From contig JBBQGI010000001.1 of the NCBI GenBank assembly GCA_038322875.1, positions 20,372-84,371 of the forward strand: 64,000 bases of DNA, written 5' to 3'. Positions 1 through 64,000 of the stretch are shown here, piece after piece (position 1 is the stretch's first letter; the number at the start of each line of letters is the position of its first letter). The stretch is from Candidatus Limnocylindria bacterium (lineage in GTDB: Bacteria; Chloroflexota; Limnocylindria; QHBO01). Below the pieces are notes generated by a model. That model did no database searches and had not been told where the DNA came from. It saw nothing but the letters and a program-made list of their open reading frames with translations. Both the position numbers and the translations under genes were made by a program.

Positions 1-85
1 ATCGCCTGGGTGCGCGCGGCGAGCCGGGAATGGCACGAGGTCGAGCGCGGCCCGCACGACGACGCGCCGGGACATTGAGCTGTCG

Positions 86-664
86 ATGACGGCCACCACC
101 CGCGCACCGCTGGCGGAAGACTCCCCGCTGCCTCGCGCGCGCATGCCGCGTGCCTATTACGTGGCAGCGACGCTGACCCCGCTGCTCGTGCTCGCTGTCT
201 GGGGAACCATGCTCCTGGCGCGCCCCGCGACCACCAGCAGCGCCGCGGTCGGAGCGCCGGCCCCCGCCTTCGTGCTGGCCGACCTGAACGGCAGCCCGCT
301 CCGCCTGGCAGATCTCCGCGGTCGCCCGGTGATCGTCAACTTCTGGGCAAGCTGGTGTGGCCCGTGCGTGGACGAGTTCCCGATCCTGGTCAAGGCTGCG
401 GCCGCGCACCGAGCGGAGGGCCTGGCTGTGATCGGGATCGTGTTTCGTGACCGATCGGAGGCGGCACGTGAGTTCATGGCTCGCCTGGGCGCGGAGTGGC
501 CGACCGCCGTGGACCCCGGCGAGACCGTGGCCAACCAGTTCGGGATCATCGGCCCGCCTGATACGTTCTTCATCGACCGCGGCGGAATCGTCGTCGGACG
601 ACAGATCGGCCAGCTCAGCGCGAGCGACCTGCAGCGCGGCCTGAGCAAGATCCTGGGAGAGTGA
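86..664 (+). CDS. TlpA/ResA-like thiol-disulfide oxidoreductase (thioredoxin fold, membrane-anchored)
   Basis: WCGPC active-site motif, N-terminal TM helix, thioredoxin-like length (192 aa). Confidence 0.85.
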   Translation: MTATTRAPLAEDSPLPRARMPRAYYVAATLTPLLVLAVWGTMLLARPATTSSAAVGAPAPAFVLADLNGSPLRLADLRGRPVIVNFWASWCGPCVDEFPILVKAAAAHRAEGLAVIGIVFRDRSEAAREFMARLGAEWPTAVDPGETVANQFGIIGPPDTFFIDRGGIVVGRQIGQLSASDLQRGLSKILGE

Positions 665-669
665 GGCAG

Positions 670-879
670 ATGGAACCGATGGTGCCGCAAGCCAGCGAGG
701 AGCACGGCCTCGTGCTCGATTCGACTCACGATCTGCACAGCGATCACGTCGATCCTCAGCAGCAGACGGTGCAGCAGAACTGGCGCGTCGCCCTTCTGCC
801 GCTCGCGATCGTCGTCTTCGTCGTGCTCGCGTTCGTGGCCGCGGCCTGGACCTTCCTGGCGGCGATGCCGACGACCTGA
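670..879 (+). CDS. possible small membrane protein (hypothetical)
   Basis: ORF directly after tlpA stop, C-terminal hydrophobic helix; no recognisable family. Confidence 0.25.
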   Translation: MEPMVPQASEEHGLVLDSTHDLHSDHVDPQQQTVQQNWRVALLPLAIVVFVVLAFVAAAWTFLAAMPTT

Positions 880-1074
880 TCGGTCCGCCGAGCCACCGAT
901 CGGGTCGAATCCGGACCGGCACTTGCGCGACTGCGTAGGCTATGGCGGTGCGTAAGGCCGGACCGCCGGTGAGACGCCATCGCGCCGGAAGCGCGACGCA
1001 GCGAAGGAAGGAATCGACCGATGCAGGAACAGCGCCAGGAGCGCCGGCGACCGCGCCCGATCCGGTCATCCATC

Positions 1075-1488
1075 ATGCGGACCGCCGCGGCGTTGACTGC
1101 GAGCGTGCTGCTCCTCTCCGCGTGCGGCGGAGACTCAGGCGGAAACGGTGGTGGGACCGGCTACACGCTGCACACCCTGATCGTGAACGCCTCCGCATCC
1201 GATGTGGTCGTCAGCTACGAGGCGGTCGATGACGTCATCCTGCCGACCTGCTCGGCGATCCTGCAGAACTTCCCGCTCAGTGACCCATTCGTGGTCTCAC
1301 TTGATGGCGATGCCGTGCTCGACTCCGACCGCGACCTGCCCGATGGGTTGCCGAACGACGGCGGGAGCGACCTGATCGTCAAGATCACGATCCCCAAGGA
1401 CGGGGCTGCCACCTTCGACCGGGTGCGCCCGGGGAGCGGCCTGACCAAGCCCGGCAAGGCGTCGTACTGTCCATCCCTGCCCGGCTGA
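1075..1488 (+). CDS. hypothetical lipoprotein
   Basis: signal peptide with lipobox LLSAC after MRTAAALTASV; no family recognised. Confidence 0.5.
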   Translation: MRTAAALTASVLLLSACGGDSGGNGGGTGYTLHTLIVNASASDVVVSYEAVDDVILPTCSAILQNFPLSDPFVVSLDGDAVLDSDRDLPDGLPNDGGSDLIVKITIPKDGAATFDRVRPGSGLTKPGKASYCPSLPG

Positions 1489-1497
1489 CCTGCCTGT

Positions 1498-2736
1498 TCA
1501 GGCGGGAGGCAGCCCTCCGGAGGCCGGATAGCGCCGGCCGACATATTCCTCGAGGATTTCCAGGAAGCGCGGCACGATGTCGTCGCCGCGCAGCGTCGTG
1601 CTGAGCTTGCCTTCGACGAAGACCGGCGCCACCGGCTCCTCGAAGGTGCCGGGCAGGCTGATCCCGATGTCGGCGTGCTTGCTCTCGCCCGGCCCGTTGA
1701 CCACGCAGCCCATCACCGCCACCCGCAGCTCTTCGACGCCGGGGTGCTGACGGCTCCAGATCGGCATCTGATCGTGCAGGTACGCGCCGATGTCCCGGGC
1801 CATCTCCTGGAAAAAGGTCGAGGTGGTGCGGCCGCAGCCGGGGCACGCGCTGACCTGCGGGGTGAAGCTGCGCAGCCCAAGCGATTGAAGCACCTGCTGC
1901 GCGATCTGCACTTCCTCGGTGCGGTCGCCGCCGGGTGATGGCGTCAGGCTGACCCGGATCGTGTCGCCGATCCCGCGCTGCAGGAGGATGGCCAGGCCCG
2001 CGGTCGACGAGATGATGCCGCGAGAGCCCATCCCCGCCTCGGTCAATCCGAGGTGGAGCGGGTAGTCGCAGCGCTCGGAGAGCCGCTGGTAGACCTCGAT
2101 CAGGTCCTGGACGCCGCTCACCTTGGCCGACAGGACGATCCGGTCGTGTCCGAGGCCGGTCTCCTCGGCCAGTGCGGCCGAGCGCAGCGCGGACTCGAGC
2201 ATGGCGTCGATCATCACGTCGCGGGACTCGCGCGGCTCCGCCAGCCGGGCGTTGGCGTCCATCAGCTCGGTGAGGAGCTGCTGGTCGAGCGAGCCCCAGT
2301 TGACCCCGATGCGGACCGGCTTGCCATTCGCGATCGCCACCTCGACGATCTGGCGGAACTGTTCGTCGTGGCGCTTGGTCCCGACGTTCCCCGGATTGAT
2401 GCGGTACTTGGCCAGCGCCGCCGCGCAGTCGGGGTACTTCGTCAGCAGCAGGTGGCCGTTGTAGTGGAAGTCACCGATCAGGGGCACGCCCACCCCAAGG
2501 CGGTCGAGCTTCTCGCGGATGACCGGCACGGCGAGCGCCGCGGCGTCGTTGTTTACGGTCACCCGCACCAGCTCCGATCCGGCATGGGCCAGCTGGGCAA
2601 CCTGGATGGCGGTGCCATCGGCATCGGCGGTGTCGGTATTGGTCATCGACTGGACCACGATCGGATGCGCGGAGCCGATGAGCACGCCGCCCACGTCGAC
2701 GCTTGCCGTCGCATGTCGTTCGATCACGAAATGCAT
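1498..2736 (-). CDS. ispG: 4-hydroxy-3-methylbut-2-en-1-yl diphosphate synthase (MEP pathway)
   Basis: full-length similarity to GcpE/IspG (start MHFVIERH..., conserved C-terminal CPxCGR cluster region); ORF track start trimmed to first conserved Met. Confidence 0.95.
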
Positions 2737-2815
2737 CCTATCCGTTCCCAGACCGCGCGTCGTCCCGCGGGTACTTGCGCGTTTGCGCAAGTGTCGATAT
2801 ACTACACTCAAGGTC

Positions 2816-3820
2816 ATGACCGCAACGATTCGGCCCACAGCGGGCACGCCCGCCGACCAGCCAACCGACCTCCGTCATCACAAGCTCGCCATCATCGGTT
2901 CCGGGCCTGCGGGGCTGACCGCCGCCATCTATGCGGCACGCGCCAACCTGGAGCCGATGGTCTTCGCCGGCAACACGCCGCTCGGCCAACTGATGATCAC
3001 CTCGGAGGTCGAGAACTACCCCGGATTCCCCGGCGGGATCCTGGGCCCCGAGCTGATGCAGCTCTGGCGGGATCAGGCCGAGCGCTTCGGCAGCATCCTG
3101 CTCGACAAGGACGTCACCCGGGTCGACTTCAGTCAGCGCCCGTTCGGCCTGTGGGTCGGCGAGGACGAATACCGGGCCGATGCGGTCATTGTGGCCACCG
3201 GCGCGTCGGCCCTGTGGATGGGTCTGCCCTCCGAGGAGGAGTTCCGTGGCCGCGGTGTGAGCGCCTGCGCCACGTGTGACGGCTTCTTCTTCCGCGACCG
3301 GGAGATCGCGGTCGTGGGCGGTGGCGATACCGCGCTCGAAGAGGCGCTCTTCCTGACCAGGTTCGCCTCGAAGGTGACCATGCTCGTGCGCCGCGACCAA
3401 TTCCGCGGCAGCAAGATCATGCAGGACCGCGCCTTCGCTCACCCCAAGATCGACGTGCGCTGGAACACCGAGGTGACCGATGTCCGCGGCGAGATGACGG
3501 TCAACGGGCTCGGGCTGCGCGACACCGTCACCGGCGAGTCCTCCGACCTCGGCGTGCAGGGGCTCTTCGTCGCCATCGGCTACAAGCCGAACACCGATCT
3601 GTTCGCCGGTCAGCTTGACCTCGACCCGCGCGGCTATTGCATGGTCGACGCCGGCACGCGCACCAGGATCGAGGGTGTCTTCGTGGCCGGCGACGTCCAC
3701 GATCACGTCTACCGCCAGGCGGTCACCGCCGCCGGCGATGGCTGCCGGGCCGCAATCGACGCGGAGCGCTGGCTCGCGTCGATCGGCGAGGTCCAGGCGT
3801 CGACCGCGACCAACTGGTAG
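2816..3820 (+). CDS. trxB: thioredoxin-disulfide reductase
   Basis: FAD motif GSGPAG, redox CATCDG motif, NADPH motif GGGDTA; 335 aa; divergent from ispG. Confidence 0.95.
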
Positions 3821-3823
3821 GCG

Positions 3824-4720
3824 TCAGGCCAGGAGCGCCGTCGCCAGCTCGGGGGTGATTCCCTGTCGGCCGGAATCGGCCAGGTGCTGGAGCGTGGTGC
3901 GCCAGCGGGTGTCCGCAGCGAAGGCGGTGGCCAGCTCTCGGCGCGCCCCGTCCAGGTCCCCGCTGATGGCGAGCTGCACGCCGCCCCAGAAGACGAGCTC
4001 GTAGGCATCGGGCGCCATCTGACGCGCGAGTGCATAGCGCTCGGCGGCGCTTCGCCCCGAGCGTGCCTCGTCCCCCTCGTCGTCGAGCAGGTTGTAAGCC
4101 AGCTGCATGGTGACGATCCGACGCAGCTCGGGGACCGGATCGGGATGGTCCTCGATCCGCATGTCCAGGAGGCGCCCGCGCCACGGGGCCTGCTGGAGAT
4201 CGGCCGACGCGACCACGATGGCTGCCGACTGACGTCCGCGGACGTCACCGCCTTCGGCCTCGGCCGCCTCCATGGCCCGCAGCAGCCGCTCGACGAACGG
4301 GGCACCCTCTGCCAGGGCCGAGTCGTACGCGGCCGCCATGGCCGGCCAGCAGGTATCGCGCTCGAGCAGATTGCCCTGGACCGTGTAGCCCTCCCCGAGC
4401 CGATGGCCGCAGGCGCGGATGCACTCCGTGCCGGTGTGGGCGGCCGATCGCCCGCCTGCATCGACCACGCCGAGCTGTCGCACCTTGGCCTCCGGGTCGG
4501 AGGCGACGAGGGCCGCCACCACCTCTGACGCCGACCGCCCGGCGCGCAGCATCTCCAGCCCGATCGGGCCGAACGAGATGTTGACCGAGGCCTGCGTGGC
4601 GATCGCTCCGACACCTGCCTCCAGCCACGGCACGACGGGCCCGACACCGAGGTAATGCGACTGCACGGCGACGCCAAATCGACCCGTCTCCGGGTCGCGC
4701 GCGACGATGCTGTAGGTCAC
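3824..4720 (-). CDS. DUF1028 family protein (Ntn-hydrolase-like)
   Basis: N-terminal (GTG)TYSIVARDPETGRFGVAVQS signature typical of DUF1028; 4-nt overlap with upstream LLM gene. Confidence 0.7.
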   Translation of the reverse strand: MTYSIVARDPETGRFGVAVQSHYLGVGPVVPWLEAGVGAIATQASVNISFGPIGLEMLRAGRSASEVVAALVASDPEAKVRQLGVVDAGGRSAAHTGTECIRACGHRLGEGYTVQGNLLERDTCWPAMAAAYDSALAEGAPFVERLLRAMEAAEAEGGDVRGRQSAAIVVASADLQQAPWRGRLLDMRIEDHPDPVPELRRIVTMQLAYNLLDDEGDEARSGRSAAERYALARQMAPDAYELVFWGGVQLAISGDLDGARRELATAFAADTRWRTTLQHLADSGRQGITPELATALLA

Positions 4721-5538
4721 CCCGGTAGGGTAGCCGCCGCGGCGATCTCCAACCAGCCGGCCGCGCCCGCCTCGGCCGGCAGGGCGCGCACGACGCAGCT
4801 GTCGAGCGCTTCGCGGTACGGGGCGAGGAGCCGAGCCGTGTTGGCGACGTCGGTGGCCGCCACGCCCGGAGCGCCGCGCGCTGCGGAGTCCTGCTCGCCG
4901 AAGAGCCGGGTGTAGGGGCGCGGTCTGGCGCGATATCGGTCCGCCTCCGTGGTGAGCCGCTCCACCGCGCCCTGCCCGATCGCGACACGCACGTAGCCCG
5001 CCACCCGTGGCATCGGTCGTCCGGCGGCGGCGGCCCCGGCCGCAATTCGCTCGCGTGCCCACGCGACGCGATCAGGAAAGGTCCAGTTCAGCAGCACGAC
5101 GTCGCCGATCTCGCCGCCGAGGGTGCACATCCGCGGCCCGAGCGCGGCAACCGCGACCCGGACGCCGGGCAGGAGTCGTCGCAGGCCCATCACCCCTTTC
5201 CGCACGGCGTCGAGCGAGGAGCCGGACCCGCTGCCGACCCCGAGGACGAGGCGGTCGCGGGGCAACGCAAGCCGGTCGACATCGCCTGCGAGCTCATCGA
5301 CGTTCCGGTCGGATAACGGCGCGACGCCCAGGCACAGGTCGATGCGCCGGGTCGCGCCCATCACGGCGGCAAGCGTCGCCAGGCCGGAGCTGGTCCGTCC
5401 GTCGTTCGCCCACAGCTCGTCGTAACCGAGTGCCTCGAGACCCGCGCCCAGGAGTGGAACCCCCGCGGTCAATGGCTCGCGCTGCGCCGTGATCCCGAAG
5501 CCAAGATGACCGTCCATCGATTCGTCGGCCGGGAGCAT
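4717..5538 (-). CDS. LLM-class (luciferase-like) flavin/F420-dependent oxidoreductase
   Basis: TIM-barrel LLM family similarity (LGFGI...LGxGxG region); start chosen at MLPADE downstream of GDPD stop. Confidence 0.8.
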   Translation of the reverse strand: MLPADESMDGHLGFGITAQREPLTAGVPLLGAGLEALGYDELWANDGRTSSGLATLAAVMGATRRIDLCLGVAPLSDRNVDELAGDVDRLALPRDRLVLGVGSGSGSSLDAVRKGVMGLRRLLPGVRVAVAALGPRMCTLGGEIGDVVLLNWTFPDRVAWARERIAAGAAAAGRPMPRVAGYVRVAIGQGAVERLTTEADRYRARPRPYTRLFGEQDSAARGAPGVAATDVANTARLLAPYREALDSCVVRALPAEAGAAGWLEIAAAATLPG

Positions 5539-5548
5539 GCCGAGCGAG

Positions 5549-6316
5549 TCAGCTCGCCGCGGGCGCGGGGCGCGGCCCGAGCGCCTCACGGGCGACTCCG
5601 GGCAGATCGGTGACGAAACCCCACAGCCCCAGTGCCGCCAGGTGGCGCATGCGCTCCGGCTCGTTGACGACGTAGCAGCCGACGAGGCAGCCATGGGTCT
5701 GGGCCTGGGCCAGGATTGGCATCGGGTCGAGCCCCAGGTCCCCTTCCCAGGGCAGGATCGCGGCGTGGCCACGCTCGACGGCATAGGTCAATGCCTGATC
5801 GATCGACTGGAACGGGACGAGGAGGTAGCCGGTCGCCAGGTCGGGATCGAGCTCGTGCGCCTGGTCGATCGTCTGCTCGTCGAAGCTGATCAGGCTGACC
5901 GCATTCGCGGCGCGCACGCGTGACCCCTTCAGGGCCGCGACGGTGGGAGCGGTTGCTTCACGCGCCTTGACCTCGACCGCCAGGCCGACCCCGTCGGGCA
6001 GCCACTCGAGCACCTCGTCGAAGGTCGGGACGCGCAGCTTCTTGCCCCGGAACGGGAAGGAGCCGTCAGCGGCCTCGAATGCATGGCCCGCGTCGGCAGC
6101 TCGAACCTGCTTGAGCGTCATCGAGGCGATCGCGCCGGTGCGATCGGTGGTCCGACCCAGGGTCTCGTCATGGATGACGGCCAGCTTGCCGTCGGAGGTG
6201 AGATGGACGTCGACCTCGATGGCATCGGCGCCCATCTCGACCGCGAGCCGATACGCCTCCATGGTGTTCTCCGGGGCCGAGGCGGCTGCGCCGCGGTGAG
6301 CGACGACGAGGGTCAT
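5549..6316 (-). CDS. glycerophosphodiester phosphodiesterase
   Basis: GDPD family N-terminus VVAHRGAAASAPENT, HDETL motif; 255 aa. Confidence 0.85.
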   Translation of the reverse strand: MTLVVAHRGAAASAPENTMEAYRLAVEMGADAIEVDVHLTSDGKLAVIHDETLGRTTDRTGAIASMTLKQVRAADAGHAFEAADGSFPFRGKKLRVPTFDEVLEWLPDGVGLAVEVKAREATAPTVAALKGSRVRAANAVSLISFDEQTIDQAHELDPDLATGYLLVPFQSIDQALTYAVERGHAAILPWEGDLGLDPMPILAQAQTHGCLVGCYVVNEPERMRHLAALGLWGFVTDLPGVAREALGPRPAPAAS

Positions 6317-7656
6317 GGCGCCTCTCCCGGCGGCACGATGGCGGGCTCGATTGACGGCATGTACAGGTCCTCCTGGTCCGGATGCTGAACCCCGTCCGGG
6401 ACACGTCGGACGATCACGAAGCCGATCACCATCAGGACCAGCAGCGACAGGATCGCGATCTGGTAGGCCACCTTGCCCATCGGCTCGAGCAGCAGCCCGA
6501 CGATGGAACCGTAGGCGATTGGGCCGACCACCGCGCTGAACTTGCCCGCCAGCCCGTACAGGCCGAGCATCTCGCCGACCTGCTCGGGGCGCGCCAGGCG
6601 CAGCAGGAGCAGCCGATCGGTCACCGCGACGCCGCCGAGGCCAGAGCCGAGCACCGCCCCGGCAACGAGGAATGGGATCTTGTCAAGCGCCAGCCCCAGC
6701 AGCAGCAGGCCACCCGACCAGGAGATCAGGACCCACAGGAGCGTGCGCCTTGGCCCGATCCGATCGCAGAGGGCGCCCCATCCGAACGAGGCGATCACCG
6801 CCACCACCGTGAGCAGCAGCAGGATGTTCAGCGCCTCGCCATCGGTGAAGCCGATCGCCTGGGTCGCGAACGCACTCATCACCACGATCGCGGTGTTGAC
6901 CGGATCGGAGTAGAAGAACCGCCCCACGATGAAGCGCAAGAGGCCCCGCGTCTCGCGAGCGTGAGCGATCGTGACCTGCAGCTGGCTCCACGAGCGCAAC
7001 GCGTCGCTCGCCCGAAACTCGTCGCGCCGCGCACGTCGCTCCTGCACGCGCAGGAAGATCGGCGCGGAGAATAGCGCGAAGAGCGAGCCGATCAGCAGGA
7101 AGCTGGCCGCCGTCGAGCCGCCATCGGCGTCGGTGGTGAGCTTGAAGAGAAGGCCGGACACGATCGTTCCCAGGTATCCGAGCGCGACCCCGACCCCCGA
7201 CAGCCGCCCGCGGGTCTCCGGTCGCGCCACGTCGGGCAGCAGGGCGTCGTAGTAGATCAACGCCGCCTGGTACGCGAAGTTGGCGATCGCAAAGAAGAGC
7301 AGGCCGACGCCGACATTCACGAAGCCGATGAAGAGCGTCGGGACGATGGCCAGGGCGGTGAAGACCCCCAGATAGGGCTTGCGGCGCCCGGTTCGATCGC
7401 TCATCGCGCCGAGCACCGGCGAGACCGCGGCGTTGATCAGGACCGAGACGCTGACCGCGAACGTGAACCAGAACTGGCCGCCCGCCTCGCCCAGGAATCG
7501 GATCGACCAGAGGCTCATCGCGTAACTGACGATGGCGAACGAGAAGATGGTGTTGGCGAAGTCGTAGAGGGCCCAGGAGAGGCCCTCGGCGGCGCTTCCC
7601 GAGCGGGTCAGGCCGGCGAGGCCGCGCCACCAGCGGGTCGGCGCGAGGCTCGTCAC
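6313..7656 (-). CDS. MFS transporter
   Basis: 12 predicted TM helices, MFS-type DRxGRR loop; stop overlaps GDPD start (operon). Confidence 0.8.
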   Translation of the reverse strand: MTSLAPTRWWRGLAGLTRSGSAAEGLSWALYDFANTIFSFAIVSYAMSLWSIRFLGEAGGQFWFTFAVSVSVLINAAVSPVLGAMSDRTGRRKPYLGVFTALAIVPTLFIGFVNVGVGLLFFAIANFAYQAALIYYDALLPDVARPETRGRLSGVGVALGYLGTIVSGLLFKLTTDADGGSTAASFLLIGSLFALFSAPIFLRVQERRARRDEFRASDALRSWSQLQVTIAHARETRGLLRFIVGRFFYSDPVNTAIVVMSAFATQAIGFTDGEALNILLLLTVVAVIASFGWGALCDRIGPRRTLLWVLISWSGGLLLLGLALDKIPFLVAGAVLGSGLGGVAVTDRLLLLRLARPEQVGEMLGLYGLAGKFSAVVGPIAYGSIVGLLLEPMGKVAYQIAILSLLVLMVIGFVIVRRVPDGVQHPDQEDLYMPSIEPAIVPPGEAP

Positions 7657-7745
7657 GAAGCCGCGGCGGGGCGATTCACGCGCGGATCATAGCGAGCCTG
7701 TACCCTTCGGCCCGGCGAATACGACGACCCCAATTTCGAGGTGAG

Positions 7746-10121
7746 ATGTTGTCCACGGTCCCGCCTGCGCCCTCTCCCGGCGAGCACGTGCGCGAGCTCC
7801 ACCCGACCGGCATCTTCGCTGCGGTCGGCCGCTTCGACTACCGGTTCCGGCGCTGGCTGCCGATCATCGGCCTGGCCATCGTGATCGGCATGAACATCTG
7901 GGCCTCCACCTCCGGCGGGACCCTGATCCAGGGCGGCTGGGTGATCCAGGGGTCGGAGGAGCAGCGCGCCGCCGCGCTCATCGCCGATCGCTTCGGCGAC
8001 GAAACGACCACGATGCTGGTCGTCTACCAGGATCCAGCCGGGGACGCCGCGTCGCCCGCGTTCCAGGGGACGGTCAAGGCCAGCCTCGCCCGAGTCGCGG
8101 CCGATGCCGCGGTCACCAAGGTGCAGACCTACGCGGATATCGGCCTCCCGGCCCTGCTCAGCACCGACCAGACCACCACCATCGCGGTCGTCTTCCTGGA
8201 CAAGGGAGTGGAGGACGCCGTCAACGACGCGGGGCGGCTGGCGGAAGAGGTGGGCCGCCCGGCCGGCGTGCAGATGTGGGTCACCGGGATCCCGCAGGTC
8301 TATCACGAGTTCAACGCGAAGATCGAGTCGGACCTCTTCCAGGCCGAGGCGATCAGCCTGCCGATCGCGCTCCTCATCCTGCTTGCCGTCTTCGGCACGC
8401 TGGTTGGGGCGGCACTGCCGCTGGTGATCGCCGGCCTGGCGATGCCGACCGCGTTCGCCGCCATCAGCCTCCTGGCGCGCGTCACCGAGATGAGCATCTT
8501 CGTGACGAACATCGCAACCATGATCGGACTGGCCCTGGCGATCGACTACTCCCTCTTCATGGTCAGCCGATATCGCGAAGAGCTTCGCCACCACGACGTG
8601 GAGATCGCCCTCGAACGGATGATGGGCAGCGTCGGCAAGGCGGTGGCCGTGTCGGGGATCGCCGTGGCGATTGGCCTCGGCTCGCTCGTCGTCTTCGACG
8701 CCACGGCCCTGCGCAGCATGGGGCTCGGCGGCATCCTGACCGTCCTCTCCACCCTGCTCTTCGGCCTCACCGTTCTTCCCGCCCTGCTGGCGCTGCTCGG
8801 CACGCGCGTGAATCGGCTGCGCGTGCCACTGCCTCGCTTCCTGCGCCTGATCGAGGACGACCCGGAGGCGGCCGATCGCCGCCAGGGGCGAGGCGTGTGG
8901 GCGTGGATTGCGGCGCGGGTCATGCGCCGGCCGGTGGTCGTGGCGCTGCCGGTGCTCGCCGTGCTGCTGGTCGCTGGCTCCCCGTTCCTGGGGATCCAGC
9001 TCTCGACCGGTCAGAACCTGTCCGACCTGCCGGCGGTTCCGTCGCGGATCGGCTTCGAAGTGATCGCCGACAAGTTCCCCGGTGGCGAGAGCGACCCGAT
9101 CACGATCGCGCTGACCTGGCCCGCCGAGGAGCTCGGTGGATTCCTCGCAGCGGACCGCCAGTCGGAGCTCGCGGCCTACGAGGACCGCCTCCTGGCCTTG
9201 GACCTGGTGACCCAGGTCGAGAGCGTGCTCACCCCGCCCCCCGGCCTGACGGCCGAGCAGTACACGGCGCTGCTGGCACTCCCTCCCGACCAGCGGCCCA
9301 CGGCGTCCTCCGGACTGGCCGACTACATCGGCGGCTGGCTCGCCGGCGACACGGTCAAGCTGCGCGTCTTCTCGAGCGCGGTCCCCGACTCCGACGAGGG
9401 GCGCGCTCTGGTGGGCAGGGTCCGTGCCGTCGACGCGCCTCCCGGGACGGAAGCCCTGACCGGGGGCCTGCCGTCCCGATCGGCCGACTTCATGGCCAGC
9501 TTCCGGGGATCTGTCCCGATCGCGATCCTGATCGTGGTGCTGGTGACCGGCATCGTCCTGTTCCTGACCTTCGGTTCAGTCTTTCTGCCGATCAAGGCCG
9601 TGCTGATGAGCCTGATCAGCGTCACCGCCAGCTTCGGGGCGCTGGTCTGGATCTTCCAGCAGGGTCACCTGGCCGGTCCGCTCGGCTTCGACACATCGGG
9701 GACGATCGGCGCCTGGCAGCCGATCATCATGTTCGCGATCCTGTTCGGCCTCTCGATGGACTACGAGGTGCTGCTCCTCTCCCGCATCCGGGAGCGCTAC
9801 CTGGCGACCGGCGACAACACGCGGGCGGTGGCCGAAGGGATCGGTCTCACCGGCGGGATCATCACTGGCGCGGCGCTGATCATGGTGGCCGTCTTTGCCG
9901 CATTCGGTCTGTCGAGCATCACCTCCATCAAGTCGCTCGGCGTCACCATGTCGCTGGCGGTGCTGATCGACGCGACCATCGTCCGGGGCCTGCTCGTGCC
10001 GGCCTTCATGCGGATCATGGGGCGGGTCAACTGGTGGGCTCCCGCCTGGCTGCAACGCGCGGTCTCGCGGCTGGGGCTCTACGAGCTTGGCACCGCCGAC
10101 GGGGAAGTCGCGGCTCCCTAG
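7746..10121 (+). CDS. MMPL family RND-type transporter
   Basis: 791 aa, two 6-TM bundles with large periplasmic loops, characteristic MMPL C-terminus ...GRVNWWAP. Confidence 0.9.
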   Translation: MLSTVPPAPSPGEHVRELHPTGIFAAVGRFDYRFRRWLPIIGLAIVIGMNIWASTSGGTLIQGGWVIQGSEEQRAAALIADRFGDETTTMLVVYQDPAGDAASPAFQGTVKASLARVAADAAVTKVQTYADIGLPALLSTDQTTTIAVVFLDKGVEDAVNDAGRLAEEVGRPAGVQMWVTGIPQVYHEFNAKIESDLFQAEAISLPIALLILLAVFGTLVGAALPLVIAGLAMPTAFAAISLLARVTEMSIFVTNIATMIGLALAIDYSLFMVSRYREELRHHDVEIALERMMGSVGKAVAVSGIAVAIGLGSLVVFDATALRSMGLGGILTVLSTLLFGLTVLPALLALLGTRVNRLRVPLPRFLRLIEDDPEAADRRQGRGVWAWIAARVMRRPVVVALPVLAVLLVAGSPFLGIQLSTGQNLSDLPAVPSRIGFEVIADKFPGGESDPITIALTWPAEELGGFLAADRQSELAAYEDRLLALDLVTQVESVLTPPPGLTAEQYTALLALPPDQRPTASSGLADYIGGWLAGDTVKLRVFSSAVPDSDEGRALVGRVRAVDAPPGTEALTGGLPSRSADFMASFRGSVPIAILIVVLVTGIVLFLTFGSVFLPIKAVLMSLISVTASFGALVWIFQQGHLAGPLGFDTSGTIGAWQPIIMFAILFGLSMDYEVLLLSRIRERYLATGDNTRAVAEGIGLTGGIITGAALIMVAVFAAFGLSSITSIKSLGVTMSLAVLIDATIVRGLLVPAFMRIMGRVNWWAPAWLQRAVSRLGLYELGTADGEVAAP

Positions 10122-10146
10122 CCGCGGAGTCGCTACCCTCACCTCC

Positions 10147-10434
10147 ATGACCGATGCCCGGCGCGCCCGTCTCGATCGCCTCACCGACCGATGGCGCGCG
10201 CGGCACGAGGCGCGTGTCGCAACCGGCGATCGTGAGCGCGCCGGTGCCGAGCGCGAGGCGAGGGCCTCCACCTTCTTCCCATGGCGCACCGAGACTCCCG
10301 GCGAGTATGCCGCGCGCTACGGCGCCGCGATGACCGGGTACACGTACGATGCCTACACGTACGAGGATCTGAAGCTTGAGGCGTGGCTCCGCGAGCTGGG
10401 CGAGCTCCTGCGGGCGCGCGGGCGCCTCCGCTGA
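10147..10434 (+). CDS. small hypothetical protein
   Basis: ORF whose stop overlaps start of next gene (TGATG); Arg/Glu-rich, no family. Confidence 0.35.
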   Translation: MTDARRARLDRLTDRWRARHEARVATGDRERAGAEREARASTFFPWRTETPGEYAARYGAAMTGYTYDAYTYEDLKLEAWLRELGELLRARGRLR

Positions 10435-10435
10435 T

Positions 10436-11024
10436 GGCCCCTGCCTGGGCAAACGACCTCGTGGCGGAGGTCTGCCTCGCCGCAGCCGTTCGGCCACCGC
10501 TCCTCCGCTGGCGACGCGCTCCACGATCCGCGGCGTCGGGCGTCACGCGCCAGGCCGCGGGGACGGTGTCGGTCACGGCGGGGACCGATCAGCTGGACCA
10601 GCGGATCACGCTCCTGCACGAGCTGGCGCACTGGCTCGGTCCCCAGACGCGCCGCCGTCGCGGTCGCGTCGCACACCACGGCCTGGACTTCTATGCGATC
10701 GCGTTCGAGCTCTATGCGAGCCACGGGATTCCGGTGTCCGAGGCGCTCGAACGCGAAGGTGGCCGCTATCCGAGCTCCCTGCGGCACGCCCGCTCGCTGG
10801 GCGTTCCCGGCGCGGAGGCGGCCTGGCGCTCCCGCCGCGCCGCAATCAGGGAACGAGCGCGGCTGCGAAGCGCTCCCCGCGTCCTGGTTGCCGAGCACAG
10901 CGTGCGCCTCGTGCGTGACGGCCGTTGGACGCGCTGCGCGGTCTGTGGGGTGCGCATCGTCGGCCCGATCTTGGCCCGGCTCCGGCGCCGAACCGGCCGG
11001 CACATCCTCCTCGGCGCCGGCTAG
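10436..11024 (+). CDS. SprT-like zinc-metallopeptidase domain protein
   Basis: HELAHW (HExxH) followed by HG..F and a C-terminal CxxC element; pattern of SprT-like family. Confidence 0.55.
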
Positions 11025-11329
11025 CGGCGGGCAATCCCTGCCGCACGACCGCGCTCGGCACCGAGGTCAAGTAGGCAGGATTACATGAAGTCGGCGTACA
11101 TGTGGGGGGGTTATCCCATCTATGGGGCACCGTTCGCTTCAAGGCGCCAGACCCCGGCTAGTACTAGCTGCTTACCCGGTGGTGCCGATGCGCACCACCA
11201 AATGTCCAGCATGGCTGGCCCATTACGAGGAGGCTGTGCGCATAATCACTGGCCTACTTGCCGTCATCGTCTTGCCCCGGTCCCGGCAGCGGCGTCCGCT
11301 ACTCCCTGAGCCCACCAGGAGGCGACCCG

Positions 11330-13249
11330 ATGAAGCGAGCCCTGACTGCTCTGGCTGCTGTCGCGCTGCTAGTGGCGACCCTGCCCCCCGTGGTAGCCGA
11401 GGCTGCGACGCCTGATCCACTCGGGCAGGTCACCGAATTCACGGATGGCATGCGTATCGAGAGTTCCCCCTACATCCTCGCCCTCGGACCCGACGGCAAC
11501 ATGTGGTTCACCGAACCCAATTGGGTCGACATCGGAAAGATCACGCCAGGCGGGGTGATTACCTTATACCCGGTGAGCGGCGGCGAACCATGGGGCATCA
11601 CCGCCGGACCCGACGGCAACATGTGGTTCGCCACCGGCGAAGGGCCATCCGTTTCCAAGATCACGACGGCAGGGGTCGTGACGACCTACACCGCGGACAT
11701 CACCGCCGATAGCGGCCCATGGGGCATCGCGGCCGGACCCGACGGGAACGTGTGGTTCACCGAGCCCTGGGCCGACCAGATTGCGAAGATCACGCCCGCG
11801 GGGGTGGTTACCGAGTACGCCTCCGGGATCAGCTCAGGAGGTGGCCCGCGGGCTATCACGGCCGGACCCGACGGGAACCTGTGGTTCACCGAGGACGCCG
11901 GACGAGTAGGAAGTATCACCCCCTCTGGCCAGGTCACCGAGTACCAGACCGGCATCAGCGCGGGAGCCCGCCCCGTCAGCATCGCAGCCGGACCCGATGG
12001 GAACATGTGGTTCACTGAGTATTCGGGGGGCATCGCTAAGGTGACCCTCACGGGAGCGATCACTGAGTACACAACCGGCATCTCGCCGGGCGCAAATCCG
12101 TTTGGCATCGCGGCCGGACCCGACGGGAACGTGTGGTTTACCGAGAGCACTGGCAAGCGGATCGGCAGAATCACCTCCGGTGGTGTGATCACCGAATACT
12201 CGACCGGCATCACGCGACCGCTGTGGGATATCGCGGCCGGACCCGACGGGAACATGTGGTTCGGTGAGAGTTGGTACCCGGCCGCCACGGGCGCAATCGC
12301 GAAGATCGGGACGGCTGCGTCGAACCCGGATGCAAACGGCGACGGCATCGTCGACACCCTCCAGCCGTCGGGAACACCCCTGAATGGGTTCGCGGACGAT
12401 ACCGGCAACGGCAAGACCACGACAGGCCAGATCGTCTCGGCCGGCGGCCTTGCGATTTCGATTTCCGACGCCACAGATCCGAGTGGCGTGACCATCAGCA
12501 CCGGGAGTGGATCGGGCCAGGCGGTGCTGACGGTGTGCGCGACGGCGGGGAACCCGGCGGGCTTCGAGATCGACCTTCCGGCCAATACCACGCTGACCCT
12601 GACCTGCGGCAGTGTGACCGCTGAGGTGGCGAGCGGCGGCCCGGTCGTCATCAAGCTGCCCGGCGGCCTAGCGAGCGTCGGCGTCGATGCGGCCAGTGCG
12701 GCCACGGTGGACTCTGCGGGGAACGGCGCCTTCTCAATCATCGGGGTGAGCGGCGCGGTGACCCTGATGGTGAACGGGGTCACCCAGGCACTCACGCCCG
12801 GGGAGGACGTTGTTGGCAACAGTTGGCAGTTCGTGGGCTTCGACTCGCCAGTGAAGAACGGTGGGGCCTTCAACGCCACCAAGGCCGGTCAGACGATTCC
12901 GCTCAAGTGGCAGGTCTTCGATGCGGCAGGCAAGGCCGTCACCACCATCTCCAGCGTCAGCCTCAGCACCCAGACGGTGAGTTGTACGACTGGTGTGCCT
13001 GTCGGCGTCGTCACGCAACTTGCGGGCGCCAGTTCCGACCTGAAGAATCAGGGCAAGGGCAAGTATCACCTCAACTGGAAGACGCCCAAGGACTACGCCG
13101 GCACATGCCAGGTCCTCAGGCTCGACATCGGCGACGGCGTCATGCATGACGCCCTATTCAAGTTCCAGCCGTTCGCACGACCACCTTCGCATGACTACAT
13201 CCTCGCCGTCAGCCGTTGGTTGGATCTGCTTCTGGGTCACCGGTTCTAG
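11330..13249 (+). CDS. secreted Vgb-like (streptogramin-lyase family) beta-propeller repeat protein with extra C-terminal domain
   Basis: signal peptide MKRALTALAAVALLVATLPPVVAEA; eight repeats of ~40 aa with GPDGNxWFTE signature; ~340-aa Gly/Thr/Ser-rich C-terminal region. Confidence 0.75.
   Translation: MKRALTALAAVALLVATLPPVVAEAATPDPLGQVTEFTDGMRIESSPYILALGPDGNMWFTEPNWVDIGKITPGGVITLYPVSGGEPWGITAGPDGNMWFATGEGPSVSKITTAGVVTTYTADITADSGPWGIAAGPDGNVWFTEPWADQIAKITPAGVVTEYASGISSGGGPRAITAGPDGNLWFTEDAGRVGSITPSGQVTEYQTGISAGARPVSIAAGPDGNMWFTEYSGGIAKVTLTGAITEYTTGISPGANPFGIAAGPDGNVWFTESTGKRIGRITSGGVITEYSTGITRPLWDIAAGPDGNMWFGESWYPAATGAIAKIGTAASNPDANGDGIVDTLQPSGTPLNGFADDTGNGKTTTGQIVSAGGLAISISDATDPSGVTISTGSGSGQAVLTVCATAGNPAGFEIDLPANTTLTLTCGSVTAEVASGGPVVIKLPGGLASVGVDAASAATVDSAGNGAFSIIGVSGAVTLMVNGVTQALTPGEDVVGNSWQFVGFDSPVKNGGAFNATKAGQTIPLKWQVFDAAGKAVTTISSVSLSTQTVSCTTGVPVGVVTQLAGASSDLKNQGKGKYHLNWKTPKDYAGTCQVLRLDIGDGVMHDALFKFQPFARPPSHDYILAVSRWLDLLLGHRF
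11480..12275 (+). repeat. in-frame tandem DNA repeats (~120 bp period) encoding propeller blades
   Basis: recurring ggacccgacggcaacatgtggttcaccga motif 8 times. Confidence 0.8.
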
Positions 13250-13638
13250 CCGGTAGACGGTAAGGAGGCGGCCACTGCGGCGAGATTGGCCGGTTGTACG
13301 ACTCGCTCATTCCTAGGGACCCGCGACAAGGGGCAGCCGATGGCGCCTAAGAGCCGCCTAGGCCGCTGTGCGCTCGGTCCGTTGGCGTCCAGGAGCCTGT
13401 CTGTTCATGCCAGTTACCGGAAACCTGACTGTCTGGCCGAGGTCGCCGCATCCCCGCGAAGGGCTAACGGGGCGCCTCCCGGGGCACGTCGCTAAGTTCC
13501 TGTAGCACCCCCCTGCCCTGTGGCATCGTCATGCCCAATCGGCATCACCACCCCGACCTTCATCCATGCCTCCGCCTTGCTGCGGCCTACAGGCTAGCGG
13601 CACAACAAGTTCCATGATCAGGCTAGGCTTGCCGACGG

Positions 13639-14826
13639 ATGGACCCCGCCCTGCCCCTCACCGGCATCCGCGTACTCGATTGCTCGCGCGTCTATGCGGG
13701 GCCCATCGCGAGCATGCTGCTCGGCGATCTCGGCGCGGAGATCTGGAAGCTGGAGCCACCCAGCGGCGACGAAACGCGCGGCTGGGGACCGCCCTTCTGG
13801 GGCGATCCGGGGGACCGGCGCAGCGCCTACTTCGCGTCGGTCAACCGCAACAAGCGCAGCATCGTGGTCAACCTGCAGACCGATGCTGGACGAGCGGTCC
13901 TCGACCGCTTGGCGACGACGTGCGACCTGCTGCTGCACAACCACCAGCCCTCGGTCGCAGGCAGGTTGGGGCTGGATGCTGAACGGCTCCGCCGCCAGCA
14001 TCCGCACCTGGTGGTGGTGGCCATCGGTGGCTTCCCGGGAAGCGGCGACGCGGCCGAGCGGCCGGCCTACGACCTCGTGGCCCAGGCAACCAGCGGTCTC
14101 ATGTCGGTCACCGGCGACCCCGATGGCGGACCGATGAAGGTGGGCGTTGCACTCCTCGACCTGGCCGCGGGGCTGCAGGCTGCCATCGGGGGTCTGGCCG
14201 GGCTGCTGGGGCGCGAGCGCGGCCGCCCGGACGGCAGGCAGGTATCGGTCAGCCTGATCGAAGCCGGAGTGGCGAGCCTGACCAACGTGCTCGGCCATCA
14301 TCTTGCGACCGGCCAGGAGCCTGCGCGGTGGGGGACCGGGCATCCCGACATCGTGCCGTACCAGGTCTTCGCCGCCGGCGACGGTCACCTTGTAGTGGCG
14401 GTCGGCAATGACGCGCAGTTCGAGCGGCTGCTCTCGGTGCTGGGGCTCGCGCCCGATGCGCGATTCGCCACCAATGCCGATCGCGTGGCACGCCGCGCGG
14501 ATCTCGTGCCGATGCTCGCCCGGAGCATCGGGGGGCGGGTCCGGGACGAGCTGCTGGCTGACCTTGCCGCCGCTGACGTGCCGGCCGGTCCGGTCAATAC
14601 CGTCAGCGATGCTCTCGCCGCCATGGAGGCTGCCCACGACGGCGCCTGGACGCAGACCGCCGATGGCATGCGGCTGGCCCCGGATCCGATCCGCGTGGAT
14701 GGGCAGCGGCTGCCACTGCGAGAGGCGCCCCCGCGACTCGGCGAGCACACCGATGCGATTCTCGGCGAGGCGGGGCTCAGTCACGAGGAGATCGCCGCAC
14801 TTCGCGCTGCGGGTGCGATCGCATGA
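13639..14826 (+). CDS. CaiB/BaiF family (class III) CoA-transferase
   Basis: N-terminal LxGIRVLDxSRVxAGP motif and overall family similarity; 395 aa. Confidence 0.85.
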   Translation: MDPALPLTGIRVLDCSRVYAGPIASMLLGDLGAEIWKLEPPSGDETRGWGPPFWGDPGDRRSAYFASVNRNKRSIVVNLQTDAGRAVLDRLATTCDLLLHNHQPSVAGRLGLDAERLRRQHPHLVVVAIGGFPGSGDAAERPAYDLVAQATSGLMSVTGDPDGGPMKVGVALLDLAAGLQAAIGGLAGLLGRERGRPDGRQVSVSLIEAGVASLTNVLGHHLATGQEPARWGTGHPDIVPYQVFAAGDGHLVVAVGNDAQFERLLSVLGLAPDARFATNADRVARRADLVPMLARSIGGRVRDELLADLAAADVPAGPVNTVSDALAAMEAAHDGAWTQTADGMRLAPDPIRVDGQRLPLREAPPRLGEHTDAILGEAGLSHEEIAALRAAGAIA

Positions 14827-14836
14827 GTGTCGCGCC

Positions 14837-16150
14837 CTAGCGAATCCCGAAGCCCTGGCCCCAGAGCCACTCGCGCGGCGTGACCTTTGCCACGTGGATG
14901 GCGGCGGCTGCGTCGCGACCCACGTACCGGTAGTGCCACGGCTCGTAGCGGTAGCAGCTGACGGCGCTCGTGCCCTTCGGATAGCTCATCACCCAGCCGA
15001 AGCGCCATCCGTTCGCGGCCAGCCAGGCACCTTCGGTCGTGGTCGCCCAATCGGCGTATTGCCAGGGCGATACTCCGCCCAACGTTTTGAAATCGATGGC
15101 GGTGCCGAGCTGATGCTCCGAGTGGCCGGGCCGCGCGGATGTCTGCAGGGCCCCGTTGTACCCCACCTGGCTGACCCAGCCGTCGAACGTGAGCTGCTGA
15201 CCTCGATACGATCGATACGCAGACTGAATCGCCAGGTGCGCGCCGTCCGCCTTGGCGGCCGCGGCCATCGCCTTCAGGTCGTCGACGGCGATCGACCGGA
15301 TGAAGCGGCCTGCGGTCAGGCCGGCGGTCGAGGTGTCGACCAGGTCGGGGGGCGCATAACCCGCTGGGAGCTGGAAGACGGTGTCCAGCACGGTGCTGGC
15401 CCATTGGAGATAGGCGGTCCGGTTCGCCGGCAGATCGACGTAGGTGCACGCCGGCAGCATGGGAATCGGCGCCGTGAGGTCATCCTGCGCGGTGCCGGCG
15501 GCGGAGCCGTGAATCCAGTAGCCCTGCCATGTGCCGGCATCGATCTGCAGGAAGCCCGCCCCGTCCATGACGCGGTAGCCGCTCGCCGTGGCGGTCGAGG
15601 CCTGGTCGAGGGTCGCCCGCTTGACCGCCTCGAGGTCGGCGGTCGTGGCACCGAACTGGTAGCCGGTGTAGGCGCCCGCGGCGAAGTCGACCAGGTTGTC
15701 GGTAGAGACGCTCCACGTCAGGGGCACCAGCGGGTTGTGGGCGTCGTCGTGGACAAGTCCCGTTGCCGAGGCGCGGTATGTCGTCGCGATCGTCAGGCCG
15801 CCGATCGGCGTCAGCGTGGCCGTCCGGCGCCCCGTGTCGAGGGTCACGGACGCCGCGGTCACCGCGCCACTCAGGTCGCTCAGCTGGAAGCTGCCCGGGT
15901 CGACGCCGCTGACCGGCTCGCTGAAGGTGATCTGCAAGACCCCGTCCGTGGGCAGGATCCCACCCGGCGGCGGGTCCTGCGCCACGATGGTCGGCGCGAC
16001 GAGGTCGGGGAGTGGCGTCGCGGTTGGGCTGGCGATCCGCTCGGGCAGCGTCGGCGTCGGCACGACCGCGATTGGGGCGCAAGCCGCGCAGGCGATCGTG
16101 AGGAGCAGGCCGGCAGCGCCGGATCGGCTCCGCACCTGGAGGCGCGCCAT
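14837..16150 (-). CDS. M15 family D-alanyl-D-alanine carboxypeptidase (VanY-like) with N-terminal Ig-like domain, secreted
   Basis: signal peptide; C-terminal SAYRSYxxQ...SEHxxGTAxD...EPWHYRYVG motifs of VanY/M15B; start at Met overlapping upstream stop (TGATG). Confidence 0.75.
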   Translation of the reverse strand: MARLQVRSRSGAAGLLLTIACAACAPIAVVPTPTLPERIASPTATPLPDLVAPTIVAQDPPPGGILPTDGVLQITFSEPVSGVDPGSFQLSDLSGAVTAASVTLDTGRRTATLTPIGGLTIATTYRASATGLVHDDAHNPLVPLTWSVSTDNLVDFAAGAYTGYQFGATTADLEAVKRATLDQASTATASGYRVMDGAGFLQIDAGTWQGYWIHGSAAGTAQDDLTAPIPMLPACTYVDLPANRTAYLQWASTVLDTVFQLPAGYAPPDLVDTSTAGLTAGRFIRSIAVDDLKAMAAAAKADGAHLAIQSAYRSYRGQQLTFDGWVSQVGYNGALQTSARPGHSEHQLGTAIDFKTLGGVSPWQYADWATTTEGAWLAANGWRFGWVMSYPKGTSAVSCYRYEPWHYRYVGRDAAAAIHVAKVTPREWLWGQGFGIR

Positions 16151-16788
16151 CACGAGAAGTGCTCGACCACCGTGGCCGCAAGGGCCTCGATCCCGCGCCG
16201 GTGCACCGTCACCCGATGCGCAACGCCGCATACCTCGGGGCGGTAGAGGCCGCTCACCTTGTGCGGGAGGGGGGTCGGTGCCCAGATGACCAGCAGATCC
16301 GCCCAGGCGCAGTCCCGCAGCGCGTCTGAGCCGTTCGGCAGGTTGCTCGTGCCGTCCACGAATCGCAATTCGAAGGCCCGACCGACGATCGCTTCGATCT
16401 CCGCGTACATGGGCGGACGGCCGCCTACCACCAGGATGCGGCGGATGCCGGCAGCGGTGCAGACCAACTCCATGTGTCGCAGGGCACGCGTGTTGTTGGA
16501 GCCCGAACAGACCGAGCAGCGCGCACGTTCGACCTCGACCGGCGCGCGCCCGTCATCGACCAGCGCGGCGATGCACGTCGGATCGGCGCAGTGGCGGACC
16601 AGCGAATGCCCGATCACGTCGCGTGCCCGATCGAGCTTTTCATTGGCGATGCGGACCTTGCCCGGCCGTGTCAGGCCGGCCTCTTCCAGTGCTCTGCGGC
16701 CGGCCGCCAGGGCAGCGGTCGACCGAAATCCAACTCCCCGCAGGAGATCGGCGATCGCGGTGTCTGCCATGGCCCCATTGTCGAGCAT
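16150..16788 (-). CDS. hypothetical protein with Cys4 motif and DUF2325-like C-terminal domain
   Basis: HCADPTC...CSVCSG cysteine pairs; C-terminal VVGGRP...LLVIWAPT...H pattern; translationally coupled to M15 gene. Confidence 0.5.
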   Translation of the reverse strand: MLDNGAMADTAIADLLRGVGFRSTAALAAGRRALEEAGLTRPGKVRIANEKLDRARDVIGHSLVRHCADPTCIAALVDDGRAPVEVERARCSVCSGSNNTRALRHMELVCTAAGIRRILVVGGRPPMYAEIEAIVGRAFELRFVDGTSNLPNGSDALRDCAWADLLVIWAPTPLPHKVSGLYRPEVCGVAHRVTVHRRGIEALAATVVEHFS

Positions 16789-16841
16789 CGGCAGATCGAG
16801 GACGCGATCCAGGTCAGTGGAGGGCCTTACACTCAGCCACC

Positions 16842-18059
16842 GTGAACCTCACGACCGACGGGCGGCTCCTCTTCGCCACCCGCATCGCCCGCATGTTCGG
16901 CTACGGGCTCCTCTCCGTCGTGCTCGTCCTCTACCTCGTGGAGCTCGGCATCGACGGCGTGGCGGTTGGTCTGATCCTGACTCTCACCCTGCTCGGCGAC
17001 GCGGCGATCAGCCTGTGGCTGACCACCCACGCCGATCGGCTCGGCCGGAGGCGGATCCTGATCGCCGGCGCCGGCCTGATGCTCCTCGCCGGCATCGTCT
17101 TCGCGGTCGCGCGCGACCCCTGGATCCTCCTCATCGCCGCGACCATCGGCGTTATCAGCCCCAGCGGCAACGAGGTCGGGCCGTTCCTGGCGGTTGAGCA
17201 GGCGTCGCTCACCCAGATGCTCCCCGATCGGGAGCGGACGCGCGTCTTCGGCTGGTACAACCTCGCCGGGTCGCTGGCCACCGCCGCCGGCGCCCTCGCG
17301 GCGGGGTTCATCGCTCAGGCGCTGCTGGGCACCGGCGCCAGCGAGATCGACTCCTACCGGGCGATCGTGATCACCTATGCGCTGGTCGGGATCGTCCTGG
17401 CCGGCCTCTTCTCGCGGCTCTCGCCGGCGATCGAGGTCGCCAGCGCGCCCAGCACCTCCGTCGCCACCCGGCTGGGACTGCATCGGTCCCGCGGGATCGT
17501 GCTGCGACTGTCGGCGCTCTTCTCGCTCGATGCCTTCGCCGGCGGCTTCGTGATGCAGTCCCTGATCGCCTACTGGTTCAACCAGCGCTTCGGGGCCGAC
17601 CCGGCCACGCTTGGTGCGATCTTCTTCGGGGCGAACATCCTGGCCGGCGTCTCGGCGCTCGCCGCCGCGCGGTTGGCCGCGCGCATCGGTCTGATCAACA
17701 CCATGGTCTTCACGCACCTCCCCTCGAACGTGCTCCTGATCCTGGTGCCGCTGATGCCCACCCTGCCACTGGCGATTGGCGTCCTGCTGGCCCGGTTCGC
17801 GATCAGCCAGATGGACGTGCCGACCCGCCAGTCCTACACGATCGCGGTGGTGGAGCCCGATGAGCGCTCGGCGGCGGCCGGCGTGACCGGCATCGCTCGC
17901 AGCCTGGGGGCAGCCGTCTCCCCGTCGCTCGCCACGCCGCTCCTGCAGAGCGTGCCCCTGGCGGGTCTGCCGTTCATCATCGGTGGGGGACTGAAGATCG
18001 TGTACGACTTGCTGGTGCTGCGCGCATTCAGCGCAGTGCGCCCGCCCGAGGAGCGTTGA
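16842..18059 (+). CDS. MFS transporter
   Basis: 12 TM helices, MFS D-R-x-G-R-R loop (HADRLGRRR); GTG start chosen after divergent gene. Confidence 0.8.
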   Translation: MNLTTDGRLLFATRIARMFGYGLLSVVLVLYLVELGIDGVAVGLILTLTLLGDAAISLWLTTHADRLGRRRILIAGAGLMLLAGIVFAVARDPWILLIAATIGVISPSGNEVGPFLAVEQASLTQMLPDRERTRVFGWYNLAGSLATAAGALAAGFIAQALLGTGASEIDSYRAIVITYALVGIVLAGLFSRLSPAIEVASAPSTSVATRLGLHRSRGIVLRLSALFSLDAFAGGFVMQSLIAYWFNQRFGADPATLGAIFFGANILAGVSALAAARLAARIGLINTMVFTHLPSNVLLILVPLMPTLPLAIGVLLARFAISQMDVPTRQSYTIAVVEPDERSAAAGVTGIARSLGAAVSPSLATPLLQSVPLAGLPFIIGGGLKIVYDLLVLRAFSAVRPPEER

Positions 18060-18067
18060 CCGCACGC

Positions 18068-19156
18068 TCAGCTTTGGATCGGCGGCCCATACCAGACGCT
18101 GGCCGCGATGATGACGTACAGGCCCAGCAGCGCCAGCCCCTCGAGCCAGGTGCTCTCGCCGTCGAAGACGATCAGGGCCGCCAGGATGGCGGACAGGGCC
18201 ACCGCCCCCAGGAGCAGCGGGCTCAACACCAGCGTCAGCCCGCCGCCGATGACCAGCGAGATGAGAACCAGCACCGGCGTCAGGGCGATGGCGACCTGCA
18301 GGCTGCTGTTCAGGATCAAGCTGGCCGCCAGGTCCGCCTTGTTCCGAATCGCCATCTGCACGCCGACCACGTTCTCGACCGCGTTGCCGGCGATGGCGAC
18401 CACGACCAGTCCGACGAACGCCTCGGAGATGCGCAGGCTGGCCATGGTGGGCCGCAGCGCCTCGACGAAGAGATCCGAGGTCAGTGCAGCGCCCCCTGCG
18501 CCGAGGAACAGCACTGCCAGCGTGAGCCCCAACGGCCAGACCGATTCGGGCGCCGTCTCCTCGACCCCTGCGCTGGCACCCACGCCGCCCCCGATCGAGA
18601 AGGGGATCGAGGCCGCGAAGATGACCAGCAGCACGATCGAGACGATCACGCTCAGGTCGGTGGCGTGCCCCGCGTCGGGGGCGCCGGGGGCGGTGGCCAA
18701 GGTGGGGATCGCCAGGGCGGCAACGGCCAGCACCAGGAGGGTGGCCATGCTCCGCACCGCCGGCGCGTGGAACTGCTGGGTGCCGTGCTTCAGGCCGCCG
18801 AGGAAGAAGGCGAGCCCAAGGACGAGCAGCGTATTAGCCAGGATCGAGCCGATGAGGGCGGTCTGGACGACGACCACCAGGCCCGCCTGCAGGGCGAAGA
18901 TCGAGATGAAGAGCTCCGGCAGGTTGCCGAGCGCCGACTGCAGGATGCCGGTCGTCCGCGGCCCGAACCGATGTCCGAGCTGCTCCGTCCCACGGCCGAT
19001 CAGCACCGCCAGCCCGGCGAGGGCGGCCGCCGCCACCACGAAGACCACGGTCTGGCTGGCCCCGATGGCGTTGAGCGCAAAGGCAAGTGCCGCGGTACCG
19101 AGCGACAGGACCGCGGTGAGGGTCGTCGTGCGCCCCAGCCGAGCCAGCATCTTCAT
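18068..19156 (-). CDS. Ca2+/cation antiporter (CaCA family, ChaA/CAX-like)
   Basis: two alpha-repeat regions (GNxxE) and 11 TM topology; GGAGGAGG RBS before ATG at 19156. Confidence 0.85.
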   Translation of the reverse strand: MKMLARLGRTTTLTAVLSLGTAALAFALNAIGASQTVVFVVAAAALAGLAVLIGRGTEQLGHRFGPRTTGILQSALGNLPELFISIFALQAGLVVVVQTALIGSILANTLLVLGLAFFLGGLKHGTQQFHAPAVRSMATLLVLAVAALAIPTLATAPGAPDAGHATDLSVIVSIVLLVIFAASIPFSIGGGVGASAGVEETAPESVWPLGLTLAVLFLGAGGAALTSDLFVEALRPTMASLRISEAFVGLVVVAIAGNAVENVVGVQMAIRNKADLAASLILNSSLQVAIALTPVLVLISLVIGGGLTLVLSPLLLGAVALSAILAALIVFDGESTWLEGLALLGLYVIIAASVWYGPPIQS

Positions 19157-19301
19157 CCTCCTCCGGCAGCCCTCCGTCCTGCGGCGCTCGCAGCGGGCGA
19201 AGTGTAACGCCCAGGTTGGTCCTGTCCGCCGCTTGTGGATTGACACGGCGCCCTCGCGGGCGGCATGGTTGCCGGCCAGAACGTGGGAGATTGGGGTCGC
19301 C

Positions 19302-19997
19302 GTGCCGGACCAGGAATTCGTGACCCAGAGCCTGCGACGCTGCGCCCTCTTCGCGCATGTCGAGCCGGCTGGACTGAGCGTGCTGGCGAACGCCATGGTG
19401 CGGCGTCGCTTTCGGCGCAACGAGGTGATCTTCCACCAGGGAGATCCGGGCGACTCGCTGCACGTCGTGGCCACCGGTGCGGTGAAGATCGTGCTGCCGT
19501 CGCCGGGCGGTGACGAGGCGATCATCGCCACGCTGCAACCGGGCGACTTCTTCGGCGAGCTGGCCCTGCTCGATGGTGCGCCGCACTCGGCCACGGCGAC
19601 GGCCGTCGAACCGGTCGAGACGCTCAGTCTCGCCCGAGCCCCGTTCCATCACCTCCTCGACGAGGACCGGGGGCTGCGCATTGCGCTGCTCTCCGGCCTG
19701 GCCGCCGAGCTGCGCCGCCTCACCGGCCACGTGGAGGAGCTGCACTTCCTGGATCTTGCTGGGCGCCTCGCGATGCGCCTGGTGCGGCTCGCGCGTGAGC
19801 GGGACCCCGGCGTCGAGCACGAGGTGCGCCTCGATTGGCCGTTCACACAGACCGATCTGGCGGCTATGATCGGCGGCACACGGCAGAGCGTGAACAAGCT
19901 GCTCAGCCGACTGGTCGAGGATGGGCTTCTCGTCATCGAGCACGACACGCTGGTGATCCGCGACGTGCAGGCGCTGGCGGAACGGGCAGAGCGGTGA
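19302..19997 (+). CDS. Crp/Fnr family transcriptional regulator
   Basis: N-terminal cNMP-binding fold (FGELALLDG...A.A), C-terminal HTH (TRQSVNKLLSRLVEDGLL). Confidence 0.85.
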   Translation: MPDQEFVTQSLRRCALFAHVEPAGLSVLANAMVRRRFRRNEVIFHQGDPGDSLHVVATGAVKIVLPSPGGDEAIIATLQPGDFFGELALLDGAPHSATATAVEPVETLSLARAPFHHLLDEDRGLRIALLSGLAAELRRLTGHVEELHFLDLAGRLAMRLVRLARERDPGVEHEVRLDWPFTQTDLAAMIGGTRQSVNKLLSRLVEDGLLVIEHDTLVIRDVQALAERAER

Positions 19998-20004
19998 GGC
20001 TCGA

Positions 20005-20020
20005 TGTCGGCAAATCGACA
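20005..20020. promoter_or_regulatory. CRP-like palindromic box TGTCGgcaaatCGACA
   Basis: perfect 5-N6-5 inverted repeat with the same spacing as the TGTGA-N6-TCACA CRP site, 8 nt after the Crp-family gene stop and ~110 nt upstream of next operon. Confidence 0.4.
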
Positions 20021-20132
20021 GAAAAAGGGTCGCGGACGGGATTCTCGTTTCTGAAGGGCGGACATATCGTTCGGATCAACGACGCTCACAACCTAGATGA
20101 GCGTGGACAACCAGATCGAGAGGTTCAAGGTC

Positions 20133-20408
20133 ATGTCTGAGCAGGATCCCAAGGACACCGAGGGACATAAGAAGACCCCATCGGCTTCCGGAGACGACAC
20201 CGAGGGCCATAAGCACACCCCGTGGTCGGCGACCGACGAGGACACCGAGGGTCACAAGCACACCCCATCGGCGTCGGATGACGACACCGAGGGCCACAAG
20301 CACACCCCATCGGCGAGCGACGACGACACCGAGGGCCACAAGCACACCCCGTGGTCGGCCAGCGACGACGACGACACCGAGGGCCACAAGCACCAGCCGG
20401 ACGCGTAA
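20133..20408 (+). CDS. small acidic His-rich tandem-repeat protein (six TEGHK[HK]TP repeats)
   Basis: ORF with GAGAGG SD-like sequence; six near-identical 14-15-aa repeats; stop abuts start of GAF gene (TAAATG). Confidence 0.6.
   Translation: MSEQDPKDTEGHKKTPSASGDDTEGHKHTPWSATDEDTEGHKHTPSASDDDTEGHKHTPSASDDDTEGHKHTPWSASDDDDTEGHKHQPDA
20155..20400 (+). repeat. in-frame ~42-45 bp tandem repeats (gacaccgagggccacaagcacacccc...)
   Basis: six direct repeats visible at nucleotide level. Confidence 0.85.
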
Positions 20409-21185
20409 ATGGTCGGGGATGACCACCTGACCGCCGCGCTCACTGCCCTCAGGGCGGTGGCGCGGCGGTCTTCTGTTGCGCGCAGGCTGCAGGGCGACGC
20501 CGAGGAGCGGCTCCTGCAATCGATCGTGGATGCCACGGCCAGCCTCTTCGATGCCGAGGCCTCTTCGATCGCCCTCTTCGAGAGCGATCCGGATCGGCTC
20601 GAATTTCGCGTTGCCGCCGGAGCCCAGGGCGCCGGCGCGGTCGGCCTGCAGGTCAAGCCGACCGAGGGGATCGCCGGGTTCGTCTTCTCGACGGGTCAGG
20701 CGCTGGCGCTGACCGATGTCGCCTCGGACCCTCGCTTCGACATCCAGGCCGCGAAGAAGACCGGGTACGTCCCGCGCTCGATTGCGGCGGTTCCGCTCCT
20801 GGACGACGACGGATCGGTCGGCGTCCTCCAGGTCCTCGACAAGCGTGGATCGCCGAGCTTCTCGCTGCGCGACATGGAGCTGCTGGCGATCTTCGCCCGG
20901 CAGGCAACGACGGCGATCACCGCGACCCGCGTGCAGCGCGACACCGGCCGAATGCTCGGCGAGGTGCTCCGCCAGATCGCGGACCAGTCATTGACCGACG
21001 ATCAGGTCGAAGCCCTGGTCTCAGACGCGACGCGCGACCTCGACGACAGGCCGGAGTCGCCCTTCTGGGAGCTCGTCAACCACGTTGCCGTGCTGCGCAG
21101 CCTGGGCGAGCGCGACCTCGCGCTGGTGAGCGAGATCCTCGCAGTGGTGGCGCGGCACGCGCAGCGATCCCGTCGACGAGCGTGA
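20409..21185 (+). CDS. GAF domain protein
   Basis: single GAF fold (~150 aa) plus ~90-aa helical tail; no output domain. Confidence 0.8.
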   Translation: MVGDDHLTAALTALRAVARRSSVARRLQGDAEERLLQSIVDATASLFDAEASSIALFESDPDRLEFRVAAGAQGAGAVGLQVKPTEGIAGFVFSTGQALALTDVASDPRFDIQAAKKTGYVPRSIAAVPLLDDDGSVGVLQVLDKRGSPSFSLRDMELLAIFARQATTAITATRVQRDTGRMLGEVLRQIADQSLTDDQVEALVSDATRDLDDRPESPFWELVNHVAVLRSLGERDLALVSEILAVVARHAQRSRRRA

Positions 21186-22060
21186 GTGGCCTCGACCTTC
21201 CGGCATGGACCGAGCCGTTCACCAATGTCCCTGGTCTCGCGCGGCGGATGCGACTGCGAGGCATCTCGCGTGACTGGGCATGGGGCGGGGCGACCGGCAA
21301 GGGGGTCCGCGTCGGCATCATCGACAGCGGACTGGAGACCGATCATCCCCGCCTCGCGGGCAGGGTGGTGCAGAGCGTCGCCGCCGAGCTGACGGAGGGG
21401 GATCCTGATCCGTACATCGTGCCCGACACGAGTGGCGACCTCTACGGTCACGCCACCGCCTGCGGCGGCATCATCCTGGGACTTGCGCCCGAGGTCGAGC
21501 TGATCTCGATCCGGGTCCTCGGCGCGGACCTGCGGGGCAAGGGCACGGCCTTTGCGGCCGGCCTCGAGTGGGCGATCGAGCAGGGCATCAACGTGCTCAA
21601 CCTGAGCCTTTCGTCGAAGAGCGAGGCGCTCTTCCCCGTCTTCCACGACCTGGTCGACCGCGCCTACTTCCGCGGCGTCAACCTCGTGAGCGCGGCGAAC
21701 AACGTGCCCGCGGCGAGCTATCCGTCGCTCTTCTCATCGGTCTTCTCCGTGGCGGCTCACGGCGAGCCCGACCCGTGGCGCCTCTACTACAACCCCGCCC
21801 CGCCGGTCGAGTTCGGAGCATGGGGCGTGGACGTGCCGATCGCCTGGAAGGACGGCGGCTCGACCGTGGCGACCGGCAACAGCTTCGCCGCACCGCATGT
21901 CGCGGGCATGGTGGCGCTGATCCTGTCGAAGCACCCGGGCCTGACGCCGTTCGAGGTGAAGGCGGTCCTCGCCGCGATCGCCAACAACCCCCGGCGGGTG
22001 AATGCCCCGCAGAAGGAGGACGCTAGCTCGCTGCGTGCTCCCGGCGGTGGAGGCGCTTGA
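21182..22060 (+). CDS. S8 family subtilisin-like serine peptidase, no signal peptide (cytoplasmic)
   Basis: catalytic triad motifs GIIDSG (Asp), HATACGG (His), GNSFAAPHVAG (Ser); GTGA overlap with GAF gene. Confidence 0.9.
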   Translation: MSGLDLPAWTEPFTNVPGLARRMRLRGISRDWAWGGATGKGVRVGIIDSGLETDHPRLAGRVVQSVAAELTEGDPDPYIVPDTSGDLYGHATACGGIILGLAPEVELISIRVLGADLRGKGTAFAAGLEWAIEQGINVLNLSLSSKSEALFPVFHDLVDRAYFRGVNLVSAANNVPAASYPSLFSSVFSVAAHGEPDPWRLYYNPAPPVEFGAWGVDVPIAWKDGGSTVATGNSFAAPHVAGMVALILSKHPGLTPFEVKAVLAAIANNPRRVNAPQKEDASSLRAPGGGGA

Positions 22061-22442
22061 TCAGCGCCTTCATGATCGGCACGGCCATTTGCGGATGCTC
22101 CTTGAGGAGCGCGGTGAACTCCCAGGAGACGAAGAGGATGCACTCCGTCTCCTCGATCGCCTTGACGCTCGCCGTACGCGGATGTTCCTCGATCAGCGCC
22201 AGCTCGCCGAAGAAATCTCCGGGGTAGAGCTCGCTCGGGGTCCGATCCTGGGCGCCGTCCTTCTCCGCTTCGGCCCGACCGCGCAGGATCACGTACAGGG
22301 CCGACGCCGGATCGTCCTGCCGAATGATCCATTCTCCGGCCGCATAGGTGCGCCGCACGCCCTGCTCTGCCAGTCGCTTGATGATCCTGTCATCAAGGTC
22401 ATGCAGCAGCGGGGCCGCAGCCAGGGTCTGCTCAAGGTCCAC
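22023..22442 (-). CDS. standalone cyclic nucleotide-binding (CNB) domain protein
   Basis: FGELALIEEHPRTASVKA signature; GTG start placed downstream of tRNA; convergent with S8 gene (38-nt overlap). Confidence 0.75.
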   Translation of the reverse strand: MDLEQTLAAAPLLHDLDDRIIKRLAEQGVRRTYAAGEWIIRQDDPASALYVILRGRAEAEKDGAQDRTPSELYPGDFFGELALIEEHPRTASVKAIEETECILFVSWEFTALLKEHPQMAVPIMKALIKRLHRREHAAS

Positions 22443-22465
22443 GTTGACTCCCTCGGGTGCTTGTT

Positions 22466-22541
22466 TGGAGCGGGAGACGAGGTTCGAACTCGCGACATTC
22501 AGCTTGGAAGGCTGACGCTCTGCCAACTGAGCTACTCCCGC
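22466..22541 (-). tRNA. tRNA-Gly (anticodon TCC)
   Basis: reverse complement GCGGGAGTAGCTCAGTTGGCAGAGCGTCAGCCTTCCAAGCTGAATGTCGCGAGTTCGAACCTCGTCTCCCGCTCCA folds as cloverleaf with TCC anticodon, encoded CCA. Confidence 0.9.
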
Positions 22542-22657
22542 CCGGCTGATACACGAAGCATACCTGCTCGTCTGGCGGGGTCCGCCCAGTATCCTCTGCG
22601 CAGGTACGTGGCGCGAGTGACGATCCCCGCCCTACACTCCGCGCTCAGGAGGTGACC

Positions 22658-22720
22658 CGTGGCTGACAAGACGCCAAAGCGACCACCCAAGCCAAAGAAG
22701 CCCAAGAAGCCCAAGGTCTG
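22658..22720 (+). CDS. candidate 20-aa Lys/Pro-rich small ORF (V/MADKTPKRPPKPKKPKKPKV)
   Basis: GTG start 7 nt after AGGAGGTGA Shine-Dalgarno; lies between tRNA-Gly and pirin gene. Confidence 0.25.
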
Positions 22721-22737
22721 AGGGCCGCGCCCTCGAA

Positions 22738-23712
22738 CTAAGGAGTCGAGCCGGCCGTGAGGCCGTGGACCGGCGGGATCTGACCCATGCGCCCGGCCTG
22801 GTAGTCGGCGATCGCCTGCAGGATCTCGTCCCGCGTGTTCATCACGAACGGGCCGTAGTGAGCGATCGGCTCGCCGATCGGTCGGCCGCCGAGCAGCAGG
22901 ATCTCCAGGGTCGGTGACGGACCGGCCGGCTGCCGGTCGGCGCTGACTGCCACGTGGTCCCCGGCTCCCAGCACCGCGAGCTGTCCCTCCCCGATCGGCG
23001 CCCCCTCGGGACCGACGCGCCCGCTCCCCGCCAGGACGTAGACCAGCGCGTTGAAATCGGTTCGCCACGGCACCTCGATGCGCGCCTCGGGATGCAGCGT
23101 GGCGTGCGCATAGGCGATCGGCGTATTCGTGGCTCCCGGTCCCGCGTGGCCGTCGAGCTCGCCGGCGATGATCCGGATCAGGGCCGAGCCGTCGGTGTTG
23201 GTGATCAGCGCCACCTGGTCCGGCACGATGTCCTGGTAGCGCGGCGGGCTCCACTTCATGCTCGCCGGCAGATTCACCCACAGCTGCACGCCGTGGAACA
23301 GGCCACCTGAGCGAACGAGGTATTCGGGCGGCATCTCCGAATGGACGATCCCCGCCCCCGCCGTCATCCATTGGGTCGCGCCGTCGCTGATCGTGCCGCC
23401 GCCACCCATGCTGTCGCGGTGCTCCAGCACTCCGTCCAGCATGTAGGTGACCGTTTCGAAGCCGCGGTGCGGATGATCGGGCGCCCCCTTGGCCTCGCCC
23501 GGCGCGTATTCGACCGCTCCCATCTGGTCGAGCAGGATGAAGGGGTCGACGATCGACAGGTCGATGCCGGGGAACGGCCGACGGACCGGGAAGCCCTCGC
23601 CCTCCAGGGCCCTGATGGCGGTGATCACGCCGAGCACCGGCCGCGACGCGCTGGTGGGCGGTAGGGAGGTCAGGCGAGGGAGGGCGAGCAGATTGGCGGT
23701 GACGGCTGGCAT
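22738..23712 (-). CDS. pirin family protein (bicupin)
   Basis: conserved HPHRGFETVTYMLDG...H.D motif and overall pirin similarity. Confidence 0.9.
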   Translation of the reverse strand: MPAVTANLLALPRLTSLPPTSASRPVLGVITAIRALEGEGFPVRRPFPGIDLSIVDPFILLDQMGAVEYAPGEAKGAPDHPHRGFETVTYMLDGVLEHRDSMGGGGTISDGATQWMTAGAGIVHSEMPPEYLVRSGGLFHGVQLWVNLPASMKWSPPRYQDIVPDQVALITNTDGSALIRIIAGELDGHAGPGATNTPIAYAHATLHPEARIEVPWRTDFNALVYVLAGSGRVGPEGAPIGEGQLAVLGAGDHVAVSADRQPAGPSPTLEILLLGGRPIGEPIAHYGPFVMNTRDEILQAIADYQAGRMGQIPPVHGLTAGSTP

Positions 23713-23808
23713 GGAACGCTCCCCGGAGTTGTAGTTGCTGGGTCAACTATAACCGATTGACGGGAGGAGCGGTAGGTCACGCCGTTTCGAGACCTTCGGC
23801 ACTCAGCG

Positions 23809-24975
23809 TTGGCGGCGGGCCTGGGGCATCCTCTCGGTGAAATGCACCGCAGCACCGCCGTTGCGCGCTGGCGCACGACAGCCCTCCTTGCCTCCATCCT
23901 CGGCGCCGCCGCATCGGCCTACCTGTTGGTGGAATACGTGACGGGCCAGCCAGGCGTATGCCTGACCGGCAGCGGCTGCGACCTCGTACGGGCGAGTGCA
24001 TATGCGTATCCGTTTGGCGTTCCGACGCCGCTGTTCGGCCTCGTCTTCTACGTGATCGCGGCCTGGCTGGTGCTCCGCTCCCTGGAGGGCGCGAGCGTGC
24101 TGGGATTTCGCCCGACGACCGTGCTTCTGGGCCTCGCGTTCCTCGGCGCAGGTGCCTCGATGGTATTGACGGCCCTCGAGGCCTTCGTCATCCATGCCTT
24201 CTGCAGCTGGTGCCTGGTGCAGGCTGGGGCGAGCCTCGTCCTGCTGGCCGCAGCCGTCTTACTCGGACGAGGGCGCCCGGAGCTCCCCGAAGCCCATTCC
24301 AGCCGAACTCGTCAGCAGGCAGCCCGCGAGCTGGAGAGCGAGCGGTCGAGCCTGCATCGGACCGCGCGCGCGGTCGGCGGCATCGCCGTCATCGCGGTCG
24401 TGGCGCTGCTGGCGGTCGGCGCCACCGGAGGGCTTCCGAGCGGCTCACCCGATCCTTCGACCCTGGCCCCCGCGGGCAGCCCCCACCTCGGCAACGGTGC
24501 AGTCGAAGTGGTTGAGTTCGCCGATTTCGAGTGCCCCGGGTGCGCGTCGGTGGCGCCGGCTCTCGCCGACCTGGCGACCTCCAATGCGATGACGCTCGTC
24601 TACCGCTACTTCCCGCTCGCTTCGATCCATCCGAATGCGGAAGCCTCCGCCCGGGCGGCTGCGGCCGCGGATCGGCAGGGCGCGTTCTGGCAGATGTCGA
24701 AGGGCCTTTACGCGCAGCAATCGGCGTGGGAGGCTCTCCCGGCGACCGACGCGGATGCGTACTTCCTGGCGCTCGCCGGTGATCTCGGGCTGGATGCGGA
24801 ACGCTGGCAGGTCGATTACGCGTCGGCAGAGGTCGCACGCTCGGTCAGCACCGATCTCGCTGCGGCACAGGCCCTCGGACTTTCCGGCACGCCAACCCTC
24901 TTCATCGCCGGCAGGCAATACACCGGGGCACTGAACGAGGAAGCCATCCGAGCAGCAGTCGCCGCCGCGTCCTGA
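23809..24975 (+). CDS. vitamin K epoxide reductase (VKOR) domain fused to DsbA-like thioredoxin domain
   Basis: N-terminal 5-TM VKOR with CxxC pairs (CLTGSGC, CSWC); C-terminal periplasmic Trx fold with CPGC. Confidence 0.85.
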   Translation: MAAGLGHPLGEMHRSTAVARWRTTALLASILGAAASAYLLVEYVTGQPGVCLTGSGCDLVRASAYAYPFGVPTPLFGLVFYVIAAWLVLRSLEGASVLGFRPTTVLLGLAFLGAGASMVLTALEAFVIHAFCSWCLVQAGASLVLLAAAVLLGRGRPELPEAHSSRTRQQAARELESERSSLHRTARAVGGIAVIAVVALLAVGATGGLPSGSPDPSTLAPAGSPHLGNGAVEVVEFADFECPGCASVAPALADLATSNAMTLVYRYFPLASIHPNAEASARAAAAADRQGAFWQMSKGLYAQQSAWEALPATDADAYFLALAGDLGLDAERWQVDYASAEVARSVSTDLAAAQALGLSGTPTLFIAGRQYTGALNEEAIRAAVAAAS

Positions 24976-25067
24976 TCGATCGGCCGGTCCGCGAAGGGCG
25001 GGCATTCGCATCGCGTGGTACTTCCGGGCGATGGTGAGGTCTGGTCGGGTTAGTTACGTTTGCCCGG

Positions 25068-27167
25068 ATGGCTACCGCTGTGCCGCGGCCAACCGACGCG
25101 TCCCCGCTCGCCCGCCCCTGGCAGGCAGGCTCTGCCGCGGTCGCGCGCCGCTGGCAGCAAGCGGCCCTGCTGCACGATCCGTTCCTGCTCTACACCGCTG
25201 CGCTGGTCCCGGTCGCCCTGGCGGTGGCGCTGCTCTCGAAGCAGCCGCGCGACCTGCCCACTGTTGCCATACTGAGCCCGGTCGCCATCGGGCTGCAGGT
25301 CATCCTGGGTGCCATTCCGGCACGCTCCCGGCCGATGACCAAGCTCGGATGGTCCTTCCTGCGCCTTGCCGTGACCCTGCTCTACGTGGCCGGCCTGGCC
25401 GAGCTGGTCGGTGGGCCCACCCATCCCATGTTCGGCCTCTACGTGCCGGTGGTGGTGGCAGCAGCCGCGCTGGGCACCAGCCAGGCGGTGGTCATCGGTA
25501 CCGTCGCCTCCCTCATCTACCTGGCACCCGAGCTGACAATCCCGGGATCGCACGCCGATGTTGCCCTGCGGGGGATCACCCTGGCCGGGGTCAGCATCCT
25601 GGTCGCGATCGGTACGCGGCGCCTGGTGATCACGGTCGAGCAGACGTCCGACCAGCTGCGCGCGGCGATGGTCTCTGAGCGTCGGCGATCGAGTCAGATC
25701 GCCGGCATGGAGGCCGTCAGCCAGGTGCTTGTCTCCGGCGTGCCGACGGCGGAGATGCTCGACCACGCCCTGGGCGTGCTGGTCGAGGTCTTCAACTACC
25801 ACTACGTCTCGATCTACCTGGCCGATGGCGATCGGCTGGTGCTCGGCGCGCAGCGTGGCTACGAGAACCCGCGCCAGTCGTTCGACGGAACCGAGGGGGT
25901 CGTCGGGCGTGTCATGCGCGGCCACGAGCTGGCGTTCGTGCCGGATATCGGGCAGGACCCCGACTACGTCGAGGTCTACCACGAGGTGGTGAGCGAGATC
26001 TGCGCCCCCCTCGTCGACAACGGCGAGTTCCTGGGCATCCTGAACGTCGAGGCGCGCCTGCCGCTCGACCGAACCGATCGGGACCTGGTCGCCACCCTGG
26101 CGGGCCGCCTGGCGATGGTGGTCGCGCTCGGGCGCGACCGGCAGGCGCTCGGCGAGCGTGCCGCCATCCTCCGCAGCCTGAACGAATTCACCAATGCCGT
26201 CAGCGGCGAGCTGGAGATGGACCGCCTCGGCGCGGCGGTGGTGGATGCGGTCCGCACCGTGATCCCGGCCGACATCGTGGCTCTCACCGTCCTCGAGCGA
26301 GAGACCGGGCGCTACCTGCTGGCTGCGGCGACCGACGTCGACCCATCGGTCCTGGGGCGCGAGATCAAGCCGGGCGAGGGGCTCGCCGGGAGGGCGATCA
26401 GGGACCGCACCGTGGTCGTCGACGACCACTACGAGCGCAGCCATTTCCCGGCGTCCTACCGGGACGCGGTAGAGCCGGCCACGATGGTGGGTGCCGGCAT
26501 TCCGCTGACGCGCGAAGGCGTCGTGGTGGGAGCGCTGTCGATCGTGCGGCGCGATCGGGCACAGCTGTTCCGGCCGCTTGAGCACGAGGCGATGGAGCTG
26601 CTCGCGGGGCATGCCGCGCTCGCAATTTCGAACGCCTTCCTGCACGCAGAGGTCGGCCTGCTGGCCACCCACGACCCTTTGACGGGGCTCTACAACCGCC
26701 GCTACTTCGACGAGGCGCTGCGACGGGTGATCGCCACCTGGCGGCGCTCCCTGCGCGGCCAGCGGCACGTGGTTGCGGCGATCATGTTCGACCTCGACCA
26801 CTTCGGCGATTTCAACAAGCAGCACGGGCACCAGATCGGCGATGAGGTGCTGCGCACCTTCGCGGGCGTGCTGCGTCGGCGGTTCCGTGACGCCGACCTC
26901 GTGGCCCGCTTCGGGGGTGAGGAGTTCGTGGTGGTGCTCGAGGGCGCGACACGCGACGACGCCGTGCGGATCGCCGACGAGGTGCGGGCGGCGCTGGCCG
27001 ACAAGCCGGTGTTAGGCGACGATGGCGCTCGGCTGCTGGTCACGGTCTCCGCCGGCTGCGCCGAGATCGATGAGGCCGAGCCGACCGGCGAACAGCTGCT
27101 GCGGACCGCCGACGTCGCGCTCTTCATGGCCAAGCGCGCCGGGCGCAATCGGGTGGTGGCGGCCTAG
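25068..27167 (+). CDS. membrane sensor diguanylate cyclase (multi-TM + tandem GAF + GGDEF)
   Basis: N-terminal TM block, two GAF-like regions, C-terminal GGEEF motif (RFGGEEFVVVL). Confidence 0.9.
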   Translation: MATAVPRPTDASPLARPWQAGSAAVARRWQQAALLHDPFLLYTAALVPVALAVALLSKQPRDLPTVAILSPVAIGLQVILGAIPARSRPMTKLGWSFLRLAVTLLYVAGLAELVGGPTHPMFGLYVPVVVAAAALGTSQAVVIGTVASLIYLAPELTIPGSHADVALRGITLAGVSILVAIGTRRLVITVEQTSDQLRAAMVSERRRSSQIAGMEAVSQVLVSGVPTAEMLDHALGVLVEVFNYHYVSIYLADGDRLVLGAQRGYENPRQSFDGTEGVVGRVMRGHELAFVPDIGQDPDYVEVYHEVVSEICAPLVDNGEFLGILNVEARLPLDRTDRDLVATLAGRLAMVVALGRDRQALGERAAILRSLNEFTNAVSGELEMDRLGAAVVDAVRTVIPADIVALTVLERETGRYLLAAATDVDPSVLGREIKPGEGLAGRAIRDRTVVVDDHYERSHFPASYRDAVEPATMVGAGIPLTREGVVVGALSIVRRDRAQLFRPLEHEAMELLAGHAALAISNAFLHAEVGLLATHDPLTGLYNRRYFDEALRRVIATWRRSLRGQRHVVAAIMFDLDHFGDFNKQHGHQIGDEVLRTFAGVLRRRFRDADLVARFGGEEFVVVLEGATRDDAVRIADEVRAALADKPVLGDDGARLLVTVSAGCAEIDEAEPTGEQLLRTADVALFMAKRAGRNRVVAA

Positions 27168-27898
27168 GCGGTCTCGCCCGAGATCTCGAAGGTGCCGAGG
27201 CGGCGGATCGCCAGCAGGGTGGCGCCGATCAATACCGCCGCTCCCACCACGATGGCCGTGGTCAGATCCAGGGGAGCGTCCAGGATCGCCTTGGGGATTG
27301 CGCCAATGGCATCGGCGAACGCCAGCGACTGCTGCCGGATGCTGAAGGTGCGGGTGCCGGCGAAGAGCCCCGCCAACAAGCCCTCCCAGATGAGCACGTA
27401 GGCAAGCCCGAAGACGAACGCGCGGCCGCTGACCAGGCTCAGCGCCACGAAGACCGCGCAATACAGCACTGAGCCGATGGCGGCGCCGGCGACCATGCCG
27501 AGCACCAGCCCGTCGCCGAGCCCGCCGGCGCTGATAAGGCCGGCCACCAGCATCGGGACGCAGGTCAGGACGACGGAACAGCCGGCCGCCACGGCCAGCT
27601 TGGTGAGCACGATCGTCACGCGGCTGACCGGCTTCGCGAGCAGGTAGACGGCCGTGCCATCTTCGATCTCACCGCCGATCGCGCCGGTGCCGAAGAGCAG
27701 CGCCACGAGCGGCATCAGGGTGCCGATCCCGAGGTTGGCGAGCAGCCCCGAGGTGAAGGGCAGCGCCCGCGCCTCCTCGCCGGCGAGCCGGAAGATCCCG
27801 GCGACCAGGATCAGCACCCCGCCGAGCAGGAACAGGAGGATCGTGCGCCGCCGGGAGAGCAGCTGGCGCAGGGTGATCCGCGCGATCACCCAGCTCAT
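27164..27898 (-). CDS. ABC-2 type transporter permease
   Basis: 6 TM helices, ABC-2 family topology; overlaps neighbours by 4 nt. Confidence 0.8.
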   Translation of the reverse strand: MSWVIARITLRQLLSRRRTILLFLLGGVLILVAGIFRLAGEEARALPFTSGLLANLGIGTLMPLVALLFGTGAIGGEIEDGTAVYLLAKPVSRVTIVLTKLAVAAGCSVVLTCVPMLVAGLISAGGLGDGLVLGMVAGAAIGSVLYCAVFVALSLVSGRAFVFGLAYVLIWEGLLAGLFAGTRTFSIRQQSLAFADAIGAIPKAILDAPLDLTTAIVVGAAVLIGATLLAIRRLGTFEISGETA

Positions 27899-28836
27899 CG
27901 GCGCACCAGGTAGCTGAAGACCGATTCGAGCGATTCATCGGTGGGGAGGAGCTCGTGCAGGCTGATCCCGTGGCGTCGTGCGATGCCGCTCACGGCGCGG
28001 CTGAACGCCCCGAAGTCGCTGGTTCGCACCGTCAGTATCCCGCCGTCGAGCGCCGCTCCCGCAACCTTCGGCTCGGCGAGGAGCGCCGACGCCAGGGCGC
28101 GATCGTTCGAGGAGCGGACCGTGAAAGTATGCGGTCGATCGGTCATCAGGCGACGAATCTCGCGGAAGTCGCCCGACGCGGCGAGCCGTCCGGCGACGAT
28201 CACCAATACGCGCTCGGCGAGGCGCTCGACCTCTTCGAGGATGTGCGACGAAAAGAGGATGGTGCGTCCCGCGGCCGCCATCCCGCGCAGCAGGTCCATC
28301 ATGTGCAGCCGCTGCCGCGGATCCATTCCGTTGAATGGCTCATCCAGCAGCAGGATCGACGGGTCGTGGACGAGCGCTGCGGCGACCTTGGCGCGCTGGC
28401 GCATCCCCTTGGAGTAGGTCCCGATCGGCCGGTCCGCGGCGTCCTGGAGCTCGACCAGGCCGATCGCGCGCGACGCCGCTTCGGCCGCCTCCCACGGCGC
28501 CATGCCCTGCAGCCGTGCGTTGGCAACGGCGAATTCGCGCCCGGTCAGGAAGGGATAGACGGCTTCGCGCTCCGGGACTAGGCCGATGCGCCGGTACATG
28601 GCGGGGTGGTGCCAGGACGGCTGCCCGCCCACCGTCACGCTCCCCGCGGAGGGGGCCAGGAATCCGGCAACCATGTGCAGGATCGTGGACTTGCCGGCGC
28701 CGTTCGGCCCGAGCAGGCCGGTCACGCCTCCCTCCAGCCGGAAGCTGATGTCGTTGACGGCGACCACGTTGCCGTACCAGCGCGAGGCGTTGACCAGCTC
28801 GACCATTGGCTCGGCTGTCAGAACGGCTTGATTCAT
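27895..28836 (-). CDS. ABC transporter ATP-binding protein
   Basis: Walker A GPNGAGKST, signature YSKGMRQR, Walker B LLLDEP; ATGA overlap with upstream permease. Confidence 0.85.
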   Translation of the reverse strand: MNQAVLTAEPMVELVNASRWYGNVVAVNDISFRLEGGVTGLLGPNGAGKSTILHMVAGFLAPSAGSVTVGGQPSWHHPAMYRRIGLVPEREAVYPFLTGREFAVANARLQGMAPWEAAEAASRAIGLVELQDAADRPIGTYSKGMRQRAKVAAALVHDPSILLLDEPFNGMDPRQRLHMMDLLRGMAAAGRTILFSSHILEEVERLAERVLVIVAGRLAASGDFREIRRLMTDRPHTFTVRSSNDRALASALLAEPKVAGAALDGGILTVRTSDFGAFSRAVSGIARRHGISLHELLPTDESLESVFSYLVRR

Positions 28837-29756
28837 GCCGAGATGCGCCGATAGCGCCACAGGATCGCGGCCGTGCCGATCACGGTCAGCAGCAGGGTCA
28901 GCGCGCCGAAGATCGGCAGAGCCAGGTGGGCATCACGCACCGGTGAATCCGTGATGGCGTTCCCCACCAGCCAGTTGCGAGTGCCGTCGACGAGGACGAC
29001 CGGGTTGAGCAGCGGGGCAACCTGCGAGATGCGCCCGCGTCCCGCCTCGGCCAGGATGGCGCCCACCGCACCGGTCACCAGGAAGACCGCGATGATCGCC
29101 CCGGTGGCGTAGGCGCGCCGCGGCGTCCACGAGGCGATCGCGAGGCCCAGGGCCGCCAGCGGAAGGGCGTAGATCAACGGAGAGCCGATTACCTCCGGCA
29201 GGTTGCCGAGCTGGTCGCCGATGGCGGCAGGCACGTCGGTTGCCGCCAGGATCGACGCGAACAGCAGGACGAGCAGCGGCGCCAGCGCCATGCCAAAGAG
29301 CGCCGTCGCCAGCGCCGCGAGCTTGGCCAGCGCGTAGTCGCTGCGGGCCAGGGCATGGCTGAAGTAGAGCGACAGGACATGGTTGCGCTGGTCGCCGCTT
29401 ACCAGCTCGGGGGCCTGGGCGGCCACGAACAGGGCGAGCAGCGCCTGCATCTCCCACAGGTAGTTGTCGTAGGTGAACGGGGAGAGGTTCCCCGGCACCA
29501 TGGCCTGGATCGCTCCAGCCACTGCGGCGGGGACCAGGATGACCGCCGTCAGGCCCCATGGCACGATCTTGGAACGACCCGATCGCCCCAGGCCGAAGGC
29601 CGAGCGCAGGCTCGCCCAGAAGAGGGTCCAGATCGCGGCGCGGCGGCCGAGCCGCGGTCCGTCGTAGCCCTGGTAGCCAAGGTCGTAGATCGCGCCGGTC
29701 GCGCTCTCGGCGGGGGCGACCGATGCCTCACGCCGCGTCATCGGTGCGCCCTTCAC
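28833..29756 (-). CDS. ABC-2 type transporter permease
   Basis: multi-TM hydrophobic protein in ABC cluster. Confidence 0.75.
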   Translation of the reverse strand: MKGAPMTRREASVAPAESATGAIYDLGYQGYDGPRLGRRAAIWTLFWASLRSAFGLGRSGRSKIVPWGLTAVILVPAAVAGAIQAMVPGNLSPFTYDNYLWEMQALLALFVAAQAPELVSGDQRNHVLSLYFSHALARSDYALAKLAALATALFGMALAPLLVLLFASILAATDVPAAIGDQLGNLPEVIGSPLIYALPLAALGLAIASWTPRRAYATGAIIAVFLVTGAVGAILAEAGRGRISQVAPLLNPVVLVDGTRNWLVGNAITDSPVRDAHLALPIFGALTLLLTVIGTAAILWRYRRISA

Positions 29757-30648
29757 TGCGGAAGAGGTCCTCGAGCCGATGTCGCCGCTGCTCCAGGCGG
29801 GTGAGGGCGAGGCCCATGTCGTCGATCACGTCACGCACGATGTCGTACGGGCGCTCGTCGGGGCAGTCGACCAGCACGCTGTGGCCGTCGACGGTCGCCA
29901 CCAGGCCGGCGGCGATGAGGCGCTCCGCGAGGGCATCGGCGCCATCCTCGACCTCCACCCCGAGCGAGCCGGTGCGCTCCACGAAGCTTGAGATCGGCGC
30001 CGATTGCAGGAGCTTCCCTGCGTCGATCGCCAGGAGGTACGTGCAGACCCGCTCGATCTCGCCGAGCAGGTGGCTCGCCACCACCGTCGCGATACCGAAC
30101 TCGGTCCCGGTGCGCTGCACCAGGTCGAGCATCTCGTCGCGGCCGGCGGGATCGAGGCCATTGGTCGGCTCGTCGAGGAGGAGCAGCTTCGGGTCGTGGA
30201 CGATCGCCTGCGCCAGCTTGACCCGCTGCTTCATGCCGGTCGAGTACCCGCCGATCGGCCGATAGCGCTCCTCGTACAGGCCGACGTGGCGCAGCACCTC
30301 GGCGGTCCGCTCGCGAGATGCGGCGGCGGGAAGCCCCGCCATGCGACCCATGTGGCTCACGAACTCCGTGGCCGAGATGTCGGACGGGAGACAGTCGTGC
30401 TCGGGCAGGTACCCGACGAACTGGCGGATCTCCGGCCCGCGCGTCGCGACGTCCATCTCCATCACGGTGGCGCTGCCACTCGTCGCCGGCAGCAGGCCGA
30501 GCAGGATCTTCAGCAGGGTGCTCTTGCCTGCTCCATTGGCCCCCACCAGGCCGATGATCCCCGGTTCTACGGCGAGCGTCAGCGCGTCCAGGGCGACGAC
30601 CGACGATCCATAGCGCCTGGTCAGCGCGTTGGTGGCGATGAGGGGCAT
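29728..30648 (-). CDS. ABC transporter ATP-binding protein
   Basis: Walker A GANGAGKST, signature YSTGMKQR, Walker B LLLDEP. Confidence 0.85.
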   Translation of the reverse strand: MPLIATNALTRRYGSSVVALDALTLAVEPGIIGLVGANGAGKSTLLKILLGLLPATSGSATVMEMDVATRGPEIRQFVGYLPEHDCLPSDISATEFVSHMGRMAGLPAAASRERTAEVLRHVGLYEERYRPIGGYSTGMKQRVKLAQAIVHDPKLLLLDEPTNGLDPAGRDEMLDLVQRTGTEFGIATVVASHLLGEIERVCTYLLAIDAGKLLQSAPISSFVERTGSLGVEVEDGADALAERLIAAGLVATVDGHSVLVDCPDERPYDIVRDVIDDMGLALTRLEQRRHRLEDLFRSEGRTDDAA

Positions 30649-30672
30649 GGCCCCGAGTCTAGCCGGGGGGCC

Positions 30673-30879
30673 TCACATATGCGGGGCGTAGTCCGGGTCG
30701 AGGAAGCGCGCCGGGTCATCCAGGAACTCGAGCAGGCAGCCTCTGCCGCAGAAGGCGTAGGTCTGGCCATCGTGCCCGGCCACCAGGCCCGCGGCGCGAG
30801 CCACTTCGAGATTGACGGCCATGCCGCAGACAGGATCACGCGGCATCGAGTTCGGCTCGAGGATCTGCATCGTTCTCAT
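30673..30879 (-). CDS. YHS/TRASH-domain small metal-binding protein
   Basis: 68 aa with DPVCGM...YAFCGRGC motif; AAAGGAA RBS; start ATG overlaps copA stop (ATGA). Confidence 0.7.
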
Positions 30880-33128
30880 ATTCCTTTCAGATTGATCTGA
30901 AAGCCGCGCAGTCGAAGCGAGTTCGTCACCACGCTGACGCTGGAGAGAGCCATTGCCGCCGCCGCCAGGGCGGGGGAGAGGAGCCAGCCGGTGAGGGGAT
31001 AGAACGCTCCCGACGCCACGGGGATCAGGACCAGGTTGTAGCCGAACGCCCAGCCCAGGTTCTGTCGGATGATGCGCATCGTGGCGCGCGAGAGTTGGAT
31101 CGCCGCCGCGACCGAGCGCAGGTCGTCGCCGACGAGCGTGATCGACGATGCCTCCAGGGCCACGTCCGCGCCCGTCCCGATCGCAACGCCGAGGTCCGCC
31201 TGGGCCAGCGCCGGCGCGTCGTTGATGCCGTCGCCGACCATCGCCACGATCGCGCCGTCGGCCTGCAGCGCGGCGATGGCGGCCGCCTTCTCCTCGGGGC
31301 GCACCTCGGCCAGGATGCGCTCGGGACCGATCCCGACGGTTGCGCCGACCGCGCGAGCCACGGCCGCTCGATCGCCGGTCAGCATCCACACATCCAGGCG
31401 CGTCGCGCGCAGGCGCCGGATCGCGTCGCGCGATTCGGGCTTGACCGTATCGGCGATCGCCACCAGGCCGATGGCGACGCCATCGACCGCCACCAGCACG
31501 GGCGTATTCCCAGTTTCTGCGGCGGAACGGGCTGAATCGCTCAGCGACGTGGTGTCGACTCCCTGTTCGGCGAGAAGCCGCTCGCTGCCGAGGGTGACGA
31601 CCTGCTTCGCGACTGTGGCCTTCACGCCGCCGCCGGAGATCGCGGCAAAGGCAGTTGCGGCGGGCAGCTCTATGCCGCGCTCGGTTGCCAGGCGCACGAT
31701 CGCCTCGGCGAGCGGGTGCTCGCTGCCCCGCTCGGCGGCGGCCGCCAGGCGGAGCAGCTCGTCCTCCGAGAAGCCGGGCGCGGGAACCAGGGCGACGACC
31801 ATCGGCTCACCCTGCGTGAGAGTGCCGGTCTTGTCGAGCACGACAGCCGTGATGCGCTGGGCCTGCTCCAGGGCCGCGCCGTCGCGGACCAGGATCCCGG
31901 CCTCTGCGCCCTTCCCGGTGCCGACCATGATTGCGGTCGGCGTGGCGAGCCCCATCGCACAGGGGCAGGCAATGATCAGCACGGCGACCGCTGCGGTCAG
32001 CGCCGCCGGCAGGCGCGGCTCGGGACCCAGCAGCAGCCACGCTGCGAACGCGGCGGCGGCCACCAGGACCACGACCGGCACGAAGCGGGCGGTCACCTGG
32101 TCGACGACCCGCTGGATCGGAGCCTTGGAGCCCTGCGCTCGCTCGACCAGCCGCGCGATCTGGGCCAGCGCCGTGTCGCGGCCGATCCGTTCAGCCCGCA
32201 TGACGAAGGACCCCGAGGCATTCATCGTCGCGCCGATCACCTGGTCGCCGACACCCTTGTCGACCGGCATCGACTCACCGGTGAGCATCGATTCGTCGAG
32301 GGCGGAGGCGCCATCCACGATCGCCCCGTCGACCGGCACGCGCTCACCCGGGCGGATCCGTACCAGGTCTCCGACCAGCACCTCGTCGATCGGCAGATCG
32401 GCTTCGCGCCCATCCCGCAGCACGCGTGCGGTCGTCGGCTGCAGATGGAGGAGAGCCCGGATTGCGCCCGCTGCCGCGCCCTTGGCTCGCGCCTCGAGCC
32501 ATCGGCCCAGCAGGACCAGGCCGATGATCACCGCGGCGCTGTCGAAGTACGTCTCGGTCGCGGATCCGACGAGGGTCACCGCCAACGAGTAGCTGTACGC
32601 CGCCAGTGTCCCAAGGGAGACGAGCGTATCCATGGTCATGTCGCCATGCCGCAGGGCCTTCGCCGCTGCCACCAGGAAGCGTCGGCCCAAGACGAACTGC
32701 ACTACGGTTGCGGGGGCCAGCATCCACACGTTGACGCGCTCCATTGGCCATGGCAGCCCGCCCGGCCACAGGGCCACGATCATCATCGCCAGCCCCGCGC
32801 CGGTCGCCAGCAATGCGTCGCGCAGCAGGACGCGTCGCTCCGCGGCTCGGGCCAGCTGCTCCGCGTCGGCCGCCTCGCCCTCGTCGGCGGCGGGCGGTGC
32901 CGCGACCTCGTAGCCGGCCGCCTCGATCGCCGCCACCAGCCCGCCCCTATCGATCAGGGCTGGGTCGAAGTGCACGGTGGCGCGCTCGGTCGCCAGGTTG
33001 ACGGCGGCGTCGGCGACCCCATCGGCCCGGTTGAGGAATCGCTCGATGCGCGTGACGCACGACGCGCAGGTCATGCCCGTGACGGGGAGGGTCAGCTCGG
33101 AAAGGGGGGCATCGGCGGCGGCATGCAT
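30876..33128 (-). CDS. copA: copper-translocating P1B-type ATPase
   Basis: N-terminal HMA domain GMTCASC, CPC ion motif, DKTGT phosphorylation site, GDGxND; 750 aa from MHAAAD start. Confidence 0.95.
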
Positions 33129-33140
33129 CAGTGGTCTCAG

Positions 33141-33166
33141 GATACTACAGGGGAGTATCTGTCCCC
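33141..33166. promoter_or_regulatory. overlapping palindromes GATACTacaggggAGTATC and GGGGAgtatctgTCCCC in copA/glgM divergent intergenic region
   Basis: two interlocked inverted repeats 13-38 nt upstream of copA start codon; candidate metalloregulator operator. Confidence 0.4.
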
Positions 33167-33209
33167 GGGTCGCGACCTGTGCCGCGATGGACCGCGCTAC
33201 CCTGACGGG

Positions 33210-34412
33210 GTGAAGGCACTCGTGTTGACCAACGAGTATCCGCCGAACGTGTATGGCGGGGCAGGGATGCACGTCGCGGAGCTCACGCGAGCGCTGCGCG
33301 GCCGCATCGGCGTCGAGGTCCGGACCTTCGGCGAGCAGCATGAGGAGGCGACTGATTGGCGGGTGCGCGGCTACCCCGCGACGCGCCGCGCGCCCACCGA
33401 TGACGGCCAGCTGCGGCCCGCGTGGGATGCCATCGCCCGCGACCTGGCCATGGCCGCGGACCCGACCGACGCCGACCTGGTCCACTGCCACACCTGGTAC
33501 ACGCACCTCGCCGGACTCCTGGTCCGGGCGGCGCGCTCGATGCCGCTCGTGGTCACGGTTCACTCGCTCGAACCCATGCGACCGTGGAAGCGCGAGCAGC
33601 TGGGTGGCGGCTACGACCTTTCCAGCTGGGTAGAGCGCACCGCCCTCGAGGCGGCCGACGCGGTGATCGCGGTGAGCCGCGGCACACGCGACGACGTGCT
33701 CGCGAACTTCACGGTCGCCGCCGAGCGTGTCCATGTCATTCACAACGGCATCGACGCCGAGTTCTTCGTGCCGGATCCTGCCGTCGACGTGCTGGAGCGA
33801 TACGGGGTCGATCCGAAGGTGCCGTATCTGCTCTTCGTCGGGCGGATCACCCGCCAGAAGGGGATCGCGCACCTGGTGCACGCCATCGGCAAGCTTGATC
33901 CGGGGATCGGCGTCGTGCTGGCGGCGGGCATGCCCGATACCCCCCAGCTGGCGGCCGAGGTGGAGGCCGGCGTCCTCGCCGCGCAGCGGGCACGCGCGAA
34001 CGTGGTCTGGATCCCGGAGATGCTCGGCCGCGAGGAGATCCGGCAGCTCTACAGCCACGCCGCGATCTTCGTCTGCCCATCGGTGTACGAGCCGTTCGGC
34101 ATTACGAACCTGGAGGCGATGGCGTGCGAGCGGCCGGTGGTGGCAACCGCCGTGGGCGGTATCCCGGAGGTGGTCGTCGACGGCGAGACGGGCGTCCTGG
34201 TGCCACTCGAGATGCGGCCGGATGAACCGATGACGCCCGCCGATCCGGACCGCTTCGCCGCCGACATGGCGGCAGCGATCAACGCGCTGATGGCCGATCC
34301 GGAGCGGCGGCGGGCGATGGGAGTGGCGGGCCGGCGCCGTGCGGTGGAGCACTTCGCGTGGTCTGCGATCGCCGACCGGACGGTGGCCCTCTATCGGGAC
34401 CTGGTCGAGTAG
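33210..34412 (+). CDS. glgM: GT4 glycosyltransferase, alpha-maltose-1-phosphate synthase/glycogen synthase type
   Basis: end-to-end similarity to mycobacterial GlgM/GlgA ([21 protein letters not shown]..., [12 protein letters not shown]); GTG start. Confidence 0.9.
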
Positions 34413-34424
34413 CATCTGCGGCCC

Positions 34425-35234
34425 ATGACGCGCCACTCCGCCTCAGCCACCGCTGTCGATCACGCCGGCAGGCCCGGCGCGCCGATCGTCGTGGCGCGTG
34501 ACCTGCGCAAGCGATACGGCTCGCTCCAGGCGGTTGACGGGGTGAGCTTCGAGATCGCCGAGGGCGAGGTCTTCGGGATCCTCGGGCCCAACGGCGCCGG
34601 CAAGACGACCACTCTCGAGATGATCGAGGGGATGCGCACCATTGACTCGGGCAAGGCGATCGTCGACGGCATCGACGTCAGCCAGGATCCGCGCGGCGTG
34701 AAGGCGCGGATCGGGATCCAGCTCCAGGCCTCCAGCTTCTTCGACGAGCTGAACCTGATCGAGCTGCTGGAGCTGTTCGGCCATCTGTACGGTCGCCGCG
34801 TCGACGCCATGGCGCTCCTCGCCGATGTCGAGCTCACCGAGAAGGCTCGCTCCCAGGTGCGAACCCTGTCGGGCGGGCAGAAGCAGCGCTTCAGCATCGC
34901 TGCCGCCCTGGTCAACGAGCCCCGCGTCCTATTCCTCGATGAGCCGACGACCGGCCTCGATCCCCAGGCCCGACGCCACCTGTGGGGCCTCGTGCGGCAG
35001 ATCCGCGACCGCGGCCACACGGTGATCCTCACCACCCACTACATGGAGGAGGCGGAGGAGCTCTGCGATCGCGTGGCGATCATGGATGGCGGCCACATCA
35101 TCGTCCTGGACAAGCCGCTTGCCCTGATCGACGCGCTCCTGGGCCGTGGCTTCCACAAGGAACGGGTCGAGCGCCTGGCCAACCTGGAGGACGTCTTCAT
35201 CGACCTCACCGGCCACACCCTGCGGGAGGACTAG
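34425..35234 (+). CDS. ABC transporter ATP-binding protein (ABC-2/DrrA-like)
   Basis: Walker [10 protein letters not shown], signature LSGGQKQR, Walker B LFLDEPT. Confidence 0.9.
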
Positions 35235-35238
35235 GCCG

Positions 35239-36315
35239 ATGAAACCGGTCGTCTACTGGTCCCTCTTCGTGGCCAGCTTCAAGATGTTCGTCCGCAACCG
35301 GGCGGCGCTCTTCTTCAGCCTCTTCGTCCCGCTGCTGATCATGCTGATCTTCGGAGTCCTGAACTTCGGCGGCACGACGACCATTTCGTTGGGTGTCGTG
35401 GACCTGGCCGACAACCAGGCCAGTCGCGCTTTGGTCACCGCGCTCGAGGGGACCGACACGTTCGAGCTTGATAGCGGCACCAGCCGGGCCGAGCTCGCCC
35501 AGCTGAAGGACGGGCACCGCGACCTGGTCCTGGTGATACCGCCTGAATACGAGCTCGCGCCCCCGACGCCCAGGTCGGCGAACCTCATGGCCTACAGCAA
35601 CCAGGCCAAGCCGGAGCAGGCGCAGGTCGGCGGTCTGCTGCTGAACGCCCTGGTCGGTCAGCTGCTGGCTGGCGGCTCAGGTGCGCCGCTGGTGGCCATC
35701 GAGCCGCTCGCCGGCCGCAGCCCCGGCTACATCGACTTCCTGGTGCCGGGCATCCTCGGGCTGACCCTGATGCAGCTCGGCCTCTTTTCCGTCTCCTTCG
35801 GCTTCGTGCAGCTGAAGCGGACGGGGGCGCTGCGGCGGCTCTTCGCAACGCCCACCAGCCCGGCCTACTTCCTGGCTGCGCAGGTGACCAGCCGCCTGAT
35901 CATCGGCTTGACACAGGTGCTCGTGCTGCTCGGGGTCGGACTCTGGTTCGGCCTGCACCTGGTGGGCAGCATCGCCCTGCTCCTGGCCATCTCGCTGCTC
36001 GGCTCGATCATCTTCCTGGCGATCGGCTTCAGCATCGCCGGCTGGGCCAAGAACGAGGACCAGGCGGCGCCGGTCGCGAACCTGGTCAGCCTGCCGATGA
36101 CATTCCTGTCGGGCGTCTTCTTCTCACGCGACGCGATGCCCGATTTCCTGCGCACCGTCACCGACTTCCTGCCCCTCACCTACCTCAACCATGCGCTGCG
36201 CAGCGTGGTCAACGACGGAGCCGGCTTCGACGTGATCGGCGGCGACCTGCTTGGGATGGCGGTCTGGGCGGCGATCGCCTTCGTCCTCGCCGTCCGCCTC
36301 TTTCGCTGGGAGTGA
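35239..36315 (+). CDS. ABC-2 type transporter permease
   Basis: 6-TM ABC-2 permease with extracytoplasmic loop after TM1. Confidence 0.8.
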   Translation: MKPVVYWSLFVASFKMFVRNRAALFFSLFVPLLIMLIFGVLNFGGTTTISLGVVDLADNQASRALVTALEGTDTFELDSGTSRAELAQLKDGHRDLVLVIPPEYELAPPTPRSANLMAYSNQAKPEQAQVGGLLLNALVGQLLAGGSGAPLVAIEPLAGRSPGYIDFLVPGILGLTLMQLGLFSVSFGFVQLKRTGALRRLFATPTSPAYFLAAQVTSRLIIGLTQVLVLLGVGLWFGLHLVGSIALLLAISLLGSIIFLAIGFSIAGWAKNEDQAAPVANLVSLPMTFLSGVFFSRDAMPDFLRTVTDFLPLTYLNHALRSVVNDGAGFDVIGGDLLGMAVWAAIAFVLAVRLFRWE

Positions 36316-36498
36316 CGCCGAGCGACTCCTGGACACGCAGCTGGGTCGCATCGGCAGGACCTGGGCCCTGAGGACGCCCGCACAACAGAGAACGGGCCGA
36401 ATGGCACATGATGCAGGTGGCACGGGTATGCATGAATGGTTCACGACGAACGATGACATGCGCTCGGTACGCGTTCATGCGAGCAGAGGAAGTTAACG

Positions 36499-37881
36499 AT
36501 GGGCAGAATCGCCCTCTTCGCCGCCGGCAGCTTCGCGGTGCTGGTGACTACCCTGGTCTACGGCCTGGTGACGACGCACAACCTGGAGTCACCATCGGTC
36601 GATCCATCGGCGTCTGCCTCCGCATCCGCCGAGCCCGGTGCCGGAGCGAGCGCCGGAGCCACACTCGGCAGCATCTCGGTTGAGGCCTTCGATCTCGGCT
36701 TCAGGCCTGCCAGCGTCGAAGTCGCCGCGGCGGGGACGTACACCGTGGCGTTCAACAATACCGGCGCGATCGCACACGACCTCACCTTCGCCGATGGGAC
36801 CAAGCTGACGGCCGATGCCGGTCAGATGGCGACCGGCACGGTCACCATTCCCGCGGGCGGCATGACGTTCCTGTGCGCCGTGCCCGGACATGCGGCGGCC
36901 GGCATGACCGGCGATGTGACGGTTGCCGGGGCAGCGCCATCGCCGAGCGGGGATAGCAATGGAGGACCGGCCCCCAGCAGCGATGTCGCGGCCGACCCGA
37001 ATGCGCCGCCGTACGAATTGCGCGACCCGATCGCGCCGCCGAGACTGGCCGGCACAGTGCACGACATCGACCTGGTGGTCGAAGAAAAGCTCATGACCGT
37101 GGCCGAGGGCTTTGTGCAGGCGGTCTGGACGTTCAACGGCAGCGTGCCAGGGCCGGTGATCCGGGTCACGGTGGGCGACACGATCCGCGTGCATCTCAAG
37201 AACCCGGCAACCAGCCAGCTGTCGCATTCGGTGGACTTCCACGCATCGCAGGTGGCGTGGAACGACGAGATGACCAGCATCAAGCCGGGCGAGGAGAAGC
37301 TGTACGAGTGGACAGCTGACTACGCCGGCGTGTGGATGTACCACTGTGGCACCGCGCCGGCACTGCACCACATCGCCAACGGCATGTTCGGGATGGTGAT
37401 CGTCGAGCCGCGCGGCGGCCTGCCGAAGGTCGACCACGAGTTCGCCATCGTCCAGTCCGAGTGGTACCTCGGGCCGCAGGGGCAGCCCGCCGACCTGACC
37501 AAGGCGGGGTCCGCAGCGCCGGCTCCGGACTTCGTGATGTTCAACGGTGTGGCCAACCAGTACCTGGACCACCCCATCGAGATCGGGACCGGTAAGCGCG
37601 TCCGGATCTTCCTCCTGGATGCCGGCCCCGACATCGACTCGTCCTTCCACATCGTCGGCACCATCTTCGACACGGTCACCAAGGAGGGGATCCACCTCGT
37701 CCGCGGGAACGAGGGCGATTGGGCATCCCAGGCGGTCGACCTCTCGCCGGCGCAGGGCGCCATCATCGAGTTCCAGGCCGCGGAGGACGGCCTCTACCCG
37801 ATGGTGACCCATGCCTTCAACTTCGTCGGCCGCGGAGCCCTGGGACTCTTCCAGTCGGGGGACGGCGATCCCTTGAACTGA
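36499..37881 (+). CDS. membrane-anchored NirK-type two-domain multicopper oxidase (copper nitrite reductase family) with N-terminal cupredoxin domain
   Basis: N-terminal TM; type-1 Cu cupredoxin motifs (H..C..H..M: CAVPGHAAAGM); NirK-like HSVDFHA, MYHCG..HHIANGMFG motifs; GAGGAAG RBS. Confidence 0.8.
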   Translation: MGRIALFAAGSFAVLVTTLVYGLVTTHNLESPSVDPSASASASAEPGAGASAGATLGSISVEAFDLGFRPASVEVAAAGTYTVAFNNTGAIAHDLTFADGTKLTADAGQMATGTVTIPAGGMTFLCAVPGHAAAGMTGDVTVAGAAPSPSGDSNGGPAPSSDVAADPNAPPYELRDPIAPPRLAGTVHDIDLVVEEKLMTVAEGFVQAVWTFNGSVPGPVIRVTVGDTIRVHLKNPATSQLSHSVDFHASQVAWNDEMTSIKPGEEKLYEWTADYAGVWMYHCGTAPALHHIANGMFGMVIVEPRGGLPKVDHEFAIVQSEWYLGPQGQPADLTKAGSAAPAPDFVMFNGVANQYLDHPIEIGTGKRVRIFLLDAGPDIDSSFHIVGTIFDTVTKEGIHLVRGNEGDWASQAVDLSPAQGAIIEFQAAEDGLYPMVTHAFNFVGRGALGLFQSGDGDPLN

Positions 37882-37947
37882 TCCTGGTCGATCAGGCAGC
37901 TTTGTCGAAGCTGACCTCCACCAGGGAGTGGCGCGGATCGGCAGGAG

Positions 37948-38628
37948 CTAGGAGCGATTGTCTCCGAGCCGATGCTTGGCGACGAAGGCGGCCGCCTGCG
38001 CTCGGCGCTGCAGGCTCAGCTTGGAGAGGATGCTGCTGACGTAGTTCTTCACCGTCTTGTCGGAGAGGAAGACGTCGGCCGCGATCTCCTTGTTCGTCTT
38101 CCCCTCGGCGACCAGGAGCAGGATCTTGCGCTCCTGCGAGGTGAGGTCGCTGAGCTCGTCTAGCTCGTCGCCGCTGGCGATGCGCCGAACCCGCTCGAGC
38201 ACGCGCTCGGTGACCGCAGGATCGAGCAGCGAGTCGCCGCGACCGACCGCCTCGAGGGCCGTGACCAGGTCCCGGCCGCGGATCTGCTTGAGCAGGTAGC
38301 CGCTGGCACCCGCCAGGATCGCCGACAGGACCGCCTCCTCGTCGGGGTACGAGGTCAGCATCACGATGCGCATGGCGGGGAACTCGGCGCGGATATCGCG
38401 ACAGGCTTCGATCCCGGAGCCGTCCGGCAGGCGAACGTCCATCACCACCAGGTCCGGCTCGAACCGGCGTGCGGCAGCGATCGATTCGGCGACGCTGCCC
38501 GCCTCGGCGACGACCTGGAACTCCTCGCGGCGGGATAGCAGAGCGACCAAGCCCTCGCGCACCACTTCGTGATCGTCGACCACCAGCAGGCGCAGTGGCG
38601 TACGCGGGGGGGCCGGGTCGTTGCTCAT
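37948..38628 (-). CDS. NarL/LuxR family response regulator
   Basis: REC domain with DD...D...K pattern, C-terminal LuxR HTH (TNKEIAADVFLSDKTVKNYVSSILSKL). Confidence 0.9.
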   Translation of the reverse strand: MSNDPAPPRTPLRLLVVDDHEVVREGLVALLSRREEFQVVAEAGSVAESIAAARRFEPDLVVMDVRLPDGSGIEACRDIRAEFPAMRIVMLTSYPDEEAVLSAILAGASGYLLKQIRGRDLVTALEAVGRGDSLLDPAVTERVLERVRRIASGDELDELSDLTSQERKILLLVAEGKTNKEIAADVFLSDKTVKNYVSSILSKLSLQRRAQAAAFVAKHRLGDNRS

Positions 38629-38657
38629 GGGGTTTCCATCCTCGCTCCGCCTGCCGC

Positions 38658-39806
38658 CTACGCCGGGAGCGGCACCGACACGATGATACGGGTCCCGTCC
38701 CCGGCGTGACTCGCGACGCGGAGCGTCCCGCCGATGGCCTCGGCGCGGCGTCGCATGTTGTCGAGCCCGTGGTGCCCTGCGTTGCGGGCTGCGTCGGGGT
38801 CAAAGCCCTGGCCGTTGTCGCTGACTTCGAGCAGGAGAACGCCTCCTCCAAGGGTGAGCTCGACATTGACGAGCGTGGCTGCGGCATGTCGAGCGGCATT
38901 GCTGAGCGCCTCGCGGGCAATGCTCAGCAGCTCGCTGCTGATCGCCGCCGAGACGCGTGCGTCGCTCGCCCGGACATCGATCTGCAGTGGGGTATCCAGC
39001 CGCGTCTCCTCGGCGAGGGTCTCGAACGCCTTCGCCATTCCGCCGGGACCATCGAGTCCGGGTTGCAGGCCGTAGATGAAGATGCGGATCTCGCTGATCG
39101 CCGCATGCAACGCGTCGATGGCGCGGTCGACTCGTTCGCCCGCCTCCGCCGGATTCTGCAGCGCGATCTCGCCGACATCCTCCAGGCCCAGTGTGACGGC
39201 GTAGATGCGCTGGATGATCCCGTCATGCAGATCGCGCCCGATTCGCTCGCGATCCTCGACCAGCGCCAGGGCCTGCACCCGCTGGCTCAGACGCGCGTTC
39301 TCGATCCCCAGGCCGGCATGCGCGGCGAACCGCTCCACGAGGGTCCGATCGTCGTCGCTGAACTCGACGGCGCCGCGCTTGTTGGTCAGGTACAGATTGC
39401 CGATCGACCGCCCCTTGACGGTGACCGGCACGCCCAGGAACGAGTGCATCGCGGGGTGATTTGGGGGGAAGCCGTGGCGCCGCGGGTCAGTTGCGATGTC
39501 CGGGATGCGAAAGGTCTTGCCCTCCCGAATGATCAGCCCGAGCAGTCCGCGGCCACGCGGCAGGGCGCCGATGCGCTCGCGCTCGCCCGGCGCCAGCCCG
39601 CTGGTAATGAAGCTGTCCATGTCCCCGTTCGGGTGCACGATGCCCAGCGCCGCGTACTCGGCGTCAGCGAGGTCGCGCACGCGGTCGACGATAAGCTGCA
39701 GCACCGCCTCGAGCTCGAGGGCACCGGAGAGGCCCTGCACGGCGACATCGAGGGCCGCCAGGCGCGCCTCTGCGCGACGCGCCCGAAGCTCCCAGTCCAG
39801 GTCCAT
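38658..39806 (-). CDS. GAF-domain sensor histidine kinase (HisKA_3 family, DosS/NarX-like)
   Basis: N-terminal GAF, H-box RIGRDLHDGIIQ, HATPase_c C-terminus; 30 nt upstream of response regulator. Confidence 0.85.
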   Translation of the reverse strand: MDLDWELRARRAEARLAALDVAVQGLSGALELEAVLQLIVDRVRDLADAEYAALGIVHPNGDMDSFITSGLAPGERERIGALPRGRGLLGLIIREGKTFRIPDIATDPRRHGFPPNHPAMHSFLGVPVTVKGRSIGNLYLTNKRGAVEFSDDDRTLVERFAAHAGLGIENARLSQRVQALALVEDRERIGRDLHDGIIQRIYAVTLGLEDVGEIALQNPAEAGERVDRAIDALHAAISEIRIFIYGLQPGLDGPGGMAKAFETLAEETRLDTPLQIDVRASDARVSAAISSELLSIAREALSNAARHAAATLVNVELTLGGGVLLLEVSDNGQGFDPDAARNAGHHGLDNMRRRAEAIGGTLRVASHAGDGTRIIVSVPLPA

Positions 39807-39853
39807 GGCGTTAGCCTAGCCCCACCGGAGAGCGTTGGCGGATCGCGCCCCGC

Positions 39854-40249
39854 CTACGCTGCCTTGCTGAACGTGACCTCCACCAGCGGGGAGCGATCCA
39901 TCATGACGTCGAGGTCATCGCGACCCCAGTTGCGCGCGACGCGCGCCATGACGGCGCGACGCTCGGTTGGCTCAACAATCGGTCTCGCCGTCGCCGCCAG
40001 ATCGGCCTTGACCGTCCCCTTGAGGTGGAAGGTGAAGCGGGGATCGGCCACCAGATTGGCGTACCAGCTGCGTTTCCCGGGGAGGCCGCTCAGGACGATC
40101 CGCCCGTCGATGTTGTGGAAGACGGTCTCGATCCGTCGGGCCTGGCCGGTGCGTCGGCCGGTGGTGGTGATGTCGATGGTGTGGCCCCTCGACAACGCGC
40201 GCGCGACGCGCTCGTCGGGAGGAAGCTCGGCGGCAAGGTGATTGCTCAT
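39854..40249 (-). CDS. deazaflavin (F420)-dependent nitroreductase family protein (DUF385/Ddn-like)
   Basis: 131 aa with RRTGQxRxxxVxxxxDGxxVLSG....WYANLxADP pattern characteristic of Ddn family. Confidence 0.75.
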   Translation of the reverse strand: MSNHLAAELPPDERVARALSRGHTIDITTTGRRTGQARRIETVFHNIDGRIVLSGLPGKRSWYANLVADPRFTFHLKGTVKADLAATARPIVEPTERRAVMARVARNWGRDDLDVMMDRSPLVEVTFSKAA

Positions 40250-40339
40250 GCAACCAATAATACACGGTCGTGCGGTCACGAAAGAGGGGGCGCCCTGTCG
40301 CGCGCGCAGCGGCCCGAAGGTCGCTGGTCGTGATCTCCG

Positions 40340-40500
40340 CCGCGATCCTCCGCGGGGTCGGCGGGCGGCGGGCAGATCCAGCAGATTGGGTACGGCGTCG
40401 CGGCCGGCGTGCTGATGGACGCCTTCCTGCTTCGCTCGCTGCTGGTGCCATCTCTCGTGGTTCTTCTGGGTCGGTGGAACTGGTGGCCGTCGCCACCTCG
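40340..40500 (+). pseudogene. remnant of an MMPL transporter gene C-terminus
   Basis: in-frame translation ...QIQQIGYGVAAGVLMDAFLLRSLLVPSLVVLLGRWNWWP closely parallels the C-terminus of the intact MMPL at 9.9-10.1 kb (...[29 protein letters not shown]); no start codon or upstream body. Confidence 0.5.
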
Positions 40501-40594
40501 CCCGCGACTCGACGCCGGATGGCCTCCCCGCTCCAGGGAACGACAACTAGAACGGCTGTTCTACCTTAGGCGGTCGCGATAGACTGACGCCGTC

Positions 40595-45028
<4,434 letters not shown>

Positions 45029-45055
45029 GCGCTGGCGTCAGGCGCGAAACCGATT

Positions 45056-45077
45056 CCGGGCAGAAAAAATGCCCCGG
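45056..45077. terminator. weak hairpin CCGGGCAgaaaaaaTGCCCCGG between convergent lhr and beta-CASP genes
   Basis: 7-bp stem, A/T loop, no clear U-tract. Confidence 0.2.
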
Positions 45078-45287
45078 AGGAACCTCACCCCGCCCCCTTG
45101 ATGCAATCTCGGGATCGTGGCCCGGCTCCTCCGGAACAAACAGAACTCTAGGGGCAGGTGCCGGGTCTGCCTAGGGGACTTCTCCACGAGTTTTCGGGCA
45201 ATCGCCAGAGTTATCCACTAGCCGTCCACAACTCCCGGCGATTGGGTGGGCCGGCCAAGGGCGCCATCCCAGCCAGCGGTGCCGGGC

Positions 45288-46811
45288 TCAGCGCAGCTGG
45301 ACCGTCTCCAGGTAGGTCGGCAACTGAGCTTCGAGGTGCATCGTGTCGCGAATGCGCGCGGCGAAGGCCTCGGCTGCGTCCGGGTCGCCGTGGACGACGA
45401 AGACCTTCTTCGGACGCCCATCGCCCGCGGTGCTCCCACCGGCCTTGGCGAAGTTCGACAGCCAGTCATCCAGCTCGTGCTCGTCTGCGTGGGCCGAGAA
45501 GCCGGAGATGGATCGGATCTGGCAGTTGACCGGATACTCCTCGCCGTCGATCCGCGCGGTCTTGCCGCCGGTCTGCAGGTGGCGCCCCAGGGTTCCCTCC
45601 CCCTGGTAGCCGATGAAGAGGAGGGTGCAGGCTGGGTCAGGAAGGAAGTCCTTGAGGTGGTGCATGATCCGGCCGCCGGTCAGCATCCCCGAGCTCGCGA
45701 CGATCATCAGCGGTCGTGGCTGGTTCCTGATCCCCTTGGACTGATCGACCTCGTTGGTGTAGGTCTCGCCGGGATAGACGAGCGGTGAATCGCCGCTCTT
45801 CACCAAGTCGGCCGTCTCCCGGTCGAACTCCTCGGGGTGGCGCGCATAGACGTCGCTTGCGCGGCTGGCCATCGGCGAATCCAGGTATAGGGGCAGCGAC
45901 GGGATGCGCCCGTCGCGGACCAGCTCGTCGAGCACCCAGACCAGCTCCTGCGTGCGACCGATGGCGAAGGCGGGCACCAGCAGCACACCGCGTCCCTTGG
46001 CGACCTCGACGACCGCCTTGGCCAGCTCGGCGATCGCCTCGTCGTGCGGGGCGTGCTCGCGGTTGCCGTAGGTCGACTCGACCAGCACGAAGTCGGCGTG
46101 GCTGATCGGCGTCGGGTCGCGCAGGATCGGCGTGTCGCAGCGACCGAGGTCGCCGGAGAAGACGATCGTGGTCGTCTCAACTCCATCGGTCACCTGCAGC
46201 TCGATGATCGCCGACCCCAGGATGTGTCCTGCATCGCGGAAGGTCGCCGTGCAGCCGGCCGCCACTTCGACCGGCTGGTCGTAGGCGATCGGTTCGAACT
46301 GGATGATCGTGGCCTCCACGTCGGCCATCGTGTACAGCGCCGTGCGGTGCATCGTCATGCCCTCGGGCTTCGCCTTGCGGAGATCCGCCGGCATGTTGGC
46401 CCCGGTCTCCATGGCGGCATCCTCGCTCGAGAGCTCCGCATCGTGGGCCGCCGCCTCATCGGGATGCTTGCGACGCCACCGGTTCTCCGCCTCTTCCTGG
46501 AGCTTCGCGGCATCTCGCAGGACGATCTCCGTCAGGTCGAGCGTTCCGGGGGTCGCGCGGATCGGTCCCTTGAAGCCGGCCTTGACGAGCGCTGGAATCC
46601 GGCCGCAGTGATCCAGGTGCGCGTGCGTCACGAGGAGCGCATCGAGGCTCCTCGGATCGAACTCGAAGGCCATCCGGTTACGGACCACTTCGTGCGGCGA
46701 GCCCTGGAACATGCCGCAGTCGACGAGCAGGCGTCGGTCCCCGGCAATTACCAGGTACTGGGATCCGGTGACGGTGCCGACGGCCCCCAGGAACTGGATC
46801 TGGATGCTCAC
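45288..46811 (-). CDS. MBL-fold beta-CASP family nuclease (RNA-metabolising metallo-beta-lactamase)
   Basis: HxHxDH motif (THAHLDHCG), beta-CASP motifs and C-terminal RMMBL region; 507 aa. Confidence 0.85.
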   Translation of the reverse strand: MSIQIQFLGAVGTVTGSQYLVIAGDRRLLVDCGMFQGSPHEVVRNRMAFEFDPRSLDALLVTHAHLDHCGRIPALVKAGFKGPIRATPGTLDLTEIVLRDAAKLQEEAENRWRRKHPDEAAAHDAELSSEDAAMETGANMPADLRKAKPEGMTMHRTALYTMADVEATIIQFEPIAYDQPVEVAAGCTATFRDAGHILGSAIIELQVTDGVETTTIVFSGDLGRCDTPILRDPTPISHADFVLVESTYGNREHAPHDEAIAELAKAVVEVAKGRGVLLVPAFAIGRTQELVWVLDELVRDGRIPSLPLYLDSPMASRASDVYARHPEEFDRETADLVKSGDSPLVYPGETYTNEVDQSKGIRNQPRPLMIVASSGMLTGGRIMHHLKDFLPDPACTLLFIGYQGEGTLGRHLQTGGKTARIDGEEYPVNCQIRSISGFSAHADEHELDDWLSNFAKAGGSTAGDGRPKKVFVVHGDPDAAEAFAARIRDTMHLEAQLPTYLETVQLR

Positions 46812-46875
46812 GCCGCGGAGTATGGCCGAAGGCGCGTCGAGCGTCCGGATCGGGTCAGCCCTCTATGATCGCCTC

Positions 46876-47961
46876 GTGCCGTTCCCGATCGATCCGCCCA
46901 TCGAGCCGATGCTCGCCAAGCCGACCCCCGAGCTGCCGGTCGGGGATGGCTGGCGCTACGAGCCGAAGTGGGACGGCTTCCGGGCGCTCGTCTTTCGCGA
47001 CTGCGACGAGCTGTACCTGCAGTCGCGAGACCTGAAGCCACTGGACCGATATTTTCCGGAGCTGCTCGACCCCCTTCGCGCCCTGGGCGGGCCAGCGGCA
47101 CGCTTCGTGCTCGACGGCGAGATCGTCATCGCCCGAGACGGCGAGCTCCAGTTCGAGTCGCTGCTGCTGCGCATCCATCCCGCTGCGTCCCGCGTCGCGA
47201 TGTTGGCCGGGGAGACGCCAGCCTCGTTCGTGGCGTTCGACTGCCTGGCGGAAGGCGCCGACGACCTGCGCGACGCAACCCATGACGAGCGGCGCGCGCG
47301 GTTGGAGCGGCTGCTGGCCGATTCGCCGCCATCGGTCCTGCTGACCCCGGCCACCGCCGACCCGGCAGTGGCGCGGCACTGGTTCGACGTCTTCGAGGGC
47401 GCCGGGCTGGACGGCGTGATCGCCAAGCGCGCGGAGCAGGTCTATGCTCCGGGCAAGCGCCAGATGGCCAAGATCAAGCACCTGCGCACCGCCGACTGCG
47501 TGGTGGCGGGCTTCCGCTGGCACAAGAACGGCCCGGGGACGATGGTCGGGTCGCTGCTGCTCGGCCTCTGGACCGACGCGGGCCAGCTGCAGCACGTCGG
47601 GGTCACATCCTCATTCACCGAGGTCAAACGCCGGGAGCTGGTCGAATTCCTCCAGCCGTACCGGGCCGCTGCGCTCGACGGCCATCCATGGCGCGAGTGG
47701 AAGGATTGGGAGGCGGCCGCCGAGGGCAAGCGCATGCCGGGCGCCACCTCGCGCTGGAACCGCGGCAAGGATCTCTCGTGGGAGCCGCTTCGCACTGAGC
47801 TGGTGTGCGAGGTCGCCTTCGATCACCTGCAGGGCGATCGATTTCGCCACGGCACCACGTTCAAGCGCTGGCGCCCGGACAAGCCGCCGAGTGAGTGTCG
47901 CTACGATCAGCTCGAGGAGACCCCGCCCGCCCTTCTGGCGGACCTCTTCGGCGGCCGGTGA
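46876..47961 (+). CDS. ATP-dependent DNA ligase (LigC / LigD ligase-domain type)
   Basis: adenylation motif I KxDG (EPKWDGFR), nucleotidyltransferase and OB-fold regions; GTG start chosen. Confidence 0.85.
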   Translation: MPFPIDPPIEPMLAKPTPELPVGDGWRYEPKWDGFRALVFRDCDELYLQSRDLKPLDRYFPELLDPLRALGGPAARFVLDGEIVIARDGELQFESLLLRIHPAASRVAMLAGETPASFVAFDCLAEGADDLRDATHDERRARLERLLADSPPSVLLTPATADPAVARHWFDVFEGAGLDGVIAKRAEQVYAPGKRQMAKIKHLRTADCVVAGFRWHKNGPGTMVGSLLLGLWTDAGQLQHVGVTSSFTEVKRRELVEFLQPYRAAALDGHPWREWKDWEAAAEGKRMPGATSRWNRGKDLSWEPLRTELVCEVAFDHLQGDRFRHGTTFKRWRPDKPPSECRYDQLEETPPALLADLFGGR

Positions 47962-47970
47962 GCCGGTTGG

Positions 47971-48747
47971 CTAGTTGGCGACAATCGACTCGGCGAGTGT
48001 CCTGAACTGACCCTGCGTGAAGTCGCGCAGATTGCCCACAAGCGCGACGCCATCGCTACCGATCTGCCAGACAAGAACCATCTCACCGCTTGGAGCATGC
48101 AGGTAGAAGGTGGCACGGGCCCCATTCACCATCACGTCTGGCTGCATATCTCCGCCGGTCGTATTGGCGGGTCCATCAAATGCCTGGATGAGCTGGATCC
48201 AACTGTCCCCATCTTCAGGATCAGCGATCGGGCGGTAGAGGCGGCTCCAACGCCCCGTCTCGCTTTCCTGGAGACTCTCCTCGTGGCGAAGCTGCCAACC
48301 TGGAGGGAGGCCAGCAATGGCGACAAGGCCAGGCGGTGGCGCCAGGAAGGTCACGTATCCGGCGAGATCACGAATGCGGATGCCCAGGTACGGCTCTTCC
48401 AGCGTAATCACGACGCTCCGCTGGAATCCAATGAGGACGCAGACGACACCTTCACGCGGGGCGGCAGGATGCTGCAGCGCGTAGATCCCGATGTGGAGTT
48501 CGTCCTCGACGATCTGAGCGCGGCCAACATAGCCGACGCTGCACGGGTCATCGGCCGAGAACTCCCGTCCGCCGATGAAGGTCACGCTGACAGACATGCC
48601 GTCATGGGCGAGCGCAACTGCATCAAACCTGACCGGCCGCGCCGGCTCGGCCAGCGGGGCCCGCTCTACGGGACCGAACAAGGTGGTACAACCGAAGACG
48701 ATCGGTGCTACTCCAGCCACGAATCCCACGACGCATACCCGTCGCAT
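47971..48747 (-). CDS. hypothetical lipoprotein
   Basis: signal peptide with lipobox (IVFGC); no recognised family. Confidence 0.5.
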   Translation of the reverse strand: MRRVCVVGFVAGVAPIVFGCTTLFGPVERAPLAEPARPVRFDAVALAHDGMSVSVTFIGGREFSADDPCSVGYVGRAQIVEDELHIGIYALQHPAAPREGVVCVLIGFQRSVVITLEEPYLGIRIRDLAGYVTFLAPPPGLVAIAGLPPGWQLRHEESLQESETGRWSRLYRPIADPEDGDSWIQLIQAFDGPANTTGGDMQPDVMVNGARATFYLHAPSGEMVLVWQIGSDGVALVGNLRDFTQGQFRTLAESIVAN

Positions 48748-48881
48748 GACGTTCAGACGCCCCGGGTCATCGGCAATTCATTCACGCCGAACGCAGCATG
48801 ACGAGGTTGTCGCCGTTCCGCCAAGGACGATCCATCGCTACACTCCACCCGGCTCCGTCATATCGAGGAGATAGCGAATCC

Positions 48882-50582
48882 GTGACCGATCCCAATCTTG
48901 CCGTCAACGAACTCGCCGACCGATTCTGGGAGGGGGTCCTCTCGCGAGACCCGATCTACGCCACGATCCTCGGTGACACGCGCTGGGACGACCAGCTGCC
49001 AGACCTGGGCGAGGCGGGACGCGCGGCAGACGCCGACGCCTATCAGGAGACCCTGGCCGCAGCGGAGGTGATCGGAGCCGAGGGGCTTGAGCCGGAGCAG
49101 GTGATCACGCGCGACATGCTGATGCTCGTCGCCAGCACGCACCTGGAGGCATTGGAACAGAAGCAGTACCAGTTCGCCGTCAACCACATCTTTGGCGTGC
49201 AGACGATGCCAATGCAGGTGGCCCAGTACCAGATCGCGGACACGCCCGAGGGGCTCGAGCGCCTGATCAGTCGGTACGCTGCCTACCCGGCAGCGACCGA
49301 GCAGACGATCGAAACCCTGCGCGAGGGCATCGCCGACGGCCGTACCTCGGCTGCCGTGCCGGTTCGCAAGGAGATCGAGCAGATCGCGCGGATGCTCGCG
49401 GTGCCGAGCGATGTCTTCCCAGCGGTCACCATGGCGCAGGTCGCCGACGATGCCGCGCGCGATCAGATTCGCACGGCGGTCGAGGCCGACATCTATCCAG
49501 CGCTGCAGCGGCTCCACGACTTCCTGGCCGACGAGTACGAGGCGCAGGCGCGACCGGAGCCGGGGATCTCCGCCACGCCGGGCGGCGACGAGGCGTATCG
49601 GCTCGGCATTCGCATGAACACGACGATCGACACCACCCCGGACGAGGTGCATGGCTTCGGGATGGAGGACCTGGTGCATATCGAGGCAGAGAAGGACGAG
49701 ATCGCGCGACGGGCCGGCTATCGGGATCGCCTCGCGTATGCGAAGGCGCTGTCCGAGGATCCTGCAAACCACTCGTCGTCGCGGGAGCGGATCATCGAGA
49801 TCGCTGCCGAGCAGACGGCTCGCGCCTTCGCCACGGCGCGCAGCTACTTCGGCCGCCTGCCGCGTGCCGACTGCGAGGTCAAGGCGGTGGAGGAGTACCG
49901 CGAGCGCGAAGTGCCGCCCGCCTTCTACATGCCACCCACCATCGACGGTTCGCGACCCGGACAGTACTACCTCAATACGTACCAGCCCGAGCAGCGGGAC
50001 CTGCACAAGATCGCCTCGATCACGTTTCACGAGGCGACCCCGGGGCATCACTTCCAGCTCGCCATCGAGATGGAGCTCACCGGCCTGCCGGCCTTCCGAA
50101 CCCTCGGCTCGCGCATGGCCGGCGCCGCCTATTCCGAGGGCTGGGGCCTCTACTGCGAACGCCTCGCCGACGAGATGGGGCTGTACCAATCCGATGCCGA
50201 ACGACTCGGCATGCTGGACGCGCAGGCGTTTCGGGCGGCACGCCTGGTGGTCGACTCAGGACTCCACGCCTTCGGCTGGAGCCGCGCCCGCGCTATCGAG
50301 TTCATGCACGAGCGCGGAGCGCTGCCGCCGGTCGATGCCGAGATCGAGGTGGATCGCTACACCATCTGGCCGGGTCAGGCACTCGCCTACAAGATCGGCC
50401 AGCGCGAGATCGAGCGGGCACGGCGTGAGGTGAGCGAGTTCATGGGAGACCGATTCGACCTGCGCGCCTTCCACGACGAGGTGCTGGGCCACGGATCGAT
50501 CCCGCTGGCGACGCTGCGCCGCGAGATCCCCGGCTGGGTCGAGGCGGCCGTCGCGGCGCGCGAGGGCGCGCCGGCAGGCTGA
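48882..50582 (+). CDS. DUF885 family protein (putative metallopeptidase)
   Basis: family-typical HEATPGHHFQ motif and length; GTG start with GAGGAG RBS. Confidence 0.8.
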   Translation: MTDPNLAVNELADRFWEGVLSRDPIYATILGDTRWDDQLPDLGEAGRAADADAYQETLAAAEVIGAEGLEPEQVITRDMLMLVASTHLEALEQKQYQFAVNHIFGVQTMPMQVAQYQIADTPEGLERLISRYAAYPAATEQTIETLREGIADGRTSAAVPVRKEIEQIARMLAVPSDVFPAVTMAQVADDAARDQIRTAVEADIYPALQRLHDFLADEYEAQARPEPGISATPGGDEAYRLGIRMNTTIDTTPDEVHGFGMEDLVHIEAEKDEIARRAGYRDRLAYAKALSEDPANHSSSRERIIEIAAEQTARAFATARSYFGRLPRADCEVKAVEEYREREVPPAFYMPPTIDGSRPGQYYLNTYQPEQRDLHKIASITFHEATPGHHFQLAIEMELTGLPAFRTLGSRMAGAAYSEGWGLYCERLADEMGLYQSDAERLGMLDAQAFRAARLVVDSGLHAFGWSRARAIEFMHERGALPPVDAEIEVDRYTIWPGQALAYKIGQREIERARREVSEFMGDRFDLRAFHDEVLGHGSIPLATLRREIPGWVEAAVAAREGAPAG

Positions 50583-50590
50583 GCGGCCCG

Positions 50591-51172
50591 ATGCGTGCGC
50601 CCGAGCAGGTCACGCTGGCCGGACGCTTTGTCCGCCTCGAGCCGATCGAGGAGCGGCACCGCGACGACCTCCTGGCCGCCGCATCGGAGGACCCTACGAC
50701 CTTCCGGTACATGGGTGCCGACCTGTCCGTCGGCCTGGAGGTCTGGCCGGCCTACCTGGCGGACGCTCTGCGCCCCGACTACGTCGCCTGGGCCACCGTC
50801 GATGCGGCCAGCGGCCGGGCGATCGGCGCGACCCGCTTCGGCGACATCGCGCCGGAGCACGGGCGGGTGGAGATCGGCTGGACGTGGATCGCGCCCTCGC
50901 ACCAGCGCAGCGCCACGAACACCGAGGCGAAGCTGCTCCAGCTCGGCTACGCCTTCGATGAGCTGGGGGCGACTCGGGTCGCGCTCAAGACCGATGGACG
51001 CAACCTGCGCTCACAGGCGGCGATCGAGCGGCTCGGGGCGCAGCGCGAGGGGGCGCTGCGGAGGCACATGCGCATGCCCGATGGCTTCATCCGCGACACG
51101 GTCTACTTCTCAATCCTGGCCGAGGAGTGGCCCGCGGTGAAGGCCCGTCTCGAGGAACGGCTCAGCCAGTGA
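50591..51172 (+). CDS. GNAT family N-acetyltransferase (RimJ/RimL-like)
   Basis: acetyl-CoA binding segment RVALKTDGRNLRSQAAIERLGA and overall GNAT fold length. Confidence 0.85.
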   Translation: MRAPEQVTLAGRFVRLEPIEERHRDDLLAAASEDPTTFRYMGADLSVGLEVWPAYLADALRPDYVAWATVDAASGRAIGATRFGDIAPEHGRVEIGWTWIAPSHQRSATNTEAKLLQLGYAFDELGATRVALKTDGRNLRSQAAIERLGAQREGALRRHMRMPDGFIRDTVYFSILAEEWPAVKARLEERLSQ

Positions 51173-52282
51173 GGATCACCTGGCCGCAGGCGCTGGGATG
51201 GCGCCTGGGTCGGCAGCTGCTCGACCCGGTGGGCAGCCTCTCAGCAGTGGATGTGGTACGGCGGTTGGGCGGCGTCCAGGCCCAGGTCGCCTCTTCGGCC
51301 GACCTGGCCGTGCGTGTCCGTCGGGCCTCCTTGCGCGACGGCGAGGTGAATCGCGCCCTGGTCGAAGGCCGGCTCATCAAGACCTGGGCGATGCGCGGCG
51401 CGCTCCATCTCCTCACGCCCGAAGAGGGAGGCGCCTTCCTGTCCCTGATCGCCGCCGGGCGATCATGGGAGCTGCCGAGCTGGCAGCGCTACTTCGGCAT
51501 GCAGGCCAGGCACTGGGACACCATGCGCGCCGTCGTACGCGAAGCACTCGCAGGTCCGGCCCGGACGCGTGAGGAGCTCATCGCGGCAATCGTCGCTGAG
51601 CCCAAGCTGAGTCACCTGGCCAAGGAGCTGCGCTCCGGGTGGGGAACGCTCTTCAAGCCGCTCGCCTTCCAGGGCGAGCTGTGCTACGGCCCCAACCGCG
51701 GGACCCGCGTGACCTTCATGCGTCCCGACATCGTCAGTGCACAATGGGCCGGCCTCCCCGATCCCGACGCTGCCGCCCCACTTGTGATCCTCTCCTACCT
51801 TGCGGCCTACGGTCCGGCGACGACCGATAGCCTCTGCAACTGGCTGGCCGGCGGCCGGGGCGCCCGCCGGCTGCGCGCCTGGGTCGCTGCCCTCGGCGAC
51901 CGGCTGGCGGCGGTCGACGTGGATGGGGAAGCGGCCTGGGTTCGCGCGGAGGACCTCGACGAGCTGGCTAGGGCGCGACCGAGCAACCGCGATTCGGCTG
52001 CTGCCGGGATTCGACGCCTACGTCCTGGGACCCGGGACCAATGACGGGCGGGTCGTGCCCGCCGCGCGCCGCAGCGCGGTGAGCCGCCAGAGCGGCTGGA
52101 TCTCACCGGTCGTCGTCGCGGGCGGGGTGGTGGCTGGAACCTGGGAGCTCGACCGCGAGATCATCCGCATCGACTGGTTCCGCGAAGCCGGCAGACTGCC
52201 GCGCAGGGCTCTCGGCGACGAGGTGGCGCGCCTGGAAACGATCTTCGGGCGCGACCTGCGGGCCGAGTTGCGTTTGATCTGA
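51169..52282 (+). pseudogene. winged-helix DNA glycosylase AlkZ/YcaQ-like (DUF1006) gene with apparent frameshift near 51.98-52.00 kb
   Basis: N-terminal 290 aa in one frame (ends at 52044) and conserved C-terminal segment (RLLPGFDAYVLG...) continues in +1 frame to 52282; combined length ~385 aa matches family. Confidence 0.6.
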
Positions 52283-52301
52283 GGGGATCGCTCGGCTGAC
52301 C

Positions 52302-53780
52302 TCAGGACGCCGCGTGGATCTCCTGGGCAGCCTTGATCCCCGACTCGAGCGCGCCCTGGATCCAGGCGTGGTAGAGCGAGCAGTGCTCGCCGGCGAAGTA
52401 GATCCGACCCTCCGGCCGCACGATGTCGGCCTGCAGCTGGGTCTGCTGCTCCGGCGCGAAGAGGGCGAATGCGCCGTTCGCAAAGCGGTCGCTGTACCAG
52501 GCGTGCGAGGCGCCGACCTCGTACACATCGCGGATGCGGGGGTGGATCGTCGACACATCGTCGAGAGCCTCCTCGAGCCGCGTCTCGTCGTCCATGGCGC
52601 CCCAGCGCAGCGCGTCCTGGCTCCAGGTGTAGGAGGCGAGGAGGACGCCCCGCGCAGTCGACGGGTCGGGGGTGGGGTAGTTGATGCGCCGGATCGGCAG
52701 GTCCGTGACGGTCGCCCCGCCGTAGATGCCGTCATCGGCTTCCCACACGCGCTCACTGACCTGGAACAGGATCTTGGTGGAGGCCGAGTAGTTCAGCTGC
52801 CGGATGGCGCGCTGCTTCTCGTGCGAGAAGGGCGTGAGCTGCTCCACCTGGCGGAGGACCGAGAAGGGGATGGCGCAGATCGCATAGTCGGCGCGCTCCG
52901 TGTAGCGGCCGGCCTCGGTCTTGAAGTGGATCGTCACCCCATCTGGATCCTGATCGATGGCAAAAACCTCGGCGCCGAAACGGATCCGGTCCTGCAGCTC
53001 GCCGTAGAAGGCGCGAGGCAACAGATCGGTGCCGCCCACGATCTCCTGCATGTCCTCGAATGACTTGCCCAGGTCCTCGCGCAGCTCCTCGATGACTGCG
53101 TTATTCATATCGGCCTCGACGAAGTTGATGACGCCGTACATCTCGATGGCGCCTTCGCTGAAGCCCTTCAGCACCAGGAACTCGCGGAGCGAGTACTGAT
53201 CGTACTCACGCACAATCTGCTCCCAGCCGGCGTCGCCCTCGCGCGCGAGAAGCTCGCGCAGGTCGCGCGTGGCGTCCTGCCATAGGTCGTCGATCGTTCG
53301 GCCGCGCTCGTGCTCGGCGACTTCGAAGGGCAGCTCGCCTGGCTGCTGGTGCGCTTCCTCGGCGGTCAACCGCCTGCCGCCGACGTGGACCAGGCCCTTG
53401 GGATTGCCCATCATGAACGGGCGCAGGGACAGGCCGAAGAGGGTGACGTACTTCAGGGTCAGGTCATGCACGCGTGGGATGCGCATGGCGCCCGCCTCCG
53501 CGTAGAGGCCGGGGGCGAACGAGCGCAGGGTGTAGACGCGTCCCCCGACCCGGTTCTGCGCCTCGAGGATCAGCGGGTCATGACCCTGGCGGGCCAGCTC
53601 GAAGGCGGCAACCAGGCCCGCCATGCCACCGCCGATGACGATGACGCGCTTGCGTTGTCCCTCGAGCGGCTCGAGTCCCTCACGGGGGACCGACAGCACT
53701 TCGGCGGCGACCGGTGCGGCCGAAGGCGGCGGCTGCTCTTCAGGGTCCGGATGGAGCGGATCGCGGGTGTCTGGCTGCAT
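52302..53780 (-). CDS. flavin-containing amine oxidase (L-amino-acid/monoamine oxidase family)
   Basis: dinucleotide-binding VIVIGGGMAGLVAAFEL, conserved C-terminal FAGEH motif. Confidence 0.85.
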   Translation of the reverse strand: MQPDTRDPLHPDPEEQPPPSAAPVAAEVLSVPREGLEPLEGQRKRVIVIGGGMAGLVAAFELARQGHDPLILEAQNRVGGRVYTLRSFAPGLYAEAGAMRIPRVHDLTLKYVTLFGLSLRPFMMGNPKGLVHVGGRRLTAEEAHQQPGELPFEVAEHERGRTIDDLWQDATRDLRELLAREGDAGWEQIVREYDQYSLREFLVLKGFSEGAIEMYGVINFVEADMNNAVIEELREDLGKSFEDMQEIVGGTDLLPRAFYGELQDRIRFGAEVFAIDQDPDGVTIHFKTEAGRYTERADYAICAIPFSVLRQVEQLTPFSHEKQRAIRQLNYSASTKILFQVSERVWEADDGIYGGATVTDLPIRRINYPTPDPSTARGVLLASYTWSQDALRWGAMDDETRLEEALDDVSTIHPRIRDVYEVGASHAWYSDRFANGAFALFAPEQQTQLQADIVRPEGRIYFAGEHCSLYHAWIQGALESGIKAAQEIHAAS

Positions 53781-53796
53781 GACGCGATCCTATCGG

Positions 53797-55215
53797 CTAT
53801 TCCTGGTCGCGGTAGGCCGCCCACGGGTCGTAGTCGGGGTCGGGTGGCGCGGCGGGCGGCCGATCCGCCTCCGGAACGTGGCGCAGGTTGACCCGGACCC
53901 GGTACCACAGCGTCGAGCGGCCGCGCATCCCGTCGACCAGCACGTCGTCCTCGGCGAGCAGGTTCGCGGCCTTCGCGTGGCGCTTCTTCCATCGCTCGAG
54001 CCCAGCCAGTGCCTCCTCCCTGGTGGCCGCCTGGCTGATGACGAGCAGCGGCTGCGTGGAGCGGCGGCGGCCGGTGGGCGAGACCGTGCCATCGGAGCGT
54101 CGCGCCGGAGGTGACGGCATGGCCGGAGCGACCGACCCCACTCGGCCGCGTGGGGCGGTCGGATCGGTCGGCGGGGGAGGCGAATCCGGCATGCGTCGCT
54201 TGGATGGCTGGACGCGCGGCGGCTCGCCCGGCTGCTTGGCATAGTTCGGCGGCCAGGGTGCGTCGCCCAGTCCTGTCGCCTCGTCACGGCCCGAGAGCTC
54301 CAGCAGTGCCTCCAGCGACCCCACTGCATCGTCGATCCCCGCCCCCACGTCGCCGAGCCGGGCGTATCGGTCCAGCATGGTGGTGATCGTGAAGTCCGCC
54401 AGCTCCGCGTCGGGGACCTCCTCCCAGAGCAACGGCGCGGATACCCGCGCGTCGGGCACCGGGCGCACCGAATAGGCCGATGCCACGGTGCGGTCCTTGG
54501 CGTTCTGGTTGTAATCCAGGAAGACGCCGTGACGCTCTTCCTTCCACCATTTGCTGGTGGCCAGCTCCGGGGCGCGCCGCTCGACCTCACGCGCCAGGGT
54601 GAGAGCCGCTCGACGCACCTCGCCGAATCCCCAGCGCCGCTCGATCCGGGCATAGACATGGATCCCGCGCGAGCCCGATGTCTTCGGCCAGCCGGTCAGG
54701 CCGTGATCGACCAGCACGTCGCGGACCACCATCGCCACGTCCCGGACCGCACTCCACGGGACGCCCGGACCCGGGTCCAGGTCGACCCGCAGCTCGTCAG
54801 GGTGCTCCAGGTCGTCGTCGCGCACCGGGTGCGGGTTGAGGTCGATGCAGCCGAGGTTGATGACCCACGCCAGCGCGGCCCCGTTGCTCACCACCACCTC
54901 GTCGGCGGTGCGGCCCGACGGAAACGCGAGCTCGACCGTCCTGACGAATGCGGGAACGGAGGCCGGTGCGCGCTTCTGGAAGAAGGCCTCGCCGGCTGCG
55001 CCGTTGACGAAGCGCTTCAGCGCCATCGGCCGGTCGCGGACGCCGCGCAGCGCTCCATCGGCGACGGCGAGGTAGTACTGCACCAGGTCGAGCTTGGTGA
55101 CCCCCGGCCCCTCGAAGAAGACCTTGCCGGGATTGCTGATGGAGACCTCGAAGCCGTCGACCTCGAGCAGGACCGATGCGTTCTTCGGCACGTCGAAAGG
55201 GTAGCCTCTCCCCAA
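53797..55215 (-). CDS. LigD-type NHEJ polymerase/primase domain protein (PolDom) with C-terminal extension
   Basis: PolDom motifs (VDGxExxLSN, GSRGIHVY); ~130-aa Pro-rich linker plus extra C-terminal domain. Confidence 0.85.
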   Translation of the reverse strand: MGRGYPFDVPKNASVLLEVDGFEVSISNPGKVFFEGPGVTKLDLVQYYLAVADGALRGVRDRPMALKRFVNGAAGEAFFQKRAPASVPAFVRTVELAFPSGRTADEVVVSNGAALAWVINLGCIDLNPHPVRDDDLEHPDELRVDLDPGPGVPWSAVRDVAMVVRDVLVDHGLTGWPKTSGSRGIHVYARIERRWGFGEVRRAALTLAREVERRAPELATSKWWKEERHGVFLDYNQNAKDRTVASAYSVRPVPDARVSAPLLWEEVPDAELADFTITTMLDRYARLGDVGAGIDDAVGSLEALLELSGRDEATGLGDAPWPPNYAKQPGEPPRVQPSKRRMPDSPPPPTDPTAPRGRVGSVAPAMPSPPARRSDGTVSPTGRRRSTQPLLVISQAATREEALAGLERWKKRHAKAANLLAEDDVLVDGMRGRSTLWYRVRVNLRHVPEADRPPAAPPDPDYDPWAAYRDQE

Positions 55216-55238
55216 TGGTCGAGCGCTGGAAGCGGTTC

Positions 55239-56096
55239 ATGGTTGCGGCCGATCGCTGGGCGGCGAGGCGACGCACGACGCGGGTCCTGGGCCGAGCGAT
55301 CACCGGCTTCGCCGAGCATGACGCGCCGGACGTCGCCAGCAGCATGGCCTACTTCGCCGTCCTCTCGCTCTTCCAGGTGGTCGTGCTGGGCGTGATCGCG
55401 TTCAGCTTCGTGGTCGGCGAGGGCGAGGCACGGCGCATCGTCATCGGACGTCTGGAGGCCGCGCTCCCGCTCGAGCCCGGGACGATGGGTGCCATCGTGC
55501 AGAGCATCATCGAGTCGCGGGGCGGGATCACCTTCGTGAGTGTCGGGATCCTGGCATGGGGGGCCCTCGGCTTCTTCGGCGCACTCAATCGCGGAGTCGG
55601 CCGCGCCTTCGCGACGCCCTCGCGACGTCCGTTCTGGCAGGACAAGCTGGTCGGCCTCCTGCTGCTCGGTGCAGCCGGGATGCTCGCCCTGATCTCGGTC
55701 GCCGTGGGCCTTGGCGCGAGCATCGCCGGGCGGCTGGCCACCGCCATTCCCGGGGGCGGGGCCGGGGGACGCCTTGCCCTGGACCTCGTCGGACTGCTCG
55801 TCCCGTTCGTGCTGGTGCTGATCGCCCTGCTGGTCGTCTACCGGGTCGCGCCGAACCGGCGGGTCACCTTCCGCCAGGTGCTGCCGGGCGCGCTGGTGGC
55901 GACGGTCCTCTTCACCATCCTCCGCGCAACCTTCACCTGGTACGCCACCGATGTGGCGCACTATGAGAGCTTCTTCGGGCCGATATCGGCGGTCATCACG
56001 CTCCTCGTCTTCCTCTACTTTGCGAGCGTCGTGGTACTCCTGGGTGCCGAGATTGCCCGCGCAAACGTGCTCGAGGACGACGATCCACCACGGTGA
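55239..56096 (+). CDS. YihY/BrkB family membrane protein
   Basis: family N-terminus (...SMAYFAVLSLFQ) and 6-TM topology. Confidence 0.8.
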   Translation: MVAADRWAARRRTTRVLGRAITGFAEHDAPDVASSMAYFAVLSLFQVVVLGVIAFSFVVGEGEARRIVIGRLEAALPLEPGTMGAIVQSIIESRGGITFVSVGILAWGALGFFGALNRGVGRAFATPSRRPFWQDKLVGLLLLGAAGMLALISVAVGLGASIAGRLATAIPGGGAGGRLALDLVGLLVPFVLVLIALLVVYRVAPNRRVTFRQVLPGALVATVLFTILRATFTWYATDVAHYESFFGPISAVITLLVFLYFASVVVLLGAEIARANVLEDDDPPR

Positions 56097-56228
56097 CGCC
56101 GGACCGTTGCTTGAGGTGGAGTGGTACCTTTTGGTAAGGTCACGCGCTCGGATCGCCCGGGTAGCATTCGGCGTCGAACACGTAATGGGGCATCTGGGCT
56201 TGATGAAAACCGCATCGATGACTGACGG

Positions 56229-57554
56229 ATGAGGCGACGATCTCATCTGGCCATCACGCTGATTGCCCTGCTGATGGTCGGAACGAGCATCGTCTCAAGC
56301 TCCCCCCGCGACTCGGCCCAGGCCGCGGACCCGCTCGCCGACGCGAAGGCGCAGCAGAACTCGCTCCAGAACACGCTGAGCGCGCAGCAAGCTGCCCTGG
56401 CTGCCCTGAAGACCAAGTCCACGGCCCTCGCCGGCAAGCTTGGCGCCGCCAGGGCGGAGCTCGCCGCGGTGACCGCGGAATACAACCGTGTCAGCGGCCT
56501 GCTGGGGGAGGTCCAGGCGGCGGTCACCGAGATCACGGCGCAGCTGGCCGACCTGCGGGCGCAGATCGACGCGCTCGATCGCCAGCTCACGTCGGTCGCG
56601 GTCCAGATCCGGGTTCAGACCGATGAGCTGCGAACTCGCGAGTCGCTCCTGCAGGAGCACCTGCGCTCCGCCTACGAGCACAGCCAGACATCGGTCCTCG
56701 AATTGATCCTCTCCGCTGACTCGCTCGACGCGGCCACCACCCAGGTCGGTTACCTGCTTACCCTCTCCGACCAGGATCGCCAGCTTGCAGGCGAGATTCG
56801 CGACATGCGCGCCGGCCTCGCATCGCGACGGGCCACCCTGCAGGAGGGCCGTCAGGGCGTCGCCGACGCCCGCGACCAGGCGGATGCCCAGGCTCAGCTG
56901 CTGGCGGAGCGACAGGGCGAGCTGGTCTCGATGCAGGCGCAGCTGGCCAGCTTGAAGTCTGCGGCGGACCAGAAGCGGCGCCAGCAGGAAGATGCTCTCA
57001 ACGCGGCGCTTCAGGCGAAGGGCAACGTCGCGCAGCAGATCGCCGACAGCCAGAAGGCCTTCGAAGCCCAGTCGAGCCTCGTGGCAAAGCTCCAGGCCGA
57101 ACAGGATGCGCGCAACCAGGCGCCTTCAGCCTTCGGCTTCAAGTGGCCGGAGGTTGGCTTCCACGTGACCCAGGAGTGGGGACCGACCACCTTCCTGCTC
57201 GAGCCGTCCTACACCTACAAGGGCAGGTTCTACCAGCACTTCCATGGCGGGATCGACCTCGGCAACGGCTGTGGCACGCCGATCCTGGCCGTGGGCAGCG
57301 GCACGATTTCAGCGTCAGGGCAGCCGCTCTGGCCCTGGGACTCCGGTTACGGCGTAGTGATCAGCCACGGCCTCGGCGTGCAGAGCTGGTATTGGCACCT
57401 GCGAGCGCAGGTGATCGTGCACCCCGGCCAGGCCGTGACTCGTGGCCAGGTGATCGGCTACGAGGGGACCACCGGCAACTCGACCGGCTGCCACGTCCAT
57501 TTCGCGATCAATGACCACGGCATCTGGGAGAACCCGCGGGTCTACCTGCCCTAG
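56229..57554 (+). CDS. M23 family metallopeptidase with N-terminal coiled-coil (EnvC-like), secreted
   Basis: signal peptide, ~280-aa Ala/Gln-rich coiled coil, C-terminal M23 motifs (HxGxD: FHGGIDL; HxH: CHVHF). Confidence 0.85.
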   Translation: MRRRSHLAITLIALLMVGTSIVSSSPRDSAQAADPLADAKAQQNSLQNTLSAQQAALAALKTKSTALAGKLGAARAELAAVTAEYNRVSGLLGEVQAAVTEITAQLADLRAQIDALDRQLTSVAVQIRVQTDELRTRESLLQEHLRSAYEHSQTSVLELILSADSLDAATTQVGYLLTLSDQDRQLAGEIRDMRAGLASRRATLQEGRQGVADARDQADAQAQLLAERQGELVSMQAQLASLKSAADQKRRQQEDALNAALQAKGNVAQQIADSQKAFEAQSSLVAKLQAEQDARNQAPSAFGFKWPEVGFHVTQEWGPTTFLLEPSYTYKGRFYQHFHGGIDLGNGCGTPILAVGSGTISASGQPLWPWDSGYGVVISHGLGVQSWYWHLRAQVIVHPGQAVTRGQVIGYEGTTGNSTGCHVHFAINDHGIWENPRVYLP

Positions 57555-59734
57555 GCTGATCCGGCGGCCGCCGTCTCCACGCTCTGGGACGCAGGTCGGT
57601 ACATGCGCTCCACGTACTCGCCGAGCATGCGCGCCGTGCTGAATTGCCAGATCGCGGCGTCGATCGCCTCACGCATGGTGGCGATCCAGTCGCCCGGCAC
57701 GCCCTCCGCGTCCCGCGCGTAGAAGCGCGGCACGACCTCCTCCTCGAGGAGCCGATAGAGCTCGGCCGCATCGATCTCGTCCTGCGCCGTCTCGTCCTCG
57801 AGCGTCTCCCGTCCCCCGATCGCCCACCCGTTCCTGCCATTGAACGCCTCGTCCCACCAGCCATCCAGGATGCTGATCGACGGGATGCCGTTCATCGCCG
57901 CCTTCATGCCAGAGGTCCCCGACGCTTCCAGTGGGCGGCGAGGATTGTTCAGCCAGATGTCGACCCCGCCGACCAGGAATCGGGCGACGCGCATGTCGTA
58001 GTCCTCGAGGATGAAGACGCGGCCGTGCAGCGCAGACGAGCGTGACAGGGCGAAGATGCGCTGGATCACCTTCTGGCCCGGACGGTCCGCCGGATGCGCC
58101 TTGCCGGCCAGCAGCAGCTGCACAGGACGCTCCGGGTCGGCCAGCAGCCGGGCCAGGCGCTCCTCGTCGTGGAAGAGCAGGTCGGCCCGCTTGTAGGTCG
58201 CGAAGCGGCGCGCGAAGCCGATCGTCAGCGTCTCCGGATCGAAGGCGGCGTGCATCTCGCGCAGAACGCCGGGCGATTCCCCATGACGGGCGAACTGGCG
58301 GGCAAGACGGCGGCGCACGAATTCGAGCAGCTCGCGCTTCTGCTGGCGGTGCGAGCCCCATAGGTCCCCCTCCGGCATGCCCCGGAGTCGTTCGAAGATC
58401 TCGGGGCCGCCCACATCGCTGCCCAGGGAAGTGGCGGTCGCCCGCTCGTAGAGGCGACGCAACGGCCGCCCGACCCACGTCGCCACATGGACCCCGTTGG
58501 TGATCGCGGTGATCGGTGCCGTGAGCAGCGCGCTCCAGGTGGCGTTGGCGGTCTCGCCATGCAGCCGGCTGACTGCATTCGCCGCCGTGGCATGGCGCAG
58601 CACGAATGCCGTCATGTCGAACGGTGGCTCCGCTTCATCGCCCAGGCCACGTCCAAGCTCCATCAGCCGTTCGGCGGGCACCCGGCAAGCCTCGAGCCAG
58701 GGAGCGAGCAGGCGGCTGGCGAGCCCGCGCTCAAATTGTTCGTTGCCGTCCTTCACCGGGGTGTGGATCGTGAACACCGCGTTCTTGCCGGAGCGGCGCA
58801 ATGCCTCCTCGGCGTCGAGTCCAGGTTCCTGCACGAGCAGCTCCCGTGCGCGCTCGAGGAGAAGGAAGGCCGAATGCCCCTCGTTGAGGTGCCAGGCAGC
58901 CGGCTCGATGCCAAGGCCCCGCAGCGCGCGCACCCCCCCAACCCCCAGGATCAGCTCCTGGCATAGCCGCATCTCGCGGCCGCGGACGTAGAGGATGTGG
59001 GTGATCGGCCGGTCGGCCCCGTCGTTCGCCGGGATATCGGTGTCCAGCAGGAGGAGCGGCACCCGGCCAACCTGCGCCACCCACACCGCGGCATGCACCT
59101 TGCGTCCGGGAAAGTCGACGCTGACCTGGAGCGCTGAGCCATCTCGCCCGCGGGCGCGGCGCAGCGGAAGTGCAGCTGGATCGAGATCCGGCTGAGCGTG
59201 TTCCTGGTGACCATCGGCGTCGATCTGCTGTCGGAAGTAGCCGCGGCGATACAGCAGACCCACCGCGACGAATGGCAGCGCCGCGTCGGACGCCGATTTG
59301 CAGTGGTCGCCGGCCAGGATGCCCAGTCCGCCCGAATAGATCTGCATCGACTCATGAATGCCGTATTCAGCGCAGAAGTAGGCGATCGGGCCGGGCAGTG
59401 AGGCGGAGGGATCCCGGTCGGTTGCCCGGCGGTACCACGAGTCGGAGCCGTTGGCGAGGTAGCGGTCGAACTCGTCGAGGAGACGGCTGGCATCCACCAT
59501 GAAGTCCTCGTCGGCGAGGAGCTCGGCCCATCGGCCAGGCTCGAGCCCACGCAGCACGGGGACCGGACTGCGGTGACGGGCCCAGGCCGCCGAGTCGATC
59601 CGGGCAAAGAGGGCGCCTGCGCGCGGCGTCCAGGACCACCACAGGTTGTAGGCCAGCTCGCCGAGGCCCTCCAGTCCCGGAGGCAATCCAAAGTCATGGC
59701 CTGGCTGGGTCGGCACACGGACCGGGCTCGTCAT
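57551..59734 (-). CDS. glgP: alpha-glucan phosphorylase (GT35, GlgP family)
   Basis: 727 aa with family-wide similarity including PLP-lysine region (SGTSGMKAAMNG). Confidence 0.95.
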   Translation of the reverse strand: MTSPVRVPTQPGHDFGLPPGLEGLGELAYNLWWSWTPRAGALFARIDSAAWARHRSPVPVLRGLEPGRWAELLADEDFMVDASRLLDEFDRYLANGSDSWYRRATDRDPSASLPGPIAYFCAEYGIHESMQIYSGGLGILAGDHCKSASDAALPFVAVGLLYRRGYFRQQIDADGHQEHAQPDLDPAALPLRRARGRDGSALQVSVDFPGRKVHAAVWVAQVGRVPLLLLDTDIPANDGADRPITHILYVRGREMRLCQELILGVGGVRALRGLGIEPAAWHLNEGHSAFLLLERARELLVQEPGLDAEEALRRSGKNAVFTIHTPVKDGNEQFERGLASRLLAPWLEACRVPAERLMELGRGLGDEAEPPFDMTAFVLRHATAANAVSRLHGETANATWSALLTAPITAITNGVHVATWVGRPLRRLYERATATSLGSDVGGPEIFERLRGMPEGDLWGSHRQQKRELLEFVRRRLARQFARHGESPGVLREMHAAFDPETLTIGFARRFATYKRADLLFHDEERLARLLADPERPVQLLLAGKAHPADRPGQKVIQRIFALSRSSALHGRVFILEDYDMRVARFLVGGVDIWLNNPRRPLEASGTSGMKAAMNGIPSISILDGWWDEAFNGRNGWAIGGRETLEDETAQDEIDAAELYRLLEEEVVPRFYARDAEGVPGDWIATMREAIDAAIWQFSTARMLGEYVERMYRPASQSVETAAAGSA

Positions 59735-59844
59735 CAGGTGCCCGATGATACCGGTGCCGGCCTATCCCCCTTTGGTCCCATGCGCGGAACGAGGGTGTGG
59801 GTATCGCTGATCTGGACGCCAGGGCGTACCCTATCGGACCCGTG

Positions 59845-62472
59845 ATGGACGGCTATTCGGTTCAAGAAGCAGCGACCGTCCTCGGGGTCGCTGAAGTGCG
59901 CGTCTGGGAACTGTTGGCCCGGGGCGTCATTTCCGGGACCCCCGAGGGTGACTCCATGCGCGTTTTTCTCAAGGCCGCGGCAGCGCCGTCGCCAGGGCCC
60001 GCTCCCCGCGACGAGCCACCGCGTACCAACGGAAATGGTGGTTCGCATGGCAACGGCGGTGAGCTGAGTGCGTTCCGAGAGGTCCTGACCGAGTTTCGCA
60101 ACCTGACCGAGCGCTATGGCCAGGCCCTCCTGGCGCTCGGCGAAGCCCGAGGCGAGGTTGCCGGGCTCCGCTCGCGGGTCGAGCTGCTCGAGGCGCGCCA
60201 AGACCTGCGCCTGCCGACCGCCCGCGATGACAGTCCGATTGCGTGGGGAGCGTCCGCCCCCAGCACGCCCACGCCTGAACCAGCGGTTCCTGCCAGTGTG
60301 GAGGCCGTGATGCCTGCTCCCGCACCGGTGCGTCCGGGCCCTCGCCCCCGGCCACGCAAGGCCCGCTCCAAGAAGATTGCGATGACCGGCTTCGCCGACG
60401 CGCTGGCGCGTGCACAGGACCCATCAGTCGCTGGTGTTGGGGACGCCCTGCCCTCCGTGGAGTTGGCCGTCGAGCAAATCGCGGAATTGTCCTCCGAGCC
60501 GTTCGCGGACGTCGTCGTGGAATCAATCGCGGCGTTCGACACGGAACCGATCGCAGACCTCGCCACCGAGCCGTTCGAGGATGTCACGACAGAGCCGTCG
60601 GAGGACCTCGACACCGAGCCGTTCGAGGATGCCGCCGCGGCGCCAATCACAGACCTCGGCGCGGAGCCGTTTGAGGATGTCGCCACGGCGCCGATCGAGG
60701 AATTGGCGGCGCCGCTCGCGGATGTCGCCGCGGGGGCGGAGACCTCTGAGCGATCGGGCGACATGGCGAAGGAAGAGGCTTCTGTGCCCGTCCGAGATGA
60801 AGCGACTGAGTTGGCCGCCGCAGAGCCCGAATCCGATGGGGCAGCGCCGACCTACAGCGCCGCCGTCGTCGAGCCGGACTGGTTTGCGGACGGTGACTTC
60901 GCCTGGCTGGATGCCGCCGACGCGGAAGCACGCAGCCAGCCCGAGCCGAGCGCCGTCCCCGCGACCACTGAAGCCGCCGTGGCTCAAGTGGCCGATGCCG
61001 ACCCCGTGACCGCCGCCGAGGCCGAGCTGGAGACCGAGCCCACGATCGCTCCCGAAGCCGAAGCCGAAGCCGAGCTGGCGGCAGCGCATGAGGACAACCA
61101 GCCTGAGCCGGTCATCGTCGCTGAGACCGGGGCCAAGCTGGCGCCAACGACGGAAGACGTGGAGCCCGAGACGACCGTAGTCGCCGAAAACGACGCTGAC
61201 GTGGCGCACGCGCCCGTGCACCTCGAGCCCGAACCGGACGTAGTTGCCAGAGCGGATGCTGAGGTCGCGCACGCATCCTTGGAGCTTGAGCCCGAATCGG
61301 TCATCGTCGCAGAGGCCGAAGTGGTACTGGGGTCCGAGGCTGGCATCGAGTCCGACCCGGTGACGATCGCCGGGGCCGAAGCTGAGGTGGTGCCCGCACC
61401 CGAGGACCTTGAGCCGGAGCCGGGCATGGTCGCCGAAGAGGCGGCGTCGGCCGATGACGAGGCGTACGCCGAGTCGGAAATTGGGATCGACGCTACGGCC
61501 GCGGTCGAGCAGCAGCCCGTCCTCGACCAGGCGGAGTTCGTCGAGCCGGAGCCATCGGTCGATCCGGAGTCGATTGCGTCTGCCGATACGGAGCGCGCCA
61601 TCGCCTCGGCATGGGGCGCCCCAGTCGATCCGCAGCTTGCCGGCGAACCCATCTTCCTCGACAACGAGATGTCAGCAGAACCGGAGCCAGACCTCGAACC
61701 GGAGCTCACGGCCGACGAAGAGCCGAAGCCCGCCGACGCTGTCGGTTCCGCGTCCGTGGAAGCGGATGTCCGGACGTCGCACGAGAACGCGGATCCGATG
61801 GGCCTGGTCGGGCAGGAATCAGCGTCAGGGCGAGCTGATCCCGGACCGATTGCGCTCCGGCAACGCGATCCTGATCCGGCTCCCGAGTTCCGCTCGCCCA
61901 GCGGCGAGGAAGAGATGATGTGGATCGGCGACGACCGTGAAGCGGCGTCGGAAATGAAGGCCGGCAGCCGGACCTTGCCGGTGGCCCCCTCCCGGTGGGA
62001 GACCGCAGCAACCGAGTCATGGCCCGCCGCGGACAGCGCTTCAAAGACTGCCGACTCGACGCGACCCCCGCTGGCCATGACCGAGGACGAGCTCGCCCAG
62101 CTGGCGCGTGATGAAGGCTGGAATGATGCCGAGGTGGCTGCGATCCGAGCCATGATCTGGCGTCCGGGTTCGCCTACCGCCGGATTGCCCGGGGGCGAGG
62201 AGCTGGACGAGGCAATGGCCGCCCTGGACGCGATCCCGGTCGAGGCGACCGATGACCCTGGGGCCTCGCGCGAATGGGCGAAAAGCCCCAGGGCCGAACA
62301 TCAGCCGCCTCCCGCCAAGGACTGGACCTTCGAGCTCGAGCCGAGCCTCGACGAGCTTCCGCCCGCGCGCACTGCGCCGCGCCGACCCCTGCCGGATCCC
62401 AGCCGAGCGCGTCGTCGGAAAGGCCCGGCGGCGACGGCCTATCGTCGGCTTCGTCGCCTCTTCCCGAGCTAG
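59845..62472 (+). CDS. large acidic low-complexity protein with N-terminal HTH (MerR/excisionase-like) and coiled-coil
   Basis: N-terminal YSVQEAATVLGVAEVRVWELLARGVI helix-turn-helix, then coiled coil, then ~700 aa Glu/Ala/Pro/Val-rich repeats (TEPFEDV..., AEVAHA.LELEPE...). Confidence 0.6.
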   Translation: MDGYSVQEAATVLGVAEVRVWELLARGVISGTPEGDSMRVFLKAAAAPSPGPAPRDEPPRTNGNGGSHGNGGELSAFREVLTEFRNLTERYGQALLALGEARGEVAGLRSRVELLEARQDLRLPTARDDSPIAWGASAPSTPTPEPAVPASVEAVMPAPAPVRPGPRPRPRKARSKKIAMTGFADALARAQDPSVAGVGDALPSVELAVEQIAELSSEPFADVVVESIAAFDTEPIADLATEPFEDVTTEPSEDLDTEPFEDAAAAPITDLGAEPFEDVATAPIEELAAPLADVAAGAETSERSGDMAKEEASVPVRDEATELAAAEPESDGAAPTYSAAVVEPDWFADGDFAWLDAADAEARSQPEPSAVPATTEAAVAQVADADPVTAAEAELETEPTIAPEAEAEAELAAAHEDNQPEPVIVAETGAKLAPTTEDVEPETTVVAENDADVAHAPVHLEPEPDVVARADAEVAHASLELEPESVIVAEAEVVLGSEAGIESDPVTIAGAEAEVVPAPEDLEPEPGMVAEEAASADDEAYAESEIGIDATAAVEQQPVLDQAEFVEPEPSVDPESIASADTERAIASAWGAPVDPQLAGEPIFLDNEMSAEPEPDLEPELTADEEPKPADAVGSASVEADVRTSHENADPMGLVGQESASGRADPGPIALRQRDPDPAPEFRSPSGEEEMMWIGDDREAASEMKAGSRTLPVAPSRWETAATESWPAADSASKTADSTRPPLAMTEDELAQLARDEGWNDAEVAAIRAMIWRPGSPTAGLPGGEELDEAMAALDAIPVEATDDPGASREWAKSPRAEHQPPPAKDWTFELEPSLDELPPARTAPRRPLPDPSRARRRKGPAATAYRRLRRLFPS
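60470..61450 (+). repeat. degenerate in-frame tandem repeats encoding acidic EPFEDV / LEPEP motifs
   Basis: recurring gagccgttcgaggatg... and ...gagcccgaa... units. Confidence 0.6.
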
Positions 62473-62477
62473 CTGGC

Positions 62478-62981
62478 GTGACCGGGGGCAGCGCCGCATC
62501 GAGGTTGCCCGACCTCGGACCGCGCGGCGAGGGCTGGGTCGTAGGACAGGTCCTGCTCCTGGGCCTGCTGGTAGCGGTCAGCCTCCCGCGCATTTCGCAC
62601 CTGCTGCCTCCCGACCTCCCGAGCTGGGTTGCATTCGCCTTCGGCGCCATGTCCCTGGCGGTCGCGGGAACGACCCTGGTGAGTGGCTTTCGCGATCTCG
62701 GCCGAAACCTGTCGCCGCTCCCCAGGCCGCGCAGTGATGCCATCCTGGTCGAATCGGGGATCTACGCGAGCCTCCGGCACCCGGTCTACGCCGGCCTGAT
62801 CCTCGGGGGCATCGGCTGGAGCTCACTGACCCGCAGCCTGCCCGCCTTCGTCGTGGCCGTGATCCTGGCGATCTGGCTGGATGCCAAGGCGCGTCGCGAG
62901 GAGGCCTGGCTGCTCGAGCGATACACGGGCTACGCGGCCTACCGGCGTCGCACGAAGCGGTTCCTGCCCGGGGTCTACTGA
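62478..62981 (+). CDS. isoprenylcysteine carboxyl / phospholipid methyltransferase family (ICMT/PEMT) membrane protein
   Basis: C-terminal GIYASLRHPVYAGLILGGIGW family signature, 4 TM helices; GTG start after preceding stop. Confidence 0.7.
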   Translation: MTGGSAASRLPDLGPRGEGWVVGQVLLLGLLVAVSLPRISHLLPPDLPSWVAFAFGAMSLAVAGTTLVSGFRDLGRNLSPLPRPRSDAILVESGIYASLRHPVYAGLILGGIGWSSLTRSLPAFVVAVILAIWLDAKARREEAWLLERYTGYAAYRRRTKRFLPGVY

Positions 62982-63048
62982 GCAAGCTGCGCGGAGTCAG
63001 GCCAGCGCCACGGGAACCGGAGTTGCAGCCGTGGCGAAGATCTGCATA

Positions 63049-63528
63049 ATGCTTCGCGTGACACGAATGATTCGCGACGCGAGAACTGTTGCAGCCGAGT
63101 TGCTGAACGAGCTGGCGCCGATCATCGCCGGCGAACGGGCCGCTTTCGCCCATCGGTGCCTCGAGCGCTCGATCAGCATGACCCACCTGCACCTGATGAC
63201 CCTCCTCGACGCGCACGGCCCGCTGCCGATGAGCCGGGTGGCGGAGCTCCTGGGTTGCGGCATGCCGACCGCTACCGGCGTGGTGACCCGCATGGAGGAG
63301 CGCGGCCTGGTGTCGCGCGAGCACGACCGCGACGATCGCCGCGTCGTCACCCTGAGCCTGGCCGATGCGGGCGCCCGGGAGATCCGCGAGCTGCACGTCA
63401 ATCGGCGCCAGCGCATGGCGACCGCACTTGCACACCTTTCCGACCCGGAGCGGGCACAGCTCCTGGCGTCGGTCCGATCCCTTCGCGCGGCGTTCAACCG
63501 TGTGAATCAAGAAGGAGTTCCCGCTTGA
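63049..63528 (+). CDS. MarR family transcriptional regulator
   Basis: winged HTH (MSRVAELLGCGMPTATGVVTRMEERGLVSREHDRDDRRVVTLSLADAG); alternative start at 63067. Confidence 0.85.
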   Translation: MLRVTRMIRDARTVAAELLNELAPIIAGERAAFAHRCLERSISMTHLHLMTLLDAHGPLPMSRVAELLGCGMPTATGVVTRMEERGLVSREHDRDDRRVVTLSLADAGAREIRELHVNRRQRMATALAHLSDPERAQLLASVRSLRAAFNRVNQEGVPA

Positions 63529-64000
63529 CCGCTGCTGCCGAACCGATGATGGATGCCCCGGTCCACGTGGACCCTCGGGCGAGAGCGGAGATCCTGTTCG
63601 CGATCCTGCTCGCGATGTTCCTCTCCGCGCTGGATCAGACCATCGTCGGTACCGCGCTGCCCACGATCATGACCCAACTTCACGGCAACGACCTCTACAC
63701 CTGGGTGGTCACGATCTACCTGCTGACCGCGACCATCAGCGGACCGATCTACGGCAAGCTCTCCGACCAGTTCGGGCGCCGGCCGATGCTGATGTTCGGG
63801 GTGAGCCTTTTCCTGATCGGATCGGCGCTCTCCGGGCTCTCGCAGGAGGCGTGGCAGCTGATCGCGGCACGTGGCCTGCAGGGCCTCGGCGCTGGCGCCA
63901 TCTTCCCCATCGCGCTGGCCGTGATCGGCGATCTCTTCACCCCTGCCGAGCGGGGCAAGTACCAGGGACTGTTCGGAGCCGTCTTCGGCGTCAGCGCCCT
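63525..64000 (+). CDS. MFS drug-efflux transporter (EmrB/QacA-like), 5' partial in window
   Basis: TTG/ATG start overlapping marR stop; motif A (GKLSDQFGRRPM) and TM helices; runs off window end. Confidence 0.75.
   Translation, partial: MTAAAEPMMDAPVHVDPRARAEILFAILLAMFLSALDQTIVGTALPTIMTQLHGNDLYTWVVTIYLLTATISGPIYGKLSDQFGRRPMLMFGVSLFLIGSALSGLSQEAWQLIAARGLQGLGAGAIFPIALAVIGDLFTPAERGKYQGLFGAVFGVSA

Follow-up and report, generated by a model that had tools for sequence, protein, structure and literature searches.

What could bring together, on adjoining stretches of a bacterial chromosome, a Crp-family regulator, a small repetitive protein, a GAF-domain protein, a cytoplasmic subtilase and a stand-alone cNMP-binding (CNB) protein? 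The question is raised by a contig of Candidatus Limnocylindria bacterium, of which a stretch of 64,000 nucleotides (hereafter, the window) was analysed. The five genes, a TGTCG-N6-CGACA palindrome and a series of stop and start codons that abut or overlap were all found where a first-pass annotation had placed them, or within a few bases, and their co-arrangement is far beyond chance. They belong to a conserved and so-far-undescribed gene set of Limnocylindria (Chloroflexota), uncultured bacteria of soil and freshwater, whose core is a three-gene unit encoding a disordered repeat protein, a soluble GAF protein and an intracellular S8 protease. Its most likely role is the processing of peptides under the control of a signal.

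The comparison set comprised 84 related loci, and since nearly all of them come from metagenome-assembled genomes of one class, Limnocylindria, the locus counts are phylogenetically non-independent. Of 80 loci, 78 have the S8 gene directly behind the GAF gene, and the other two are frameshifted assemblies; a small ORF carrying DDxEGH repeats lies ahead of the GAF gene in 63 of 69; and upstream of this triad there is a Crp orthologue in no fewer than 51 of 61. The first-pass annotation had named a failure of these genes to co-occur elsewhere as grounds for abandoning its proposal; the triad proved to be syntenic in essentially every related locus, and to lie beside a Crp gene in most. GAF relatives exist in 312 GTDB species genomes, with family members down to about 40% identity. 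Moreover, the triad is found in at least three contexts and gene orders: beside the Crp gene, between tig and clpX, or with the small ORF placed downstream in convergent orientation. Neither the motif-bearing proteins nor the GAF-S8 pair are covered by any Pfam or NCBIfam family or by any paper found, in agreement with the earlier statement that this is not a named system.

The repeat protein, the GAF protein and the protease

The small repeat ORF (20097-20408, forward strand) would encode 103 aa from the ATG at 20097, including six DDTEGH-K(H/K)-x units; the ATG at 20133, placed behind a GAGAGG Shine-Dalgarno sequence and giving 91 aa, is the likelier start. A 42-bp unit is repeated there in 5.5 tandem copies (20154-20393). 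The protein had been described as His-rich; the repeat ORF is indeed present, and its histidine richness turns out to be incidental and proper to the clade of the window, the conserved feature being D-D-D-D-[T/V]-E-G-H, which occurs in all homologues of the small protein and in all syntenic ORFs. The number of copies varies freely, from two to nine per protein, and their sequence is near-invariant (over 333 copies, G 100%, H 99%, E 95%, D at -2 90%). Even distant branches with altered gene order retain a DDVEGH ORF, in which the motif stands once or twice.

The motifs are separated by short, fast-evolving, basic cassettes of 4 to more than 30 residues, often identical inside one protein and hypervariable between species, with 0.2% Cys and no conserved Ser/Thr/Pro pattern. 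Comparisons between species give a pN/pS of 0.14 in the motif core, 0.11 in the acidic run and 0.20 in an N-terminal leader, MDNYRRRPPMEGFSRPGSLGGEA, conserved in a large subclade, as against 0.85 in the cassettes, and synonymous codon variation is present at every motif position. By these substitution patterns, the motif of the repeat ORF is under strong purifying selection at the protein level. If the almost neutrally evolving cassettes were mere linkers, the functional unit would be the motif and not a released peptide. The last three residues of the protein include K or R in 52 of 54 cases, as if a final cut were unnecessary.

The small protein has no match in Pfam or NCBIfam, and AlphaFold2 gives it no secondary structure (pTM 0.12); being predicted as disordered, it would be accessible to a protease. 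Furthermore, the motif is not exclusive to it. In about 1 Mb of loci, 31 copies of D[TV]EGH lie beyond the small gene, as against two for the reversed control; they belong to members of a membrane protein family and to small, basic, helical proteins beside the module. No other D[TV]EGH protein is encoded in the 64-kb window.

The stop codon of the small ORF abuts the start of the GAF gene (TAA-ATG, 20406-20411), and the GTG start of the S8 gene overlaps the GAF stop (GTGA, 21182-21185), an overlap of 4 bp that recurs in loci L001, L003, L087 and L088. Because of these abutting and overlapping codons, the three-gene core is probably translationally coupled.

The GAF protein (20409-21185, forward strand; 258 aa; Pfam GAF, 3.3e-18) carries its domain at approximately residues 30-170, after which comes a helical C-terminal region peculiar to the family, in which Trp220 is invariant. 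The family alignment displays an NKFDE-like signature, D-K...F...D-x-E, and, among solved structures, the nearest are GAF domains that bind cAMP or cGMP and a GAF domain of an HD-GYP protein; the protein may bind a cNMP. AlphaFold2 models the core with a pLDDT of more than 90 and the C-terminal helices with low confidence, which leaves a GAF-protease interface without structural support.

The S8 subtilase (21182-22060, forward strand; 292 aa; Pfam Peptidase_S8, 5.1e-27) has subtilisin BPN' as its best solved relative (E 2.6e-26), and all of 63 orthologues retain its catalytic Asp, His and Ser as well as the oxyanion Asn. That the operon ends in a protease devoid of a signal peptide was borne out: neither a hydrophobic N-terminus nor a signal peptide is present (maximal Kyte-Doolittle value over 11 residues, 0.81). 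Pfam detects no prodomain, and the N-terminus carries a conserved PAWTEPF extension. The S1 pocket region is unreadable for specificity owing to a 6-residue deletion relative to subtilisin BPN'.

The regulator, its operator and the cNMP-linked neighbours

The Crp/FNR-family regulator (19302-19997, forward strand; 231 aa) combines a cNMP-binding barrel (Pfam cNMP_binding, 2.2e-27) with an HTH_Crp_2 domain (5.1e-16), and its best solved relatives are Mycobacterium tuberculosis CRP and Corynebacterium glutamicum GlxR (E 8e-34). Its recognition helix, TRQSVNKLL, is invariant in 57 of 59 orthologues. In the phosphate-binding cassette of the window protein, APHSAT, His replaces the usual Arg, a change common to six relatives; the missing Arg counts against a switch operated by cyclic nucleotides. 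In loci L085 and L088 the Crp stop codon overlaps the start of the GAF gene.

The palindrome TGTCGGCAAATCGACA (20005-20020) begins 7 bp past the Crp stop codon, between regulator and operon as had been noted. It is the single TGTCG-N6-CGACA match in the 64 kb, weak evidence by itself because at least one match arises in 15 of 100 shuffles. Its conservation goes further: with at most one mismatch in the arms, it is kept in 57 of 58 orthologous regions between Crp and the small ORF, the arms constant, the spacer variable and the family consensus TGTCR-N6-YGACA, which makes it a phylogenetically conserved predicted operator. Seven nucleotides beyond it, an anchored alignment of 57 loci displays high information content at a putative second half-site, GGTCG in the window (20028-20032, forward strand) and TGTCG or TGTCA in relatives. 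The same anchored alignment places a position-conserved TAnnnT hexamer (TAGGAT, TACCGT or TATCGT in relatives) at a putative -10 element, TATCGT, in the window (20065-20070, forward strand), from which the operator centre would lie at about -60 to -65. This -10 assignment is inferential because a simple sigma-70 scan gave no full consensus promoter upstream of the small ORF.

The stand-alone CNB gene (22023-22442, reverse strand; 139 aa; Pfam cNMP_binding, 1.1e-19) has a GTG start after GAGGGAG and is convergent with the S8 gene, which its 3′ end overlaps by 38 bp. The protein has a canonical phosphate-binding cassette, FGELAL-x4-PRTAS, which is conserved in eight orthologues, and its best solved relatives are the cNMP-binding domains of PKG and PKA. 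The convergent gene reported earlier is thus present, but as a member of the module it is restricted to the closest relatives; most other loci carry instead an MFS_3 transporter fused to a cNMP-binding domain (MFS-CNBD), which adjoins the module in 29 of the 40 loci with full flanks. The existence of such fusions has been mentioned in a review without a functional account (PMC10710835). A class III cyclase also occurs sometimes near the module in relatives; neither the MFS-CNBD exporter nor a cyclase was found in the 64-kb window.

Altogether, 36 of the 40 fully flanked loci contain a cNMP-type gene. These fusions and cyclases of the relatives favour the view of the first-pass annotation that the module is of the cyclic-nucleotide type; against it, the subclade with the triad between tig and clpX carries no cNMP-type gene, so that control by cyclic nucleotides would be frequent and not obligatory.

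A proposed processing system and its rivals

Our preferred reading, held tentatively and drawn from sequence comparison, is that of a ligand-gated cytoplasmic subtilase that would process DDxEGH-tagged proteins, a variation on the precursor-plus-subtilase theme. A cyclic nucleotide or a related ligand would switch the Crp protein, which, bound to the operator, would activate the operon. The GAF protein would bind the protease and render it ligand-dependent, or would serve as its substrate adaptor. The protease would recognize DDDD[T/V]EGH and cut at or beside it, releasing many short peptides from the repeat polyprotein, and would also process other DDxEGH-bearing proteins encoded nearby; in relatives with an MFS-CNBD transporter, peptide export would come under cNMP gating. 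It is from synteny and motif conservation only that we infer the relation of protease and substrate. On this reading the module, specific to the Limnocylindria lineage, would have both regulatory and processing roles; we rate the explanation as a whole at somewhat less than even odds.

Instead of a precursor, the repeat protein could be a multivalent regulator that acts on the protease as pseudo-substrate, inhibitor or decoy, which we regard as rather unlikely. Each DDDD[T/V]EGH unit would then fill the active site or the GAF adaptor, the proteins actually meant for cleavage would be the DDxEGH-tagged membrane proteins and small basic helical proteins, and the GAF ligand would release or consume the decoy. 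The restriction of constraint to motif, acidic run and leader, the free copy number, the motif in other proteins close to the module and an S8 enzyme deprived of the usual inhibitory prodomain all agree with such a role, for which P-gamma of PDE6, a small disordered binder of GAF and catalytic domains encountered among the structural neighbours, offers a precedent. Nevertheless, a substrate is the simpler reading of a disordered, motif-dense chain beside an active-type protease; the prediction contains no fold at all, let alone an inhibitor-like one, and the window holds no further tagged protein.

Metal binding by the motif array, through Asp/Glu carboxylates and the invariant His, would leave unexplained, taken alone, the obligatory GAF-S8 partnership, the Crp control and the cNMP-linked transporters, and we consider it unlikely. 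An ATCUN site requires a free N-terminus and a His at position 3; in one version of this proposal, a cut just before the Glu would generate an N-terminal Glu-Gly-His, and thus a Cu(II)/Ni(II) site of this type, the protease maturing or turning over a metal buffer or metallophore. The invariant His does lie always two residues past the Glu and behind three to five acidic residues, a second His is contributed by the cassettes in the window (EGHKH), and three EGH sites fall within one small domain of the membrane protein family. On the other hand, the Gly and the Thr/Val are as invariant as the His, which is to be expected of a recognition site more than of a set of ligands, Cys is absent, and no metal-responsive regulator adjoins the module. 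P-type ATPases do lie a few kb away in loci L085 and L087, one with HMA and cupredoxin domains, but this is loose synteny in one branch only.

A true RiPP pathway, with the cassettes as core peptides modified by enzymes encoded elsewhere, the motif as the recognition sequence of a leader or follower and the S8 enzyme as leader peptidase, as in cyanobactins, appears improbable. Although the multi-cassette layout, with its invariant flanks and hypervariable cassettes often identical within a protein, the conserved leader of the large subclade, the MFS_3 exporter of most relatives and weak matches of the protease to the QhpE and PatA/PatG models would suit it, none of cyclodehydratase, radical SAM, LanB/C/M, YcaO, MNIO or methyltransferase is conserved within the 8-kb flanks, the near-Cys-free cassettes show neither a Ser/Thr/Pro pattern nor a constant length, and both model scores fall far under their cut-offs.

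Finally, that the genes share no function, being inherited synteny within a single class whose counts are not independent, with the small ORF an inconsequential low-complexity repeat, translated or not, is very hard to reconcile with the persistence of the triad across contexts and gene orders, the divergence of the GAF family, the selection on the motif, the conserved overlaps of stop and start codons and the conservation of the operator arms alone in an otherwise free intergenic region.

Comparison with known systems

The processing system that we favour resembles cyanobactin PatE with PatA/PatG in its short precursor of several cassettes that are hypervariable between species and often uniform within a gene, with conserved recognition flanks and a dedicated S8 enzyme alongside. 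Unlike PatA/PatG, the protease is minimal (292 aa) and lacks a DUF or macrocyclase insert; its score with the PatA/G model is 26.5 bits, where the cut-off is 421. Unlike cyanobactin clusters, the module has no heterocyclase or other tailoring enzyme and its cassettes are essentially without Cys, while neither a GAF partner nor Crp control nor cNMP-linked transporters are known from those clusters. Among curated protease families, the best scores are those of QhpE (101.8 bits, cut-off 165) and the type VII secretion mycosins (118.6 bits, cut-off 278.75), both under the cut-offs. The module enzyme is small, intracellular and prodomain-less like QhpE, which trims a peptide during quinohemoprotein amine dehydrogenase maturation, but it has no QhpC or QhpD neighbours; unlike mycosins, it has no ESX genes beside it and no C-terminal membrane anchor.

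The regulator shares its domain order with M. tuberculosis CRP (Rv3676) and C. glutamicum GlxR (E about 1e-33). Its operator has the 5-N6-5 inverted-repeat geometry of the CRP box, TGTGA-N6-TCACA, with half-sites TGTCG/TGTCA in place of TGTGA. In E. coli CRP, Glu181 reads the half-site position at which TGTGA differs, and the module protein has Gln there. Unlike the actinobacterial CRPs, the window protein has His at the phosphate-binding Arg, and unlike global CRPs it would be a local, operon-specific regulator. As regards transport, MFS-CNBD fusions adjoin the module in most relatives, whereas the window has the stand-alone CNB gene instead.

The best sequence and structure neighbours of the GAF protein are the cNMP-binding GAF domains of PDE2A, PDE5/6/10, CyaB2 and Lcd1. 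Unlike these domains, it stands alone, carries a novel helical tail and has a protease as putative partner; in the PDE6 GAF-P-gamma pair, a small disordered protein binds the GAF domain and controls a hydrolase.

Finally, eukaryotic polyprotein pro-hormones and yeast alpha-factor are disordered precursors of tandem units, cut by kexin or furin, which are S8-family proteases. The module presents the same combination of tandem units, disordered precursor, acidic spacers alternating with basic residues, and a subtilase, but it is bacterial and cytoplasmic, lacks a P-domain and any secretory-pathway context, and has, instead of dibasic sites, an invariant element composed of acidic residues and His.

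Organization and conservation of the module

In the window, whose G+C content is about 69%, the region of interest opens with a CaCA antiporter gene on the minus strand (18068-19156), followed on the plus strand by a Crp-family gene (19302-19997; cNMP_binding, PF00027, 2.2e-27; HTH_Crp_2, PF13545, 5.1e-16), a perfect palindrome of the form TGTCG-N6-CGACA, TGTCGGCAAATCGACA (20005-20020), a small ORF containing a 42-bp unit repeated 5.5 times (20097-20408), a GAF-domain gene whose ATG abuts the TAA of the small ORF (20409-21185; PF01590, 3.3e-18), and an S8 subtilase gene whose GTG overlaps the TGA of the GAF gene as GTGA (21182-22060; PF00082, 5.1e-27). Convergent with the latter lies a gene encoding only a cNMP-binding domain (CNB; 22023-22442, minus strand), with a GTG start behind GAGGGAG. 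The coding 3′ ends of these two genes share 38 bp (22023-22060), and nothing resembling a terminator hairpin was detected between them in the window. The five genes, the palindrome and the abutting or overlapping codons agree, also in their coordinates, with the layout proposed in the first-pass annotation, and only the start of the small ORF is refined: the likelier one is the ATG at 20133, behind a GAGAGG Shine-Dalgarno sequence with which the upstream "ERF" conservation coincides, and several close homologues start at MSDQNDPKDTEGH.

A tRNA-Gly(TCC) gene (22466-22541) shares the strand of the CNB gene and stands directly upstream of it. It is the sole Rfam match over positions 18900-22800, so this stretch shows no sign of a riboswitch or leader RNA. 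A further second-messenger gene in the neighbourhood, 3 kb downstream (25068-27167, plus strand), encodes a 699-aa protein that combines two GAF domains with a GGDEF diguanylate cyclase domain. Genes encoding a Vgb-lyase-family beta-propeller protein (11258-13249, plus), a pirin (22738-23712, minus) and a VKOR-DsbA fusion protein (23809-24975, plus) have no evident tie to the module.

A GAF-family profile built from 8 sequences detected relatives in 312 GTDB species genomes, of which the best 80 loci were fetched; nine further loci were reached via contigs encoding individual homologues (all designated L001-L089, with positions counted within the fetched locus). The names attached to the homologues are Chloroflexota or Candidatus Limnocylindria/Limnocylindrales. 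According to ORF and phmmer analysis, with denominators restricted to loci having enough flank, the S8 gene directly follows the GAF gene in 78/80 loci, the two exceptions being visibly frameshifted assemblies, and a small repeat ORF directly precedes it in 63 of 69. A Crp orthologue (270-420 bits) is directly upstream in at least 51 of 61, under an "upstream" rule that misses L085. The recurrence in other genomes of the triad of repeat ORF, GAF and S8 genes near Crp, a matter raised by the first-pass annotation, is thus confirmed. L001, L003, L087 and L088 share with the window the 4-bp overlap of GAF and S8.

The most distant branch (L085-L088), whose GAF proteins are about 40-50% identical, has the gene order Crp-GAF-S8. 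In L085 and L088, the stop codon of Crp and the start codon of GAF overlap; in L089 too, GAF is directly preceded by Crp. In this branch, a 508-aa protein annotated with both cNMP_binding and GAF (P0323, L086:7001-8527) was rejected as a true fusion; it is probably a Crp/GAF frameshift artefact of a long-read assembly, since the S8 gene of the same locus is fragmented. P-type ATPase genes occur 3-4 kb from the module in L085 (12314-14308, plus) and L087 (11657-14350, plus), one of them with an HMA domain and a weak cupredoxin match, an observation relevant only to the metal-binding reading considered below.

Among the 40 loci with full flanks, 36 carry at least one cNMP-type gene. A transporter fused to a cNMP-binding domain (MFS_3-CNBD) is found in 29 of these 40, after S8 or before Crp; the existence of such fusions is mentioned in a review without a functional account (PMC10710835). 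A class III cyclase homologue lies nearby in 9/40, and class III adenylate/guanylate cyclase genes (PF00211) divergent from Crp-GAF-S8 were located at L085:5318-6142 and L086:5154-6947, both on the minus strand. Neither transporter nor cyclase was found in the 64-kb window, where the MFS gene at 16623-18059 proved by comparison not to be an orthologue of the MFS_3-CNBD transporter.

In one subclade (L003:2494-8533, on the same contig as L015; L014, L017, L018, L022, L024 and L030), the triad is inserted between tig and clpX, with no Crp or other cNMP-type gene nearby. Since it is kept there, the triad must be regarded as the core unit, and the cNMP wiring as common but not universal. This placement hints at a link to cytoplasmic proteolysis. 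A putative clpP-like frame between tig and the triad of L003 was recognised by eye; a homology query for clpP gave no match.

The repeat protein and the DDDD[T/V]EGH motif

The small protein had been described in the first-pass annotation as a His-rich repeat protein. The repeats stand; the His richness is a peculiarity of the window's clade, as the repeat logo and the cassettes of other species differ. Built from 333 repeats out of 73 distinct syntenic small proteins, the logo reads, in percentages, D56-D72-D76-D90-[T62/V33]-E95-G100-H99, followed by a hypervariable stretch rich in K/R, and the commonest repeat spacing is 15-16 residues. The cassettes between motif copies are KHTPSAS in the window's clade, and IAKIARDQ, RAKLPGAA, TTRRGIS, GGKFQATG or basic stretches of about 25 residues in other species, frequently repeated without change inside a protein and bearing no relation from one species to the next. 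An N-terminal leader, MDNYRRRPPMEGFSRPGSLGGEA...D-x-VEGH, is common to a large subclade. In nearly every case the protein stops 4-6 residues past the last EGH, with K/R within the last three residues in 52 of 54 cases. Its composition includes 15% Asp and 0.2% Cys, AlphaFold2 gives it no secondary structure (pTM 0.12), and no family match was retrieved from Pfam or NCBIfam.

Between species, across 28 species pairs that are not independent and with uncorrected values, pN/pS is 0.14 for the D[T/V]EGH core, 0.11 for the acidic run and 0.20 for the N-terminal leader, as against 0.85 for the cassettes. Moreover, several synonymous codons are used at every motif position, with all four for Gly. The low motif values and the synonymous variation together argue that the small ORF is translated and selected as a protein, and the comparison indicates that selection acts on the motif and not on the cassettes. 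A comparison of repeats within proteins (motif 0.40, cassettes 0.56) was set aside in favour of the one between species, being blurred by the inclusion of variable acidic positions and by the homogenisation of repeats.

Furthermore, the motif is portable and is carried by other families encoded beside the module. In six-frame ORFs over about 1 Mb of loci, D[TV]EGH occurs 31 times outside the small gene, versus 2 occurrences of the reversed control HGE[TV]D. One family comprises single-pass membrane proteins with two or three D[VT]EGH-A-x sites right before the TM helix, following the pattern ...SDVEGHAF...DDTEGHAIxVxFPTAxDADxFRRNLLAAG-TM (L007:10146-11006, plus; L013:2251-3003, minus; L047:7935-8699, minus; further loci L016, L023, L025, L065, L074 and L083). 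Small proteins of a second family, DDTEGH-x-F...RERQR-x-KEARPNR, carry the motif at the N-terminus and then a basic helical tail (L019:6480-6752, L020:681-1112, L042:619-936 and L066:4953-5930, all minus; L089:5892-6200, plus). In addition, L085-L088 have a short convergent ORF with one or two DDVEGH motifs just downstream of Crp-GAF-S8. None of these other motif-bearing proteins near the module matched Pfam or NCBIfam. The 64-kb window does not encode the membrane protein; in the closest relatives, such as L007, its gene comes next after CNB, where the window has the tRNA-Gly(TCC) gene, which may therefore mark a rearrangement point.

Regulator, operator, GAF protein and protease

The Crp protein, with an N-terminal cNMP-binding barrel and a C-terminal Crp-type HTH as in CRP/FNR regulators, aligns over its full length to M. 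tuberculosis CRP, which together with GlxR is its closest solved relative. Its recognition helix, TRQSVN(K/R)LL, is invariant in 57 of 59 orthologues and presents Gln at the position of E. coli CRP Glu181, the residue that reads the operator position where TGTCG differs from TGTGA. The phosphate-binding-cassette Arg (Arg82 in E. coli) is required for cAMP binding. This Arg is present in most orthologues (PRSAT or RSTTAT) and replaced by His in seven, namely the window copy (FGELALLDGAPHSAT, APHSAT, residues ~88-93) and six close relatives, which makes the effector of the window's Crp uncertain. In turn, the CNB protein has a canonical cassette, PRTAS, and its gene is confined to the closest relatives. 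The restriction to close relatives, seen for each of the two traits separately, raises the possibility that cNMP sensing moved from Crp to CNB in this clade.

Taken alone, TGTCG-N6-CGACA is a weak signal, matched at least once in 15/100 shuffles of the window. Across loci, TGTCR-N6-YGACA with at most one arm mismatch lies a few bases past the Crp stop codon in 57/58 loci with Crp upstream, the arms being constant and the six spacer bases free to vary. The CRP-type palindrome that the first-pass annotation had placed between the regulator gene and the triad can thus be read, from its conservation, as the phylogenetic footprint of a real operator. A second half-site, TGTC(G/A), follows 7 nt after the palindrome, and, counted from the palindrome centre, the aligned loci have a TAnnnT hexamer about 52 nt further on. 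The 5-N6-5 geometry is that of CRP/FNR operators, and the site lies near a putative promoter; binding of Crp to it is predicted. No consensus sigma-70 promoter was detected in the intergenic region, the only match of the scan being inside the Crp gene. Judged by the putative -10 element, the operator is at about -60 to -65, a position that suggests activation.

The GAF core is modelled confidently by AlphaFold2 (pLDDT >90), and is followed by low-confidence helices holding an invariant Trp. Its best sequence and structure neighbours are the cAMP- or cGMP-binding GAF domains of PDE2A, CyaB2, Lcd1, PDE10A and PDE6, as well as an HD-GYP GAF domain, with a Foldseek probability of 1.00 to those of PDE2A, CyaB2 and Lcd1. 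The family alignment displays an invariant or nearly invariant D144-K/R...F151...D155-x-E, an NKFDE-like signature with Asn replaced by Asp. Roles as a free Met-sulfoxide reductase or as a haem or bilin binder were rejected, because the protein has no Cys.

The S8 protein conserves Asp, His and Ser in subtilisin order and the oxyanion Asn (D48, H90, S234 and the N173 region). None of these residues varies across 63 orthologues, and the same holds for an N-terminal PAWTEPF extension. Peptidase_S8 is the sole domain detected, with no prodomain, I9 included. In agreement with the first-pass annotation, the protease appears to lack a signal peptide: no hydrophobic N-terminus is present, the first 45 residues being hydrophilic (Kyte-Doolittle maximum 0.81). 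The nearest solved relative is subtilisin BPN′, and reading cleavage specificity from their alignment was abandoned because the S1-pocket loop carries a 6-residue deletion.

Possible mechanism and comparison with known systems

From the conserved module, its operator, the selected motif and the intact protease residues, a mechanism may be proposed. Crp, whose effector is uncertain in the case of the His variant, would bind the operator at about -60 to -65, as placed by the putative -10 element, and activate transcription. GAF and S8 would be produced at a constant ratio and work jointly, GAF giving ligand dependence or delivering the substrate. S8 would recognise DDDD[T/V]EGH and, at this motif or close to it, cut the disordered polyprotein and further proteins that bear the tag; the resulting peptides would act intracellularly or leave via the MFS-CNBD transporter where present. 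As a whole, this chain is a tentative reading, whose chances we put somewhat short of even. An elaborated form is doubtful, namely a bacterial processing of pro-hormone type, in which a cNMP would switch Crp transcription, license GAF-subtilase cutting at each DDDD[T/V]EGH and open the MFS-CNBD exporter, releasing species-specific short peptides, possibly metal binders of the Glu-Gly-His (ATCUN) type, as signals, metallophores or antimicrobials.

Among the alternatives, the motif array might be a decoy or pseudo-substrate, in keeping with the nearly neutral evolution of the cassettes; this we consider unlikely. It might instead bind metal, which appears rather improbable, candidate binding peptides being DDDDTEGHKHTPSAS, and EGHKHTPSASDDDDT with a free N-terminus. 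An N-terminal Glu-Gly-His is a Cu/Ni site under the ATCUN rule, and an attractive variant is that a cut before Glu would expose precisely such a site. A complete RiPP pathway, whose tailoring enzymes would lie elsewhere in the genome, would agree with the precursor-like combination of invariant motif, variable cassettes and a leader conserved in one subclade; over flanks of up to 8 kb around the triad in 84 loci, Pfam lists and homology tallies gave no conserved RiPP modification enzyme, and we regard this option as quite improbable. Mere synteny with no joint function is scarcely credible: the triad persists across three distinct contexts and gene orders, which contradicts this reading.

Limnocylindria are uncultured Chloroflexota that abound in soils and fresh waters, and to our knowledge hardly any of their biology has been put to the test. 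Judged by the GAF relatives in 312 GTDB species, the module is spread over hundreds of species-level genomes, with a very sharp signature: an eight-residue motif, 95-100% conserved at three positions over 333 copies, and a defined set of partners. Independently of whether the peptide idea holds, TGTCR-N6-YGACA together with the helix TRQSVNK provides a clean, testable regulon marker for the class. Should the mechanism of tagged cleavage be true, it would supply a new protease recognition tag and a site-specific intracellular subtilase, of biotechnological interest, a first functional context for the GAF-protease pairing and for MFS-CNBD transporters, and a directly testable case of second-messenger control of bacterial peptide production; if the pro-hormone-like form is true, DDxEGH would be a new portable processing tag, which a dedicated protease would read in several protein families.

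The first-pass annotation had considered the module not to be a named system, and indeed no curated family, defence-system model or paper was found for it. In PADLOC, matches are to generic domains only, which speaks against a known anti-phage defence system: the cNMP-binding domains match Pycsar effectors, S8 matches the "subtilase" model (75.8 bits), and the GAF and repeat proteins have no match. The literature searched yielded nothing relevant on the motif, the GAF-subtilisin pairing, Limnocylindria RiPPs or a cNMP-linked bacteriocin transport family.

In protease sequence, the nearest systems are QhpE and the mycosins, although membership fails on both curated score and genomic context: S8 scores 101.8 bits against QhpE (NF049966, cut-off 165), with no qhpC/qhpD neighbours in the window or related loci, and 118.6 bits against mycosin (TIGR03921, cut-off 278.75), with no ESX genes in the flanks and no hydrophobic C-terminal segment. 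In architecture, the nearest analogues are cyanobactin precursors with PatA/PatG and the eukaryotic polyprotein pro-hormones with kexin. S8 itself is neither a PatA/PatG protease (TIGR03895, 26.5 bits, cut-off 421; no YcaO/PatD-like gene in the flanks examined) nor a kexin/furin convertase, having no P-domain and only 292 aa, with an invariant motif that is acidic and His-bearing, not dibasic. The module is a variant of the theme of a precursor with its dedicated subtilase, distinguished by a new portable motif, a GAF partner, a dedicated Crp-operator pair and cNMP-linked transporters.

Follow-up and report, generated by a model that had tools for sequence, protein, structure and literature searches.

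The window, which is the whole 64 kb stretch of DNA analysed here, contains one gene for a protein with a Crp-type HTH domain. This gene is located at 19302..19997 on the plus strand, starts with GTG at 19302 and encodes a 231-residue regulator of the Crp/Fnr family, with a cNMP-binding domain (PF00027, 2.2e-27) and a Crp-type HTH (PF13545, 5.1e-16). The initial annotation had described a perfect 5-N6-5 palindrome directly 3' of it. An exact pattern search of the window located this element (TGTCGgcaaatCGACA, half-sites TGTCG and CGACA around GCAAAT) at 20005-20020, beginning 7 nt past the TGA stop codon at 19995-19997; in its context the sequence reads gagcggTGAggctcgaTGTCGgcaaatCGACAgaaaaagggtcg. 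The palindrome TGTCGGCAAATCGACA (20005..20020, centre 20012.5, not assigned to a strand) is the proposed primary operator. With its 5-bp inverted half-sites, 6-bp gap and outer TGT/ACA, it has the form of a Crp/Fnr operator. The region around it is AT-richer, as had been stated, with a G+C content of 0.53 over 20000-20149 compared to 0.67-0.74 in the flanking genes (~70%). However, the spacer had been given as ~100 nt and measures 135 nt up to the ATG of the next gene at 20133.

Three genes follow on the plus strand. The first (20133..20408), preceded by a ribosome-binding site GAGAGG at 20118-20123, encodes a 91-residue protein in which KHTP(S/W)(A/S).. peptides lie between six DTEGH motifs, and its DNA is a tandem repeat with a period of 42 and 5.5 copies. 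A start at ATG 20097 was considered and rejected: it is not conserved in close relatives, and the orthologues begin with MS(D/E)Q(N)DP, which corresponds to ATG 20133. The second gene (20409..21185) encodes a GAF-domain protein (PF01590, 3.3e-18), and its ATG abuts the TAA of the repeat gene. The third (21182..22060) encodes an S8 subtilase (PF00082, 5.1e-27) and overlaps the GAF stop by 4 nt. All loci that extend far enough keep the GAF-S8 pair in this order.

Within the window, the palindromy of this single sequence is not beyond chance. The exact pattern TGTCG-N6-CGACA is expected 0.17 times per window, and at least one copy is present in 15 of 100 shuffles. With up to two mismatches, 28 copies are observed against 48 expected, and perfect 5-N6-5 palindromes of any sequence number 156. 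Searches confined to the window thus give no sign of enrichment, and the argument is a comparative one, built on the relatives. The more general pattern TGT-N10-ACA occurs only three times in the 64 kb, and by the weight matrix described below the palindrome (score 22.1) is the sole credible site in the window. A possible second copy at 30378 (TGTCGGACGGGAGACA, score 13.2) is located inside a minus-strand coding region for an ABC-ATPase and was rejected.

We examined 80 orthologous loci, obtained by scanning species-representative genomes, nearly all of them Limnocylindria/Chloroflexota MAGs. The orthologues share 63-90% identity with the regulator. Its close homologues come from metagenomes, with 73-98% identity among the 120 matches listed, and some are labelled Candidatus Limnocylindria or Chloroflexota. 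In a search for TGT-N10-ACA up to 200 nt past the orthologue stop, the site was present in 69 of the 80 loci, 1-91 nt past the stop, at protein identities of 65-90% and between diverging flanks. The consensus over the 69 sites is TGTC(G/a)-N6-(C/t)GACA. Columns outside the search pattern are near-invariant, including C4 and G13 (69/69), C/T12 (62/69), and G5 and A9 (59/69 each). The palindrome had been likened to CRP/GlxR sites in geometry, with altered half-sites; all 69 orthologous sites have the N6 spacing. We also observed that the spacer is asymmetric, with A9 (position 20013) present in 59 of 69 loci and T8 in only 16. When the 10 closest sequences are aligned, the palindrome, a GTC downstream of it, parts of the -35/-10 region, and the ribosome-binding site GAGGTT with the TG of the start codon are invariant.

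The conserved features downstream of the palindrome resemble a promoter. A third half-site, GGTCG at 20028..20032 on the plus strand (consensus TGTCG), is located at a fixed +24..+28 from the palindrome start. G25, T26 and C27 are conserved in 68 of 69 loci and T24 in 53, and the GTC is invariant in close relatives, although the half-site itself is degenerate in the window. We considered a full second palindrome at this position and rejected it: over the 69 loci the partner half at +35..39 is not above background, leaving a lone half-site. A weak -35-like hexamer, TTCTCG, follows at 20042..20047 on the plus strand, where the consensus has TT at +38/+39 (T38 in 67/69, T39 in 47/69). A -10-like hexamer, TATCGT, is found at 20065..20070 on the same strand, 17 nt past the -35-like hexamer, and TAnnnT is present at +61 (±1) in 65 of 69 loci. 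T71, A72, G75 and T76 are invariant in the alignment of the closest relatives. From this layout, transcription is predicted to start near 20077, which would place the palindrome centre at ~-64.5 and the lone half-site at ~-49 to -45. The site thus keeps a fixed distance to the TT (+38) and TAnnnT (+61) in 65 of 69 loci, as in Crp/Fnr operators, the start point itself being a prediction.

Two further observations concern this region. Just past the predicted -10, a block TTCGGATCAACGACGCTCAC (20070-20089) is conserved in the clade with at least 84% identity, with CAAC invariant. The 5' UTR would begin with this block, which has no Rfam match. In addition, a sigma-70-like 10/12 match, TTCACA-17-TATGAT, in the HTH-coding part of crp (19842-19870, plus strand) was rejected as a by-product of conserved F-T and A-M-I codons. 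The synonymous bases that improve its fit to the consensus are peculiar to this genome, with TTCACA found in 4 of 38 sequences and TATGAT in 1 of 38.

The location of the palindrome so close to the crp stop, where it could form a 5-bp stem with a 6-nt loop, raises the question of whether it acts as RNA, either as a terminator or as a stabilizing hairpin at the 3' end of the crp transcript. The comparison with relatives makes this extremely improbable. The site lies anywhere from 1 to 91 nt past the stop but at a fixed distance from the promoter, and is thus tied to the downstream promoter and not to the crp 3' end. The G+C-rich stem, U-run and stable fold of an intrinsic terminator were not found at the site: its folding energy equals that of shuffles (z = 0.02), a T-run is present in 1 of 69 loci, and no terminator is predicted here. 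The bases of the stem are kept as such instead of covarying, its fifth pair does not match in 15 of 69 loci, and the stem never extends. The element has no Rfam match, and copies of it are also found in front of genes, at a large distance from any 3' end.

These additional occurrences were found with a symmetrized weight matrix built from the 69 sites. Scanning 579 kb of loci at a score cut-off of at least 14 yielded 108 sites, compared to 1-5 in ten Markov-1 simulations (~3 expected). The 39 sites outside the training set constitute independent evidence. Together with the conservation in 69 of 80 loci, this number of sites leaves a functionless chance palindrome with a negligible probability, despite the 15% of shuffles that contain the exact pattern and the many perfect palindromes in the window. 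The motif search proposed in the initial annotation gave, over these loci, enrichment at promoters in the relatives, with 39 extra sites against ~3 expected, and this one site in the 64 kb of the window. A crude sorting of the sites into coding and non-coding was discarded because the open reading frames were over-extended and 10 main sites were called 'coding'.

Sixteen of the 39 extra sites are located 67-142 nt upstream of the start of the regulator's own gene, beside a TTGACG -35 at variable distance. They cover all six loci that lack the repeat gene and have crp followed by GAF-S8 (L011, L013, L016, L017, L020 and L024). The site therefore always heads the transcription unit with GAF-S8, and in many cases it stands in front of crp as well. 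In the window clade there is no site upstream of crp, and the argument for self-regulation rests on the relatives. The divergent intergenic region 19157-19301, between a Na/Ca-exchanger-family gene (18068-19156, minus strand) and crp, contains TTGACA at 19240-19245, which resembles the TTGACG -35 of the relatives. No palindrome (no matrix match of at least 9) was found in it, unlike in the 16 relatives.

Further extra sites are found in front of genes for small proteins that have one D[TV]EGH motif and a basic tail (L029, L034, L036, L052, L056 and L060) and for larger D[TV]EGH proteins (L009, L073). Others stand before a displaced repeat gene (L029) and before genes for MFS-type transporters or small membrane proteins. 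The single-motif proteins are 60-80 residues long, and in them the basic tail, which is helical (..ARxxDxERxARExxRxKExR..), comes after the D[TV]EGH motif; P0144 joins both types in one protein. Several of the extra sites share the layout palindrome-N7-TGTCG-N9-TTGACG-N17. The hexamer at the -35 position reads TTGACG or TTGACC in these other promoters, and this shared layout identifies T38/T39 of the main sites as the start of the -35. Sites were also observed 3' of the S8 gene in divergent regions (L035, L039, L054, L063 and L074). These regions have small membrane proteins (MYQHP..) on one side and, on the other, a M(T/S)(D/E)R..FY(L/I)TT gene with a conserved TACCAT -10, which by eye is methionyl-tRNA-synthetase-like. 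A scan of metagenomes by the DNA pattern TGTCG-N6-CGACA-N7-TGTCG alone gave, among the matches listed, mostly chance hits with unrelated G+C contents. Among these matches, D[TV]EGH genes are found downstream in L109, L140, L147 and L159, and an RQSVNK regulator upstream in L186.

The recognition residues of the regulator fit the half-site. The closest solved structures are Mycobacterium tuberculosis Crp (3i54, 8e-34) and GlxR. The recognition helix of the window protein is G-T-R-Q-S-V-N-K, in which RQSVNK takes the place of RETVNK in M. tuberculosis Crp. Among 81 sequences (the 80 loci and the window gene), 80 contain RQSVN[KR], and thus Gln at the position of CRP Glu181, and one has no match to the pattern. 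Specificity in Escherichia coli CRP is set by Arg180, Glu181 and Arg185, and when this protein is given Gln181/Thr185 after the model of CooA, it activates from an operator in which TGTGA has been replaced by TGTCG (PMC2677863). The CooA site consensus is TGTCGGCnnGCCGACA (PMC545781). Cmr, which lacks the Glu, binds TGTCA-N6-(C/T)GACA (PMC4705688). This match between recognition residues and half-site bases supports the adjacent protein as the binder, with Gln181 paired with TGTCG as in the published cases (PMC2677863, PMC545781). A dimer of the regulator would bind the palindrome, one TGTCG half-site being read by each recognition helix (R-Q-S-V-N-K), and the C found at the fourth base where CRP sites have G would follow from the Gln that replaces Glu181.

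The site could instead be a genuine Crp/Fnr operator bound by a regulator encoded elsewhere, such as a paralogue with a Gln- or Pro-type helix, its adjacency to crp being incidental. Crp/Fnr paralogues are common, CooA and Cmr belong to unrelated subfamilies and share this half-site class, and our inspection covered ~8.7 kb of each related genome and the 64 kb of the window. However, site and gene are linked in 69 of 80 loci, a site precedes the regulator gene itself in 16 more, nearly every orthologue carries the RQSVN[KR] helix that fits TGTCG, and no other HTH protein is found in the conserved module, where crp is the only Crp-type HTH gene. We therefore consider a distant regulator unlikely. 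The initial suggestion that the palindrome may be the operator of the adjacent regulator has gained support, at the level of sequence, from its conservation, its fixed distance to the promoter, the recurrence of the motif and the Gln-containing helix. Taken together, the palindrome is probably a conserved operator of the adjacent Crp/Fnr regulator, with activation of the repeat-peptide/GAF/S8 operon as its most likely role.

From ~-64.5, the regulator would most likely activate the operon of the D[TV]EGH repeat peptide, GAF protein and S8 subtilase, and a second dimer might be recruited to the lone half-site, centred at ~-41.5. An upstream site at a fixed distance combined with a poor -35 is the usual signature of activator dependence. 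At the repeat-gene promoters, the palindrome is wholly upstream of the -35 at an invariant distance, the -35 is poor (TTCnnn), and in this promoter class no site covers the -10 or the start. These features argue against the adjacent regulator binding here to repress, or only to modulate expression by bending, by looping to the third half-site or by blocking read-through from crp. Such a role nevertheless has points in its favour. The sites upstream of crp in the relatives range from abutting a near-consensus TTGACG -35 to 27 nt upstream of it, and a variable distance to a good -35 is typical of negative autoregulation. A good -35 is also found at other promoters of the set. Canonical E. coli class I positions are -61.5 and -71.5, and the centre at -64.5 matches neither. 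We regard repression or modulation at the repeat-gene promoter as rather improbable, though it carries real weight, and activation remains the preferred reading. The asymmetric spacer and the lone third half-site are unexplained by a simple symmetric dimer site.

The effector of the regulator is presumably a cyclic nucleotide. The pocket motif FGE...(R/H)S(A/T)TA is kept, and reads FGELALLDGAPHSATA in the window protein. In CRP proteins, an Arg in this motif (R82 in E. coli, R89 in M. tuberculosis) binds the cyclic phosphate. This position is Arg in ~60 orthologues and His in ~20 others and in the window protein, which lacks the conserved phosphate-binding Arg of cAMP-dependent CRP proper. The substitution suggests that the ligand or its affinity may have changed in the window clade, and it makes the effector, and even ligand dependence, uncertain. 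The locus is rich in cyclic-nucleotide sensor modules. A stand-alone cNMP-binding-domain protein without an HTH is encoded convergently past the S8 gene (22023-22430, minus strand); its listed reading frame runs into a tRNA-Gly(TCC) gene (22466-22541, minus strand), and the real start is further in. Many relatives have one or two more cNMP-only genes beside crp.

The D[TV]EGH gene family is the more novel part of the locus, the operator being an ordinary kind of element. In most site-bearing loci, the first open reading frame past the site keeps DD[TV]EGH and has quite different peptides between the motifs. In the repeat-protein orthologues (L001-L079), DD[TV]EGH is invariant and the 4-25 residues between motifs are hypervariable across genomes, with KHTPSAS in the window and AKQRATP, RAKLPGAA, GFGRKI, HTSGV repeats and IAK repeats elsewhere. 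The leader MDxYRRRPPMEGFSRPGSLGGEA is common to some subgroups. Neither Pfam nor NCBIfam has a model for the family, its 73 database relatives are all annotated as 'hypothetical protein', and a literature search on D[TV]EGH proteins found nothing relevant. By its sequence, the repeat protein looks like a multi-core peptide precursor. For the S8 protein, the best NCBIfam models are mycosin and the leader peptidase QhpE, both below cut-off, and no signal peptide is obvious by eye.

We tentatively propose, as a possibility that we hold with considerable doubt, that operator and regulator are the master switch of an undescribed peptide system largely confined to Candidatus Limnocylindria, in which the S8 and GAF proteins process the precursors. 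A cyclic-nucleotide-type sensor would switch on genes whose products all carry DD[TV]EGH. These would include multi-copy precursors, in which copies of the motif are separated by short peptides, hypervariable from one genome to the next. The co-transcribed S8 protein, with no obvious signal peptide, and the GAF protein would process them into signalling or RiPP-like peptides. As a speculative alternative, a cut before Glu would produce an N-terminal X-X-His end of the Cu/Ni-binding type. The recurrence of the site links otherwise anonymous genes, those for the D[TV]EGH repeat peptides, the GAF protein and the S8 protease, and makes the function of the gene set approachable. No paper naming both Limnocylindria and Crp was found in the literature searched, and the locus provides a testable regulator-operator pair for an abundant, uncultured class of soil and freshwater Chloroflexota.

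The half-site class is already known from CooA and Cmr. CooA is a CO-sensing Crp/Fnr regulator of Rhodospirillum rubrum and Desulfovibrio (PMC545781). Its operators share with the present site the 5-N6-5 geometry, the TGTCG/CGACA half-sites and the following G-C (TGTCGGC..), and the regulator here also has Arg-Gln at the positions of CRP Arg180-Glu181. However, it is a cNMP-domain protein nearest to M. tuberculosis Crp and GlxR, and CooA is absent among its best 60 solved relatives. No coo/CODH genes are found nearby, the targets being the repeat peptide, GAF and S8 genes. The site also differs from CooA operators in its asymmetric spacer (A9 conserved, T8 not), in the extra third half-site at a fixed position, and in its predicted location at ~-64.5, not overlapping the -35. 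Membership in a CooA regulon was rejected on the basis of the cNMP-pocket motif, the nearest structures and the non-coo targets.

Cmr (Rv1675c) of M. tuberculosis recognizes a near-identical motif class in SELEX and footprinting, TGTCA-N6-(C/T)GACA (PMC4705688). It is a cAMP-associated Crp-family protein from a lineage of the high-G+C Gram-positive type, and it separates its own sites from Crp sites of the TGTGA type. Unlike Cmr, the regulator here has Gln instead of Pro at the Glu181 position, the fifth base of its site is G (59/69) and not A, and the regulon content is unrelated. A Cmr orthologue needs Pro at this position (PMC4705688), and the Gln in 80 of 81 sequences led us to reject this assignment.

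M. tuberculosis Crp (Rv3676) and Corynebacterium glutamicum GlxR are the closest solved homologues (E ~1e-33 over the full length), with an equal domain order. Their recognition helices are identical to that of the regulator here except for E to Q and T to S. They differ in reading the half-site TGTGA (TGTGA-N6-TCACA) and not TGTCG, and the window clade has His in place of the phosphate Arg. At the level of promoter architecture, the site is similar to E. coli CRP class I and class III (tandem-site) promoters, in which an activator site is located upstream of a poor -35, with a possible weaker second site at ~-41.5. The 23-bp centre-to-centre distance and the -64.5 position are non-canonical for these classes, and the second site here is only a half-site.

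The pairing of helix and half-site is matched by the engineered E. coli CRP7 (Gln181/Thr185) and its operator Om7, in which Gln181 permits activation from a TGTCG-type operator in the CRP scaffold (PMC2677863). That pair is synthetic and has Thr at position 185, whereas the regulators described here have Lys or Arg. They provide the residue-to-base code of Crp/Fnr proteins with a natural Arg-Gln-Lys case.

Follow-up and report, generated by a model that had tools for sequence, protein, structure and literature searches.

Kex2-type repeat precursors, such as yeast prepro-alpha-factor and the fungal ustiloxin precursor UstA, are ribosomal polypeptides with near-identical short units, a conserved processing sequence between the units, a paired S8 protease and a copy number that varies by species. 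Precursors of this type carry a signal peptide and dibasic processing sites, and the protease is a kexin with a P-domain. The first group of features is shared by a small repeat gene and an S8 protease gene of Candidatus Limnocylindria, a lineage of soil and freshwater that is known here only from metagenome-assembled genomes. Both genes lie in a 64-kb stretch of DNA that was analysed as a whole (the window; Table 1). In contrast to the Kex2 precursors, the repeat protein has no signal peptide, secretory pathway or dibasic sites, and its conserved element is acidic (DDD-T/V-E-G-H). Its N-terminus (M-S-E-Q) is also acidic and has no hydrophobic core, no KR or RR site is found in the 91-aa protein, and the 292-aa protease has no extra domain beyond Peptidase_S8 in Pfam, which places the pair outside the Kex2 type. 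The protease, a minimal cytoplasmic subtilisin that lacks a P-domain, has a GAF partner and cyclic-nucleotide regulators, and processing is only proposed for it.

In bacteria, the cyanobactin pathway combines a repeated-unit precursor (PatE), in which recognition sequences flank hypervariable segments, with clustered S8 proteases (PatA and PatG). The locus shares this arrangement. However, the module has no heterocyclase, macrocyclase, DUF or prenyltransferase genes and no PatE-type leader, and the protease scores only 26.5 bits against the PatA/PatG model TIGR03895 (cutoff 421), outside that family. The best NCBIfam models for the protease are mycosin (TIGR03921, 118.6 bits) and QhpE (NF049966, 101.8 bits), both far below their cutoffs of 278.75 and 165, so that it belongs to neither family. 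QhpE, the subtilisin-like leader peptidase for quinohemoprotein amine dehydrogenase, resembles it in being a small cytoplasmic subtilase with one dedicated small protein, but the cassette contains no radical-SAM gene, neither the radical-SAM QhpD nor a QhpG gene is near, and the putative substrate is unrelated to QhpC. Unlike the mycosins of type VII secretion, the protease has no ESX genes nearby, and no hydrophobic N- or C-terminal segment is visible by eye in its 292 residues.

Intracellular subtilisins of the Bacillus ISP type have no signal peptide or I9 prodomain, and a short N-terminal extension with a LIPY/F motif blocks the active site. No signal peptide or I9 propeptide is evident in the protease described here, whose catalytic Asp is at position 48. 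Its conserved N-terminal 'LPAW-EPF' segment (A8, W9 and F13 invariant across four lineages) differs from LIPY/F. In PDE6, the disordered Pgamma subunit acts on the catalytic domains as well as on the GAF domains. Disorder, a length of about 87-91 aa, a cNMP-type GAF domain and control of an enzyme would be common to Pgamma and the repeat protein; however, Pgamma is polycationic, non-repetitive and found in vertebrates only, and its enzyme is a phosphodiesterase, not a protease. In Myxococcus xanthus, the subtilase PopC, which has no signal peptide, is restrained by the co-encoded PopD and released via (p)ppGpp (PMC6434023). If the repeat protein were a regulator, a subtilase without signal peptide, a co-encoded partner and a nucleotide second messenger would be shared with PopC/PopD, a likeness drawn by description. 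The partner protein is nevertheless different, the PopC substrate CsgA p25 is not a repeat protein, and PopC is secreted. Hpn-type His-rich proteins and ATCUN peptides, the latter defined by a free N-terminus followed by X-X-His, share acidic and His residues in short repeats, and E-G-H would correspond to X-X-His if it were N-terminal. In contrast, His makes up 4.8-12% of the repeat proteins, each unit has a single conserved His, metal-related genes are absent from the module, and the intact window protein has no free X-X-His N-terminus. Both His content and the residue after the conserved His vary across the family, which therefore falls outside the histidine-rich metal-binding class.

Table 1. 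Features of the repeat locus and their positions in the window
Feature	Coordinates	Strand	Description
Crp/Fnr-family regulator	19302..19997	+	231 aa, GTG start; Pfam cNMP_binding 2e-27, HTH_Crp_2 5e-16
CRP/FNR-type palindrome TGTCGGCAAATCGACA (TGTCG-N6-CGACA)	20005..20020	.	between Crp stop and repeat ORF
Shine-Dalgarno-like GAGAGG	20118..20123	+	9 nt before ATG 20133; read from sequence
EGH-repeat protein	20133..20408	+	91 aa; six in-frame units [D/E]2-4-T-E-G-H-K-(H/K)-T-P-(W)S-A-(S/T)
GAF-domain protein	20409..21185	+	258 aa; Pfam GAF 3e-18
Subtilisin-family S8 serine protease	21182..22060	+	292 aa; Pfam Peptidase_S8 (PF00082) 5e-27
Stand-alone cNMP-binding protein	22023..22448	-	about 141 aa; Pfam cNMP_binding 2e-19; convergent with S8 gene

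The repeat ORF of the window is translated as MSEQDPKDTEGHKKTPSASGDDTEGHKHTPWSATDEDTEGHKHTPSASDDDTEGHKHTPSASDDDTEGHKHTPWSASDDDDTEGHKHQPDA. The acidic ORF with six in-frame units given in the preliminary description was confirmed by the reading frame itself, by its pI of 4.7 (4.66) and by Tandem Repeats Finder. The protein contains 17 D, 8 E, 11 H and 8 K residues, with a net charge of about -16. The tandem array (20152..20393) has a period of 42 nt in 5.5 copies (82% matches, score 259), and a second period of 87 nt was found over the same span (score 285). This periodicity is far beyond chance. An alternative in-frame ATG at 20097, which would give 103 aa, was rejected in favour of 20133 by the position of the ribosome-binding site. 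Because GAGAGG stands 9 nt before it, and because the 'ERF' codons that include GAGAGG and precede Met13 of the 103-aa reading recur 5' of the start in relatives (for example L012, L017, L025 and P0007), ATG 20133 is the likely start. The ORF had been placed immediately 5' of the GAF and S8 genes, and the junctions are indeed tight: its stop TAA (20406-20408) directly abuts the GAF ATG, and the GAF stop overlaps the GTG start codon of the S8 gene (GTGA overlap). The AF2 model of the repeat protein has no secondary structure (pLDDT 52), and the protein is predicted to be intrinsically disordered. No second ORF with the EGH motif exists in the 64-kb window. A sigma-70 promoter and terminator scan of 19900..22700 gave nothing useful, and Rfam and tRNA scans of the window found only tRNA-Gly at 22466..22541. 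A Ca2+/H+ exchanger gene is located two genes 5' of the repeat ORF, in the window and likewise in L092.

The core conserved in 72 relatives is [D/E]3-4-[T/V]-E-G-H. Over 355 motifs, E is kept at 98%, G at 99% and H at 100%, and the residue after the conserved His varies (G 27%, A 15%, K 14%, I 12%, R 10%). The motifs are about 15 residues apart. Spacers are short, lineage-specific and usually basic; they are hypervariable between proteins and near-identical within one protein, and the motif of 7-8 residues is invariant. The family proteins start and end with half-spacers, leaving a tail of 4-6 aa past the last EGH. Of the unit originally proposed, TEGHK(H/K)TP-(S/W)SA-(S/T)DDD, the TEGH part belongs to the family core and the rest is variable spacer. 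GHKH had been taken as the defining metal-like motif of each repeat. It occurs in five of the six TEGH units, the first having GHKK, but it falls in the variable spacer, is confined to the window's clade and is not conserved across the 72 relatives. The term His-rich suits the window protein (12% His) and not the family, with 8.8% in Nocardioides and 4.8% in P0005; because the content falls from 12% to 4.8% in relatives, a metal site made of clustered His is not a trait of the family.

The number of units varies from 2 to 10 across the family. A relative whose GAF protein is 96% identical to that of the window has 5 instead of 6 units, and the difference is one clean 14-aa unit in frame. All changes in copy number preserve the frame, and close and distant relatives alike keep the ORF. 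The idea that the array is non-functional repeat DNA, for which a hypervariable repeat number and absence of the ORF from close relatives had been proposed as a sign, is therefore rejected. In 204 DD[T/V]EGH motifs the amino acids are fixed and the codons vary (Gly GGC/GGT/GGG/GGA, Glu GAG/GAA, His CAC/CAT). These comparisons show that the repeat gene is real and constrained at the protein level. Frameshifts inside the array occur in the long-read metagenome-assembled genomes L015, L041, L049 and L066; they are confined to long-read assemblies and resemble errors made in assembling repeats.

The family of [D/E]3-4-[T/V]-E-G-H repeat proteins is undescribed. Profile searches with the small protein gave 0 Pfam families at E<=0.01 and 0 NCBIfam families at E<=1, in agreement with the earlier statement that it belongs to no known family, and there was no PDB match. 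None of the homologs among the matches listed (n=120) has a precomputed Pfam domain, and they are called 'hypothetical protein' wherever named. An exhaustive phmmer search with the repeat protein against 1.84 billion representatives gave 82 matches, without informative domain fusions. The top matches P0241, P0242, P0244 and P0250 were discarded as unrelated low-complexity proteins that match the KHTPS-like spacer, and the apparent cNMP-domain fusion P0272 was also set aside, as it resembles a Crp gene merged with the repeat ORF. By exact-sequence cluster look-up, the small proteins of the window and of Nocardioides are absent from the collection. Literature searches on DTEGH/DVEGH repeats, on multi-core precursors with a subtilisin in Chloroflexi, on cNMP-MFS with GAF and subtilisin, and on cAMP, subtilisin and GAF in Nocardioides found nothing relevant.

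Similar repeat ORFs beside S8 and GAF genes in other genomes, which the preliminary description had suggested searching for, were found in Limnocylindria and in a second phylum. The repeat ORF stands directly before the GAF-S8 pair in 72/75 assessable Limnocylindria loci, and ends 775-812 nt before the S8 start in these 72. The other three (L069, L082 and L088) have an intact GAF-S8 pair without a repeat gene in cis, so the protease cannot depend solely on the repeat protein as substrate. A metagenome scan was anchored on the motif with a degenerate DNA pattern. Among the matches listed, 39 metagenome loci have flanks of 2 kb or more, and 28 of these contain module genes (S8 in 22, GAF in 23, Crp in 20, MFS in 11 and cyclase in 8). 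Conserved neighbours were surveyed by targeted tblastn in related loci; clustering of ORFs of at least 90 aa in 80 loci was swamped by spurious antisense ORFs, as is typical of 70% GC DNA. In the window and more than 100 related loci, the only neighbours found were Crp, GAF, S8, cNMP-binding protein or MFS-cNMP, and cyclase, and none of them is a modifying enzyme.

The order of these genes is Crp>repeat>GAF>S8(>MFS-cNMP) in Limnocylindria; MFS-cNMP, cyclase, Crp(-), GAF>S8>repeat in Nocardioides and L094; Cyclase(-), Crp(-), repeat>MFS-cNMP>GAF-like>S8 in L095; and GAF>S8>Crp>repeat in a third clade. The linked cyclase of the other lineages is class III, and the MFS transporter is often fused to a cNMP-binding domain. 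In one clade the cassette is inserted between clpP and clpX. Judged from these loci, the gene set is kept while its order shuffles across two phyla, including soil Chloroflexota and cultured Nocardioides. This near-constant linkage to S8, GAF and cNMP regulators suggests that the repeat protein is a dedicated substrate or partner of the protease.

The cyclic-nucleotide genes extend the context beyond the preliminary description, with a Crp regulator, its box and a cNMP-binding protein in the window, and a cNMP-gated MFS transporter and a cyclase in other lineages. A Crp gene lies on the same strand directly 5' of the repeat ORF or GAF gene in 47/54 Limnocylindria loci with enough DNA, and is also present in modules with shuffled gene order. 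TGTCGGCAAATCGACA at 20005..20020 is the sole exact match in the 64-kb window. The TGTCG-N6-CGACA box is found at the same intergenic position in 41/56 loci, with 0-3 matches elsewhere per locus. It is missing from 6 of 7 clpP/clpX-context loci without Crp, and the seventh (L027) has a variant box. The box is the putative binding site of Crp. The stand-alone cNMP-binding protein has an ortholog at the same position in L012, L014, L015, L021, L022 and L092, and in other clades this position is occupied by an MFS_3 transporter fused to a cNMP-binding domain. No MFS-cNMP or cyclase homolog was found in the 64-kb window.

The GAF gene precedes the S8 gene in 80/81 loci. Its protein consists of an N-terminal helix, a GAF core and a C-terminal helical region (AF2 pLDDT 66.7; 70-89 in the GAF core). 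By sequence and fold, the nearest relatives of the GAF domain are 4mcw, CyaB2 1ykd, Lcd1-cAMP 5w10 and PDE2/5/10, and a variant of the NKFDE signature (LDK...F...DME) is seen by eye. The fold search with the model confirmed the GAF class, with PDE6 GAF domains solved with Pgamma among the neighbours. The domain is thus closest to cAMP/cGMP-binding GAF domains, and nucleotide binding is predicted only.

The protease scores 95.4 bits against PF00082 (cutoff 21.8), which places it in subtilase family S8, and its best PDB match is subtilisin BPN' (3e-26). The S8 signature is present in 214 species-level genomes, mostly Candidatus Limnocylindria. Asp48, His90, Asn174 and Ser234 are intact in 109/109 family sequences covering those sites. 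The position equivalent to BPN' S101 is R/K in 96/109 sequences, and that equivalent to Q103 is K/R in 107/109; both sit on the substrate-pairing strand. From these residues, the protease appears catalytically competent and suited to an acidic substrate.

Among the three roles offered in the preliminary description, that of a substrate or multi-copy precursor of the subtilase fits best, short of proof. The specific form preferred here, in which a cytoplasmic subtilase under cNMP control has the repeat protein as its multi-site substrate or precursor, is held with somewhat less than even confidence. In this mechanism, Crp would bind the TGTCG-N6-CGACA box and turn on the repeat-GAF-S8 operon in response to a cyclic-nucleotide signal; in other lineages, the linked class III cyclase would make the nucleotide that Crp senses. 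The GAF protein would sense the same nucleotide and control the translationally coupled subtilase, which may recognise each acidic EGH motif and cut the protein into peptides one unit long, about 14-16 aa or less. In most lineages, the neighbouring cNMP-gated MFS_3 transporter would handle the peptide product; the window's clade has no MFS_3 transporter, only the stand-alone cNMP-binding protein. We infer Crp binding, nucleotide sensing, cleavage and export alike. The invariant motif together with hypervariable spacers, which are near-identical inside any one protein, corresponds to a payload joined to a recognition site, and the chain would be accessible to the protease because the AF2 model is disordered.

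Several observations count against the substrate reading. The module has no modifying enzyme, and in the clade of the window neither a transporter nor a cyclase is linked to it within 64 kb. The half-spacer ends of the proteins fit a motif that is the functional unit as well as a motif that is a cut site, and the rapid divergence of the spacers could reflect relaxed constraint and concerted evolution. MFS transporters rarely carry highly charged peptides of 15 residues, which counts against the export step. The wider proposal that the module is an unrecognised bacterial system, in which ribosomal peptides would be made on demand under the joint cNMP control of class III cyclase, Crp, GAF sensor and cNMP-gated MFS transporter, cut by the subtilase from an acidic precursor as short lineage-specific products and exported, is put forward as an unlikely one.

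The same linkage and coupling would equally be expected of a regulator or scaffold that is not cleaved, that is, a disordered multivalent ligand whose EGH motifs bind GAF and/or the subtilase. Such a protein may hold the protease inactive until the cyclic-nucleotide signal arrives, or tune the nucleotide affinity of the GAF domain; Pgamma of PDE6 and PopD of Myxococcus are precedents for such a role. Conservation resides in the motif rather than the spacer, the protein ends respect motif-centred units, and the protein is predicted to be disordered. The Pgamma-bound PDE6 structures among the GAF neighbours are in line with this role, and the three loci that keep GAF-S8 without the repeat gene are as expected of an accessory modulator. 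However, a copy number of 2 to 10 that shifts between close relatives is unusual for a stoichiometric inhibitor, and the frequent MFS transporter is left unexplained. Regulation without cleavage is considered unlikely, though less so than the readings that follow.

A third reading takes the repeat protein as a metal-binding protein or metallopeptide precursor. Either the Asp/Glu/His motifs would buffer or chaperone a divalent cation such as Ca, Zn, Ni or Cu by chelation, or cleavage between [T/V] and E would free peptides that start with NH2-Glu-Gly-His, where X-X-His forms an ATCUN-type site for Cu(II)/Ni(II), and the protein would supply many copies of a small metal-binding peptide; the peptide forms concerned are Ac-DDDDTEGHKHTPSAS and, with a free N-terminus, EGHKHTPSASDDDDT. 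Invariant Gly and Glu come before the invariant His, with an acidic run ahead of them, and the invariant triplet has His as its last residue, the position that an ATCUN site demands. Also consistent with a metal role are the additional His that every unit of the window variant carries, the Ca2+/H+ exchanger gene upstream in the window and L092, and the frequently adjoining MFS_3-type transporter (of the Pfam family that includes the siderophore exporter EntS). In contrast, there is one conserved His per roughly 15 residues, His reaches only 4.8% in P0005, and GHKH is limited to the window's clade. The conserved genes of the module include no metal regulator, metallochaperone or metal transporter, its conserved regulators are all of the cyclic-nucleotide type, and the Ca exchanger is not conserved beyond the window's clade. 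Simple chelation would also leave the strict conservation of Thr/Val and Gly unexplained. A metal-binding role is accordingly judged improbable.

A generic hydrophilin-like stress or desiccation protein, with the GAF-S8 adjacency devoid of mechanistic meaning, would account for a small, highly charged, repetitive and disordered protein, for the soil organisms as source and for the cassette between clpP and clpX in one clade. It is very improbable, as linkage to S8, GAF and Crp survives repeated order shuffling across two phyla, an invariant E-G-H is unexpected for a composition-only function, and the small protein has no match to KGG/GsiB or other Pfam stress-repeat families. Finally, the region might be repeat DNA that does not code for protein, or might encode a leader/attenuator peptide of the GAF-S8 operon, and the variable copy number and the array frameshifts could point this way. 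The comparative data effectively refute this reading: synonymous codons change with the motif invariant, indels are in frame, a ribosome-binding site and translational coupling are present, the ORF is kept in 72/75 loci, the frameshifts are restricted to long-read assemblies and resemble errors, and the Nocardioides repeat gene lies downstream of S8 and therefore cannot be a leader.

The repeat family has no Pfam, NCBIfam, PDB or literature record, yet it is common. Up to five of the six module genes are predicted by domain to make or sense cyclic nucleotide, and the output of the module, a cytoplasmic subtilase and a repeat protein, has no described counterpart. If the repeat protein acts as a regulator, bacteria would offer a case in which a disordered repeat protein controls an enzyme linked to GAF. 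If it is a processed precursor, the module would provide a new route to bacterial peptide products or signals, and a physiological role for cAMP/cGMP signalling in these phyla. Should the wider peptide-making system prove true, its products might act as signals, as cationic effectors released from acidic pro-segments or as metal-binding peptides of the X-X-His kind, and such a system would be widespread in soil Chloroflexota and Actinomycetota. The same module is found in cultured Nocardioides strains, and the question is therefore open to direct genetics and biochemistry.

The preliminary description placed a 91-aa protein of six tandem units just before a GAF gene and an S8 protease gene. 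The reading frame was confirmed by ORF reading and Tandem Repeats Finder (42-nt period, 5.5 copies, 82% matches, score 259), and so was its position in a tightly packed gene row. The EGH-repeat protein starts with M-SEQDPK, continues with six units of D(2-4)-T-E-G-H-K-(H/K)-T-P-(W)-S-A-(S/T) and ends with ...EGHKHQPDA. It contains 17 Asp, 8 Glu, 11 His and 8 Lys, giving a pI of 4.66 and a net charge of about -16. No secondary structure was found in the AF2 model (single sequence, no alignment; pLDDT 52, pTM 0.11), which is consistent with an intrinsically disordered protein. Starting from the alternative in-frame ATG at 20097, the protein would be 12 residues longer. The ATG at 20133 was accepted as the start because GAGAGG lies 9 nt upstream and the 'ERF' codons containing it were found again in relatives; we read GAGAGG as the ribosome-binding site.

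Features of the EGH-repeat locus and its neighbours (window positions)
Feature	Position	Strand	Remark
MFS-type transporter	16623..18059	+	just upstream of Crp
Ca2+/H+ (Na_Ca_ex) exchanger	18068..19594	-	just upstream of Crp
Crp/Fnr regulator	19302..19997	+	5' of repeat ORF
CRP/FNR-type palindrome TGTCGGCAAATCGACA	20005..20020		between Crp and repeat ORF; only exact match in window
GAGAGG, putative ribosome-binding site	20118..20123	+	9 nt 5' of ATG 20133
EGH-repeat ORF	20133..20408	+	91 codons
GAF protein, 258 aa	20409..21185	+	ATG directly after repeat ORF TAA
Peptidase_S8, 292 aa	21182..22060	+	GTG overlaps GAF stop
Stand-alone cNMP-binding protein	22023..22448	-	convergent with S8; window's clade
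tRNA-Gly(TCC)	22466..22541	-	

An S8-alignment scan with one genome per species matched 214 genomes, and the best 80 loci of these were analysed. Almost all are metagenome-assembled genomes of Candidatus Limnocylindria or other Chloroflexota, with S8 proteins 69-91% identical to that of the window, which makes this lineage the most likely source of the window. Similar repeat ORFs beside S8/GAF genes, which the preliminary description had proposed to look for, were present here and also in Nocardioides. A plus-strand EGH-repeat ORF directly preceded GAF in 72 of the 75 loci whose upstream DNA could be used, ending 775-812 nt 5' of the S8 start (57 ORFs complete, 15 cut by a contig end). The cis repeat ORF was absent from three loci, L069 (Chloroflexi bacterium CSP1-4), L082 and L088; the Crp stop is directly followed by the GAF start in L069 and L082. 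GAF preceded S8 in 80 of 81 loci, and GAF (70-72% identity) and S8 (75-81%) are far better conserved than the small protein.

When 5.8 billion proteins were searched with a word index, 168 small homologues of about 50-160 aa were obtained. No domain was found in them, and they are called 'hypothetical' wherever a name is given; no paper on the protein was found by literature search. As first supposed, it belongs to no described family. Motif statistics were taken from 72 proteins with 355 motifs, combining homologue sequences and ORFs extracted from related loci. The core is A-x-D-D-D-D-[T 65% / V 31%]-E(98%)-G(99%)-H(100%), repeated 2 to 10 times per protein with a period of mostly 13-18 residues (mode 15-16), and 55 of the 72 proteins have 4-6 residues beyond the last EGH. 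The following 5-8 residues vary and are often basic or hydrophobic; the conserved His is followed by G (27%), A (15%), K (14%), I (12%) or R (10%). GHKH, originally taken to define the unit, is therefore a clade-specific spacer feature, since only the acidic-[T/V]-E-G-H core is conserved. Spacers are near-identical inside one protein and strongly divergent between proteins, even where the neighbouring S8 proteins are >85% identical. An extreme form of spacer expansion is found in the locus L021 (2799..3215), where a nested tandem repeat, (A-H-K-P-T-S/A) x5-6, forms the spacer and gives periods of about 35-40 residues.

Amino acids are fixed and codons vary in 204 DD[T/V]EGH motifs: Gly is encoded by GGC (144), GGT (49), GGG (7) and GGA (4), Glu by GAG (167) and GAA (37), and His by CAC (179) and CAT (25). 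The six units of the window already differ synonymously (GGA/GGC/GGT, CAT/CAC, TCG/AGC). The related locus L092, with a 96% identical GAF, encodes the same repeat protein minus exactly one 14-aa unit; therefore, copy number changes, but in frame. The preliminary description would have taken a hypervariable unit number together with absence of the ORF from close relatives as a sign of non-functional repeat DNA; the number does vary, but the ORF is kept in near and distant relatives. These results indicate that the repeat ORF is a real gene under constraint. In four long-read metagenome-assembled genomes of the MFD series (L015, L041, L049 and L066), frameshifts in the array split the ORF into two frames at about 2600..3230 each; they are most likely assembly or polishing errors in repeats, not pseudogenes.

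The same genes occur in other orders and lineages. L094 (74% GC, actinobacterial hrcA-dnaJ context) carries MFS_3-cNMP, Crp(-), GAF, S8 and the repeat protein after S8, and its protease as a query retrieved orthologs in cultured Nocardioides. N. ginsengisegetis and Nocardioides sp. KIGAM211 have MFS-cNMP, DZR-cyclase-AAA_16-TPR, Crp(-), GAF, S8 and a repeat protein of 114 or 118 aa with 6-7 copies of (D/E)3-4-[V/T]-E-G-H-R-R. In L095 and L096 the genes run cyclase(-), Crp(-), repeat protein, MFS_3-cNMP, GAF-like protein (182 aa) and S8 (identity to the window: S8 56% and 51%, GAF 36% and 31%). A motif-anchored scan of metagenome DNA gave at least 120 stretches, 80 loci were fetched, and 39 had at least 2 kb on one side; among these listed matches, 28 of 39 contained module genes (S8 22, GAF 23, Crp 20, MFS 11, cyclase 8), with GAF>S8>Crp>repeat as a further order. 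The linkage persists through reordering across two phyla, which is strong evidence for a shared function of the module genes.

In Limnocylindria, a same-strand Crp gene lies directly upstream in 47 of 54 loci, and in the other seven the cassette sits between tig-clpP and clpX. The palindrome keeps its position in 41 of 56 loci; it is missing in 6 of 7 clp-context loci without Crp, and L027 has a variant box. The clade without Crp (L001-L006, L009, L010, L020, L023, L024, L026, L028-L031) mostly lacks the box, and its inserted repeat-GAF-S8 cassette separates clpP from clpX; yjbR and an ogt-like gene lie on the opposite strand. The clpP-clpX pair is usually contiguous. In most other Limnocylindria the gene downstream of S8, on the same strand, encodes an MFS_3 transporter with a fused cNMP-binding domain, and in L092 a class III nucleotidyl cyclase lies a few genes further. 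No MFS-cNMP or cyclase homologue was found within the 64 kb of the window; its MFS transporter gave no tblastn match and is thus not of the MFS_3-cNMP type of other clades. This transporter and the exchanger keep their arrangement in L092. The listed ORF 22023..22526 (-) overlaps the tRNA gene, and the cNMP-binding protein probably starts at a GTG near 22448, giving about 141 aa versus 139 aa in L092. About 3 kb from the module, ORF translation shows a further, putative nucleotide-signalling gene (25068..27167, +) for a large membrane-anchored protein with GAF-like stretches and the GGEEF motif of diguanylate cyclases.

Among solved structures, S8 matches subtilisin BPN' best (3e-26); it has no signal peptide by eye and no I9 prodomain. 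Its best NCBIfam models, mycosin, QhpE and PatA, all scored far below cutoffs, and a QhpE or mycosin system was rejected. All 109 family sequences that span the catalytic sites retain the Asp, His, oxyanion Asn and Ser, also those from the three loci without a cis repeat gene. In BPN', S101 and Q103 belong to the strand pairing with the P-side of the substrate; by alignment their equivalents are R/K in 96 and K/R in 107 of 109 sequences. By homology, these residues would give S8 a basic face that suits an acidic substrate. The S1 loop is shorter than in BPN', with Ser in place of G166. In each of the four diverged lineages the catalytic domain is preceded by a conserved N-terminal 'LPAW-EPF' segment (21182..21220 in the window), in which A8, W9 and F13 never vary. 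This segment is reminiscent of the N-terminal extension that autoinhibits intracellular subtilisins of Bacillus, although the motif differs. The GAF protein is nearest by sequence and fold to the cAMP/cGMP-binding domains of CyaB2, Lcd1-cAMP and PDE2/5/6/10, suggesting a putative cNMP-type GAF domain.

By domain type, as many as five of the six module genes serve to make or sense a cyclic nucleotide; what remains as output is a cytoplasmic protease, a disordered repeat protein and, in many cases, a transporter. The most economical mechanism, which we favour tentatively and at somewhat under even chances, is that the repeat protein is the dedicated multi-site substrate of S8. Crp would induce the repeat-GAF-S8 operon, GAF would gate the protease, S8 would cleave at or close to every acidic EGH motif, and the products would be exported where the MFS-cNMP transporter is present. 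The conservation pattern fits a 'recognition site plus payload': the motif of 8 residues does not vary, whereas the spacers differ greatly between proteins but are homogenised inside each one, the same pattern as in known repeat precursors. This reading is weakened by the three loci without the repeat gene, by the lack of the transporter in the window's clade and by protein ends that respect motif-centred units. Under the main rival, possible but rather doubtful, the motif would serve for binding and the protein would be a multivalent regulator of GAF/S8; the motif-centred ends suit this rival equally well. Its precedents are PopD, acting on the signal-less subtilase PopC (PMC6434023), and Pgamma, acting on the GAF domains of PDE6. 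Metal binding, including the version where a cut ahead of Glu would free an X-X-His (ATCUN) site, is unlikely, as His content in the family is low (12% in the window protein, 4.8% in the homologue P0005) and no metal-related gene belongs to the module. A generic stress protein is highly improbable, and a non-gene region, in conflict with the comparative data, has practically no chance.

Two further protein types carry the motif. A subtype with a conserved basic C-terminal tail of about 45 aa ('...EGHSFLPNSPL-RELA--RE-DIRR-LK-RQ...HNKRGR') occurs in P0024/L011 (6001..6387), L034 (-), L101, L150, L157, L169, L171 and L174. Some copies adjoin Crp and/or cyclase, that of L174 precedes Crp-GAF-S8, and within 6 kb of the L011 copy there is no module gene. 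In this subtype the acidic repeats might serve as a pro-segment for a basic peptide at the C-terminus. A protein of about 250 aa lies on the strand opposite to S8, within a few kb of the GAF-S8 cassette, in L014 (about 2251..3003, -), L022, L043 and L070. It has 2-3 DDTEGH/DVEGH motifs inside an apparently folded segment ('...DDTEGHAINVHFPTAAEADKFRRNLL'), after which come a transmembrane helix and a tail of low complexity, and could be another client of the same protease.

With S8 cutting the repeat protein, the module would work most like subtilase-processed repeat precursors (alpha-factor/Kex2, UstA and cyanobactins), but every membership test placed it outside them. No secretory signal or dibasic site is present in the window's EGH-repeat protein, S8 is not of the PatA/PatG type, and modification enzymes are absent from the module. 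We provisionally place it among systems in which a second messenger controls a dedicated protease and its repeat substrate. Should peptides indeed be made and exported, this cNMP-gated cytoplasmic architecture would be a new system, and its presence in cultured Nocardioides makes it directly testable.
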